From Haliotis rubra (taxonomy: Eukaryota), in NCBI RefSeq assembly GCF_003918875.1, contig NW_025767734.1, forward strand, positions 186,001 to 250,000: DNA of 64,000 nt, written 5' to 3'. Below are positions 1 to 64,000 of the stretch, piece after piece (positions within the stretch are counted from its first letter, which is position 1; each line of letters opens with the position of its first letter). The position numbers were made by a program, and so were the translations under genes. The notes under the pieces were generated by a model. That model was given only the letters and a program-made list of their open reading frames with translations, was not told the origin of the DNA and did not search any database.

Positions 1-1009
1 TTTACATTCCCACAATGCAATTGTGGAATGTCGCTTGGCTACTCAGCTTCATCTGGATGTACTGATCTAAACTTACGTTGGTAGTAGAAATGCGACGTTC
101 ATATTGCCCCATATGGTTTACGTTAATGACAGATGTAATTAAAATAATTCAGAGAAGATATTTAATCCGAACGTAAACCATCATCAAACTGTTATCATTT
201 TTTTTTCTGGTAACGTTCGTCTTAACGTAGGAGGGCAGACACATCAAGCGATCTATAGTTTACCATAGGCATGCGAATGCCGTAGCGCTACGAACGCTTG
301 TATTGGAACACAAGGTTCCAGACGTTTGCATATATATTTCAAAGACATGATCCCAGCTCTGTGTTGGACTTACTTCAATTCCGACAACAGAAAAGACATT
401 TTAATGAGAAACTATAGCACAGCTATAGATAAAATATGATGAATCCATGAAAATACATGTAATATTAATAGTAGAAGCATGTTTTCAGTGGATAGAATAT
501 TTACAAATATTACACACAGGAGTTACGCTTAGACGGCTACAGTCTTAATAAATCTTTGAATTCCCACAAGACCTATCGCTCACTTTTCACTCCTTAAATT
601 GTCATGACTGTATGGCCAAGTCATTAAGATGCTATCAATATCATTTATTAATTATTTGCCAAGTCTGTCAAAAATTGTAATGTATGAACACACATTGCCA
701 AATCTTTTAACATCAAACAATATAGATGTTGTGACAATAATACCATTAGCTTTTATCTGAAATATGCATTCAATGCCAATAGAAACTTAATACATGTATG
801 TTACTAGCACCACGTGCAAGTAATCAAACTGTAATTGTACTATAGGCCCCAGGGTCAACACTGCTGAATTTAATCGATCTATTACTCGACCTTACTGTTG
901 ACAGGAATCTCATGAATAAAACGGTGCAATATCGTCATTATCTGAACGCCTTCACAGACGCATATTCCGGAAAGATGTCTTGAAAAACATGAAGCTGCGT
1001 CTAATTTAT

Positions 1010-1316
1010 AGATGAACATAATTTCCTCGATACTCATTAATCAGATGAACCTTCATTTAGTTCAATTCACAAGTGACTGCAGAAAATGCATAATTCTTTT
1101 TAATGACTTCAAGGTCGGAAAACATGTATCATATTTCATAAGTGTATTATAGAACGCTGTAGTAGATGAACATAATTTCCTCGATACTCATTGATCAGAT
1201 GAACCTCCATTTAGTTCAATTCACAAGTGACTATAGAAAATGCATAGATAGTTCTTTTCAATTTCTTCAAGGACGGAAAACATGTATTATATTTCATAAG
1301 TGTATTATAGAACGAT
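1010..1316. repeat. Two-copy direct tandem duplication (~154 bp)
   Basis: AGATGAACATAATTTCCTCGATACTCATT...AAGTGTATTATAGAACG occurs at ~1010 and ~1164. Confidence 0.85.
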
Positions 1317-1861
1317 GCAACGATGCGGCAGAGAAATACTATTGTGCCATTGTATTCCTTATATAAAATACATCAGTGTATAACATTAGCATTCAGATAT
1401 TGTTATAAAATAAGTTTAAAATTCCAAACATTATCGTGTAAAATGACAAGAGATAGTGTTGTGTTCGCTGTGACAAAAAGGGTTTCGATATTCAAATATA
1501 AAATTTAATCAAAGTGACTGACCTCATGAAAGCAGTGTTAGCCATGAACGTCATTTGCGAGTTAACCACACTGTTAGAAAGTTAGCGGCGGTCCTTAGGC
1601 GTTTTAACTTTACGTCACGTTAACAACCTGTTTAAAGTTAACAGAGTTTTGAACAACAAGATAACGTTCCCCTCTGTTATTAGTTAACGGTCGGTTAAAT
1701 GTACTTAACGGCTGGTTAAAAGATAACCGAGTTTTGAACAACCGGGCCCAGCGCGCCAGTTAGCCCTGTGCGAGGATTCTTAACTTAACTCACCGACACC
1801 GTCGTTTGTTTTCTGCCTTAAATTAATCGTAATTATCCTTAGAAAGTATTAAATTTAGCAT

Positions 1862-2375
1862 TTTAGAAAAGATGTAAAGTTCGCACTACCCCAATGTGTT
1901 TTGTAATAAAGTATAGTTTTGCCCTGAACTATTATAACTAAAGCACGAGGACGGTAGTCATTATCAGACAATAAAGGTATAGTTTTTGATGACGTAACAA
2001 TTGAATGACGTTATCCCGTCACTGCGCCAGTTTTTTTTAAACTATACTTTATTACACTATACATGGTGGTAGAGCGAACTGTATTTCTTAATTAAAGTGC
2101 AAGTGAGCAAAAAAAAACAGAAACGTATGACGTCTGAAAAATCTATGATCCGACAGTATAGGTTCCTTGTTAAAGAAAAAAAAAGGCTGAACAAATAATG
2201 ATACTAAGATGCCTAACGGTTAGAACAATTGGAAAAAAAATACATTATCAGACAATAAAGGTATAGTTTTTTGATGACGTAACAATTGAATGACGTTATC
2301 CCGTGAATGCGCCAGGTTTTTAAAAGTATACTTTATTACAACACACATTGGGGTAGAGCGAACTTTATTTCCTAA
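1862..2375. mobile_element. MITE-like element with ~55-bp inverted ends and an internal ~130-bp duplication, upstream of arrestin gene 1
   Basis: AAAGTTCGCACTACCCCAATGTGTTTTGTAATAAAGTATA (~1877) is inverted at ~2325-2366. The segment 1960-2090 repeats directly at 2244-2370. Confidence 0.65.
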
Positions 2376-2692
2376 ATAATTATATATTTATATAAACTGT
2401 TATATATTTAGTTATTTGTAGTGTTTATCTGTGTGGCCGAGATCACATACTTCTATCAGTACATAGTAACTTCATCTACCTCTGCTTATGACTTTCATCG
2501 TAAACAAATGCCCTATGGGAAATGTGCTAACAAAAAGGTGTACTTGATGGGGGTGTTGCGTTGGATTCGATCCAGTTTCAGGTACACGTCTTCTATTTCG
2601 AGATATCACCCTGTGACAGGAGGAGTTACGTCCCCTAGCGGATTACAAACATTTTCGTAGGTTTCAAGAACTGCTGCCGCAGGTTTACAACC

Positions 2693-5600
2693 ATGGGGAA
2701 ACTGAACATGTTTGTAGTGTCCTTTAGCAACCTGCAAGGTGTATACTACGCAGGCCAGATCGTACAGGGCCATGTCACGGTGGAACTGACGGACACTATG
2801 AAAATGAGAGGTATTATCTTACGTATGCGAGTTTTGTAGACGTGACGCGGGAATCTGACATTTACCGTCTGGCATGTCAAACATTATTATGCATAACTCT
2901 AGAAAGTCAATACCCGTTGTTCATATATACAGTACTTTTCTGAAATCTGGAAAATCTTACTAGAAAGTCTGTAGTTTTCACTCCAATGGAGATGGTCATA
3001 ATGCGAATGCGATGCTGGCAGATATTTATTTGCAGTTGCACAACATTCGATGATTCGAAACATTTGTTGTCAGCAAGGCGTGGCACTGTGTGTACACCAA
3101 AAGTGCCGCTTCGTGATGCCATACGATACTTGATTTACAAGTTAGCATGATAATTACCGCGATCCACGAATCAAGGTTATCCACGAATTTAGGTTAAGTT
3201 ATGTTGTAATATGTTGTTGTGCAATACTGCTGATGGTTACACAACTGTCAGAGGATTCAACCTGCACTGAAAAAGGCTCCATACGAAAACTGTTTGTTGC
3301 AACGGATTCTGATTGGGTGTTCTGTAACCAGATGCCAAGAAAGATGCAAAGAAAAAATCTTATTTGTTTCACATGTATTGATGAATATGATTAACAAATG
3401 CTAAACACAACCCAAATACTAACAATTCTTTATGTTAAAACAAATGGTTGGTATTCCCAATTAGATCTCTATTTGCCTCTCTGAAAGCTGAATACAGTCA
3501 GGCCACATTAATCCGAACAGTGCCGTTTTTCATAAAAAATGTTCAGACAGTGAAACGTTCGGTTTGCTGAAAAAAGGCCAGTACACCACACTGCAGTAGA
3601 GTTACTTCCCGTTCACTTGATTGATAGAGACAAAAGAATGTATACATGTATCAACTGACTTAATTCACAAAACAACTTGGATGTGTAAATACTAAAACAT
3701 TAAAATTCATTGCACATAATAAATTCATACTGATGTAAAAAAAATGATTAAGAATAATTTTTTTGAAAGTTCCTTGAAATTGGCTCGCTGATTTCCTCAT
3801 CCTCTCTACCACGAATCACTGCAATTTTTCCTTATCCTGACTCATGCTTATTTGCTTGTCTTCTTCTTCTTTGCGAACACAGTGGAACACTTGTATCTCC
3901 CAATTGAAGTTCCCTTCAATGTAAAATCACTAATTAGTACTCACCACGAGTTATCTTTCCCCTCGCAAAGCGCGTGAACGAGGGGGCCACCTCCCACCAT
4001 GTGCCTCACTCTCTCCTTCTTCGCCCAGTGAGCAGGACGTGAGAGCGCCTTTGTCTCCCTACACACTATATCCTTTAATTATATTTAGTTTGTTACATCT
4101 TATATTCATCTATACAGGTGTAACTAGTATCCTTATTCAACATGCATTGATATTTATTCGTGTTTCTGCTGCTTTATTCACGGTTGGCCGTGTTTGCTCA
4201 GCAGTTTGCCTTAATGAAAATCTGCAGTATGTAAATTACCTTACTCTGCTGCCGATCCGCATTTAGTATGCCCTAGTTGTACAACTCCATGCTCTATTGT
4301 TTCACGCTGCAAATTATGTATTAATTTGTCTAATTCTGCCTTTGATAAATATTTATATTCCGTCTTGAGACGGGCAGCAGATAGATCTCGGAAACAATCT
4401 TCAGTCATCGCTAATAGATCAGAGTCAGATATACCCTGTCAACTGTTTGCGGACGACCCTCTATCGCTGGTGTTCCGCCTGAGTTACCTTCGCTGGAGGC
4501 GTGGGGCGCGAGTCCGCTATATCAAGAAGCGACCTGCATCCCAGGACATTCCATCATCACAGTCTAAGACTAGAAGAGCTTCCACCTCGTCACAGCGTCG
4601 CTCCGAACCCCCAGGGCTACAGCTTACGTCGAGGGAAATCCACGAAGGCTACTAAAACTTTTCTTCTGACATTCTACCTGTTTCAGAATTGTGTTTATAT
4701 GATGATGACATTCCGATTATCATTCCAGATGTGCGGCAAGAAGGCGACCAGTATCGGCTACCGTCACTTCAGCGCAGATCAACATGCAACCAGAGATGCC
4801 TACGCTGACGCCTGAGATTATAACTGAGGGTCCCGTCACTATCAGAGAGAGAGGACACCCTCAGCGCCAGCGCAGACCGGTCCCAGGCGACCTGGTCAAC
4901 CAAATCATGTTGTTGATGGAAGACCGATACGGTTTACAGAGGCCTCAGAGCAGCGGGCCCCAGAGCCCAACCCATAATAAGTCATGTAGGGCCCCAGAGC
5001 CCGCTATGACTTCGCGTGAGGACCCCAGAGCCCACAAACGCACCTCCACGAAGATGGGCAACCCAGCCCGTGATCGAAGCCTTCGCGAGGGCGTCCCAAG
5101 CAGCCTCCGCACGAAGGATCCAGATCCTCACCAGTTCTTGAAGGGCTTGCGCGGAGGAGGAAGTGCTTCACCGAGCTCAGACCCTGTAGAACACAGAGGT
5201 CATTCGCGGAGCAGGCTCCCATATAATGATTCCGGACTCTGACTCGATACCTTCCGAAGGCCATCCACGAAGGTTAAATGGCTCCAAGTCATCTTCACCC
5301 AGAAGATCTAGAAGGGATTCATCGAGAGCTTCACGAAGCCACCAGCGTTCGCCGAGGAAGTCTCCTCCAAGGTCTCCCTATACTAGCCACTTTCGTCAGT
5401 CCGTTCACCACAATCTTCCTCGTCGATCTTCCTACAGATCTAGGACTCCACCTCACTCTATTATATGTGATCCTACGTCAGAAGAGGAAGAAGGTATCGT
5501 ATTCTCAGATGCAGAAATTAGATACTGGATGGTGAATGGATTGGAACTTGCTTCCCCGTCTAAGAACGAGAACTCAGCTCATACTTATTTGATGAAGGAA

Positions 5601-8600
5601 GATGATGCGGACACTATCTCCTTACCTCCTATTGACCCGATAGCAGTGGTTCCAGCTAAGCTGGATACAGCCTTTACCAAATCTACGAAATTCCAATCAA
5701 CACATTTCCCGGTTTTCAAGGCCAAGAAATTTGCAGGTCACAATATGGACTCCTTTTTCAAGGCTCAAGAGATTGATGACAACTTTCAGTTAATCAGTGA
5801 TGCCAAGTCCAGGAATTACAGAATAGACGATCGCAAACTAGCCCAGTTGGATACCATTTCTAGGAGAATGCAGTGTTTCCGGTGAGTTTCGAATTTACCA
5901 GTCCATGGGACTGGTAAGCCTCAAATATACCAGTCCCTTATTATTTTCACCAGTCCACTTCTTTTCCATGTTAAATAAAGATAACAACAAGAATGTGTGT
6001 GTGTGTTTGTGTTTCATTTTTAATAACAACAAACGTATCAAACTCATTCGAACATGAAATGTGAAATGACGTCACATGTTACTAGTAAACCGCAAGTTTG
6101 TTTGGCAGTACTTGTACAGTTATGAACTGTTAATTACACTTTTCTTTTCTTGGTTTTACGGAATAGTTCGGATGCTCTGAACATCAACAATATCACTGTA
6201 CCCTTGCCAAGAGTATTTTCACAGTTGTAAGAAGCGATTTTATTGGATAAAGATTGGTTTCTAATGACGCTTTTTCGCCACAGTCTGCTATAAGGGTCGT
6301 CATTGGTCAAAATCAGACACGTGACCTAAGGCAGCCAATCATATTACAGCAATGGATACCGTCCTCGTAAACGAAAACTTTTAGATTTTGACAAAAGTTT
6401 TGGGTAAAATAATGCTATTCTGAACATATTAAGCAAGAAATCGCTACCTATACGTAAATTATGGAACTTATTGGACGTATCGCGCTTGGTTATGACCTGT
6501 GACAAAAATGCTTCATGTATGTATTTTTGCATTAAACATCGTGTCCGGTGAAGATTGGCGGCGAGCGAGATGTCACTTGTCAGTGACTTGACTTGCATTA
6601 CATGATGCGCGCAAAAAGATGGAAATAGTAATTTTATATGTACGTTTGACAACTTTAATGAATGCTGTTGTTGATTTTATTCATTAGTTTATTCAATTTA
6701 TTTAATAATTTCCTCGAAACATCGTTACTTTGCTCTTTGACAATGTTATTGTAGACCCGCTGCCGAAGCATGTGTCCGAGAATCGTTGTTTTCAAGAACA
6801 TTGCGAAAAATAGTTTATAATTTTAATTCTGCTGATAATATATGATAAATTGAAATTTAATAAGTGTTTTCAGACATTGTGAAATGTGATAGATTTGATA
6901 TATGAATCAAAAGTCAGGTAGGTTCCTAAAATTATGTCTCATTTTGGCGTGACTACTGCCTGGCGATTTATCGGCCTCCGGTGTCTGGGGACTCATAACG
7001 TTGTGGCGATTATTCGCCCTGCGGTGTTGAATGGGTTAATATGTCCATTCCCCATCGTAAAGTTGTCTTACTATTGGCCCGATAGAGTATTGAAATCTGA
7101 TGCATTATAACCTCACGCCAAAATGCCTCTCATCTGGATCGAGGCTAAAAGCGAGGCGATCAGCCAATGACAATAATCGCTTGGGACTGTTACTAAAAAG
7201 ACCGCGAATTCCTTACGCGTACGCTGTATGGTGCAGATCAATTTACATGGAAGTTTCCTTTATCTAACAGTTGCTGGTAATTTGTATTGCCAATTTGGAG
7301 GAAATGATTTAACCGGGTGTATTTATTGCCGGTCCCCAGGACTTGTTTGCCATAAATATGCCGGTCCTTTGATTTTTTTACCGGTAAAATACCGGCATAT
7401 GCCGGTAGACGGAAACACTGGAATGTTTTTTGGATTGAATAGATCTAGAACTGTCAATGAAACTCTCATCACCAAGTTCAAAGATTCTACAGAGGAGGAA
7501 GATAGAATGATCTACTCGGCTCTACTCATGCAGAAAAGAGACCATCAGTTCCTTACAGATCACTTGTCAGCGCTTACTGAAGCTACTACCATGGCTCGTC
7601 GTCAGGGTCTACTAGCCTCCTGCAATTGGGATAATCAATTTACGGAATCACTCTACGCTGCCCCATGGTCATCGCCCTTACTCTTTGGTGGTAACATAGA
7701 CAAGGTCTCCAAAGAGGTGTCTAAGGACTCTAGAGAGGTGCTTATGATCAAGTCCATGGATACGTTAGCGAATGTCATTAAGCAATCATCCTCAACTAGG
7801 ATGGTTAGTAAATCTACTCAAGTCGGACCTAGAACCAACGCAAGATCTGCAATTTCTAGGTATACGATTTCTAACAGGCCAGAATCGTATAGTAGTCCCG
7901 GAGGACAGATGGATCAAGATCCAACAGTTAATCCCACAAGCCTTACTCTCTCCGCTACCACTACGACAGTGGCAGATTCTATTGGGACTACTCACATCAG
8001 CTCAAGACTTGACAGTCAGAGGCAGGCTTCAATTACGTCCGTTACAAGTCCTCATCAATGCGCATCTCGAGGACCCTCTACCGTTCAGTCTACCAGATCA
8101 CGTCAAACCTCATCTACTCTGGTGGACCAAGAGATTGAATGTTTGCGTAGGCATCTCCTTAATAGAGCCGGAATCGGAAACACATCTCTACGTAGACGCG
8201 TCACTACAAGGTTGGGGAGCCCACCTCGCCTACAAGACAGCGTCAGGCCTATGGAGCAATCAAGAGAGCAAATGTCACATAAATCTGCTAGAGATGCAAG
8301 CAGTCATAAATGCCATAAGTCTCTGGAGCAACCTACTACAGAACGCTCAGTTGATGATTCACACAGACAATTCGACAGTGGCGTTTTATGTGAACAAACA
8401 AGGCTCAACAAGGTCACCGAACCTACTGTCTCTATGTTTCCGATTATTCGATCTAATCGACAATCTAAACATACATGTCAGAGCTTGCCACATTCCAGGA
8501 GCAAAGAATGTATTAGCAGACGCTCTCTCTCGGCCACACCTACCGTCGCCGACAGAATGGATGCTCCACACAGAGATATTCACTCAAATAATCATGGAAA

Positions 8601-11600
8601 TAGGATCTCCACTAGTAGACCTATTCGACACTCGATTCAACGAACAACTGACAACATTAAGGTATCACCAGTTCCAGACCCACTAGCATGGGCAGCGGGC
8701 GCACTAAGCATATCGTGGGAGGGACTCAGCGTCACGCTTTCGCCACCAGCGTTAATCCCACAAGTCTTACGGAAAATCAGTCAAACGCAGAGCCTCCATC
8801 TGATTTTGGTGGCCCTACTGGCCAGCGAGCGTGGTTTCAAATCTTATTCAAGAAATCGGACAACCAATTCTACAACTTCCAGAGCGCTCGAATCTATTGA
8901 TACATCCGCACACCAAACAAGTGCACGGAAACCAGAAGTATTCCAACTTCGCGTATGGATTGTATCAAGGCATGTCTGAATAGAGAGGTTATTCAGCCAG
9001 GCGGCAAAAGCAGTCGCAGCTTGCCCTGCGTAACTCAGCTTCATAACTTATCACGATGACAAATGGCACAGTTTTGTCAATTATGCTGCAAAGAAAGGAT
9101 TTACAGCCAGATATGCTACTCATCCTCAAGTGGCGGACTACTTATGTTATCTCACGACAAACTAAGAATCTAAAAGGCTCAACTTTGTCCACTTATCTTG
9201 CAGCATTAAGCTCTGTCATAACTATGAGAGCGGTCAAGTTAACAAAGACCCCAGAGTTACTCGCTTTGCTACGAGCATTCCGATTGGAGGATCACAAACG
9301 GAAGTTTCACGCTCCAGCTTGGGATCTAAATATAGTGCTCCAACACCTCACAAGTGAGGCTTATGAACCGTTAGAATCTACATCGTTTAAATCACTGACC
9401 CAGAAAACTTTGTCATTGTTATCGCTAGCTACAGCTGCCAGGATGTCAGAGATTCACGCTTTGGATTACGAGAGAACACGCTTTGATGATATTCATAACA
9501 TCGTTTATCTGGGACTACGCTGGGATTTTATAGCTAAGAACCAATTGCCAGGTCAACCAGACAGATTATTCCACGTCCCAGCTCTCTCATCCATACTTGG
9601 ACCTCATGATACGATGGATCTATCACTATGCCCAGTAAGAGCACTGAAAATATATCTCCACCGATCCAAACAGAGGAGAGCAAAATTCAAGAGATTATTT
9701 ATCCCTCTATCTACAGCTTCAGGACGGAAGTCTCACGTACTACTATCTCAATTTGGATCAGAACTGTCATACTACGTGCCTACAAGGCTGCAGGACTCGA
9801 CCCTCCAAGAGCATCTAATCCTCATGAAATTAGAGCGCTAGCATCAACACTTACTCTACACGGCAACTGCTCTTTGAATACCATAATGGAGGGTTGTTTC
9901 TGGAGATTCGATATGGTGTTTGCAAACCACTATCTGAGAGATATCACCACCAAGGACGTCTCAGGTATCCACCATTTAGGTCCCATGGTCCTCAAGCTCA
10001 ACAGTTGACAGTTCCTGGAGAAAGATAAGTCAATCTTACAGATTTTATACTTATCTGATATCAGTACTAAATAGCTACATGCTATATATATATTTTGCTT
10101 AAGTTCAATCTATTATCTTAAGCTCAGTACTATGGTTATTATATCATACAATATATTAGGTAACAACTCGAAGGAGTTTTGCTATTATATTTAGCTTAAG
10201 TTTCATCATATCTTAAGCTCAGTAATATGGTCAGATTTTATAAATGTATTAGCTAACAAACTTTACGGAGTTTTTGCTATTATATAGCTTAAGTTAAATT
10301 ATATCTTAAGCACAGTACTAGACTCATATAGCTTAAGTTTATGAATATCTTAAGCTTAGTACTTTGGTTACTTCATAAAAGTATATTATTGGTAACTATA
10401 AACTCAAAGGAGTTTATGCTATCACATTAACAACTTAAGTCTACTAGTCTTAAGCTTTGTATTAATGTTGTATATACTTTATCATAATAAGTATATTGTA
10501 ATAGTTATATTGTAATAACCCATATATGGCAGCTGATAAGTTAGCAGCAGGAAATCATCAGCTCAGTGCCTTTATGAAGTTCCCATAGGGTTATTACAGT
10601 CATTACAATTCAAATCACTAATTATCCAAATCCAAAGTATTATATATTCCCACCTCCATAGCCGTCGGATTCTACAAGCAAATAAACATGAGTCAGGATA
10701 AGGAAAAATATGTAATTTTCTGAGTAAAATTGATATTTTATACTTATCCTGACTCATGAGATAAGCCCTCCCGTCCTCCCCACATAACACTTTGGATTTC
10801 CCTGTAAATTCAAGTGTTGGGCTTCGCTATAAAAGGAGAGAGTGAGGCACATGGTGGTGGGAGGTGGCCCTCGTTCCCGCGCTTGCGAGGGGAAAGATAA
10901 CTGGTGGTGAGTACTAATTAGTGATTTTACATTGAAGGGAACTTCAATTGGGAGATACAAGTGTTCCACTGTGTTCGCAAAGAAGAAGAAGACAAGCAAA
11001 TATGCATGAGTCAGGATAAGTATAAAATATCAATTTTACTCAGAAAATTACATGTTTTGTCAGCACTTGCAATGTATTAATTGCCATTGAAGTTTACCAA
11101 TAATGAGCCCCGCTAATTGCCAGGGAATACAGCTGGATTAATGAAGCAAAAACAAGTACACTCAGCTAATCCTAGACTAATGCTAAGTCTCTGAATATGT
11201 ATAATTTTGATAGTAACAAACAAGCCCATTTAAATTGAAAAGGAGCCCTAGGGAGACCAGACCTGAACCGGAGGAAATCTAGACTTGCTTTATTTAGGGC
11301 TCTAGCATTGCAGAGAGAGCTTGGCATTAGGGAAAATAATGTGGTTAGGGACTGTGAGACAGACTAAGCTAATCCATTAGTGATAATTGATGTTCGGAGT
11401 CTAAAGTCCGGCAGTGAGATAAAGTCAGGTCAAATAGGTACAGTCAACCTTTGAGAAACTGCCTGAACCCGCATCTACTTAAAGGTCACATGCAACGTAA
11501 AACACAACTTTGCAGATTCTGATACCTTTCGGTATGGACTTACCGAAACAAATCATCAAAAATGCACATTCAACTTATAAAGTTGAAAAATAACGCGAAA

Positions 11601-14600
11601 AAAAATAAACGTTTCACTAATTTTCCCCCGACTTTTCGGGGGAAAACTGGTTTCAACAGCTGGGCTGCGCTGATAGTACGTGCGCAGTGAAATAGGTTCG
11701 CGCAACTTGGAAGCAGGCTGTCCGGTGAATACTTGGTGAAGGCTTTGGTGTGAGCTATTTTCCTAATGTTTTTGTTGATATCTCACAGGCGCGAGCTTTT
11801 TATATGTTACGACTGTAAATAAACTGTTTATATAATTTCATTTGTCTATTTCACCACACGTTCTTCTTACCGAGTCACTTTCTCAGTTCGATACTTAAAA
11901 GCAATATCATTATTTAGCGTTGACAGTATTTCTAACTGTGATATAGATATGTCGTTGTCACAGACAAAACTCAATGTCTTGTTTTATTGACACCTGTGTG
12001 TCTGCCTGCCTGTCTACTAATGACAATATTCAATACAAAACTGCGATCACTTACCACATGCAATTTGAACTTAACACCAATCAGGCTATACACCATAAAC
12101 AAAACGCATTGATTTATGGCCCGAGTTCGGTCTCTGTCACATTATGTAATTACACAGACAGGCAGGTGTGATACTTGAACACATGACATGTTATGATGTC
12201 TGTTGATTGCATAATGTTATACACAAAAAATGAGCATGTATTTACAAAAACAACATCTGTATATATACACACACAATGAGCCGTGCTTAAATGATCAAGA
12301 TTGTTTACAGTATTTGAGGATAGTAACACTAGGTCACACACCCAATACAGTGGTACAACATGAGCATACAGGTGTTTCAGTCATTTGCTGCCACTGCATC
12401 ATAACACTGCAAGTATTAAGAAATAAAGCAGGAAGCAACAATTTTACGTGAAAAAGAATACCATTTTTTTATACCCATAAACATTTTTCAGGAATTCGTC
12501 TTCGATTTGAAGGCAAGGCCTATGTACACTGGACAGAGAGGCATACAAGAGGTTCTGGAGACAACCGACGAACAGAGACCCGACACTACTCTGCCCGAGA
12601 ACAGTACTTCAACCAGGACATACTGCTGGCTGGTAGATGTACGTATCATGTCATTTGTCCATCAAAACTGAGAAATTTGGGCAGCAGTGGGAACCAGAAA
12701 TCATTAACAGTTCTATGTCTGGTTCATGTAACCATGACAACGTGGCAGCCATCTATAAAGACTGCTTGTATTGTTCTTGAAAAGAAATAGTGACAAATGA
12801 AAACAATCTGATTTTGTTCACAACTGCTGCATGTTGTATTGTGTCATGTGCATGACAGAAGTTCCAATATTGATTTTTGTACATGCTCTTTGAAGTCCCA
12901 TCTTACTGAGCCAAGCTGATTAATGTAGCCATGGCATTTCACAACTGCCACAAGCTTACTTGTATCTCTGTTCCTTGTAGGGAAGCAGCAGTCGGGGGAT
13001 GACATCCATCTGCCCGCTGGCCGCCACACCTTTCCATTTGCGTTTCAACTCCCCACAGCTTCCATCATCCTTTGAAGGAGAACACGGTCATGTTCGATAC
13101 ACGGCTAAAGGAATCATTGATAAACCATGGAAGTTCGATCACGAAACAAAAAGGCCATTCACAGTGATTTGTTTGCTGGATCTGAACCGGGATCCAAATG
13201 CTATGGTAAGCCATTTTAAGCAGGCCAAGATGCTGATTATGTGTTCTGGTCAATCAATCTTAGCTGTATCACATGGGCTGTGATAACACTTTAGCTCAAT
13301 GCATGGTTCTGAATGTTAAGTATAGGCTGCCCGGATGTAGCTTAAAAATTGTTGAATGCGGCTTAAACAACATTCACACACTTCACCAAAACAGGTCAGC
13401 ATGTATACATGCAATATAACGAGCCTTATGTCTCTGATTGTCTTTTGAATGCTTCAAACTCCTCTCGTCTGTGAGCATTGTATGATTAACCAAGGCAAGA
13501 ACATGATGAACAATTCTCTACAGTTAGATAGGATTTTCATCTTCATGAGTTCAAATGGGACATCATAGTATTACACAGAAAAAAAGCTGTTAAAGCTGAG
13601 TAAGACACTTAGTATCAAATGAGTTGTAACCATGGGAAGTCATCCTTGTATTTGATTTATGATGAGGAAATGCATTCAATAACTAAGAAAATGTATTATT
13701 TGTCCTTAACTTGTCTCATATTGTTTGATCTGCTCTCCCTTAACCCAAAATAAAGGGGAAATGGTCTGTGTTACGTTCCTCAAGAACAGTAAAAACATTT
13801 CACCCAAATGCACCCCTCTATCGCAGATGCACACCAGCTAAAGTGACTCACTCTATGTTTCCCCCATCAGGATGGTAGGGAAGATTTTCTGTGTTCTGTT
13901 AATCCAAGCCATCCTATAAAAATTATAAAGATATTTTCAAAGTTTTTGGCTTTGTTTATTGTTTTAGGCCTTTGATTTTTCATATCTATTGATGGATTTT
14001 CCTAATCTATTAGTGGATTTTTCTAGTTGGCATTTAATTAAGTGTATTTTCAACTTAATTACGTTCCCAATTTCTTCAGAAAAAACTATTCTACATGTGT
14101 AAATATTGAGTATGAGGCCGTGATCAGATGATCTTTGAACTCCTTACGTTGTCACAAGCACTAACAGTGAGAAGCAGACTACAAGTAAGACCTATTCAAA
14201 GATTCCTGAGATCATTTCTAGATCATCAGGGTCTCAAGTTTTGTCTTCCTTCATATCTGAAGCTGTACATTGTTTGGTGGGCTGTCATGTCAATGTCTGC
14301 ATTAGAAGACCCAGTTTACATCCTACATCTATATGTGGACACTTCACTTCAAGGCTGGGGGTGGGCTCACTTCAAAATGGAAATAACTGCTGAATTATGG
14401 CATGAAGAAGAGAGATCTCTTCATATCTCCATATCAGCACAAACTATATATAGTGAAACCTGCCAACAGTTGCACCTGTCTAATCCAGCACACTGTTAAA
14501 ACCAGCATAAAAGTTTGGTCCAGCCATTTTACAAAAATATTATGATCATTAAAACATTGTCTAATTCAGCACCTATCTATTCCGTATTCCAGCATGACTT

Positions 14601-17600
14601 TCCAGGCCCAACAAGCAATTTTAACTGTAATTTACACTGTCTAAACCAGCATGGGTATGAGCTGCCCAATCAAGGACCTGTAATCCAAATACACTAATTA
14701 ATCCTCTTGGCACGCTAGATAATCAGGAAGTAGTGATTGCGCGATGAATCAAACGCCCTAAGCAGGCATGGGTATGAGCAGTCCAATCAGGGTCCCTTAA
14801 TCCAATACACTTCTCTCAGCACGCTAGACTGAGAGATTGACGAGTGTAAATGGCTGCCATGTTCGAAAATGATCGTCACTGGGTAAACCAGCATTTTATT
14901 TCGGTCACGTGGGATGCCGGTTTAGACAAGTTTCACTGTATTATCAGTTCAACCTACACTCACTTGTTGACAACTAAAGGATGCATGTTGCACCTTTCCT
15001 TGATCACGATGATCAAACCATAGCAACACTGCAATGATCAAATAAGTGTTTGGTCAATATGGAGAACAACTTGTTGGTTGATGAATACAGAAGAGTTGAT
15101 TTCTTGTAGATGCCAGCTCAAGGTGCCAATTCAAAGACATTATGCTGCTGGTGCTGTGCATCAGGACCAATCTCTGCCAACTTCACCATTGACAGACAAG
15201 GATACGTTCCCGGAGAAGCCATCATTCTGAAAGCTGAAATTGACAACCAGACAAGCAGGAGAATAAAGTCGTCGTCTGTGAAATTGACAATGGTGAGTTT
15301 AATAGTTCTACGATCAAGTGTGATATCTGGACATAATGATATGGAAATAATGTCTCCAGGTTACAAAATACTATGTCAGGTTTAGTTTATTGTTTGCAGT
15401 TTTCATTGTCATTGCATATATTTCTGTGTTTTATTTTATTGTGTTAATATATTTGAGATAGCGGTACATTGTCTACTTCTTTGTTAGATGGTGCATGTTT
15501 TACATCAGTCTAAGTAAACTTAGGCTCAGTATTATTCGTTACACTGCTATACTGAGTCTTAACAAAACCTAGTAGAAGGTCGCGTCAGCTAACCTTTGAG
15601 GGACCTTGACCGTCCAATCAAACGCGAGACGGCCGAACAGATTTAACCAATCAAACAACGACTACCTGTTAGGGTTCGGCGGGACTTACAAAACGTTTTT
15701 TGAATTTTCTCTTCCCTGGTCGCTGACACTGATCTATCAACAAATGAAAATCCGCATAAAACACAGATATTTGACCTGTAGTATATACGCTTATGGGTTT
15801 CTAATAACATGGTTACTGTTGCTTATATTTTCGCAACTGTTTACTGTTTTCTGGTTATTGCTTATATCACTCGGAAGCGATCGTGCGGAAAATAGCATTC
15901 AGAACTGTTCGAGGTTTTTAGGTAAAGCTTCAAACGGTATGTGCAAATGTTACCTTTCGCGATTTGGTAAGCTGTGTTCTGATTGGTCAGTCCAAAAGGT
16001 TAGCTGACGCGACCTTCTACAATTTTTGTTAGATTCAGTATAGCAGTGTAACGAATAATACTAAGCCTAAGTTTACTTAGACTGGTTTTACATATAATAT
16101 GCTGCTGTTTCTTACCACTTGGGCTCCTTTACCCTTGGCTGCAGGTGACTAAGTTCCATGCTACCACCAAAACAAGAACCTCAAGTCGTGTGATTGCCAA
16201 ACTGAAGCATGGGGAGATCGACGAGGGTGGACATGATTACTGGAATGGTGACCAGTTGGTTATTCCTCCTTTGCCGCCATCGTTTCTTGCTGGCTGCAAC
16301 ATCATTGACATCAGATACGTTGTGCAGGTGAGATGTTTACACGAACATTTCTATATTCACTGAACCATTCCACCTGAGCCTTGATGGTGGGACTAACAGG
16401 ATCGGGTGGTCAGGCTCACTGACTTGGTGGTACACATGTCATCGTATCCCAATTGCGTAGATGGATGCTCATGCTGTTGATCACAGGTCTGGTCTGGCCC
16501 AGACCCCGGTTATTTACAGACCCCCGCCATATAGCTGTAATAATGCTTAGTGCGGCGTTAAACAACAACCAAACCAAACCCAAACAAACCATGAAGTTGC
16601 TGAATATTTGCTGACTGCGGCTAAACTACATTGTTACTCATTTTACGTCACTGCCCTCTTTTTGTTTGACAAGGGATGAAACATTTTGTTGTGGATATAT
16701 CATACAACAATTTCTTTATTACAGTTTCTCCAACAATGATCTTGAACATTACTGTGTACTAGTTTATGTTTGTCTTCCGTATACACTTGTAAATGTAGTT
16801 ACTTCTTATGCTGACAGAATGAAGGTCACACATGTTTTATAGAGTTGTTGTGGGTTCTCCCATGTCACACACTAACCTCTGTTTTGTTTGTCATAAGAGG
16901 CGACTAACAGGATCAGGAGGTCAGGCTCTCTGACTTGGTTGGCACATGTCATCGTATCCAGGTAACGTAGATCGATGCTCATGATGTTGATCACTGGATT
17001 GTCTGGTCCAGACGCGATTATTTACAGACTGCTGCCTATATATAACTGGAATATTGCTGAGTGCGGTGTTAAACAATCAAATAACCAACCAACCTCTGTT
17101 ATGTTTACAGCTTGAAGTGACCCCGTCGGGACCCAGCTTTGATCTTGAGGTCCCTCTACAAGTAATAATTGGCACCATCCCTCTGCAAAGTATTCTAGCT
17201 CAGCATCCGCCAATGGCCCCTCCTGTAGGGGCCCCCATGATCATGCCACACCCCGGAATGGCTGGTGGAGCCTACCCCCCACCTGGTGCAGGAGCTTACC
17301 CCCAACCAGGGGCAGGAGCATATCCCCCTCCTGGTGCAGGAGCCCCCCAGCCAGGGGCCTACCCACCTCCTACAGGAGCCTACCCCCCAGGAGAGTCTCT
17401 ACCCCCAGGAGCCCCCCCAGCCTATCCCCCTGGAATGCCGACGAATTTGCCAAATTTACGTGAGTAGAATTACGTCAAACATGTTAAAAAACAGAGGGTT
17501 TGAATTATGAGAGAATACTACAGTGTTTTGAAATCTGTGGTCGTCAGACTGTAGATTGGATGCTTCTTATGTTTATCCCCCTGCAACGCGTTTTGCTGGG

Positions 17601-19412
17601 GGTATTAAAATAGACTCTGTCCGTGCACATTCGTCTATTCCGGAGCAGAACTTTAAAACCATTCACTATTTCTTCACCAAACTTGGCACATATGTAGATT
17701 GGTCTGGTGGTGAACTGGTGCCCTTTGGTAGTTTTGGAATTCTCAATACAATATTTTTTGCGTTGCAGGGAATATAGAAATGAGTTCCCTCCGTCCGTCC
17801 GTCACACTTTGTCCGAAGCATATCTCCTAAACTATTCGTGATAGCTTAACCAAACTTGGTACACATGTCAACCATGATCCCTATATGTGCCTTTTGGGGG
17901 TTAGACCAAGATATGAATTTTATTTTTTGCTGTTTCCATGGAAACATGACTTATGCTGTGACTTTGAGGATGCCACCTTGCCCAGAGCAGATCTCCTAAA
18001 CTATACATACTAGCTTCATCAAACTTGGTACACATATGAAGCATGATCCCTAGATGTGCCTTTTGAGGGTTAAAACCCCAGATATGAATTTTGTTTTTTG
18101 TGGTTTCCATGGAAATGTGACTTAGGCTGTGACTATGAGGATGTCATCTTGTTGCATTTCCATGGCAACAAGTTAGGCTTCAACTGAATTTGGTGGTATT
18201 GCTCTTTTCTGGAGCAGATCTTGAAAACTTTTCAATTCTCTCCTTCCACTTTGCTATATACACTCCAAAACATTTGACAGAATCATAAGTAGTAGACATA
18301 TTCATAAATAGTATTTTGCCAGGGATATTGATGACTTTGTTTTCTTGTTTTATTTTGAATCAGTGGCTTCACCTGAAGGAAGCAATGTACACCGGCACCG
18401 GTCTAATCCGGCACACTGTCAAAACCAGCATAAAATTTTGATCCCGTCATGTTACAACAATATTGTGATCATTAAAACAATGTCTAATCCGGCACCTGTC
18501 TATTCCGTATTCCGGCACGATAGACTAGGACTGATTGTGGATAAAAGTAATGCAAGAGGCATTTTGTAGTAGGTTTTGGTATCCAGGCTAGTTTACCTAT
18601 TTAAAGGGTGCTGATCACGAAAAAATAGGATACCAAGCTGAAAAATATCTTAGTTATATGTTATCTTGATGATTGCTGCAACACAAATGCACAGATACTT
18701 AATACTGTGTGTCGGAGTTACAGATAACGGTTGGGTCATTGAGTTATGTACTCGCTGGTGTTCATCTCAATTGGGTATCCAAAGTTTCCTTTGAGTAACC
18801 AAATAAATTGTACCCACCTCACTCAAATTCAATTGGCTATTTTGCCATTTTCCATTAATTGTAAAAACATAATACAATTTAAATGTTGGTTTACGTGTTT
18901 GTTATATATACATGTATATATTTGATCAGTGATATGAGAAATGATAAGAAGGACTGCAAGTTGCCAAGTTAATGTGTTGAAATAGAACCTCTCAATATAC
19001 CTCAGTTACTCCATCTATCCTCAGTAATGCCCAAGTTAAGATTTGACATTTTTGTGTGTACGCATGTAAGATCAAATTTATTGAGTATTTACACAAATTC
19101 AAGCGTGCTTGTACGCAACAGACTTAATATGAATTGAGTTTTCACATAAATGTTTGCGTAATTTATGCAGATGCGCAGCTTACCTGAACCTCTGTGTTTT
19201 AGTTTTCATGTCATCCTTGTAAGAGGAGTTGTGATTATCATTGTGAAATGCTGTTTGCTTCAGCCCCACCATCATATGGAGAGTGTGTGTTTGGGAAGGT
19301 CGACATCAAGGAGGAAGGGGAGAGTGAGCACCTACAGGGTGACAACAGATATGCCCCCGTCTACACGTACTACGACTGGGGCCACAAGCCCTCCGCCCCT
19401 CCTTCAGAGTAG
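2693..19412 (+). CDS. Alpha-arrestin / arrestin domain-containing protein (ARRDC/TXNIP family), paralog 1; 7 coding exons; apparent 2-nt frameshift in exon 3
   Basis: Manually spliced, GT-AG: join(2693..2810,12492..12638,12981..13205,15110..15292,16145..16327,17111..17459,19264..19412). Translation: MGKLNMFVVSFSNLQGVYYAGQIVQGHVTVEL..GIRLRFEGKAYVHWTE..LPAGRHTFPFAFQL/LPSSFEGEHGHVRY..KTLCCWCCASGPI..GYVPGEAI..IPPLPPS..CNIIDIRY..VIIGTIPL, then a Pro-rich GAYPPP tail and PPPSY (PPxY). About 451 aa if the frameshift is corrected. Confidence 0.93.
4326..7790 (+). pseudogene. DIRS ORF1 (gag-like), frameshifted and split by the 5871-7420 insertion
   Basis: Ser/Arg/Pro-rich ORF pieces (4326, 4784, 5226). 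Removing the insertion joins LDTISRRM to FFGLNRSRTVNETL..TMARRQGLLAS..PLLFGG in frame. Confidence 0.7.
5871..7420. mobile_element. Non-autonomous DNA transposon (hAT-like CAG termini, 5-bp TSD) nested in DIRS gag
   Basis: TIR CAGTGTTTCCG ... CGGAAACACTG; TSD GAATG at 5866-5870 and 7421-7425; subterminal ACCGG/ACCAG repeats. Confidence 0.88.
7790..8975 (+). pseudogene. DIRS RT C-terminus, RNase H and DNA N6-adenine methyltransferase-like domain (RT core missing, frameshifted)
   Basis: RT end: LGWLVNLLKSDLEPTQDLQFLG. RNase H: YVDASLQGWG, HINLLEM, HTDNSTV..YVNKQG, HIPGAKNVLADALSR. Methyltransferase-like: VDLFDTRFNEQL, SPVPDP, W.GL..PP..LIPQVLRKI. Confidence 0.9.
8980..10030 (+). pseudogene. DIRS tyrosine recombinase (phage integrase family), frameshifted
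   Basis: KTLSLLSLATAARMSEIHAL, CPVRALKIYL, HEIRALAST and FANHYLRD give the R-H-R-Y catalytic signature across ORFs 9056 and 9628. Confidence 0.92.
10081..10460. repeat. Degenerate tandem array (~5 units, 50-100 bp) of palindromic hairpins in the DIRS 3' non-coding region
   Basis: GCTTAAG-N9-13-CTTAAGC five times (the fifth begins ACTTAAG); AACTY-N4-GAGTT three times. Confidence 0.8.
11483..12286. mobile_element. Non-autonomous TTAA-flanked DNA transposon (Kolobok-like), truncated copy
   Basis: Begins TTAA|AGGTCACATGCAAC and is the reverse complement of ~60469-61312. Confidence 0.75.
14120..14430 (+). mobile_element. Second DIRS-type RNase H fragment
   Basis: SQALTVRSRLQVRPIQ..LHLYVDTSLQGWG, homologous to ORF 7772. 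Confidence 0.8.
14451..14938. mobile_element. Tc1/pogo-type MITE (TA-flanked); partial second copy at ~18390-18520
   Basis: Degenerate ends TAGTGAAACCTG / CAAGTTTCACTG|TA; internal TGTCTAATCCRGCAC repeats shared with 18390-18520. Confidence 0.6.
15506..16084. mobile_element. MITE with ~95-bp TIRs and 9-bp TSD
   Basis: CAGTCTAAGTAAACTTAGGCT.. / ..AGCCTAAGTTTACTTAGACTG; TSD GTTTTACAT on both sides. Confidence 0.92.
16389..16590 (+). mobile_element. SINE-like retroelement family A, 5'-truncated
   Basis: Homologous to 43358-43605. Confidence 0.8.
16886..17092 (+). mobile_element. SINE-like retroelement family A, 5'-truncated
   Basis: Homologous to 43358-43605; ends just upstream of the exon 6 acceptor. 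Confidence 0.8.
17570..18350 (+). mobile_element. Helentron-associated (HINE/DINE-like) non-autonomous element with internal tandem core repeats
   Basis: TTTATCCCCC..GGGGGTAT hairpin start, GTCC microsatellite, ~180-bp core repeats containing CAAACTTGGYACA, and a T-rich end. Confidence 0.6.
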
Positions 19413-19792
19413 ATATGAGGGGTCTGATGTAGATTGTAACCGCTGTCTATACGTACTACGACTGGGGTCACAAGCCCTCTGCCCCTCCTTCAGATTAGAT
19501 ATGAGGGGGGGGGGGCTGATGTAGATTGTAACCCCTGTCCACATGTACTACGACTGGGGTCACAAGCTCTCGGCCCCTCCTTCAGATTAGATATGAGGGG
19601 GGCTGAAGTAGATTGTAACCCCTGTCTATACGTACTACGACTGGGGTCACAAGCCCTCTGCCCTCCTTCAGATTAGATTTGAGGGGGGCTGAAGTAGATT
19701 GTTACCCCTGTCTAGACATACTACAACTGGGGCCACAAGCCCTCCGCCCCTCCTTCAGATTAGATATCAGGGGGGCTGATGTAGATTGCAAC
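19356..19792 (+). repeat. ~87-bp tandem repeat (5 copies) spanning the last codons and stop of arrestin gene 1
   Basis: GTCTAYACGTACTACGACTGGGGYCACAAGCCCTCYGCCCCTCCTTCAGAKTAGATATGAGGGG..GTAGATTGTAACC, five copies. Confidence 0.92.
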
Positions 19793-22700
19793 ATGACTCT
19801 TGCTCTTGCTATGAAATCAATATAGAGGTTATCAGATAGTGAAGGGGTACATTAGTAAATTACATCTGCCTGCATGTACTGTGCCTGTCTTTGAAAATCT
19901 GTCTACCCTTGCCCTGTGCCTGTAATGTTTCAGATGGACCTTGATCTTCAAAGTCCCATATCCCACAAATGTTATATTTTCCTCCTTTTCTTTTGCTGAC
20001 TTTCCATGGTAACCGTATTGCAAGATGAAGTTATTAACCTCCTCTGTGTGATCCACTGTTGTACACTGTTGTACACAGTCTGTGTACCATGTATTGTATT
20101 GACATTTATATTCCTGTATTTTTATGGTTTTATTGTTTTGTTATACTGATATATGATCCTTTTAGTTTGTTAAGAATCACTGCTTTGAAAGGCAATAAGT
20201 AAAATTGTGCACATTTGTAGAAACAGGTAAAGACACCATTGTGTAAAGACATATTTAATGAACAAAGGTCTGTTTCATCTGCCTACAAACATGTAGCCAA
20301 TAATCAGTCAGTCAATGAGTCAAAATGGGTGTATCTGACACAAACTGAAGTGCAGTTAAATGGCTAAAACAAATCCATGTCCAAGAAACAACTCTGACTC
20401 TTCTCTGGCACCATATGCAGCGTAATGTGGGAAAGCAATCTACAGTTCTGAGGTGTATAGGGAGGTGTATAGGGTTGAGGTAAGCTGACTGGGATGTCTA
20501 CTCAGTGACAACAAAAGTCACCTGCTCTAAGTATGATGGCATGATGAGGTCATATGTTATCATCCAGGAGGATTAAGTCGGTCTGATGAGGCCAGCATGG
20601 TCTCACATACACATCCAGAATGTCGTGGCTGTAGCAAGCACCTGTCAACATTCCTACATGGAGATTGGCTCCTCCAGCTCCACTGATCCCATCCAGAATC
20701 ATCACTGAGCATTCTCCATGTTTGGCTGCATTGGAATCCTGTAGCCGGTCTCTATTTTCCGGGACAATCTATGAAATCTTGACAGTGTCTCATCAGTGAA
20801 AGGTACTAGAGATCATTCTTGGTGTGTCTTCAACAAAAATAATACATGCCTGCCTTTCTTTGTCGGGTCAGTGGGATGTGAATGCATGCCCTCTGTCCTC
20901 TGCTGACATCATATTTTGTTGATCATTTGAGTTTAGTATTCATTCACAATAAATTTGGTTATCCTATACTCTGCCGACAGCAGCATTTGTTTAATATCTG
21001 GTTTTGTTCATAAACTGTTCTACTTGTCCACTTGCTCTATTTCAATATTTTTACATTTGTTGAACTCCTATTTTCAGTTATTAAAGAACTCAGCAAGTAG
21101 CTTAACCAAATATTCAACAGCTATTGCCTGAAAACCAAATATTGTACATTCTTAACCTAAATATAATGCAAATTTGTTTTTGTGTATGTTATACATTTTA
21201 TGTTATTATTATTACTGTGGTTTCTCTTTTTGTTCTCATGCCAAACATACTTTTGATTTTTGTTTTTAAATTTTACAAAACTATTGCATTTTGCATGTTT
21301 TTTATCATCTCTTCAGGTTTGATTTGGATCAGTAGGTGATAAAAAGCAAGTCTTAACCTGGTTTTGGTCCCAATTAAAATCACTGAAAAGAATTTTGTTT
21401 TCGTCATATAGAAAATCCCTGGGATTAGTGTTGTCAAGTCAATCTGATTCATATTTTTTTCTATGTTATATATTTTGTATTCCAGTTTTTTAATTTGATT
21501 GATCCTCAAGCAAACAAAACAAATTGAAGGCCTCAAATACAGGAACACTTTAATAGTTGCTCATATGAGAGAATTTATGTTTCATTGCCCTTTACAGCTC
21601 AGGACGTTTTATGTTGTAGTCATCATGTCTTTGACAAATATGGACATTTTTTTAGCTGATTCTATCATTTTTAGCTATGAACATGGATTTTTCAAACATA
21701 CATAAATAACAAACAAATATTCAAAAATCAGTTCTTGTAAATGAAATGGTATTTCTAAACATACATTTTGCATTAAGACTGATTTTTTTTTTAAATGTCT
21801 TTTGATGAAATCCATTCTTGTCTTTGTATTATCTACATAAAATACAGTAATGTCATGGGGACAATTAAACTACCATAGGAAATGAAAATGAAATTGTGAA
21901 TCAAAATGTCAGGTCTTTCATTGCAGTATTTACATCAACCAAGTTATTTTCTGTTTGTTCAGCTGAAGCAATGCAATTCTTTTTATTGTGTATTTCAGTG
22001 GAGTCTGTCAAAGAACATCCATCAAATCCATCCTCCACAATTCAGCCTGATATTGTGTGACTGTAGGTTTGTCATGCATTTAGTCATCTCGGATCTGGCC
22101 ACTTTCACGCATCTCACTGTTCAGTACTTGCCTCTTGTCGCCAGTATAATTACAGGGTATAGGCCATAGTTTGATTCCTGTATGCAAGACTATCAAACAC
22201 ATTAGGTTGTTACATTTTACATGAGGTACCAAGTAAGTAACTCTATACTGTGACCTTATTTCTGTTTATAACTTATAAACTTATAACTGTTTTATACAAG
22301 ACAGCAGTTCTTCCTGACACTTTAACTCAAAGTTTATTTCATGATTTGATGGATTCTGCCTGAAAGGTCAAGTGTGTTGTTGTCAAGTCTGTGTCAGGTG
22401 TTGCCAGTTGTAGCTCAGGTTCGTGTTTCTCAGGACTCCACAAGCAATCTCTGTCAGCAGTCTCTGTGCCCCTTCAGCATTTAGGTAATATGAATGCCAT
22501 ACATTTAGAAAATACCTTAGCATTTCATTCTCATTTCATTATTTAATCAACTTATGTGTGTCAGTATGTATATATTTCTATTTAATCAGCCAAAGACATT
22601 TTATATATTATATAATCCTAATTGCAGTTACCTTTGACAGTGTTGTGGTATTTGCATGGATACCATGACAACACTGAAATTGCTTTTTAAGGTATTTTTT

Positions 22701-24732
22701 AACATTTAACCTATTGTGCCTTTTTTCTGATACAGAACTTGTAAGTGCTGCGCTATGAATACTTTAGGAAATGTTTTCTGACTTTATCATAGAAGATGTT
22801 TCAGTTTCATGATCATGAATGGGCAATAGATTGTTAAGAAGCTGTTGTCAAAACAAAGGTAATGCCTGACCAAGTGATATTTTGGGGCAGGGGCAATCGG
22901 TTGGGTGTATTTCACTACAGAAAATGTTTGCTCAAAAATGTTAGAAAATCATGTGTTCTTCGACTTGACAAAACAAAATATGTGGTTTTCAGTACATTCT
23001 GAATGTTCCGGAAGATAATGTTGTGTGGATCCTTTCAGATCAGTTAGCTCAGAAATAATGTTTTAAAAAAAATATTCTGTTTACAATATTTTTTCTGATT
23101 TTTGCAGTGGTATGACTGTTTTAAGCCATCATGTGATTTTGCAATGGCAAGCTTTGTGATGAACTGGTACATAAAATGTGTGATTCAAGGCTAGGAAGTG
23201 TAAATCAAACTTGTGTATTGCTTGTTTGTGATAGTATTTGTGTATTTTCCCAAGCTGTCCGCAGTAGGTTTTACACAGTTTGTTTGTCACAGGTGCTTGT
23301 TTCTGGAGTCCCTTTGCTAATGCTCATTGACATACTTTGGGAAGGAAACGGAATATATTTGAATGGATTATCAGCGATCGTGATATGTTTTACAAGCCAT
23401 AATAATATTATTATAGCACAGTGCTGTTGGGAAAGCATATATAATCACAATAAACTTACTGTACATAGTTAAAAAGGGACCACTAATTGGTGGGATAGCT
23501 GTCTTGCAAAAGCAGCTCTTTTCACTGGAACAATCCACCACTCAGTCTCAGAATTCAACATACTCACTCTCTAATCACATTTGTAAACTCTCGTTCACTG
23601 AGGCACAAATGGACTATGTTATGACAAGTCTCATGCAGTCTCCAACAGTGTTTTAGATGCAGTAAATGTCACACCTCATGTAAGAGCCAACTGGACACTG
23701 TACACTGTCTTACCGGTGAGCACAAATTGCACTGACCAGTTCAGTGATAGCTTTGACCTTTTATCAATGAAGTAGCCTGAATCACCACTGTGATATCTAC
23801 AGCTGTATTATGTATGGTATTGCAGCAGATTTGTGCAATAGTAAGTTGGAATTGTTTATAATTGTATGGCTGTTGTTTTGTAACTCCGGTATGGTTTTTG
23901 ACAATTGTTTTGAGCGTTATGCACGCAAAGGTAGTGGCAACATGTAGTGAGGACCAGTTTTTTACATTCACCTGTTCTCATGAAGACACAATGGTTTTTA
24001 TTTTCATTTTGTTTTTACTTTTATTGTGTTCAGAAGTATTTCATGATACTCGTTGTTGTGAGGACTATTCAAGGCGTTAGTTTAACTTCTGACAGTGTTG
24101 ACCTCCCTATGAATGACTCCAACTCATAAGAAAGATTTGGCGAATCTGGGTAGCCCCAGCCGTTTGAAAGTAGGCATGATTCTGTAGTCCATTTGGATTA
24201 TATTTCATATTTTGTAGATACGTATGTTCTTACTTAAGATAACTTTATTTCTTGAAGCAGCTGTTAGTGTAACTTCCCAGATGCTTGTCACAATGTTGTT
24301 TATTGTTATGTACATCAAATGTAATGACCAACCATGGTTTTGGGGTGGGAGATTATTGTTCTTGAGCAATTTTATAATGCCTCCTGTTGTTCCGTAGTGT
24401 CATTTGGTGTGTAAATTGTTCATCCGTCGTTGTTTACAGGTAAGAAGAATATGACCACAGTATTTGTGTCGTAATTATAGTTGTGTTCATCATACTCGTC
24501 GTTTATACTGTCATGTTTTAAATAATGGTTCATATAAACTTTCAACATATTTTATTTGAAGTTTTAGGTTCAACAATCAGTTCCAGGTTTTCTTGGCGCA
24601 GAATACAATGTTTTGTTGAAGTTTACCTTTTTTAACCAACTCTTCATTGTAACAAATAAAGATATTATGCCATATGGTATTTGTTATGTTATTTGAATGA
24701 TGAGGAGGATGAAACAGTCCTATTTTAATCAT

Positions 24733-25945
24733 CAGCACCCTGCAACATCCTGTGTTGGTCCCAGCGCCCTGCAACCCGTGAAGGTCCAGGTTAGAATGAA
24801 CCTTCAGTAACCCATGCTTGTCGTAAGAGGCGGCTAATGGGATCGGGTGGTCAGGCTCGCTGGCTTGGTTGACACGTCATCGGTTCCCAATTGCGCAGGT
24901 CTATGCTCATGCTGTTGATCACTGGATTGTCTGGTCCAGACTCGATTATTTTCAGACCACCGCCATATAGCTGCAATATTGCTGAGTGCAGCGTATAACT
25001 AAATTCACTCACTCACCCCAGCACCATCCTGTGTTGGTCCCCAGCACCCTGCAACACCCCGTGTAGGTTCCAAGCATCCTGCAACATCCTGTGTTGGTCC
25101 CCAGCATCCTGCAACATGCTGTGTTGGTCCCCAGCACCCTGCAACATCCTGTGCTTGTCCCAAGCACCCTGCAACATCCTATGTTGGTCCCCAGCACCCT
25201 GCAACATCCTGTGTTGGTCCCCAGCATCCTGCAACACCCTGTGTTGGTACCCAGCATCCTGCAACACCCTGTGTTGGTACCCAGCATCCTGCAACATCCT
25301 ATGTTGGTCCCCAGCACCCTGCACTATCCTGTGTTGGTCCCCAGCACCCTACAACACGCTGTGTTGATCCCCAGCACCCTGCAACTTTCTGTGCTCGTCC
25401 CCAGCACCCTGCAACATCCTATGTTGGTCCCCAGCACCCTGCAACATCATGTGCTTGTCCCCAGCACCCTGCAACATCCTGTGTTGATCCCCAGCACCCT
25501 GCAACATCCTGTGTTGGTTCCCAGCACCCTGCAACAATCTGTGTTGGTTCTCAGCACCCTTCAACATCCTGTGTTGGTCCCCAGCACCCTGCAACACCCT
25601 GTGTTGGTCCCCAGCACTCTGCAACACCCTGCGTTGGTCCCCAGCATCGTGCAACATCCTGCGTTGGTTCCCAGCACCCTGCAACATCCTGTGTTGTCCC
25701 CAGCATCGTGCAACACCATTTGTTGGTCCCCTGCAACCTGCAACACCCTGTGTTAGACCCCAGCACCCTGCAACACCCTTTATTGGTCCCCAGTCACCTG
25801 CAACACCCTGTGTTGGTCCCCAGCATCCTGCAACATCCTGTGTTGGTCCCCAGCACCCTGCAACACCTGTCCTGGACCCCAGCACCCTGCAAAATCCTCT
25901 GTTTGTCCTCAGCACCCTGCAACATCCTGTGTTGGTCCCCAGCAT
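24733..25945. repeat. 30-bp minisatellite (~32 units) interrupted by a SINE-like insertion
   Basis: Unit CCCAGCACCCTGCAACATCCTGTGTTGGTC at 24733-24773 and 25016-25945. Confidence 0.95.
24774..25015 (+). mobile_element. SINE-like retroelement family A, full length
   Basis: Starts ACCCGTGAAGGTCC, ends (ACTC)n. Confidence 0.88.
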
Positions 25946-26488
25946 GTCCATTCAGCCTTAATCATCTTTTAAGACGTGTAGGTTGCTGGGGACCAAATCT
26001 ACTATGGAAACCCCAAGAAGCCTGTGTTTTAAATGAAGCAATGTTGTTTTGTTCATTATGTCATTCCAGCTATGTACAAAAGTTCCCACCTCCATGCAAT
26101 TAGTGGCCGTGTTATCCAAGTCCATGACTTTATGATGGCAGGTTTTCATATCTGATGTGGATCGTTGCTCGTTATTTCAACCACTGGTTCCTGTAACCTG
26201 TTTACAGGTTCCTGTTACATGGACTGAATATTGTTGACTGTGTTCACTTCACATTAACTGTGTATAATCGCAGAGACAGAGTCCATACGTTGCTGGAAGG
26301 ATGTAGCATTTCTGTCAGTTTTCACATTTTTACGTGTTGCGAAACATGACAATCGCGCCAAGCTACTGTTATATATCGGTGGATACGTGTATAGCCCGAG
26401 TTACTTCCCTTGAATTGATTCAATGTTGTTTAGATTGACAACAGTTGTCAGTTTACGACTACCGGTATTCTCATGGGTTGCGACAGTC

Positions 26489-29400
26489 ATGGGGAAGCTG
26501 AGCTTATTTGAAGTTTCTTACAGCAAGGAGCGGCCGGTATACTACCCAGGTGAGCCTGTAGAGGGACAGGTCACGGTGGAATTAAACGACACAATGAAAA
26601 TGAGAGGTGGGTATAGCTATAAATATCTCACGAATGTCCATGACGTGACAGGCTAAATAAGATTTTCGTCGTCAGGAATGACGAGTCAGCATAGCAGACA
26701 TCTGGAGTCATCGCAATCGTTGTATGTATATTCCTGTACAACAAATAGACAACCTATTTTCGTGTTGCTGTTGATGATCAGCTGCATGTGCATAACGTCC
26801 ACAAAAACGTAAAACGAAACGCGTCTGCGGACTTGACAGTTCACTCAAGTGTGACGGTAGTCATACCTGCACTATATATAGCTCCGTCATCTTTGCGCTA
26901 TTTGAATTCAGTGACAGACGGGATTGAAGTAATGGACTAACTGACGGAGTTTGGTTTTACGCCGCTTTTAGCAATATTCCAGCAACATCACGGCGGGGGA
27001 CACCAGAAATGGGCTTCACACATTGTACCCATGTGGGGATTCGAACCCGGGTCTTCGGCGTGACGAGCCAACGCTTTGACCACTAGGCTGCCCCACCGCC
27101 CCTGAAGTAATGGAAACACAGTAACGTATATACCGCTCTTAAACACATTAAGTTCCAATCGTGTATCACATTACAGGGATTACATTTACTAAGTAATGTG
27201 TACATACTCGGTGGAATGGTCATCACCAAAAACTAACTTGATGTCGTGTATTTTGTGGTAATTATCCAGTGAATAACCCTTTGAAGCATCTTATCTTTCC
27301 TAAGGCAGGGTATAACAGTACTCATGTTAAATGTCAGAAAACGCTAGAATTTTCATCTCTAATCTATAAGAGCGTATAACTGTTAAAACAGACACATTTC
27401 AATATAATACGGGTAGGGTATAACACAATACGGATGTTATATCTCAAATAGCCTCAACAAATGTGATTACTAATACAACGGAGACGGAACGGACACATTT
27501 CATTTCACATTCTCAAAACTAATCTATAAAAGCGTATAACAGTTAAAACAGACACATTTCAATATAATACGGGTAGGGTATAACACAATGCGGATATTAT
27601 ATCTCCAATAACCCCAACAAATGTGATGACTAAGTTACAACAGACACATTTCGTTATAACACTGGTGGGGTATAACACAATGCGGATATTATATCTCCAA
27701 TAACCCCAACAAATGTGATGACTAAGTTACAACAGACACATTTCGTTATAACACGGGTAGGGTATAACACAATGCGGATATTATATCTCCAATAACCCCA
27801 AGAAATGTGATGACTAGGTTACAACAGACATATTTCGTTATAACACGGGTAGGGTATAACACAATGCGGATATTATATCTCCAAAAACCCCAACATATGT
27901 GATGACTAAGTTACAACAGACACATTTCGTTATAACACTGGTGGGGTATAACACAATGCGGATATCATATCTCCAATAACCCCAAGAAATGTGATGACTA
28001 AGTTACAACAGACATATTTCGTTATAACACGGGTAGGGTATAACACAATGCGGATATTATATCTCCAATAACCCCAACATATTTGATGACTAAGTTACAA
28101 CAGACACATTTCGTTATAACACGGGTAGGGTATAACACAATGCGGATATTAGATCTCCAATAACCCCAACAAATGTGATGACTAAGTTACAACAGACATA
28201 TTTCGTTATAACACGGGTAGGGTATAACACAATGCGGATATTATATCTCCAATAACCCCAACAAATGAGATGACTACGTTATAACAGACACATTTCGTTA
28301 TAACACTGGTAGGGTATAACACAACGCGGATATTATATCTCGAAGAACTCCAACAAATGTGATGACTAAGTTACAACACACACATTTCGTTATAACACGG
28401 GTAGGGTATAACACAATGCGGATATTATATCTCCAATAACCCCAACAAATGTGATGACTAAGTTACAACAGACATATTTCGTTATAACACGGGTAGGGTA
28501 TAACACAATGCGGATATTATATCTCCAATAACCCCAACAAATGAGATGACTACGTTATAACAGACACATTTCGTTATAACACGGCTAGGGTATAACACAA
28601 CGCGGATATTATATCTCGAAGAACTCCAACAAATGTGATGACTAAGTTACAACACACACATTTCGTTATAACACTGGTAGGGTATAACACAATGCGGATA
28701 TTATATCTCCAATAACCCCAACAAATGTGATGACTAGGTTACAACAGACACATTTCGTTATAACACGGGTAGGGTATAAAACAATGCGGATATTATATCT
28801 CCAATAACCCCAACAAATGAGATGACTACGTAACAACAGACACATTTCGTTATAACACGGGTAGGGTATAACACAACGCGGATATTATATCTCCAATAAC
28901 TCCAACAAATGTGATGACTAGGTTACAACAGACACATTTCGTTATAACACGGGTAAGGTATAACACAATGCGGATATTATATCTCCAATAACCCCAACAT
29001 ATGTGATGACTAAGTTACAACAGACACATTTCGTTATAACACTGGTGGGGTATAACACAATGCGGATATTATATCTCCAATAACCCCAACAAATGTGATG
29101 ACTACGTTACAACAGACTAGGGCTGGGACGGGTAGGAAAAAATGGAATCGAGTACCCGCATGTCCTTACCCGAATCGGAATCGAGTACCCGGAAATGTAA
29201 GGAATACAGAGCTTCTGTCAACTTTCTGAAGATTCAATCACTAGTTGAAAGAGATTATTGTAGAAAACTCGAATGGATGGCAATAAGAAATTAAAACAGA
29301 TCTAAGGCTATTTAATTTACGTCTGTTAAACCAATATATAGAGTAACACCATTACTTACATTCATTGTTAACATTTCGTACCCGCTGTTACTGTAACTTT

Positions 29401-32400
29401 CACTAGTTGGAGTCATTGTGCCTTTGTATAAGAAGGGTAACAGGCAAAACCCAAACAACTACAGGGGAATTTCTTTATTAAGTGTAATGGGTAAAATATT
29501 CACTAGTATTCTAGATTCACGTATTCGAGTTTGGCTGGACTTAAACAAAACTGTACACGAGTCACAGGCAGGTTTTAGAAATGGCTACTCAATATTTGAT
29601 AATAAACTCTGTCAAAAAAGAAACGCAACCCCTGTATTTTAGAGATTTTGATCTGAAGTTTTAGGACGACACGGCATTTTTATTATTTAAGACAGAAGTC
29701 TGAAATTTGGCAGAATAATAACCCAGATGGGCATGTTTAAAATTGTCATTTCAAAAGTCATCTCACAGACACCAGTTTGTCACCAGGGGGGCGTCTTTCT
29801 CAGTATCTCGTATGAGCACCACGCGCTGCAATCACTGCACGGCATCTCCTTGGACAAGAACGGATAAGACGCCGGATTCTTTCCTGGGGAATGGCTCTCC
29901 ACTCCTCCTGCAGTGCAACGGCGAGCTGTTGCAGCGTCTGTGGCGGCGGCTGACGTTGACGTACGCGTCGATCCAGAGTATCCACAGGTGTTCAATAGGG
30001 TTGAGGTCTGGTGATTTAGAGGGTCATGGCAAGACATTGACGTTGGAATTCTGCAGAAAGTTCATTGTTGCACGTGCAGTATGAGGCCGGGCGTTGTCCC
30101 GTTGAAAAATCTGTGTCTGTTGGTCAATAATCGGGAGAAGGTGAAGCTCTAACACGTGGTTGATGTAACGTTGGGCTGTCAGGTTCCTGGAACGATCACC
30201 AAGTCTGATTTCTGGTTGTATGAGATGGTTCCCCAAACCATGACGCTTTCTCCGCCAAATCTGTCCACCTGTCGGACGCAGATGGGCGCAAAACGTTTAT
30301 GACGTCTCCTATACAGACGCTGTCTTCCGTCGTGACGTTGCAAAAGAAAACGTGATTCATCAGAAAACCAGATTCGCCTCCAGTTTTGTAAAGTCCGTAT
30401 CCTTACGTTGTTGCACCACCTGAGTCGTCGGCGTCGATGTAGGGGCGTAGTACAGGTCCAACAACTGGTCTACAGGCACGTAACCCCGCTTCTTTCAGAC
30501 GGTTCCTAATCGTTTGAGCTGACACTCTCCTCAAACCTGGTATTTGTGTGGCAGTCACGGTTGGTAGGGCATGCCGATTACGCAGGTGATGGACCCGGAT
30601 GTACCGATCTTGAAGAGGGTCGTGATTCTTGGCCTTCCACTTCTCGGGCGATCGTTGGTCAAATTGAAGTTGTTGTAGCGGCTCCAAAGTCGGGATATCG
30701 TTGTTTTGTGAACATTTAGGTGCCGTGCAACAGTTCCAAAACTTTCTCCGGCTTGAACACGACCAATGGCGATATTTCGGTCGGCAGCACTCAATCGTGG
30801 CATTTTTAACACAGCTTTTCGGCGACAAATGAATGAATATAATACGGAAGCACATGGGCTTTTCTACACCCCTACATTAACTGCCATTTTCATGATTTGC
30901 ATGTGTTTTTTTTGTGCGAAGTCACCATGAGGGTCATTTCATGCGTTGTGACGGAATAAGCAATAAAATACACTTATGCGTACAAATGCAGTTGTTTGGA
31001 TGGTAATCTTCATTAATTACGTGTATCATTTCAATACATTCGAATAAAATTTAGTTTGGAAGCAATAACTTCATTCAAACGAATTTTTCATATCTGAGGA
31101 CAGGGGTTGCGTTTCTTTTTTGACAGAGTTTATTTTCATTCTACAGTCGCTTGTCCAAAATTCCCCTAAGGAAACCTGGTCATAGGTTTTATGCTTCATT
31201 TATTGATTTTCGCAAGGCCTTTGACTTAGTAAATAGTGATAAGTTATTGTATGTACTGTTAAGCAAAGGTGTTCATGGTAAGATCTTTAGGCTCTTAACA
31301 GACATATATAATAAGGTCAGAGCGTGCGTCCGAGTTGGCAGTAATAGGTCGGATATATTCACAACTTCACATGGCGTCAGACAAGGGTGTATGTTGAGTC
31401 CGGTATTGTTTATATATTTTATAAATGAGTTAGTAGAGGAAATGCAAAATAGTGGTATAAGGGGTATATTTGTCAAATCGGAACTGGACGACACTTTACT
31501 GCTGCTCTTTTCCGATGATGTCACCATGGTAGATGATTCTGTCGTAGGGCTGCAGCGAAAATTAGATTTCCTACATACACTTTATTTGAAATTGGGTCTG
31601 GAGGTGAATTTAGATAAGTCTCAAATTATTGTCTTTAGAAATGGTGGCTATCTTAGAAGTACAGAGAAATGGTTTTATGATGGTAAGGAAATGAGAGTTG
31701 TTAGCTATTATAAGTATTTGTGTGTCATATTTTCCTCAAGGCTAGTGTGGTCTAAAGTTTGTGAAACTCTGTCGTTAACAGCAATGAAAGTGAGCATTCC
31801 TGTCAAACAAATGCTGATAAAGTATGACGCACCTCATGAAATGGCTAAAAACATATTTGACACGAAAATAGCACCTAATTTGCTTTATGGCGCTGAAATT
31901 TGGGGATATACATATAGAGCAGATATTGGAAAGCTTCAGGGCTCGTTCTTCAGGAAGTATGTAGGTTTAGGAATATTTGTGTGTACAAAAACTGTGTTAG
32001 GGGAGTTGGGCAGATATCAAATGGCTGTTAAAAATTTTAGTCGTTTTATCAGGTACTGGTGTAGACTCGTGAGAATGAGTAGCCATTGGGGTTTACTCCC
32101 ATAAGAACTACATCCCATTTGAACTACATCCCAAAATAACTACAGGGATTAATTAGGGATTAATTATTTGAGCAGAGGCACCCCCATGACACGTAATGAG
32201 CACAGTCCATCAGCTCTCCCATATGAACTACTATTGACCAGTAATTATGTTGTTGTAAACGTAATAACCAGAAAGTAAAGGACAAGAGAGAAGGGTATTT
32301 TGTAGTTAGTTAATGTTCTTGTATTCATATGATAGGAAAAAAAACACAAGCCAAGCCTAGCATATTGGTGTAAAAGGTTTATTGGAGTAAAGGTGAAATA

Positions 32401-35400
32401 TAAACGAAAGAGTTTTGAAGTTAAAATAGTATAATTGTTTATATACTGCAATCCAGTACCACGATGCAGTTGGCTACTTATTGAAGCTGGGCTAAACTAG
32501 TTCTACATGGATCAGATTGAACACTGAGGATGAAAGTGACACTAAATTATCACACTAAATATTTAATCCTATCTGTAGATGAACTATCTGTACATCTATA
32601 TATATAACTCCCAGACTTTATCTGCACAAGATATTTCGCCGTTCAACAGCTCTTCATGTGTACAATGAAAACTAAGTGTCGTCATAAGCGATGCATAACG
32701 GTAGTAGCTATGTCGTCATCATGGGTATGACGTTAGTGACAATAGGTAATATGTAATAGATATATAAGACACAATTATCTTCTTAGGTAGTTGAAAATGC
32801 TGTTCATAAAGCAGTAAAAGTCCCAAGAGAGACACTTATGAAAACAAAAGAAACAAATACAGACATGGACATTCTTCTATTTGTTTGTACCTACAATCTA
32901 AATAACTGTACAATTATGCCCATTATAAAAGCAAATCTTCCAATTTTGTATAGAAGTGATACCATGAAAAAAAGGTTTATCAGTCAGTGTAACAAAATGT
33001 CAAACACCACGATGTGGAACTTGTTCACTGAAGACTGCAAATTTACATTTTGTGAAGGCAAACTATTTACTATAAAAACCAACATGAACTGCCGCAGCAA
33101 AAATGTTATATATGTTTTGTTTGTTTTCTGTTGGGCAAATCCATTAAGCAGACGCAGGTAACAGCATGAAGTTAATCTGTGCACCGGACCATAACATTTG
33201 TTGTTTTAAGCTATAGGGAGGACACCGCAATAGGTATCCTCGAGCTTGTTATGAAATGCTTAAAGTCTTTGACGAAAAGGGAAATGTTAACTGGGTTTCT
33301 CATGTTCGTTCACTATTGTTTTAATTTGGATGTTCTTTTGTGTGGATTACACAAAACTCTGGCGACGTAGATGTATTTATGACAACGTTTCAGCAACGCT
33401 GCAAGGATGTCTGTTTCCAAACCTGGAGCAGTGATATTGGTAGTAGTTCTTTTCTTAAAGTTTATTTTGGAAACAGAAGTTTATATAACTGCGTTGTACA
33501 CTAATAGAGACTTGATGCGTATTTTATGTTAATTTCGTTGCTTACCGCACAAATTGGGTGTCCAACAGTTGCATTTCAATAAAGACAATGTCGATAATAC
33601 TATAGCAATATGTATCAAGTGTCATGTAGATGTCGTAGAAGACGGATACCACTTTTTATTAGTATGTCCTTATTACCATACAAGTCGGATGAAGTTTGTG
33701 CCTGGGTATTATCATATACATCCATCTGTCTTTAAGTTTAAGCAGTTGTTATGCACAAAAAAATATGAATGTTATTAAAAGTCTAGCAATCTATCTGAAG
33801 AGAAATCTACCTGTTTGACTGCTATTTATTGATGTAGTATATTTATGTATATGTATCGAATGCGCACAAGCAAAGAATTATGTATTTTCTGTACTCTGGG
33901 CCATGAGGCCATTATGCGAATAAACTCTCTCACTACTCACTGCGCAGATAAATTACAGTCGTTAATAATAACCTTCATTTATAGGACAATACCAATGATG
34001 TAATTGTGTGTTACGTCAATTGTGAAAAAGACAAGTTATTATCTGCCCTAGTCATTACAGAGTTCTCTCCCTTTCCGGGTACTCGATTCCAAGAAATAGG
34101 ACTCGATTCCAGCTGTACCCGACCCGGCTTCGAGTACCCGAGTACTCGTCCCAGCCCTACAACAGACACATTTCGTTATAACACGGGTAGGGTATAACAC
34201 AATGCGATATTATATCTCCAATAACCCCAACATATGTGATGGCTAAGTTACAACACACACATTTCGTTATAACACGGGTAGGGTATAACACAATGCGAAT
34301 ATTATATCTCCAAGAACAAGGGTATAACACAATGCGGATATTATATCTCCAATAACCCCAACAAATGTGATGACTAGGTTACAACAGACACATTTCGTTA
34401 TAACACGGGTAGGGTATAACACAATGCGGATATTATATCTCCAATAACTCCAACAAATGTGATGACTAGGTTACAACAGACACATTTCGTTATAACACGG
34501 GTAGGGTATAACACAATGCGGATATTATATCTCCAATTACCCCAAGAAATGTGATGACTAGGTTACAACAGACACATTTCGTTATAACACGGGTAGGGTA
34601 TAACACAATGCGGATATTATATCTCCAATAACTCCAACAAATGTGATGACTAGGTTACAACAGACACATTTCGTTATAACACGGGTAGGGTATAACACAA
34701 TGCGGATATAATATCTCCAAAAACCCCAACATATGTGATGACTAAGTTACAACAGACACATTTCGTTATAACCCGGATAGGGTATAACACAACGCGGATA
34801 TTATATATCCAATAACCCCAACAAATGTGATGACTAGGTTACAACAGACACATTTAACCTAAACCTTCGACGGTGGTTCTTTGGGAAACACCGGGTTACA
34901 GTGCTTAACAGGAAATATAGTGAGATGACATACAGAAATAACCAGATATAAAGGTATTTCGTACCACACTATACCTGTGTCAAATGTTATGGATGGACAC
35001 CATAGTTATCATTCGCTTCAAGAACAGGGTTCTGTTTCAAAAAAGATACCGTACCGCTACGACCTATACTTTAACATAGACCTGAGGCAGTCTGGGACAG
35101 TCTGGACGTTCGCAGAATCTCCACTAGCATCTGACGTGTTCCTTCCCTCAGATGCCTTTTATTCACATACAAACAGCCCGGGTAGCGTAATATATACACG
35201 AAGGACTTAATTAAGCACCTCCTGCATTTTTGCAATGATAGATTTTATATACTTTGTATACTTCCGGCACAGCAACTCGGTCTTTGGCGATTTAATAAAA
35301 CCCATCAAATGCATCCCCACGGAAAGCGCATGTATATGCCTCCTACATACATCGGAGATATGGACGAAAGCTTTTGATACTTGTGAGACCTTTAAAATAC

Positions 35401-38400
35401 GAAATATTCATTGACATGTGCGTAATTGTCCGGTTTTCGATCATGTCACCGTATTTCTGTGATGAACCTTTATGTATTATATAGTAGGGGGTGTTGATAC
35501 TAAACCGGGGCCTAGTTTATCGATTTTCTGACCCGCAGTGGGGGCCTGTGGTATGATCCTTTGACTCATTAAAAACGACAAAATGATTGGAATCCACGTT
35601 GATTTTATGATGATAATTGCTCATTTTAAAAAACAAACACTGATTTTCATGCAAAACCATGTCTGTACTAGTATGGCCCTGGAATATTTCATGTTGAATT
35701 TATTGGTGAATGTGAACATTCAAAATGTTATTTTTCGTGTCTTACACGATTCAAGGTCATTACCAGGTGTAACCTCCACGTGACTGTATAACAGCCAGCA
35801 CGCTCCTCATCATACCCCCTGTCAGCCTCCTGATCCTCTGAAGGGGCAGTCCACGCCATTCCTCGTGTAAAGCAGCTTCCAATTGGGCCAGGTTCTGTAC
35901 AGGAGGATCCCTTTGCACACGACGACCAAGCATGTCCCAGATATGCTCCAAAGGGTTAAGATCGGGGCTCATGCAACCGTGAGATATGTCAGGGGGTGCA
36001 TAACTAAGTTCTTCGTGTTTATGTAAACCAGTATAATTACGGTCCTGCTCGATATATACACAAAGACAATTTAATGAATTGTGTGGTCAGGATCAGTGAC
36101 TTGTTTCACAGCGTGTCATATATTCCGAAGGCCTGGGTTGACGCTCGTGGTGTCAATCATTGGATTGTCTAGCCCAGACAATTATCTACTGGTCGCCCTC
36201 ATTTACCGGAAATAGTGCAGCTGCGGCTTTAAACTACCAACAAACACTATGTATGATAAAGATAACTGTCTCAACTCCTCATCAACTGAGGTTACATGGT
36301 ACAGTATGATTATTTAAAGTTATAGAAGACCTTTTTGTATCAGGAATGCACCTCCGGTTTAAGGGAATGGCACGTGTCCACTGGACAGAGGAACGGTCAT
36401 CTGGCTCCAGGACGATACGTACTGACCACTTTTCGGCAGAGGAAGAATACTTCTACATCAGTTTCCTGTTGGCGGGAAGATGTACGTATTAGCAGCTAAC
36501 CTTTCCAGTTCAGAACAACAGGTACATGTATTCATCCAGTAAAGATAATGTTGCTATGGGTTAAGTTCGAATTCCTGTTGGGATATCACCTTTCCAGTTC
36601 TGAGCAATAGGTAGATGTATTTATCCAATAAAGATAATGTTCCTATGGGTTAAGTTCCTATTGGAGGAATATAACCTTTGGCAGTTCAGAACAACAGGTA
36701 CATGTATTCATCCAGTAAAGATAATGTTGCTATGGGTTAAGTTCGAATTCCTGTTGGGATATCACCTTTCCAGTTCTGAGCAATAGGTAGATGTATTTAT
36801 CCAATAAAGATAATGTTCCTATGGGTTAAGTTCCTATTGGAGGAATATAACCTTTGGCAGTTCAGAACAACAGGTACATGTATTCATCCAGTAAAGATAA
36901 TGTTGCTATGGGTTAAGTTCCTGTTTGGGCGTGGGGATGGGGATATCGCCTTTCCAACTCGATATCTTTATATTGTTGTCTTCATAGCACTTGTGGATTG
37001 GGGGGAGGTGTTGCTATAGCGTCCGCTCGTCACCAGGGCCTGGGTTCAGGGGTCCTCTGCACTGATATTGTTGGGGTAATCCAAAGCAATGCAGAATCAC
37101 ATCATATAATAGCCACCAGTAGACAGCAACATGATATTGGCTTAAAAATACGGTTTAAGGGTAATTTTAGAGTAAGTAACCTTTAGTGCCGCATTAAGCA
37201 TTTTGAAGACGACATCTAAATAATCGTGTCTATTCCATGCATGAAGAACGATTACACATCGCACCACCCAGGCCTTTGTTGAGTCTTGTCAGTGAGTAGG
37301 TTTGAACAGTATTCGGGTTATTTCACGGCGGGTCAGCTTGGTGGAACGTCCACAGTTAGGCAGGTCTTTACCACGTGCACTTTCATGAAGCCCGAGCACG
37401 AAGCCTGGTATGTTGCAGACAAACCAAATACAGTCGAATCGGGATTTGAACCCACTATCCCAGTTGTGGTGTTTTAGACCCCTTGGTCATCACTGCTCCA
37501 GGACCTTATATTAAGACAAGCATTGGACACTTGTAAATCTTTTGCCTTATAGCCTTTTCAAGGAAAGATCAACTGTATCCATAGGAATAGGTTGCCAGTA
37601 ATCGTTACTCATGTGACAAGCGTCTTTAGGGTAGCAACATCATGGTCGATTTGGTCCGTATCTCAGCCACGCTGTATATAAAGGATTCCAACTGACTGTT
37701 TTGTGGAAACCAGTGAAAACCAGTGAAAAACCCGAAAAGTGTATTGAAGGTGAAGATTAAATTCAGTTATTGAACCCAGATCACGTTTCATAGCCATTCA
37801 AACAAGACCACAGCATGATTCAGTGTACTTACTGATTTCTTTCATTACCGGAAGGAGATGGGAGGAACGTACGGGAATTGGTTTATGGATAATTGCTTCA
37901 ACATGTTAACTGTCTGTGGACCAAATACAGACTTTAGATGAGATGAGCTATGGGTTCATTTAGGTTTTTGTAAAAAAAAATTAAAAAATGACGGTTTGTG
38001 TAACAATGTTCACATAATCTTCACAGCTGCATGTGGTATGTTTTGGTTTCTTTCCAATTTAGGGAAAGATGAGCCAGGGCACGACATCAATCTACCTGCT
38101 GGACGACACACTTACCCGTTTTCATACAAACTTCCATCTAGACTCCCGTCTTCATTTGCAGGAGCATATGGATTTGTAGGATATGATGCTAAATGCACCA
38201 TTGATAAACCATGGAAATTTAACCACGAAGCCGAGACGTCATTTATAGTCCGTAATCGCCTGGATCTAAATCGCGAACCCAGAGCTAAGGTAAGGAGAGC
38301 CTTGATACTGCAGAATGTCTCAGGTATTGGTATTGATCTGAATCTCCCCATGCCCACGATGCCAGTTACATCCCCTGACAGTACTGACCGCCTCCGTGGT

Positions 38401-41400
38401 GTAGTGGTTAGAGCGTCCGCCCGGAGAGAGGAAGGTCGCGGGTTCGATCCCCGACCGCGTCATACCAAAAGACGTTAAAATATGGTACTTGTTGGTCCCT
38501 GTCTGGCGTTCGGCATTAATGGGTACAACAAGGACTGGTCGGCTCGGAGTCAGTATACTATGTCTGAGTGGGGTATTCATGCTTCACTGCGGCATGGTAT
38601 CTCAGTGGGCTAGCACTATAAAACCAGCTTCAGTCTGGGCTAGTACAAGCAGCCGCACATACACATACACACGCATGCACGTCGTCATATGAGCGAAATA
38701 TTCTCCAGCACGACGTAAAACCCAATTTCACCTCACCTCACCTGACACTACTAGTTTGTATCATGTGTTTCTTGTTTAACGCCGCACTCAGCAATATTCC
38801 TGCTGTATGACAGCAGTCTGTAAATAATCAAGTCTGGGTCAGACAATAAAGTGATCAACATCATGGGCATCGATCTACGCAGTTTGGATACGATGACATG
38901 TGTCGGCCAAGTCAGCGAGCCTGACCACCGGATCCCGTTAGCCGCCTCTTACTACAAGCATGGGTTGCTGAAGATCAATTCTAACCCGGATCTTCACGGG
39001 TCCCTGACAGCATTAACCTCTGCCATCTAAGGCGACTCGCTGCATGTCCATCGCGACATGAGTGACATAATCCTGACCGCAATGTTCAACCCCAGCTCAC
39101 CCCCGAAATGTTCAACCCCAGCTCACCCATCTCCACCACATCCAAATACACCTCCGTTCATCCATGCTCTTGTTTTGGGTCCTCTACGGTCTCAATGAAT
39201 GTCTCCACTGTGCGTCCGTTGGGCACGCAAGAATCCTGGTACGCATCGATTATGATTACGTTTGCTAGCCCATAAGTGCTGATGGGCGTCATCATGGTGC
39301 TGACCGTCTCGGACCTGCATCACGTCGGGCTTCGCTACCATTGGATTACACGGTGGTATATAACTGGAATACCTCTCAAGGCGTGTTGCAGTTACTCACT
39401 CTCATCTACTTCGATTGTAATGATATACATCCTGAAGTGTAATCGTCACCTATTCCTCTTTTCCAAATGTGTGTTTGAACTAGACGGGCTTGTGGACATG
39501 TTACTCTTTCAGGAGCAGTATATGATTTCTCAAAGCATATCTTATACATGCACAAAGTAGCTTACGCACAAGATCTGAATGGTGCAGTTGCCACACGAAC
39601 CCCGTCCGTAACCCAGGTAAGAACTGTGACCATTGATTAAAAGCAACTAGTAACTTCCTAACTTTTCATACATCAGTATACATTTGGATCCGTTCGCGTT
39701 GATTCTTCACATGACCTTGGTTCATATTTTGCGGCATGCATTTATTTCATTGTTATATTACTGAACAAAACATTACATGAAAATATGCCGAAGAGAGACA
39801 TACTGCTGATATATGATGTAAACTCCCCGCCTCAAAGGTTAACCATAACCATTATACAATTAAGAAAGGAAATTACCTGAGACTGGTGGAATAATTACAA
39901 TGTGAATTCTCTAAAAACTCGAAAGATTTGCTTGAAGATTTGCAATCTCAGAAAAGAAACGTTTTGGTCTATGGAAACATTTGAATATTCAACTTTACAC
40001 ACAACAATCCAACACGACAAACTTAAAGCATAGTTATATTCCGTGATTAATGGCGCATTAGTCACTGCACGTGATAACCATACATAGAGAGACACATCTG
40101 TCTTCAGAGGTTCAGTACAATGTGTCAAAAATGAACGCTGGATTTAACGATGAAAGCAATGTAAAATGTTGGTCTTCCCTATATCATTTTTGATATAAGA
40201 TATAGTTTGGATAAGATATTTAGGCCTTATTGGGGATCTGTTTCTGCCCCGATTGACCAGGGCAATGTTGGTCAAGAGGTTTAACTGCACCTTCAGGGTT
40301 GCCAATGGTCTGCTGCTGTTGTATAATGACTGGGAAATTGCTAATACCCTTTGACTTTGTTGATGCACGAACTAGAGTTAGAACATCAGGTGAAACCACC
40401 TCGTTTGGTCTATGTCAATGAAGGGGCGGTGGGGTAGCCTACTGGTTAAAGCGTTCGCTCGTCACGCCGAAGACCCGGGTTCGATTCCCCACATGGGTAC
40501 AATGTGTGAAGCCCATTCCTGGCGTCCCCCGCCGTGATATTGCTGGAATATTGCTAAAAGCGGCATAAAACCATACGCACTCACTATTTCAATGAACAAG
40601 GATTCGTAATATAATAAAGATAAGTGATTCATGATCTATAGGGAATCGTACAATAGAGTCTGGTTTTATTTATATATCATAAATTGTTTGGGGCATTGTA
40701 CCTATAGAAAGTACAAATTTTAGAAATACATTGTATTGTGTTTTCATTGTTTGAAGGATTATGCATTTCGCCATTTGTCACCAGAAAGCAATGGTATACC
40801 CAGCTTCATTTATCAAAGAAGGTTTGAACTGACACTCGACCGTGTAAAGACGCCAATATTGACATGGTGTTGATAATCCAAAAGCAGTTCATTACAGTTC
40901 TGGTATAAACTTTAGTATTTGTTGTATGGAGATGGGTTTGGGCTTGTTTTCTTGTATGCAGAGGTGCGCCCCTTATTATGCTAAGTATAATCGGTCATGC
41001 TGTGTTTTCGATTTGTCTGTACCAACATCGTCATGTGGCTTTCACAAAGTGTTGACTGTCGAAACACTGCATCACTTCTTGAATATATGACACGTTTTAT
41101 GGATATCAACTTCTTTATATATTTTACAGGACGTTTCAGAGCTAATTCTTGCTCCCCTTCATCACTTGAATACTGAGTCAGTGCGCAGAGTTTACACATG
41201 TTTGTCCAACTTGTAAATGCCTTTCAAGAACGGCATCACTTCGTTCTTTTCTCCACACCAAGCTTACTTGTAATGATATATCTGAAATACTGTTCAAAGA
41301 GATGTTCAACCAAACTTACTCGCTTACCTACCACCCACCCACATACTCACCCACTAGCCCGTTCACTTACTCAGCTACTCAGCCACTCACTCACTCTCTC

Positions 41401-42873
41401 ACTCACTAGCCCCCTCACTCACTCACGGATTGCTTCAGAAACCTAACCGAAGAAGCAAGTCAAAGACATTATGCTGCCTGTGCTGCACATCAGGACCAAT
41501 CTCGGCCACGTTTTCCATCGACAGACAAGGATATGTTATCGGGGAGGAAATAATCATCAATGCAGAAATAGAAAATCTGTCCAACAAGAGAGTCAAGAAA
41601 TCCAAAGTGGTCCTGATGCAGGTATTATGAACGCATGTATATTACAGAGAGGGAACCGTACACTCAACGAGAGAGAGATAGAGAGCTGTTTTATGACTGT
41701 GGGTTTATTTATTCAATTGTCGCAGTCGTTCATTAACGATGTCTAACAACACCCACAAACATTAACGGTGAAACAGATTGGCAACACATAAAGGCAGTTG
41801 GCCTACATAGACTTGTAGAATACACATGGTAAACACAACCATGATACTTGTAGAATACACATGGTAAACACAACCATGATACTTGTAGAATACACATGGT
41901 AAACACAACCATGATACTTGTAGAATACACATGGTAAACACAACCATGATACTTGTAGAATACACATGGTAAACACAACCATGATCAATACAATCGTTTC
42001 TGAATTGTTACTTCAAAGTTTTCCATCACAGTATTTGGTCGTTCGGAACAATATTCGAGCGGAAGTGTAAACTGAAGTGAATAGTAAGTTAACCACTGCA
42101 AGTGTTCAAAGGTGTGTTGTTTAAAATTGAAAGCACTATATTAAGGCTCCAGTGTCCGCTTGTCCTGTTTCAGGAGGTGTTATATCATGCTACCACCAAG
42201 ACAAAACCTAAAACACATGATTATGCCAAGCTGAAGCATGGCGAGATCAAACAGGGCGACACTGACTACTGGAATGCCGAGCGGCTGGTGGTTCCACCTT
42301 TGACGCCGTCGTTCCTCAGGGGATGCAAAATCATCGATGTCAGATACTTCTTGATGGTAAGTTTTAACTGAAGCAGGTCTTCTATATCTACCACATGTTT
42401 TCTTCAGACCCGAGAGCAAGAGAAAGGTGTTGGCATACTTACAATATCAGGAGGGATTCGAACCCACCGCCCAAAACTCTGCTGTGCATTCGATGTGCCG
42501 TTACCCTACGGACTATATCGGTAAATCGTAATTTGTTTCCGTTCGTTTTCATGTATTTTCCAGAATTTCTACACCCGTTTGATAAACTTATAGAATGTGA
42601 ACACGCTTTGTTATGTTCCAGCTTGATGTAACTCCAGCGGGACCTAGCTCCGATCTCGTCCTCTATCTCAACGTAATAATTGGCAACATTCCACGACAAG
42701 GCGTTGTCGCCCAACCTTCCGCAGTGGACCAACCGGCAGCTCACCAACCATCGGGTAAAGGAGCTAGCAAAGGCTCTAAGAAAAGATCTCGACCCCGAAG
42801 AGGGTCTGCATACATCACAGAGGAGTCACAACCCCTTGCTGAAGAACTATCATTAAAAAATACAGAACTGTGA
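26489..42873 (+). CDS. Alpha-arrestin / arrestin domain-containing protein, paralog 2; 6 coding exons, ~366 aa
   Basis: join(26489..26606,36344..36481,38063..38289,41439..41621,42174..42356,42622..42873) = 1101 nt, in frame, with the same intron phases as paralog 1. Motifs: VYYPGEPVEGQV, VHWTE, LPAGRHTYPFSYKLPSRLPSSFAG, KTLCCLCCTSGPI, VPPLTPS, VIIGNIP. Confidence 0.93.
26937..27102 (-). mobile_element. tRNA-derived SINE family B
   Basis: A/B-box head on the minus strand (GGTTCGAATCCC); 12-bp TSD TGAAGTAATGGA. Confidence 0.9.
27355..29117. repeat. 92-bp satellite array, left part (~17 units plus divergent starter units)
   Basis: Unit CAGACACATTTCGTTATAACACGGGTAGGGTATAACACAATGCGGATATTATATCTCCAATAACCCCAACAAATGTGATGACTAAGTTACAA; period 92 (27641 to 27733). 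Confidence 0.96.
29605..31130 (-). mobile_element. Tc1/mariner DNA transposon, full-length but frameshifted, nested in the LINE
   Basis: TIR AACTCTGTCAAAAAAGAAACGCAACCCCTG with TA TSD. Minus-strand transposase pieces: MPRLSAADRNIAIG, RPRSGRPR, WFSDESRF, FQRDNARPH, PDLNPIEHLW. Confidence 0.95.
32780..33135 (+). mobile_element. Penelope-like element fragment inside a ~1.1-kb insertion (~32094-33227) that splits the LINE
   Basis: FTIKTNMNCRSKNVIYVL resembles the start of a PLE GIY-YIG region. The LINE frame RLVRMSS resumes at NRYPRACY near 33229. Confidence 0.55.
34160..34855. repeat. 92-bp satellite array, right part (~7 units)
   Basis: Same unit as 27355-29117, resuming in register after the hAT TSD. 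Confidence 0.95.
35580..35975 (-). mobile_element. Tc1/mariner transposase C-terminal fragment
   Basis: SPDLNPLEHIWDMLGRRV..EEW..GGYT. Confidence 0.85.
36498..36960. repeat. Dimeric higher-order tandem repeat (~90/86-bp alternating units, ABABA)
   Basis: ACCTTT..CAGTTC..AAAGATAATGTT.CTATGGGTTAAGTTC, five units alternating between two variants. Confidence 0.88.
38386..38740 (+). mobile_element. tRNA-derived SINE family C
   Basis: A box TGGTGTAGTGG, B box GGTTCGATCCC, (CACCT)n tail, TSD CCTGACASTACT. Confidence 0.9.
38762..39001 (-). mobile_element. SINE-like retroelement family A, full length
   Basis: Reverse complement begins ACCCGTGAAGATCCGGGTTAGAA. Confidence 0.88.
40423..40584 (+). mobile_element. 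tRNA-derived SINE family B
   Basis: Same family as 26937-27102; TSD TATKTCAATGAA. Confidence 0.9.
41080..41315 (-). mobile_element. Penelope-like element 3' remnant with a degenerate hammerhead ribozyme core
   Basis: Minus strand reads GTGATGAAG-GGGAGC-loop-GCTCT-GAAACGTC. Confidence 0.5.
41811..41985. repeat. 35-bp minisatellite, 5 perfect copies
   Basis: ACTTGTAGAATACACATGGTAAACACAACCATGAT five times. Confidence 0.96.
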
Positions 42874-43357
42874 TGGCATTGCCTGTTTCTGATTTGATGG
42901 CTGATCTCAGCTAATTTTGTTTAAAAGCTGCGAGTGAGCACATCCACAGCGTGTGAGTGGAGCACCTAATCTAATGGCGACATGGAGCCTGTGTATGGCA
43001 GACACTATGGCCATTCGAGATGCGTCATCAAGATCAACTCCACATCACTCGGGGGCTTTGACTGCCAGTATAACGGTCTGCACACAACAGATCTAAATCT
43101 GCATGTTGACTTTTTGTGAGCAGAATCGACACTACCTATGGCAGCCAGGAATCGACAGACTAGCGACGTGAAAGACACCAAATTGCCATATGTGATCACG
43201 CGATCACAGCTAGTTAAAGTGAGCGTCCCTATAGACGCTATTGGAAACATACTCATCTGTCCTTGAAGTGGTAGATATTTAGGCGAATATAACTTCTGAT
43301 GTGTTCACGCTCAAGTCACTCATACCGAGGGCCTATTGTCGCTTTGAATAACTCGGG

Positions 43358-43605
43358 ACCCGTGAAGGTCCAGGTTAGAATATTGATCTTCAGCAACCCA
43401 TGCTTGTCGTAAGAGGCGACTAACGGGATCGGGTGGTCAGGCTCGCTGACTTGGTTGACACATGTCATCGGTTCCCAATTGCGCAGATCGATATTCATGC
43501 TGTTGATCACTGGATTGTCTGGCCCAGACTCGATTATTTACAGACCTCCGCCATATAGCTGGAAAATTGTTGAGTGCGGCGAAAAACTAAACTCACTCAC
43601 TCACA
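43358..43605 (+). mobile_element. SINE-like retroelement family A, full length
   Basis: 14-bp TSD TTGAATAACTCGGG; (ACTC)n tail. Confidence 0.92.
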
Positions 43606-44739
43606 TTGAATAACTCGGGTTACATCCAAGAATCATCGTTCACCAAACGTTTTATCTGCCATCTTTTACTACTACGTTTGTTTTAGAACACAGATCTATA
43701 CTAATGTACAGAAACACGGTTTAAATATGTCAAATGCAACGTGTTTCAACGTTACCAAACCCTCTATTATATTCTATTTTACCGTCAAACATTACACTAA
43801 ATTTGATGGAATTGTTTATCCGCTGCCTTAAGATTTGGCGAATCATGTACGTTCCTTCCTAAAACGGATGTTTTTACTTTCATGAGAAGAAACGTGTTGT
43901 GTCACAGCGTGTATATGTTGTGTCTGGCTCTGTATGTCGTATACGTTTCAACCTGTATACAGCGTAATTGCGTGTCAGGATGGACCGAAAGAAAGCTTTA
44001 AACAACAGAATATTAGTGGTCCAGTACGCAGCTAATCATTAACCATAATGTACTGACTTCATGTGCGTGCGTGTGTGAATACACAAATCATAAAACTGTG
44101 ACTGTAATAATCTATCATCACATGTGGTGGTGTTCACAAAATGTCTTTGATTTCGACAGTAATATATTGATACTGATTCATCGAGATTTACAGTGCTATC
44201 CAGTCCATGTTTAAATCATTGAAATATCGCATTCATGATACTTTAGGTTTCTAAAAGGTTTGAAGGAACCACAACTCTTCGTTTTGTAACTTTTAAGAGC
44301 ACACATCAATATGTCAACCTGCTTGTCTAGCTTCCATGTAAAAACGTGATCTATTTTTTCTAATTATTGAGTTTGAAAACCATTTGAGTTGAAAATGTAT
44401 CATATTATTTCTCTTTGAATGGAAGATGTAAAGCTATATCTGCAGCTGTCTTTCTCGGCATTGGGAGTTGATGAACATGGCTACGCAGAAGGAAGATGAA
44501 AGACTGCATATTGGTAGATCCGATTTTTCCTGGTTAGTCCATACTAATTAAATGTTAATTAAATGTCATGACCCTCGTATTGAGATTTATTAATGGAATT
44601 CAGATTATGAAGTGCATTCGTCTGTCTAAAATCAACTTAAATCAAAACCGTAAATATTTACGTCTCAGTGACTAAATGTAGAAATAAAGAACATTCTTAT
44701 CAGAAATATGAAATATTAATACCTAACACAACACATTTA

Positions 44740-45060
44740 TATGCTGAACCGAAAAAAACCCACGTCGCACCGATAGAGTTTCTTAAAGCACTCACTTTAA
44801 TTCACTCTAATTAACAATCAAAACAGAGGATTAAATTCAAACTTGACAATTATGGTTAACACATTTTCGAGAATCACATTTAGAGTTCACACAAACAAAA
44901 TCCCAAAAAATGGTACCATTAAGATACCCAAATGGGCCTCCAAGGGCATCTATGAAAGCGTTGCATCGTTTGTACATGGAATGAATTAGCCGGTTGATGA
45001 AGGCCATAGGCACTTGGGTCCATACTCTACGAAACGATTTCAGGTGACTCGCTTTCATTA
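44740..45060 (-). mobile_element. Tc1/mariner 3' remnant
   Basis: RVWTQVPMAFINRLIHSMYKRCNAFIDALGG resembles a Tc1 transposase C-terminus. Confidence 0.6.
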
Positions 45061-45318
45061 GTAGGGTAGTCACGAAATGCGCGTGAATTTTCATTTTCAC
45101 GATTGTCATACGGAACCTTTTACCACGTCTTCCTTTTCAGGTGCGTTTGGTCGATATGCTTTTATATCAGGAAACACACTGATGTTGGTAATAACTGTCA
45201 ATTTGGATTGAAAAACATGTTAACAAAACGGTACAATCATAATAAAAAAACACCACATACACAACAAGTATGAACAACATTTTGTATGTGGTATTGAAAG
45301 GCGACGTTTCCTTTGTGG

Positions 45319-45485
45319 NNNNNNNNNNNNNNNNNNNNNNNNNNNNNNNNNNNNNNNNNNNNNNNNNNNNNNNNNNNNNNNNNNNNNNNNNNNNNNNNNN
45401 NNNNNNNNNNNNNNNNNNNNNNNNNNNNNNNNNNNNNNNNNNNNNNNNNNNNNNNNNNNNNNNNNNNNNNNNNNNNNNNNNNNNN
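45319..45485. other. Assembly gap (N run)
   Basis: Run of N bases. Confidence 0.99.
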
Positions 45486-46089
45486 GACTCACGGTACAGA
45501 GTCACATATATGATGGTCAGGTGTTTGAGAAAAACTGTCATCTGGAATCAAATCAGTACATTTTGGGTAACAACGTAGAATGGAGCATGCTGTCTTGTTG
45601 TATTAAAGTGCGTGTTAACATCTATGTTTTTAAATTGTATTGGTATATAACTTCCATTCATTCATTGATGCAAAAGGTTTACAAATGACATTCTGTGCTG
45701 GGTACAACTGACAAGCATGCGCCAGATGACACGTGGGACTCCTATTCAGACGCACGTCTATCTGACACCCTTGTAGAACAGGAAGCACGCACTTGGTAAT
45801 TCCTACTTATCCATTAGAAGCAGAGGCACCTGTGCACCAGTTGCGTCCCTTGTCCTGATCCACTGGCAGTTGGTTTGAATACGAGCGTCCCCCTGTTTGT
45901 TATTTTTTATATCTTGGGTGACATTAGACCTACTAGCCCAATAACAGAGTGATGAGCAAACTATCTATAGTGACAACCAATTGATCACAGGTTAATACGA
46001 CTTCCACTCCTTTGCAGTTGTAATCGTTACGACTTTGATATATTTAGCAAAACCTTATCAGGCCAGGCTGAGGATCAGTACCCAAGAGG

Positions 46090-49000
46090 ATGACGTCCAC
46101 GAAGGAAGCTAATTTTGACAGCATCTTTGACGCATTAGGATGGAGGGGAAGATATCAAATGATTCAAGTCTTTTTTGCCTCACTAATGTTACTGCCAATC
46201 GCATTCAATGCGATGAGTATCATATTCATAGGTAAGTCTCAGTTTAACGAATCACCATACTTATTTCAAACTATTCAATGATATGTTTTAGGGAAATTAT
46301 CTCATTATGTTCAAATGCACATTGACGAAGTTCGGTACACATCACACCGCAATCAAGAAAGAATCTAGCTGTATCCCGACGCCAACCACTGGTTAACGCA
46401 CACCGATTCACGGCATAACTCTTATCCATATATTTGTATTTAGAACATAAATGGCTTGTAGATTATTTATCTACCCACCATTGTTTTACAAACATAAATT
46501 GCTCCAAGATTATACTCAAAAGTTGTTGTGACACACAAACAACAAACAGAGTCAGAGTTGAATGTAAGAAGTTAAACTAAGAACAGAGCACCTGGCATAT
46601 GCACGGGAGCCATAAAACAAGGGGGTTTACACAGGTTCACACCGTCAGTAGCAAGAGTAGTCACCTTGTGCATTGAGGCAGGCCTGGCACCTTCGCCTCA
46701 AAGAGGCCACTAAAGCCCAATGACTGTCCAGGGCAAGATCACTCCAATTTGGCGGAGTTCATGCAGTGGGGGATTCGGGAAAGGTCGCCCCATTTCATCC
46801 CCGACATGTTCAAAGGGTGACAAATGAGTGGAAAGAGGGTAACACATTAACATTGTTTTTGATAAAGATACTTCTGTACAGCTCGAGAAAGATATGGTCT
46901 GCTCCACTGGAGACGTCTCGACGTTTGTGTTTTGGCGTTAGAAATGGAGGTCGGGTGTCCAAAGACTGTGTGGAAATGATAAACGTCTGGTTGTCTGGCC
47001 TTTTAAAGTGTACATCGTCGGCCATTTTTCCCGAATATGTCATGCTTCTTGCAAAATTCGTGCAATTTGAACAACATCTTGGTAGCGTTTCTTCGATTAT
47101 TTTAACTAACTCTTTCTCTGGTTCAAATCCAAACATTCATTCACGAGATTACCAATGGAAACATCCAGCTCATAGTAACCTTACCTCAACGCTATGGTTC
47201 GTTGTTCATTCTATCAGTCACTGGCCAAGATCATTTATAAGCAGAACACAGAGCTCAAATAGTTCAGGTCTTTCAACCACATCGGACATATCCGTCTAAA
47301 CTGTCAAAGTATTACGATTGATTCATTTAAATATAAATATGTGTTAACATCCATATTATCTTAGGTTGTTTGCGGAATTTGATTCTTTTTATATTTTGTC
47401 AATATGATTTATAGGACCATAGCTTCATATGATCAAGACAAAATAGAACTCTTTTCATGTTTGGAAACCGAGCATCGCATCTTCACATTACTATACAGAA
47501 GGTAGCGGTGTACGCCTATTAACACTCTTTCAGTAGATACATAGTTGGGGATTCCATATCTCACGGACTTCAAGTATTTTATTTGTGTGTACACGGCGAC
47601 AACCCTCTGCAGCAAATGCTTGTATGAAGAAGAGTTCGATGCCCCAAACACAAGTGTCATCACGAACGTTAAGAAAATATTGTTCAAATCAGCAGATTTA
47701 AGGTCAAACGTGATATGCCTTCGGATCTTCAACGTCATGACTGTTTCAAATGGTGTTTGGAGGGGCGTGACTGAAAGCCTCTGAGACACATGTCTCTGTG
47801 GAGGCATAATGGGTCGGCACGTTGCGGCTATACATGTCATTGTATTCTCGAGATATGAATTTCTGTTGGCTACATAGCGTACATTTGGAGCCACCTGACG
47901 AGCCACAGCAATCCATGATTAGGTTTCATGCCACTTTTGTCAATAATACAAGCCATAAAATATCCTCCAATATTATGAATACCACTTTCTAACATGCCGA
48001 GATTGTCTTTCAAGGTATATGTTATGGTTTCTAAGCGATAGATAAGGGTGAACGAGTTTCAAATAGCAAGGAGGGAGGTCCTGACGTTTTTCGAGTTGTA
48101 GTCTAGATATCCCAGTGAAATTCCCACACATAACGTCATGTAAAGGGTATCATTTTCCCTCAGGAATTCATGTCCCGAGCCACTGTAACGTTCTGAAGAA
48201 TGAAACATCTGGATTTGAGAGTCTCGGGTTTCAAGCAGACATCTCTGACTTGAACATAACATACCATGAATGTGGAATCAGCATTACGTCAACCGTATCT
48301 GGACATTCGGAAGAACTTACGTGTATAGAAGGTCGTCAGTACGAACAACCGCGGGAACTCTCACTCGTTTCTGAGGTAACACGAAACATATATATATTTT
48401 GAAAGAAGGAACTATCTACGATTTAAAGATATCAGATGAACGATATACATACCTTTAGATATACTTCTAAGCCAAATTCTCTTGTCTTGAAATCAGAACA
48501 ATTCAATGGTGTCCTTCCAAGGTCTAATCAAACACTTCTCTCTACTGTATTCACAATGCACATTATTTCACAACACAGAGTATATCAGTCTCTGTCTTTT
48601 TTTGTTTTGTGTTACAAACAGGAACACTCTCTGTGGAACACATATGTATATTGCTAAACAGAACAGTTTTGTATCTGAAGAAACATGAAGTTTAAGTTTA
48701 GCTTAAGTTAAACCAAATGCTCTTGTTTTGAAATCATAACAATTAAATCATGTCCTTAGGAAGTCCAACCAAACACTCTCTTCTCTCTTTCTGTATTTCA
48801 CAACACAGAGCATGTTCGTCTTTGTTTTTCTCAAGAACTAGAACACTGTCAGTTTTTTCTGCTCATTTCTGCTTTTTCTGAAACATTTGTATATGTATAA
48901 AGAGAACAGTTTTGTATCTACAGAAATGGATTTTACCGTTTGATTTCAGTGGGACATCGTCTGTGAAACTGAAAGTCTTGGGGACCTTCTTCAGACCCTC

Positions 49001-52000
49001 TTAATGTTTGGTATGGGTATTGGCTCGGTCTTGTTCACATCGTTATCGGACACATATGGACGCAAGTTGTCCCTCACACTGTCTGGACTTTGTTTCCTTG
49101 CAACCAGCACTGCCATGTCATTTGTACCAACATATGCTGGTTTTGCCGTCATGAAGGTTATACAGGGGGCAACGCTGACGGTAGTGTATATACGCAATGC
49201 CATATAATTGCTGTGAATATGGCGACTATTATTCTTTGTTAATGTGTTATTGTTAGTTCATTCACTTGTTGAAATAACAAGTGGGATTATGCTTCATTCA
49301 TATAATCATGGGTTTTAATCATTAAATAAAATATACACCTAAAAAAAAGTTAAACACCTCCGGTAAGTTTTACAAAGTTGTATGTTGGTGTGCACCCACA
49401 GTACAATGGTGCAGCTGCATGGTTTTTTTCTGTAAGATCATGTATTGAAAACAAGAAAACACAAAAAGGACAGTTTCGTTCAGCGCTTTAAGAATGGAAC
49501 TGGCATAATACACAAAACACATCTGGTTTGGCTTAAACTGATACCTGTTACAGGAGTCGAGCAAGAGAGACTGTTAATGTGACGAGACAAAGACGTTTAT
49601 TTGTAACCTGGGAACGTTGTACAATCAACAACTAGTGTAGCTTCCACCTGCTTGGTACATAACTGTATCTATCCTAAGTCGCAAAGCTTAATTAAGTAAA
49701 TCTCACCGTGTGTCAGCTCGGTGTGGGAAGAAAGTCAAAGTGATTCTATTTTGGTCAAAACCACGAGCATGGCTATGGTACTGACAAACCCAGAAACCTA
49801 ATGCGAAAGAACTGGGATTCGAACAGGTAGGAAGTATATGTCAGTTGTATCATGGCCTATCAGTTTAATGTTTGGGAAAGGATCGAAAAAAACACCACCA
49901 CTGATGGGTGCAGAGCTATATGTGGGGCAGATCAAAGGGAACCTCGCCTCTTTGTAGGTATTCGTATTTTCATTTCTCAAACCCTTTGTGTTCAAACTTG
50001 CAGATTATATGTGACATGATCTTCACTTCAGGGTGTTAGTTTGACGTCAACAACGATCGGTCTAGAAATCATCCCAACCAGGCACAGATCCAAGTTTGGG
50101 ATTATAAGCACGCTGATTTGGTCACTGTCGGTTGTAATCTACGCTGTGGCGGCCTACCTGATGAGAGATCTCAACTGGAGGTATCACCAGTTGGTAGCGG
50201 GCCTCACATCAGGCTTCTATATATTTGTACCGTGGTGAGTTTATAATTAATTAAAACATTCGTTGTCAACGAACAGGAAGAAATAGGATGTGTACTATAC
50301 AATAACATGACCAGTTCGGTGCATGACAGATTCTTTAGTATGCTGAAGTTGGGAGCAAGATATCGAACCATCCCTTTTCACTTTGTAGGTAATCTGGTAT
50401 GATATCAACAGACAGGCGCAGGACAGGTATACATTGTTTCTGCACACCCAACGGAAATCGATTTTGCCTTCGAATGAGGAACTAGGTCTGTTTGTAACAT
50501 ATTTGGGATTACACTTTCTAAGTCAGGCACCTAATCGCCAGAACACAAAGTCAGCCGTCCAAGTCACCCAGCCATCGTGCCTTCCACAAAAAATGGAAGT
50601 GGGGCAATTGGTAGTCTAGACCTCTGTGTAAATTGGCATGCAATCCAAAATATAACATATGTTACATTTGACCACTTTCTAAATGGCAATAAGCATTCAT
50701 GGTCTATTTTTCACCGGCACTTTCTCGGAGCATAGGCGCTGCTAGTTTCTTTTCTACTAAGGGAAGTAACAGCGTGATAATTGTGGGCATGTGGATGATT
50801 ATAAATGTGACCATTGACTGTTAACCTCTTTAAAGGGTAATGGACGAATCTTCAAGATGGTTGGCAACAAAGAAGAAATACAGTATCATAGAACGGAATT
50901 TGAAGAAGGCTAGCCATATGAATCATAAAGATGAAAACAATATCATAACACTGTTCAGAGAAAAAGTGAAAGAACCAAACCTTCATGATCAAAGTCCTCT
51001 CTTAGCGTCGGGCACACACAAGGACCAAAATGAACACAGGTCGGGTGTTACAAAAACTGAGAGAAAAAAAGAAAGACAACTCCTGCAGATATTCAAAGAC
51101 AGACAGATACTCAGTTTATCAGCAATCCTGTGTTTTATATGGTAAATAGATACACATGCATATTCATGCTAGTATTAAGTAAAATTACTACAGGTATTTG
51201 GTCGTATTTAATACTTGAATTTAAAACTTGAAAACGTTTCGAATGTTTTGTAAATAGTTATATTTGTGGTAAGAAAATATAATCAGGCAGAATTTATTAT
51301 ACAATTTTGCCAAGCATCTATTTACCTTGTAGTTATAATATCATTCGTTTATGAATTTTGTTTTATGATAAGGATGACAGACAGTTTAACATACCACGGA
51401 CTAAATCTCAACGCCACACAGTTTCATAGTGACAAATACATCGCCTTTGGTCTGAGTGCTATCACAGAAGTGTTTAGTGCTGTCGCCTTCTGGCTCACAG
51501 TCGACAGGTAATGATACATTCAAATATGGAATATTGGTTTGTTGAATGATTCAGATCTTAACTGGATCAAACTTACATTATAAGTATTCATACAAACGGT
51601 TTTGTACCAGTGGATGTCACCGGATACATCATTATTACATCAAAATAATGTGGAATTGTATATTCTTATATTCAACATACTTGAAAAGCCATCATATGTT
51701 TACTTGCCATCGGCTCAGGACACTCATAATACATCGATAGTTCAGTTGATTTATGACAACCCTTATTGACCTAGGTTAGCCTCGTCGTAATCTACAATCG
51801 TTATGAAGAGGGAGGTTGGTTAAGTTTCAACTTTTGTATATTTCTGTGTAGATTCGGAAGGAAGAAAACATGTTTGGCCTGTCATCTGATAGCAGCAGTG
51901 TCGCTGATAACATCGGTCATATTCAACCATTTCACGGGTTAGTCTCCCTGTTGCTTTGTTTTACTAGCTTACATCATAGGCCAAGGTTTTGTATCCATAA

Positions 52001-55000
52001 TCAGAAAGCTCACTCAGCTAACTGACAAAAGGTTTCACCTCAATGAGCTAACTGACTAAAAGGTTCATTTTCTTGAATGAACATAAAGTGGATATCTTTC
52101 CTGGTTTCCTTTGTCATGGACTATTTCAAATCAGGCCGTGACACCACACCTATTCCCCTTTACTCATTTATTGAAGTCTGCTGTCAACATCGAGTTGAGT
52201 CAGCTATTCACGCGCGTCCTTTCTCACTGTTACGATGGTACCATTAGGATATGTCCTAATGTTGGCAGTATGTTTCAGTTGCGGTACCAACCCTCAGTGT
52301 GGCTGTCAGCACATTGTCGCTGATTGGAAAATTTGGAGCAACGACTTCATTTAATGTGCTGTATCTGTATACTCCAGAACTGTTTCCAACTACAATACGG
52401 TAGGAACGACAAGCCTTACCTCTGGACCTGTAACTATATTTCGTGCGGTAGATTAATGATAATGGAAACGTCCGTTCTACCCAGATTTCGCGAATGGTAT
52501 CCATATGAGACGGACAGAGCCTTTACCATATCCACAAGAAATCAAATCCATTGTACAATTCTGATTATGTTCATGAATCGGTGTGAAAATAATGATGATA
52601 ACAGGTGTTCGCGAGTGAGCTTATCGTACTCCACTGGCGCACCCGTCATTAACATTTGCAAAAGCCTCAAAAGTCACAATAGGGATATGCAGCAGACATC
52701 ATCGTTGTCTCTGGTGCGTTTGTCATAAAACGTTTCAAAGCTTTACGATGGATGCATGGTTATTGAACGAGATTAGATTGTCGATTTACTTGTAGTTAAA
52801 TTTAAACTTCTTGGTCAAATTTGTCTTGATGTTGCCAACCCGTCAGAAATTCATTAAGAAACAGATCTGCAGAGAAGGGAGGACAACTGGTCCCCATTGG
52901 AATTCGTGCTTCTTGTCTTAATGTTTTACCCCCAAATGTCACAGAGACGTTACCACTGAGGAAGTCCAGAAATTCACATATTGTGTATTTCTCAGTTAAC
53001 TTTAGATGACATTTGCTTTTTGTTTTGAAACATTATCCCAATGTCCCGATATCTTATTAAGTACTTCCCACCCTGTTTATTGAGAAACGCCCAACGGATG
53101 AACGAGTGAAGTGTTTTCTTCAAGTTTGTCATGTGGGATGGCGGTGTGTACAATGTTGGAAAATCATGTTTTGACAGAACCGTTTCTAAGATTGTAAACA
53201 TTCAAGCACATTCTTGAGTTTTGAGAATAAACTAAATGCTGATTCCACTTGTCTCAGATATTTTCAGTGAATGTCAAGAAAGCTATTCATTGATAGTATT
53301 AATGATTATGGTTAACCTATGAATAGGGATTTTGTGGTACACATGCTGGACCCGGCAATGTATCTCTCATTGTACTGATTTTATACAGCTTTGGAATCCT
53401 GTACGAAAGAGGAATAGATGTGTCTAAGATGCTAGTCAAAGTAAAGGTTGATCGTACCGATAAATGGTTTGAGCAAATTTCTTGGTCAATTAACAAACTG
53501 GCCTTGTAGTCTTATTGTCTTGATATGTAGTTTTGCTTACTTAAATGGTCTTGCAGATTGAGGCCTTGTGAGTGCGATCAAGTACAAGCTTTTCTTGCAA
53601 GGCCGCCAGACTTCGGTTGATAGCTGGTTGGGACAGAATGTGTTCATTCCAGCCCTGTTTTCTTTTTATACGACTAACAACATTCTGAAAGACAGTTTAC
53701 AGGTTCCTATCCAATGTGTTTGCATATGCTTCGAAAGCATGCATAATGATTTTAAAGTTGTAACTCCAATTAATATTTTGGTCCGTATCTGAATAGCTGA
53801 CAAAAGTTGTTATTGTCAACAATGCAGACGTCGTCTGTGGTTGACCTACAGGTTGGTAGCAGCACAATGAGTTTTTTAGCCACAGTAAGCTGCAAAGTCC
53901 GCGTTCTGAAACACCTTTTATAAACTGGTCAACCACTGTATAACTTGTGCCCGTGTTTGTTCAGAGCTACAACTAACTTGCTTATGATAAAGTCAGAATC
54001 GTACAATGGACACTTTAGCAGGATTCATTATCATTATGATTTGTGTCCCTTTTATTTTATTGAACAAACATGACATGATAAACAACGTCAAGTGTAGATT
54101 TCCTGTTACGTTCTGTTTGAAAATAATGATTCAATGGACAGATACAGTTATGAACTGAGAGGTCAGGAAAGTCTATATGAAGGTCACTCTTAGGAATAGG
54201 TGATACACCCGAAATGAGTTATAGATTAATTCTTTTCAGAAGAATTTTCGGTCATAAGAAGGATTGTTTATTTTTCAGGAATGTTGGGTTTGGTCTTGGA
54301 TCCCTCGCAGGAAGAGTAGGTGGACTATTTGCTCCTTTTTCCAGGATGCTGGTGAGACTTCTACTAACAGTTGTTTTATTTTATTACACTACATGTGTGC
54401 ATTTGCTCTCTAACCAAAAACTGTATTTCTCATAACACATGATTGCCTGGAATGTATTTTGTAATATCTACTCATCATTGATTATTGAACATGAAATGTC
54501 AAAGAACGAGTACACATATTTATCCAAGACCAAAGCATTGAGGTATCACCAGGTAGCCCAAGGCATTGTAACCCTTCCTATACAATGTCAACAACAGGAA
54601 CGTGTGTATACTTCAGAATTTCATGTTAGACTAACAGATACTTTATTAACACATTACATACAACATACAACACTATACATACAACATCATAATTTACAGA
54701 AACAGTACCCGTGAAGGTCCGGTTAGAATGAACCTTCAGTAACCCATGCTTGTCGTAAGAGGCGACTAACGGGATCGGGTAGTCAGGCTCGCTGTCATCG
54801 GTTCCTTATTGCGCAGATCGATGGTCATGCTGTTGATCACTGGATTGCCTGGTCCAGGGTCGATTATTTTACAGACCGCCGCCATATAGCTTGAATATTG
54901 CTGAGTGCGGCGTAAAACTAAACTCACTCACTCACTCACTCACAGAAACAGTAACAAGTAATTACAAACGCATGTTCCATTCCTTTTTACATTGCGATAG

Positions 55001-55657
55001 GCGAAATACAAACATGTGCACTTACAAATGTATACATATATACTTTAAAAATATATCAATCGTTTTTTCATTTTATGTTAACTCCTCTTGTTTGGACCAA
55101 ACGTTTTAGTTACTCGGTTTTTTCACTGTCCACTTTTATATTTAGTTGACTCAGCTTTTACCAGAAACGAATTACGAATATGGAAAGTTTGTTTTGCTTG
55201 CATTTATTATCTTTATCATAGTCATTACAGATAAAGATACAATAACATAATGCAAAAATGAGGGTTTAAGTGATCCTGGCACAGCCAGGCTGGTTACGCT
55301 CATTATCATGTCAGGGCCCCTGACCCCTTTATACGCAATCCTGACAGTGAATAGCACTGCAGTACTTCTGTTACATTATGGCATTATTCCAGGTACAAAT
55401 CACCTGACAATTAACAAATGTATCTTATTTGACAGTACCGCAAATATCCCTGGGCACCTGGCACTGTGTACGGCTCATGCTGCATCGTGGTGGCTATCCT
55501 GGTTCGATTTCTGCCAGAAACGAACACACACGAACTGCCGCAGACAGTTCCTGAAATGAAGCAGTGGCTGAAACAGCAAAGGGAATCACAGAAGAAGGTC
55601 ACCATCGCAGAAAATGCTGCTGATAGATTTATCTGTAATGATAATGAAGAGCACTGA
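46090..55657 (+). CDS. SLC22 / organic cation transporter-like MFS protein, copy 1; 10 exons, ~576 aa
   Basis: join(46090..46231,48164..48375,48950..49180,50032..50234,50836..51141,51373..51507,51852..51937,52279..52399,54279..54351,55436..55657) = 1731 nt, in frame. SLC22 motifs: FDSIFDALGWRGRYQ, SLVSEWDIVC, LSDTYGRK, EIIPTRHR, DESSRWL, DRFGRK, YTPELFPTTIRNVGFG, LPETN. Confidence 0.93.
52760..53930 (-). mobile_element. Penelope-like reverse transcriptase fragment in SLC22 intron 8
   Basis: WIPKLYK..RYIAGSSMCTTK and HDFPTLYT are PLE RT-like motifs, degraded. Confidence 0.65.
54707..54941 (+). mobile_element. SINE-like retroelement family A, full length
   Basis: TSD ACAGAAACAGT(A); (ACTC)n tail. 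Confidence 0.92.
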
Positions 55658-56290
55658 GGTGTTAAGGGGTCCAAAATACATTATTTAAATATTCAGACAT
55701 ATGAACACATAACATTCAACTAAACGATGCTTCTTTAAACTACAGTAAAAGTACATCATCTACTGTAAAGGATGTCGTTAAACAAATAATCTTTACCTTT
55801 AATGAAGACTGAGCTAGATTTTAGACGTTTGGCAATACATTTGTCAGTGACTCACCATTGCACATTTATGCATTCATGTGAATTTAATTCTTTTATATGA
55901 TATGGCAATTAAGTATTATCCTGAATTGAATATTTGGTAGTAAATTGCACTTGTACATTTTAGGTACAGATATGTGATAGTGAAACCACTCATACTTTAG
56001 GGATGGTAACGCTTGTAAATATTAGGTTTGTAACTGAAAGGGAAGTCAACAAATGTAAAGGTGATATTGTCTTCCCAATGTGTCCCCTCCACGTTGTCCG
56101 CACCTACCATGCAGGATCACCTGAAAGTCTTTGAATGTCATATCATGTCTTCCTCGATACTCAAATATTAAATTATTTTAGTGAGAAAACACTGAATTGA
56201 TGTTACTGCATTATTATGTTCTGATATATTATGTTGCATTTCACGCGTTGAGATGGAGGTACAACATCCTGAACACTCAAAGACTATATA

Positions 56291-59200
56291 CAAGCAATCA
56301 ATCTTTATTCCGTACTGAAGAGGCCACAGGCCTATAGTACATAAAACATACATACATTTTTATTCTCCCGAGTAGTAACATTTACATTTTTTCCAAATAT
56401 TATTATTTATTCTTTGTAAAGTTGCTTGGAATATAAACATTGATAAATTCTGAACTATTAAAATGTTTGTACTTGTTAGCAAATATATAAATTTAATAAC
56501 GCTTGGATATCTGTAAAAATGATTTGGTAAATATTTTCTTTTAAGATCTGAGTACAGCGCACAAACAAGAAGGAAATGGTACTCATCCTCGACAGTATTT
56601 AAATCACATAGTTGGCATAGTCTCTCTTGACGATTAAATTAGTATAGCGTCCAGTTTCTATAAATAAATCATGAGATGAACATCAAAACGTGATAACGTC
56701 TTTACTGTTGTCCTAGAGAGGTACCACTTCAAACTTATTTGCGCTTTAAAAAGTTTGTAATAGAAACATTTGAAAAGTCAGGGATTCAAACCATGTCTGC
56801 ACATGAATATCCTTAAGTCTTTGAGTCAGTGACATGATACAATTAGGGTAGCAGCTAACGTTTTGTTCATACCATGCGTTACCTAAACCAGTTTTAAACA
56901 GCAATGTTTTTATATTCGTTACCCAATTATTTTTTCATTATTGTCATAAACTATCATCATATTGTAACACATGTTGGGAAATCTATGTGCAGGCATGTTT
57001 AACAATCTTAACCAGTATTTGATAGCCTTAACTTGAGAAAATATATGCATTGTGAATCTACCACATTCACCATAACACTAGACGTGCTTGCCTTAACGCC
57101 AAGAAATCTTTTACAGACATATAAATGAACTTTTTCTCTGACATCGAAATGTTGTAAGCCCCAGACCTAAGATCCATACAGTAGTATAGGGCTTATTTTA
57201 ACATAAAATATTTTACAAAGCGCCTTTTTTTCTAAAAATAAATTAAGCGTTTATAAATAGATATAAAAACCCTCTTAGCTTGTATGGCTGCCTCTTTAAT
57301 GTGTCTATTCCATGACAGGAGTTTGGTGAAGCAATATTTATAGAACGATGTTATTTCTAAAAGTTCTCTTTTGAAAAGACATTTTTCTTTACCCGATATT
57401 TCCGTTTGATCTTTGTTAACACTTAGTTTCCAATTATCACAATAATTCTCTAATTCATCAATTTGTCTCTGTAGACCATTAACAGTACTGCAAAATAATA
57501 CAATATCATCTGGAAATAAAAGCAAAAGCAGCTGCGTAATATCAGGATGTAGCTGGATGCCATGATTGCAATTTTCATGAATTTGAGTTGCTAATTCATT
57601 TATGAAGAAACTAAACAGAAAAGGACTTAAAATACGGGAGCAGGACAAAAGCCACCCGGACAAATGCCACCCGAACAAAAGCCACCTGGACAAATGCCAC
57701 CTAGGACAAATGCCACCTAGGACAAATGCCACCAAGTTATTTTACCATTACAGAGAGGACAATTACCACCCTCACCGAGGACGACGACCACCAATGTTCG
57801 CGGTATCAAGCTGGAACCAACACCAGAGGACTTTAGACAACCTACCAAGGACAAATAACAACCTGGAAGGGTGGCAAAGGAGATTACTGACAAGCATGGC
57901 AGGCTGTCATCCCAGTATCTGGCGTTTCTTGGATGTGTTGAGCTCTGAACGACCAGGTGATTACCCAGATGTTGGCAGGGGAGACCATTACAAGTCACAG
58001 GAGGCAATATCGGGATTGCTAGCAGCGTCTCCAGACCATTGCTGCAGGTTTCAGGAACAGACACCAAATGGAATTCTTAAGGAGTGTGGCTCATAACATC
58101 CGACTTTGAAAGCAATAACGAAAGTGTAAATGAAAATGAATTTGAAAACAGGATGAGAATGAAAGCAATAATGAAAGTGTAAAAGAAAATGACTTTGAAT
58201 GAAAAATGAAAAATATTAATGAATGAATTATCATGCAAATACATCTGGGAAACATGATATTGTGTTGGTGGTTTTTATTTTTGGGGGGATGGCATTTGTC
58301 CCAGGTGGCATTTTTGTGAGGTGGCTTTTGTCCGGGTGGTTTTTGTCCTGTTGGCATTTGTCCTGGACCCTTAAAATGCATCCTTGTCTTACTCCTGACT
58401 GGCTTGTAAACGTTTTTGAGACATCGTTATTATTTCTTACACATACCTTTACATTTTCATAAATACTGCACAATAGTTTATTCATTTTCCTACTCAAACC
58501 ACGCATTAGTAAAATATTCCATAGTCTATTTCTATTTACCGAGTCAAATGCTTTCGATAAATGTACAAACAGAACATAAAATTTACCACCTTTACTACTT
58601 TAATATTTTGTACAATTGTTTGAAGACTAAAGATATTATGAACTGTTGAGTATCCTCTCTGAACCCGCATGCTCTTCTTTTATTTAATCCAGTGTATCTG
58701 CTCATAGAACTAGTCTTTTGTTCATGATATAAGTAATTTTTTACTAAATTTGCTAAGGAGGGTAATCCCTATATATTTATTCATAATATTTGTATCCCCT
58801 TGTTTATGAATGGGGACAATTACACGAAATAACCAAGATTGTGGGAAAATACCAGTCTCGAGTATAACACTAAATATTTGTTCCAAATATGGATTTAATA
58901 TATCCGCTGAATTCTTACAAAATTCAGGAGTAGTATCATCAATACCATGGGATTTGTTGCACTTGAGATGGTGAATGCTTTCAATTATCTCATCCCTAGT
59001 TACCGGTGCATCTAAAATCTGATTTGCATATAGCATATTAGAAATACTTTCTGGTACTTCACAAGAATGGTGGGAGTCAGAGTCATTATCTGGGAATGCA
59101 CTCATGGTATTTATACCATTCTTCAATATGTATACTATTTTCAGTCTTTTTTAGATTAAAACTCTTTAACTCCAACCAAAACTGTTTTGAATCATTGATA

Positions 59201-60170
59201 CTGTCTTCCCAACGTTCTTGTTGACATTCAAAATAATGCACGTGTACTTGTTCCTAGTTTTGTGATATTCATCCAGAGATTGTCTATCCTTATTTTTATT
59301 GAAACTTATTTAATATTTTGCATCTATCTTTCTTTAAACTTTTACATTCCCTATCAAACCACTTATTTAAATTATCTTTCAATGGTTTCCCAATTTGTCT
59401 TTTCATATCTGAGTCTGCTAAGCATAAAGCATCTGTGATATAATCAATACTCCTATCCGTGTCAGATAATGCTTAATTTAGGGATTTGTCTAGCGATTCT
59501 TGTACATGATCTGAGAGTAAATTATCTCTAAATTGTTGTAGTTTGTTATTGTCCCATACAAATCTAAATGATTTTTCAGTTTTGTGTTCTATTTTACAGT
59601 TAATGTTCAATCATTTGAGTCGTATGTAATTTCATCGTTATCGGGAGATGTGTTGATGCACATCTTGATTCTATGTTGAAATTTATGACATGTTCAAATA
59701 ATACTGAAGAAGCTAAACTATAATCGATAACACTAGCACCACTCACACCGTTTAAAAGTAAAATCATCGACCTCTTTGTCATTACCACATCTTTCATTCA
59801 TCATATAAATTTTTAAACTGCACATAAATCTAATAAATATTTTCCAAAATTATTTACAATCTTGAAAAACGTTCTAGATTCAAAACATCAAATATGAGTC
59901 ACCTTGGTGTTCAGTGTATTCAATTATATCATCTTCCACAAAATCAGGTTTAGTACCAGTTCTAGAGCTGTAAATATCCCCCACATAGTATATACACATC
60001 AGGTAAAGTAGTCCATAGTCAATATCTAATAATTTCTCTTGGAATTACATGACGTCATTTTTACATTTGTGGACTAAGTTGTTCACATCATGTGGAGCCC
60101 TCTGGGTGGATGTAGACCCAAACATAAAGCATATCCAAATCAAGTCCAAAAAGTGACTTATCAAAAAGAA
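56291..60170 (-). mobile_element. Degraded LINE (APE endonuclease + RT + C-terminal zinc motif)
   Basis: Minus strand: GASVIDYSLAS, IVPIHKQGD, GVRQGCIL|SPFLFSFFINEL, LFPDDIVL, EDEYHFLLVC; AATAAAG(ATTG)n tail near 56300. Confidence 0.9.
57636..58370 (+). mobile_element. Deleted MULE (Mutator-like) element nested in the LINE
   Basis: GGG..CCC ends with GGACAAAWGCCACC subterminal repeats; 9-bp TSD TTAAAATRC; LPRTNNNLEGWQ..HPSIWRFL transposase C-terminus. Confidence 0.88.
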
Positions 60171-60219
60171 TGAAGAAAATATGTTCTGACACTCTTGACC
60201 ATTTCATGTATTTACTTAA

Positions 60220-61312
60220 AGGTCACATGCAACCAAAAAATCAAACATAATTAAAACACAATTATCACTTATTCATGACATATAATATACATTGCTGGTT
60301 ATGAAAAAACATAAAAACAAAATTATAAGCGTACAATCACAAATGAAAAGTGCAATATTTTGTACTTGGGTTTACTGCCCAAGAAACGAAGCAGCCGGGA
60401 TACCGAACCCAGTCAGAGCGGGTGGGTGTGCACTCAAGTGTAACGGCTGGTTCATTTGCAGATGCCCTCACGGCTCATTGTGTGTGTATATATAGAGATG
60501 TTGGGTTTTGTAAATACATGCTCCTTTTTTGTGTATAACATTTTGCAATCAACAGACATCATAACATGTCATGTGTACAAGTATCACACCTGCCTGTCTG
60601 TGTAATTACATAATGTGACAGAGACCGAACTCGGGCCATAAATCAATGCGTTTTGTTTATGGTGGTGTATAGCCTGATAGGTGTTAAGTTCAAATTGCAT
60701 GTGGTCAGTGATCGCAGTTGTGTATTGAATATTGTCAGTAGCAGACAGGCAGGCAGACACATAGGTGCCAATAAAACAGACATTGAATTTTGTCTGTGAC
60801 AACAACATATCTATATCACAGTTAGAAATTCTGTCGACGCTAAATAATGACATTGCTTTTAAGTATCGAACTGAGAAAGTGACTCGGTGAGAAGAACGTG
60901 TGGTGAAATAGACAAATGAAATTATATAAACAGTTAAATCCGTAATCTACTGTAATAATATATAAAAAGCTCGCGCCTGTGAAATATCAACAAAACATTA
61001 GAAAAATAGCTCACACCAAAGCCTTCACCGAATATTAACCAGACAACCCGCTTCCAAGCTCCGCAAACCTATTTCACTGCGCATGTGCTATGAGCGCAGC
61101 CCAGCTGTTGAAACCACTTCAATTCCCCCAAGCGCTGGGGAAAGTTAGTGAATCGTTTGAACTACGATTTCGCGCGGTTTTTTTCATCGCGTTATTTTTC
61201 AACTTTATAAGTTGAATGTGCATTTTTGATGATTTGTTTCGGTAAGTCGATACCGAAAAGTATCACAATCTGCGTCTCAAAGTTCCTGCAGGCATTGTTT
61301 TACGTTGCATGT
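60220..61312. mobile_element. Non-autonomous TTAA-flanked DNA transposon (Kolobok-like), near full length
   Basis: Left end TTAA|AGGTCACATGCAAC; right end ..GTTGCATGT (outer bases lost); homologous to 11483-12286. Confidence 0.78.
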
Positions 61313-61314
61313 TG

Positions 61315-61565
61315 GCGCCCACAACAGTTACCTACTGGCATTACCGTCTCACGTGGCCCCCAGTTACAACAGTTACCTACTGGCATTACACGTGGCCCCA
61401 CACGTGGCATTACCGTCTCACGTGGCCCCCACAAGAGTTACCTACTGGCATTACCGTCTCACGTGGCCCCCACAACAATTTCCTACTGGCATTACCGTCT
61501 CACGTTGTTCCCACAACAGTTACCTACTGGCATTACCGTCACACGTGGCCCCCAAAACAGTTACT
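61315..61565. repeat. ~41-bp minisatellite (~6 units)
   Basis: CCCACAACAGTTACCTACTGGCATTACCGTCTCACGTGGC repeats. Confidence 0.9.
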
Positions 61566-61982
61566 ATGTATGTCTGTATGTCTTGATTCAGCGTTTCTAT
61601 TCATTCATTGATTCAAAACGTTTTTAGTTGTCATTGTTTGCTGGGTACAACCAAAGGGACCATGCGTCAGATGACACGTTGGACTCCTATTCAGATGCAC
61701 GTCTGTCTTACACCCATGATGTGAAAGGAAGCACGCAGTTGGTATTTCCCAGTTATTCATTGCAAGCAGAGATATCCGCAAAGCAGTAGTTTCCCTTAGC
61801 TATGCCAAGATTCAATGGCAATGGGTCCGAATACGAGATTACCACTGTTTATGAATGAGTGCATTTTTGCACTTAGGTCACATGTAAATACGACTTCCAC
61901 TCCTTCACAATTGTAATCGTTACGACTCTTATATATTTAGCATAACCTTATCAGACCAGGCTGAGTATCAGTTCCAAAGAGG

Positions 61983-63297
61983 ATGACGTCCACGAAAGAA
62001 GTTAATTTTGACAGTATCTTTGACGCATTAGGATGGAGGGGAAGATATCAAATGATTCAAGTCTTTTTTGCCTCACTAATGGTGCTGCCAATGCGATTTA
62101 ATACGATGAGCATAATTTTCATAGGTAAGTCTCAGTTTAACGAATCACCATACCAATTTCAAGCTATTTAACCAAGAACGAATCCTGCTGTATCCCGACC
62201 ACAGGTTAACGCACACCCATTCACCACATAACTCGTACCCAACATGTGTATTTAGGACATAAATGACTTGTAGATTATTTTTTTACCCACCATATGTATT
62301 ACAAACATAAATAGCACAAACAACAAACAGAATCAGAGTTGAATGTAAGAACTTAAACTAAGAACAGGGCACCTGGCATATATGCACTTGAGCCACAATA
62401 CAAGGGGGTTCACACAAGTTCACACGGTCAGTAGTAGCAAGAGTGGTCACCTTGTGCATTGAGGCAGGCCTGGCACCTTCGCCTCAAAGAGGCCACTAAA
62501 GCCCAGTTTTCCGAATCGCCCAGGGCAAGATCTCCGCCAAATCCTCCTCGGATTTGGCGGAGTTCATGCAGAGGGGGATTCGGAAAACGTCACTCCATTT
62601 CATCCCTCTTTCTCTTTCGCCTTTAAAAAAGTCAAAAACTGAAAATAATGGACTTTATGTCAAAGGTGAATTTCACTGTCTCATGTACCGTGTCAGTAAA
62701 TTAATTGGCTATGCTTGATGTAACGTGACAATTGCACGTGCTTCCTGCAACTGGACTACAGTTACTTTACCCTCGTAAAACGTCACAGAAATTCAAAACA
62801 AAATGATAATAGTTGATTAAGTAACTTATTTTCCAGAGTTAGTCTGATGTTTTCATTACATTCTGCGTTGAAATGAATGTTTGATCATGATCCGATTTGG
62901 AGTTAAATTGTAATTCATTTTGACCCAAACAGACTGAACATGCTAAGGTTCAGTGCCTCTTTTGTCAATAATACAAGCCATAAAATATCCTCCAATATTA
63001 TGAATATCACTTTCTAACATGCCAAGATTGTCTTTAAAAGTATATGTTATGGTTTCTGTATGAAATAGGTATCATTGTCCTTCAGGAATTCATGTCCCGA
63101 GCCACTGTAACGTTCTGAAGAATGAAACATCTGTTGTTGAGAGTCTCGGGTTTCAAGCAGACATCTCTGACTTGAACATAACATACCATGAATGTGGAAT
63201 CAGCATTACGTCAACTATATCTGGACATTCGGAAGAACTTACGTGTATAGAAGGTCGTCAGTACGAACAACCGCGGGAACTCTCACTTGTTTCTGAG
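61983..63297 (+). CDS. SLC22 / organic cation transporter-like protein, copy 2 (exons 1-2 only; continues beyond window)
   Basis: Exons 61983..62124 and 63086..63297 are near-identical to copy 1 exons 1-2, with the same lengths (142, 212 nt) and conserved splice sites. Confidence 0.88.
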
Positions 63298-64000
63298 GTA
63301 AGAGTACGATATGCATATTGAAAGAACCATTTAAATCCTCTATCATCTTGTGTTACTAAGGGACAACGGACAAATACTTTCATAATACAGCCTAGCGGTT
63401 TCCTTTGAAGAATGGGAAACTGTCATGTTCTGTTATACTCGCATTATTGTTATAGCGGTGATTAGTCAACTCACTCACTCACTCACTCACTCTTACTCAG
63501 CCCTGATCACTTGGGACTTATAAGTTGTTTTCTCCTTACACATTTTCAAACGCTTTTAGTTACGTTTGATGTCTTTAATATATATTATACACGGTCTTGC
63601 ATATCTACACTTGACATGTCCACCATAATGGTTTAATATGTTCTCGTCACGATATGGCTGAAATATTGCCGATGAGACTTTAAATAATAAGTCACTCACT
63701 CACTCCATAATGGTTTAAAAAACTTTAACGAGACCTTGATGTTGTAACAGTGAAAACACAACTATTCAGAAACAATTGCATAACACACCGTTGAAAGAGC
63801 GTGTTCGATTGCATATACATTGGTAAGGCTGGAGCTGTTGGATTATTATTCAACATGTTGGAACACTTGATTTTCGGAAGGTTGATGTCCTGACCATTCT
63901 GGAACGATATCAGATTAACGATATACATAAAGCTTTAAGATATACTTCCATACCAAATTCTCTTGTCTTGACATCAGAACAATTGAATCGTGTCCTTCGA

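What the first reader, a model, noticed from the sequence alone, without database searches (positions are those of the whole stretch)
10081..10460. Array of conserved hairpins with variable loops between the DIRS recombinase gene and the ICR
Seen: five units with GCTTAAG-loop-CTTAAGC at 10097-10123, 10194-10218, 10287-10311, 10331-10355 and ~10433-10455. The stems are nearly invariant (the fifth starts ACTTAAG) but the loops all differ: TTCAATCTATTAT, TTTCATCATAT, TTAAATTATAT, TTTATGAATAT, TCTACTAGT. The first four are followed by a CAGTA-like word. The three long units add a weak GTTA..TAAC helix and a tetraloop hairpin (AACTC-GAAG-GAGTT, AAACTT-TACG-GAGTTT, AAACTC-AAAG-GAGTTT) before GCTAT. 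Conserved stems with free loops are not what neutral decay of a tandem repeat gives. Inference: a selected repeated RNA/ssDNA structure, such as packaging or Gag-binding sites, a processed small-RNA array, or inverted binding sites for the tyrosine recombinase. I do not know of this being a described part of DIRS architecture.
Basis: partly seen in the sequence, partly recalled or inferred. Interest (0 to 1): 0.75.

Follow-up and report, generated by a model that had tools for sequence, protein, structure and literature searches.

The report
Selected hairpin repeat in DIRS retrotransposon tail
A 93-base repeat carrying a conserved GCTTAAG/CTTAAGC stem-loop sits in the non-coding tail of a mollusc DIRS retrotransposon, is kept by selection, and grows to 12-18 units in parasitic copies that have lost their enzymes, so it is probably a signal the element's machinery recognises.

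Summary
Window 10089-10460 is a ~93-nt tandem repeat with five GCTTAAG-loop-CTTAAGC pairs, lying between the tyrosine-recombinase gene and the ICR of a defective DIRS1-like element (about 3824-11058).

It is not a secondary insertion. All same-family copies carry it, and subfamilies with only 70-79% recombinase identity carry one to five units at the same place. The genome holds 7150 perfect pairs against 17 for a control pattern.

In 29 copies, variants shared between copies are about 7-fold depleted in the arms, as in the essential ICR. Private variants are not depleted.

The longest arrays (12-18 units) lie in a young, prolific family of non-autonomous deletion derivatives. These kept the ITRs, the ICR and the array while their coding sequence decayed.

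Best reading (0.45): a cis-acting stem-loop on the sense RNA, bound by a protein supplied in trans and multiplied for avidity. A DNA-level site is not excluded. Evidence for pairing is modest, because the arm sequence itself is nearly invariant.

The neighbouring tetraloop hairpin and the GTTA..TAAC helix are weakly supported or unsupported. A small-RNA role is unlikely.

Earlier notes of this scan flagged the same module on other DNA of this genome (s1-339670, s1-344958, s1-325332).

The parts
3824..4018 (.). Left inverted terminal repeat (ITR-L) of the DIRS1-like element
   Evidence: Inverted repeats 3825-3968 / 10883-11026 (97%) and 3987-4018 / 10833-10864. Its first 36 nt are complementary to ICR 10674-10709.
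5478..7599 (+). Gag-like ORF1b remnant split by a ~1.55-kb insertion (5871-7422)
   Evidence: tblastn of the L071 ORF1b: aa 2-132 map to 5478-5870 and aa 132-190 to 7423-7599.
7772..8686 (+). C-terminal reverse transcriptase plus RNase H ORF; the first ~142 aa of RT are missing
   Evidence: Pfam RT_RNaseH, E=2.3e-8. The tblastn match to the L071 RT-RH ORF starts at aa 143.
9056..10008 (+). Tyrosine recombinase gene, broken by a frameshift (ORFs 9056-9841 and 9628-10008)
   Evidence: ORF list. Homologues at 68-73% identity in Haliotis, some carrying PF00589. The equivalent region of L071 hits Phage_int_SAM_1 and Phage_integrase weakly.
10062..10068 (+). CAGTACT word upstream of unit 1; the same word follows each hairpin and so marks the repeat phase
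   Evidence: Read from the sequence. Single-unit subfamilies have CCAGTA on both sides of the unit.
10089..10460 (+). Tandem array of the ~93-nt 3'UTR module: three long units, one first unit without the small hairpin, one 44-nt truncated unit
   Evidence: TRF period 93; direct-repeat families D1-D3.
10097..10123 (+). Stem-loop B, unit 1 (7-bp stem, 13-nt loop)
   Evidence: RNA MFE -6.7 kcal/mol.
10194..10218 (+). Stem-loop B, unit 2 (8 bp with the flanking A-T pair, 11-nt loop)
   Evidence: MFE -7.3.
10287..10311 (+). Stem-loop B, unit 3
   Evidence: MFE -7.3.
10331..10355 (+). Stem-loop B, unit 4 (the 44-nt short unit)
   Evidence: MFE -7.3.
10433..10455 (+). Stem-loop B, unit 5 (ACTTAAG arm, outer pair lost, 9-nt loop)
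   Evidence: MFE -5.2.
10165..10178 (+). Small hairpin A (AACTC-GAAG-GAGTT); further copies at 10258-10273 and 10400-10415
   Evidence: In 7 of 7 single-unit subfamily loci it reads C-UACG-G. It is not constrained within this family.
10471..10673 (+). Distal 3'UTR blocks conserved across subfamilies, partly complementary to the right ITR
   Evidence: Cross-subfamily comparison. Inverted repeats 10612-10624 / 10915-10927 and 10628-10643 / 10784-10799.
10674..10758 (.). Internal complementary region (ICR)
   Evidence: Complementary to the start of ITR-L (I3) and the end of ITR-R (I2). Shared variants are depleted, as in the arms.
10833..11058 (.). Right inverted terminal repeat (ITR-R)
   Evidence: pairs I1, I2 and I4.

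Best explanation
The array is a tandem multiplication of a cis-acting module that belongs to the 3' untranslated region of one clade of gastropod (abalone-like) DIRS1 retrotransposons.

The core of the module is a short stem-loop: GCUUAAG, a loop of 6-13 nt, then CUUAAGC. A small hairpin lies upstream of it (C-UACG-G in single-unit elements) and a CAGUACU word follows it.

I propose that it acts on the sense-strand element RNA. The stem, whose sequence as well as pairing is conserved, would be bound by a protein supplied in trans, most likely the element's Gag-like protein or its RT. Binding would mark the RNA as a template for packaging and reverse transcription.

More units would give more binding, which would explain why enzyme-less derivatives that depend on trans-mobilisation carry 12-18 units while enzyme-coding elements carry 1-5.

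The array probably arose by template slippage between the CCAGUA words that flank a single unit.

Shown: the repeat exists, its position is ancestral, the arms are under selection, and it is retained and expanded in non-autonomous copies.

Inferred: RNA-level action, the identity of the binding partner, and the step of the life cycle involved.
For: 1. It is an ancestral part of the element.
- All 30 same-family loci carry it.
- 15 of 20 loci from subfamilies with 70-79% recombinase identity have a CTTAAG pair at the same offset after the recombinase stop.

2. Abundance. There are 7150 perfect pairs per strand genome-wide against 17 for the reversed-pattern control.

3. Selection in the replicating lineage, from 29 aligned copies.
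- Arms (70 sites): 13 private variants, 1 shared variant.
- Other non-coding sequence (549 sites): 81 private, 53 shared. Fisher p about 0.02.
- The ICR, experimentally essential in DIRS-1 (PMC7192593), shows the same pattern: 10 private, 2 shared on 85 sites.
- Private variants are not depleted in the arms, so the arms are not a mutational cold spot.

4. Conservation among units.
- Across 60 units the arms have 0.95 pairwise identity, against 0.58 for loops and 0.68 for the rest.
- With units chosen by an arm-independent anchor: 0.955 against 0.75-0.78.

5. Non-autonomous derivatives.
- Elements with 12-18 units lack L071 positions 5498-6961 and 7053-7276, with identical breakpoints in two lineages, and carry only scattered short ORFs (none of 80 aa or more in L058; the longest in L061 is 111 aa).
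- A junction-spanning query gave 40 of 40 scored hits at full length and 97-100% identity, from 2549 candidates.
- A 7-unit element (L059) has only the smaller deletion.

6. Stem-loop rather than fixed dyad site.
- Loop length varies from 6 to 13 nt.
- The flanking G and C are in inverted, not direct, arrangement.
- 92.7% of cells are paired, against 22-61% when partners are slid.
- The inner six pairs show 8 G.U cells and 0 A.C cells, plus one G-C to A-U double change.
- Genome-wide, inner C>T (gives G.U) is 533 raw against inner G>A (gives A.C) 215 raw.
- Single hairpins fold at a mean of -7.1 kcal/mol.

7. DIRS-1 RT acts in trans (PMC7192593).
Against: - The arm sequence is essentially the same in all subfamilies, so true covariation is slight: 4 double changes and a covariation score of 0.054 against 0.047 for shuffles.
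- There is no wobble asymmetry at the A-U pairs: 96 A>G against 90 T>C, raw.
- A breaking variant is fixed in one 4-unit subfamily (GCTTAAA..CTTAAGC in L080, L082, L083, L086).
- One unit changed both arms in parallel, not in a compensating way (CTAAAG twice; L060, L061).
- In several single-unit subfamilies the stem is only 6 bp, folding at -2.8 to -5.2 kcal/mol.
- RNAalifold gives only -3.1 kcal/mol for the consensus.
- Folding z-scores are equal on the two strands (-4.5 and -4.3).
- The small hairpin shows no constraint within the family and no sense-strand wobble bias.
- Some units of long arrays have lost an arm.
- The variant counts are counts of copies, not of independent events.
- No expression or binding data exist.
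- No orthologous array could be fetched from another species.
Confidence: 0.45

Rival explanations
1. DNA-level site. The CTTAAG pairs are accessory binding sites for the element's tyrosine recombinase (or another element protein). They would act on the double-stranded circle or on hairpins folded in the single-stranded minus-strand cDNA, next to the ICR, and help circle completion or integration.
For: - The sequence, rather than only the pairing, is conserved, and each arm holds a palindromic hexamer, as expected for a dimeric DNA binder.
- The array lies 200-600 nt upstream of the ICR.
- DIRS-1 cDNA intermediates are single-stranded (PMC7192593).
- ssDNA folding has z = -6.3.
- Non-autonomous copies would need such sites just as much.
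- There is no wobble bias at the A-U pairs.
Against: - Spacing between half-sites varies from 6 to 13 nt, unlike the fixed 6-8 bp spacers of crossover cores.
- CTTAAG occurs nowhere else in the element, so it does not resemble the ITR ends that form the circle junction.
- Variants in the inner stem favour G.U on the sense strand, which would be C.A mismatches in minus-strand DNA.
Confidence: 0.2
2. Host-factor RNA element. The stem-loops recruit a host RNA-binding protein for nuclear export, stability or translation of the unspliced element RNA, in the manner of a constitutive transport element, with an additive effect of copy number.
For: - It sits in the 3'UTR of the sense transcript.
- It is multiplied independently in several subfamilies.
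- The sequence-specific stem is conserved.
- From my own knowledge: multiple CTE copies act additively in retroviral vectors.
Against: - No match to any Rfam family.
- Nothing ties the motif to a known host factor.
- An export or stability role does not by itself explain why the largest arrays are in derivatives that compete for trans-acting element proteins.
Confidence: 0.15
3. No function. The array is a minisatellite produced by slippage in an AT-rich UTR. The arms look conserved because copies are young, because microhomology at CTTAAG/CAGTA drives repeat turnover, or because units were picked by their arms.
For: - Unit number is very variable, from 1 to 18.
- Flanking CCAGTA direct repeats could seed slippage.
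- Some units have lost an arm without apparent harm.
- TE-internal tandem repeats are common (PMC7004042).
- My first unit set was chosen by its arms.
Against: - The alignment-based test has no such selection bias and shows depletion of shared variants only, matching the ICR.
- Anchor-independent units still show arms at 0.955 identity.
- Single-unit subfamilies, which have no array dynamics, keep the pair at 70-79% protein identity.
- In non-autonomous lineages the coding sequence decayed until only scattered short ORFs were left (none of 80 aa or more in L058), while the arms stayed intact.
Confidence: 0.12
4. Small-RNA source. The hairpins are processed into miRNA- or siRNA-like small RNAs, or seed piRNA production.
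For: It is a repeated hairpin array in a transposon transcript, and inter-unit pairing of the self-complementary arms can build longer duplexes.
Against: - Individual stems are 6-8 bp, far below Dicer or Drosha substrates.
- The only weak miRNA-model hits lie on the ICR, not on the array, and are far below threshold.
Confidence: 0.03

Closest known systems
3' stem-loop of stringent-type LINEs, shared with their partner SINEs (UnaL2/UnaSINE1; Kajikawa and Okada 2002, from my own knowledge)
   Same: A short conserved stem-loop in the 3' non-coding tail of a retroelement. It is kept by non-autonomous parasites because the partner's machinery recognises it.
   Different: In LINEs it sits at the very 3' end and is the RT start site. 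Here it lies 0.6-1 kb upstream of the RNA 3' end, before the ICR and ITR-R, so it cannot be the cDNA start. It is also tandemly multiplied, and its recognition is untested.
Retroviral cis-acting RNA elements: RSV direct repeats, the MPMV constitutive transport element, and the MoMLV packaging/dimerisation region with palindromic stems and tetraloop hairpins (from my own knowledge)
   Same: Structured, repeated elements in non-coding RNA that act after transcription. Their effect grows with copy number, and palindromic stems occur next to tetraloop hairpins.
   Different: No sequence or Rfam relation. The host is a YR retrotransposon of a mollusc, the stems are much shorter, and no binding partner is known.
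Tandem repeats in the 3'UTR of plant Ty3/gypsy Ogre/Tat elements, which seed satellites (PMC7004042)
   Same: A hypervariable tandem array between the last ORF and the terminal repeat of a retrotransposon, with copy number differing between subfamilies.
   Different: Those arrays are treated as neutral by-products. Here a 14-nt core is under purifying selection, and the array is largest in trans-dependent derivatives.
DIRS-1 cis signals: the ICR, and the 3'-terminal hairpin noted by Poulter and Goodwin (cited in PMC7192593)
   Same: The same kind of element and the same 3' region. The ICR shows the same selection signature in my test.
   Different: The array has no complementarity to the termini, is not at the RNA 3' end, and is absent from other DIRS clades, including other Haliotis subfamilies.
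Folded single-strand recombination sites of tyrosine recombinases (integron attC, CTX phage attP; from my own knowledge)
   Same: An imperfect inverted repeat with a variable central part, in a system that has a tyrosine recombinase and single-stranded DNA intermediates.
   Different: attC recognition depends on extrahelical bases and structure, not on stem sequence. Here the stem sequence is fixed, the site is not at the recombination junction, and nothing has been tested.

Membership tests
DIRS1-like retrotransposon (context of the array) | Inverted terminal repeats | tested here: met
   3825-3968 / 10883-11026 at 97%, and 3987-4018 / 10833-10864. The same in L071.
DIRS1-like retrotransposon (context of the array) | Internal complementary region matching the start of the left ITR and the end of the right ITR | tested here: met
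   10674-10709 is complementary to 3824-3859, and 10705-10758 to 11005-11058.
DIRS1-like retrotransposon (context of the array) | Encodes RT/RNase H and a tyrosine recombinase | tested here: met
   Window: RNase H, E=2.3e-8. L071: RVT_1 E=3e-17 plus RNase H. The recombinase hits Phage_int_SAM_1 and Phage_integrase only below Pfam cut-offs, but some homologues carry PF00589.
Tandem repeat / minisatellite | Head-to-tail copies of one unit | tested here: met
   TRF period 93, 2.4 copies, 81% matches. Arrays of up to 18 units occur elsewhere.
Conserved structured RNA (stem-loop B) | Pairing kept across homologues | tested here: met
   92.7% of 766 cells are paired, against 22-61% with slid partners. 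The structure was read from these same sequences, which favours it.
Conserved structured RNA (stem-loop B) | Compensatory (covarying) changes | tested here: inconclusive
   4 pairs show a double change (2 of 500 shuffles reach this). Covariation score is 0.054 against 0.047. Most pairs never vary.
Conserved structured RNA (stem-loop B) | Strand-specific wobble tolerance | tested here: inconclusive
   Inner pairs have G.U 8 against A.C 0, and inner C>T is 533 against G>A 215 raw. But A>G is 96 against T>C 90, and an A.C variant is fixed in one subfamily.
Any Rfam family | Covariance-model match | tested here: not met
   No hit on the array at E up to 1. There are two sub-threshold miRNA-model hits on the ICR only. 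No tRNA.
Tyrosine-recombinase crossover core site (loxP/FRT/att core type) | Inverted binding elements around a fixed 6-8 bp spacer, located at the recombining junction | tested here: not met
   The spacer is 6-13 nt, mostly 9-13. The array is not at the ITR junction or ICR centre, and the ITR ends contain no CTTAAG.
miRNA / siRNA precursor hairpin | Stem of about 20 bp or more | tested here: not met
   Stems are 6-8 bp.
UNCG tetraloop hairpin (small hairpin A) | C(UNCG)G loop closed by a conserved helix | tested here: inconclusive
   C-UACG-G in 7 of 7 single-unit loci but in only 10 of 51 hairpins overall. The fifth pair is often broken, and there is no deficit of shared variants.
DAM-type methyltransferase target (considered) | The element encodes a DAM-like domain that could read a palindromic A-containing site | tested here: not met
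   No methyltransferase family hit in the L071 ORFs at E up to 0.01. The target motif of DIRS DAM domains is unknown (bioRxiv 10.64898/2026.05.21.726589).

The most novel reading that the evidence does not exclude
The hairpins fold in the single-stranded minus-strand cDNA, which is the known DIRS intermediate. There they would be read by the element's tyrosine recombinase, or would prime second-strand synthesis, in the way integron attC sites or ssDNA-phage origins work. The array would then be the first recognised protein-DNA handle of the DIRS cycle besides the ITRs and the ICR. Non-autonomous parasites would compete by multiplying it.
Probability: 0.1. Interest if true: 0.85.

Novelty: new variant of a known kind. 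Interest (0 to 1): 0.6.

Why it matters
The DIRS replication cycle is poorly known. The RT primer, the packaging signal and the recombinase's binding sites are all undefined, and only the ICR has been shown to be essential (PMC7192593).

A short, sequence-defined stem-loop shows the same selection signature as the ICR and is multiplied in a young, prolific family of enzyme-less derivatives. That makes it a concrete candidate for the signal by which DIRS proteins choose their template. It also gives specific binding and deletion experiments to run.

It is also a clear example of a parasite of a parasite that keeps and amplifies only cis-signals.

Tried and rejected
- Rfam and tRNA scans of 9900-11100 gave nothing on the array.
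- Folding z-scores do not separate the strands: -4.5 and -4.3 for RNA, -6.3 for minus-strand DNA.
- The genome-wide test for wobble asymmetry at A-U pairs was null: 96 against 90 raw. With the outer pair included, G>A (ACTTAAG) is as common as C>T.
- The GTTA..TAAC helix is not conserved: 85 of 254 spacers.
- Small hairpin A shows no deficit of shared variants (8 private, 6 shared on 34 sites) and no sense-strand wobble bias.
- Cross-species comparison failed. The seven loci fetched through Haliotis asinina, H. cracherodii and metagenome proteins belong to other DIRS subfamilies. They lack the CTTAAG module, though they share the ICR core.
- The methyltransferase-target idea has no support: no such domain was detected.
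- A global alignment of long arrays was unusable because unit numbers differ.
The shared-versus-private test therefore rests on 29 copies.
- My first unit alignment (A1) chose units by their arms. I repeated the comparison with an arm-independent anchor.
- The parallel single-A insertions in both arms of one L060 unit may be homopolymer errors of the assembly, and I did not count them.
Full report
**What is there.**
Window 10089-10460 is a tandem repeat with a period of about 93 nt (TRF; direct-repeat families). The pattern has 9 matches in the window against none in 100 shuffles. Ten of the window's fifteen CTTAAG hexamers lie in this stretch.

The CAGTA-like word after units 1-4 and the three small hairpins (10165-10178, 10258-10273, 10400-10415) are also as described. 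The GTTA..TAAC helix exists in two of the three long units. Each arm contains the palindrome CTTAAG, so only the flanking G and C make the pair inverted rather than direct.

**Context.**
The surrounding element is a DIRS1-like retrotransposon, about 3824-11058. Its inverted terminal repeats are at 3824-4018 and 10833-11058. The internal complementary region at 10674-10758 matches the start of the left ITR and the end of the right ITR.

The copy is defective:
- The gag-like ORF is split by a 1.55-kb insertion.
- The first ~142 residues of RT are missing.
- RNase H is recognisable.
- The recombinase gene carries a frameshift.

A related copy used as an architectural reference (L071) has RVT_1 plus RNase H and a recombinase region with weak phage-integrase hits. 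These are followed by two units, the ICR and the right ITR.

The nearest recombinase proteins in the database are from Haliotis asinina and H. cracherodii, at 68-73% identity. The host is therefore an abalone-like gastropod. The genome size (1.378 Gb in 2855 contigs) fits my recollection of a Haliotis assembly, but I did not verify that.

**Is it part of the element?**
Yes. All 30 same-family loci carry the array, one of them with 11 units.

I fetched 20 loci by recombinase similarity of only 70-79%, without regard to the motif. Fifteen have a CTTAAG pair at the same offset after the stop codon. Most have a single unit made of the small hairpin (AACTC-TACG-GAGTT), GCTAT, the CTTAAG pair and CCAGTACT. 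Five belong to a clade without the pair.

Genome-wide there are 7150 perfect pairs per strand, against 17 for the reversed-pattern control. Unit number ranges from 1 to 18. Single units are flanked by CCAGTA on both sides, a plausible seed for slippage.

**Is it selected?**
I aligned 29 same-family copies over 1.4 kb. I separated variants seen in one copy (decay after insertion) from variants shared by two or more copies (changes in replicating lineages).

| Region | Sites | Private variants | Shared variants |
|---|---|---|---|
| Arms of the stem-loop | 70 | 13 | 1 |
| Other non-coding sequence | 549 | 81 | 53 |
| ICR | 85 | 10 | 2 |

The arms against other non-coding sequence give Fisher p = 0.018-0.022. 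The ICR, shown to be essential in DIRS-1 (PMC7192593), behaves in the same way. Private variants are as frequent in the arms as elsewhere, so the arms are not a mutational cold spot.

Among 60 units from many subfamilies, the arms have 0.95 pairwise identity, against 0.58 for loops and 0.68 for the rest. Because those units were chosen by their arms, I repeated the comparison with an arm-independent anchor on 115 units. Arms were 0.955 identical against 0.75-0.78 elsewhere, and 76 units were perfect. A few units in long arrays have lost an arm.

The small hairpin shows no deficit of shared variants within the family.

**The strongest new evidence.**

- L058 and L061, from two lineages about 89% alike, both lack L071 5498-6961 (most of RT and RNase H) and 7053-7276 (inside the recombinase), with the same breakpoints.
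- They have only scattered short ORFs: none of 80 aa or more in L058, and the longest in L061 is 111 aa.
- Their protein remnants are 35-60% identical to the reference.
- They carry 12-18 units followed by an intact ICR and right ITR.
- L059, with 7 units, has only the smaller deletion.
- A query spanning both deletion junctions gave 40 of 40 scored hits over its full length at 97-100% identity, from 2549 first-look candidates.

This is a young, prolific family that must be mobilised in trans. It kept, and multiplied, exactly the array, the ICR and the ITRs while its coding sequence decayed.

**Structure or sequence, RNA or DNA?**
For a stem-loop:
- Loop length varies from 6 to 13 nt.
- The flanks are in inverted arrangement.
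- 92.7% of cells are paired, against 22-61% when partners are slid.
- There are 4 double changes (reached by 2 of 500 shuffles).
- In the inner six pairs there are 8 G.U cells, no A.C cells, and one G-C to A-U change.
- Genome-wide, inner C>T (gives G.U on the sense strand) is 533 raw against inner G>A 215 raw.
- A C-UACG-G hairpin lies on the sense strand in all seven single-unit loci.
- Single hairpins fold at a mean of -7.1 kcal/mol.

Against:
- The arm sequence hardly ever changes.
- A>G and T>C are equal, at 96 and 90 raw.
- An A.C variant is fixed in a 4-unit subfamily.
- One unit changed both arms in parallel.
- Some single-unit stems are only 6 bp.
- The RNAalifold consensus is only -3.1 kcal/mol.
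- Both strands fold equally well.

I conclude that the conserved object is a short stem-loop, or dyad, whose sequence is itself recognised. The evidence leans moderately towards the sense RNA.

**Mechanism.**
The array cannot be the cDNA start site, because the ICR and right ITR lie downstream of it and must be copied. It is unlikely to be the recombinase crossover site: the spacer is variable, it is not at the junction, and it does not resemble the ITR ends.

My best reading is a binding site for a trans-acting protein that selects the RNA for packaging or reverse transcription, multiplied for avidity. This is consistent with RT acting in trans in DIRS-1 (PMC7192593). Rivals are an accessory DNA site for the recombinase, a host-factor export or stability element, and a neutral minisatellite. 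A small-RNA role is very unlikely.

**Literature and novelty.**
I found no mention of a hairpin or tandem array between the recombinase gene and the ICR in the papers I read:
- the DIRS overview (PMC3266345);
- the Xenopus DIRS study (PMC9210276);
- the DIRS-1 mechanism paper (PMC7192593).

Rfam has nothing. Earlier notes of this scan on other windows of this genome describe the same kind of module (s1-339670, s1-344958) and non-autonomous DIRS copies with a hairpin array (s1-325332, s1-347358). My tests agree with them.

I rate this a new variant of a known kind: a cis-acting repeated stem-loop in a retroelement's 3' tail.

Noticed in passing
window 5871-7422: A ~1.55-kb insertion splits the gag-like ORF of this DIRS copy. 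ORF1b residues 2-132 lie before it and 132-190 after it. Its nature was not examined.
   Followed up: no
L051-L057 (Haliotis asinina and H. cracherodii loci) and L031-L050: The ICR core, an inverted CATGAGTCAGGATAAG..CTTATCCTGACTCATG around an AT-rich centre, is almost identical across DIRS subfamilies and across abalone species, although their 3'UTRs are otherwise unalignable.
   Followed up: partly
L048:1181-1400: One divergent copy carries a second set of three units in the opposite orientation just after its first unit. This is an inverted duplication or a nested insertion.
   Followed up: no
L060:3150-3200: One unit has an extra A in both arms (CTTAAAG twice) that the sister copy L061 lacks. 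These may be homopolymer-length errors of the assembly rather than mutations.
   Followed up: no
L033, L034, L038, L039, L042 (about 950-1100 in oriented coordinates): A sister DIRS clade lacks the CTTAAG pair but keeps CCCAGTACTTGTAAG at the same place, followed by a GCTTCTCCA..TGGAG inverted repeat. In L042 the sequence GTAAGCTTAC forms a 10-nt palindrome.
   Followed up: no
window 43358-43432: Another note of the scan on this window flags a SINE-like family with a structured 5' end (s1-349508). It is unrelated to this finding and I did not examine it.
   Followed up: no
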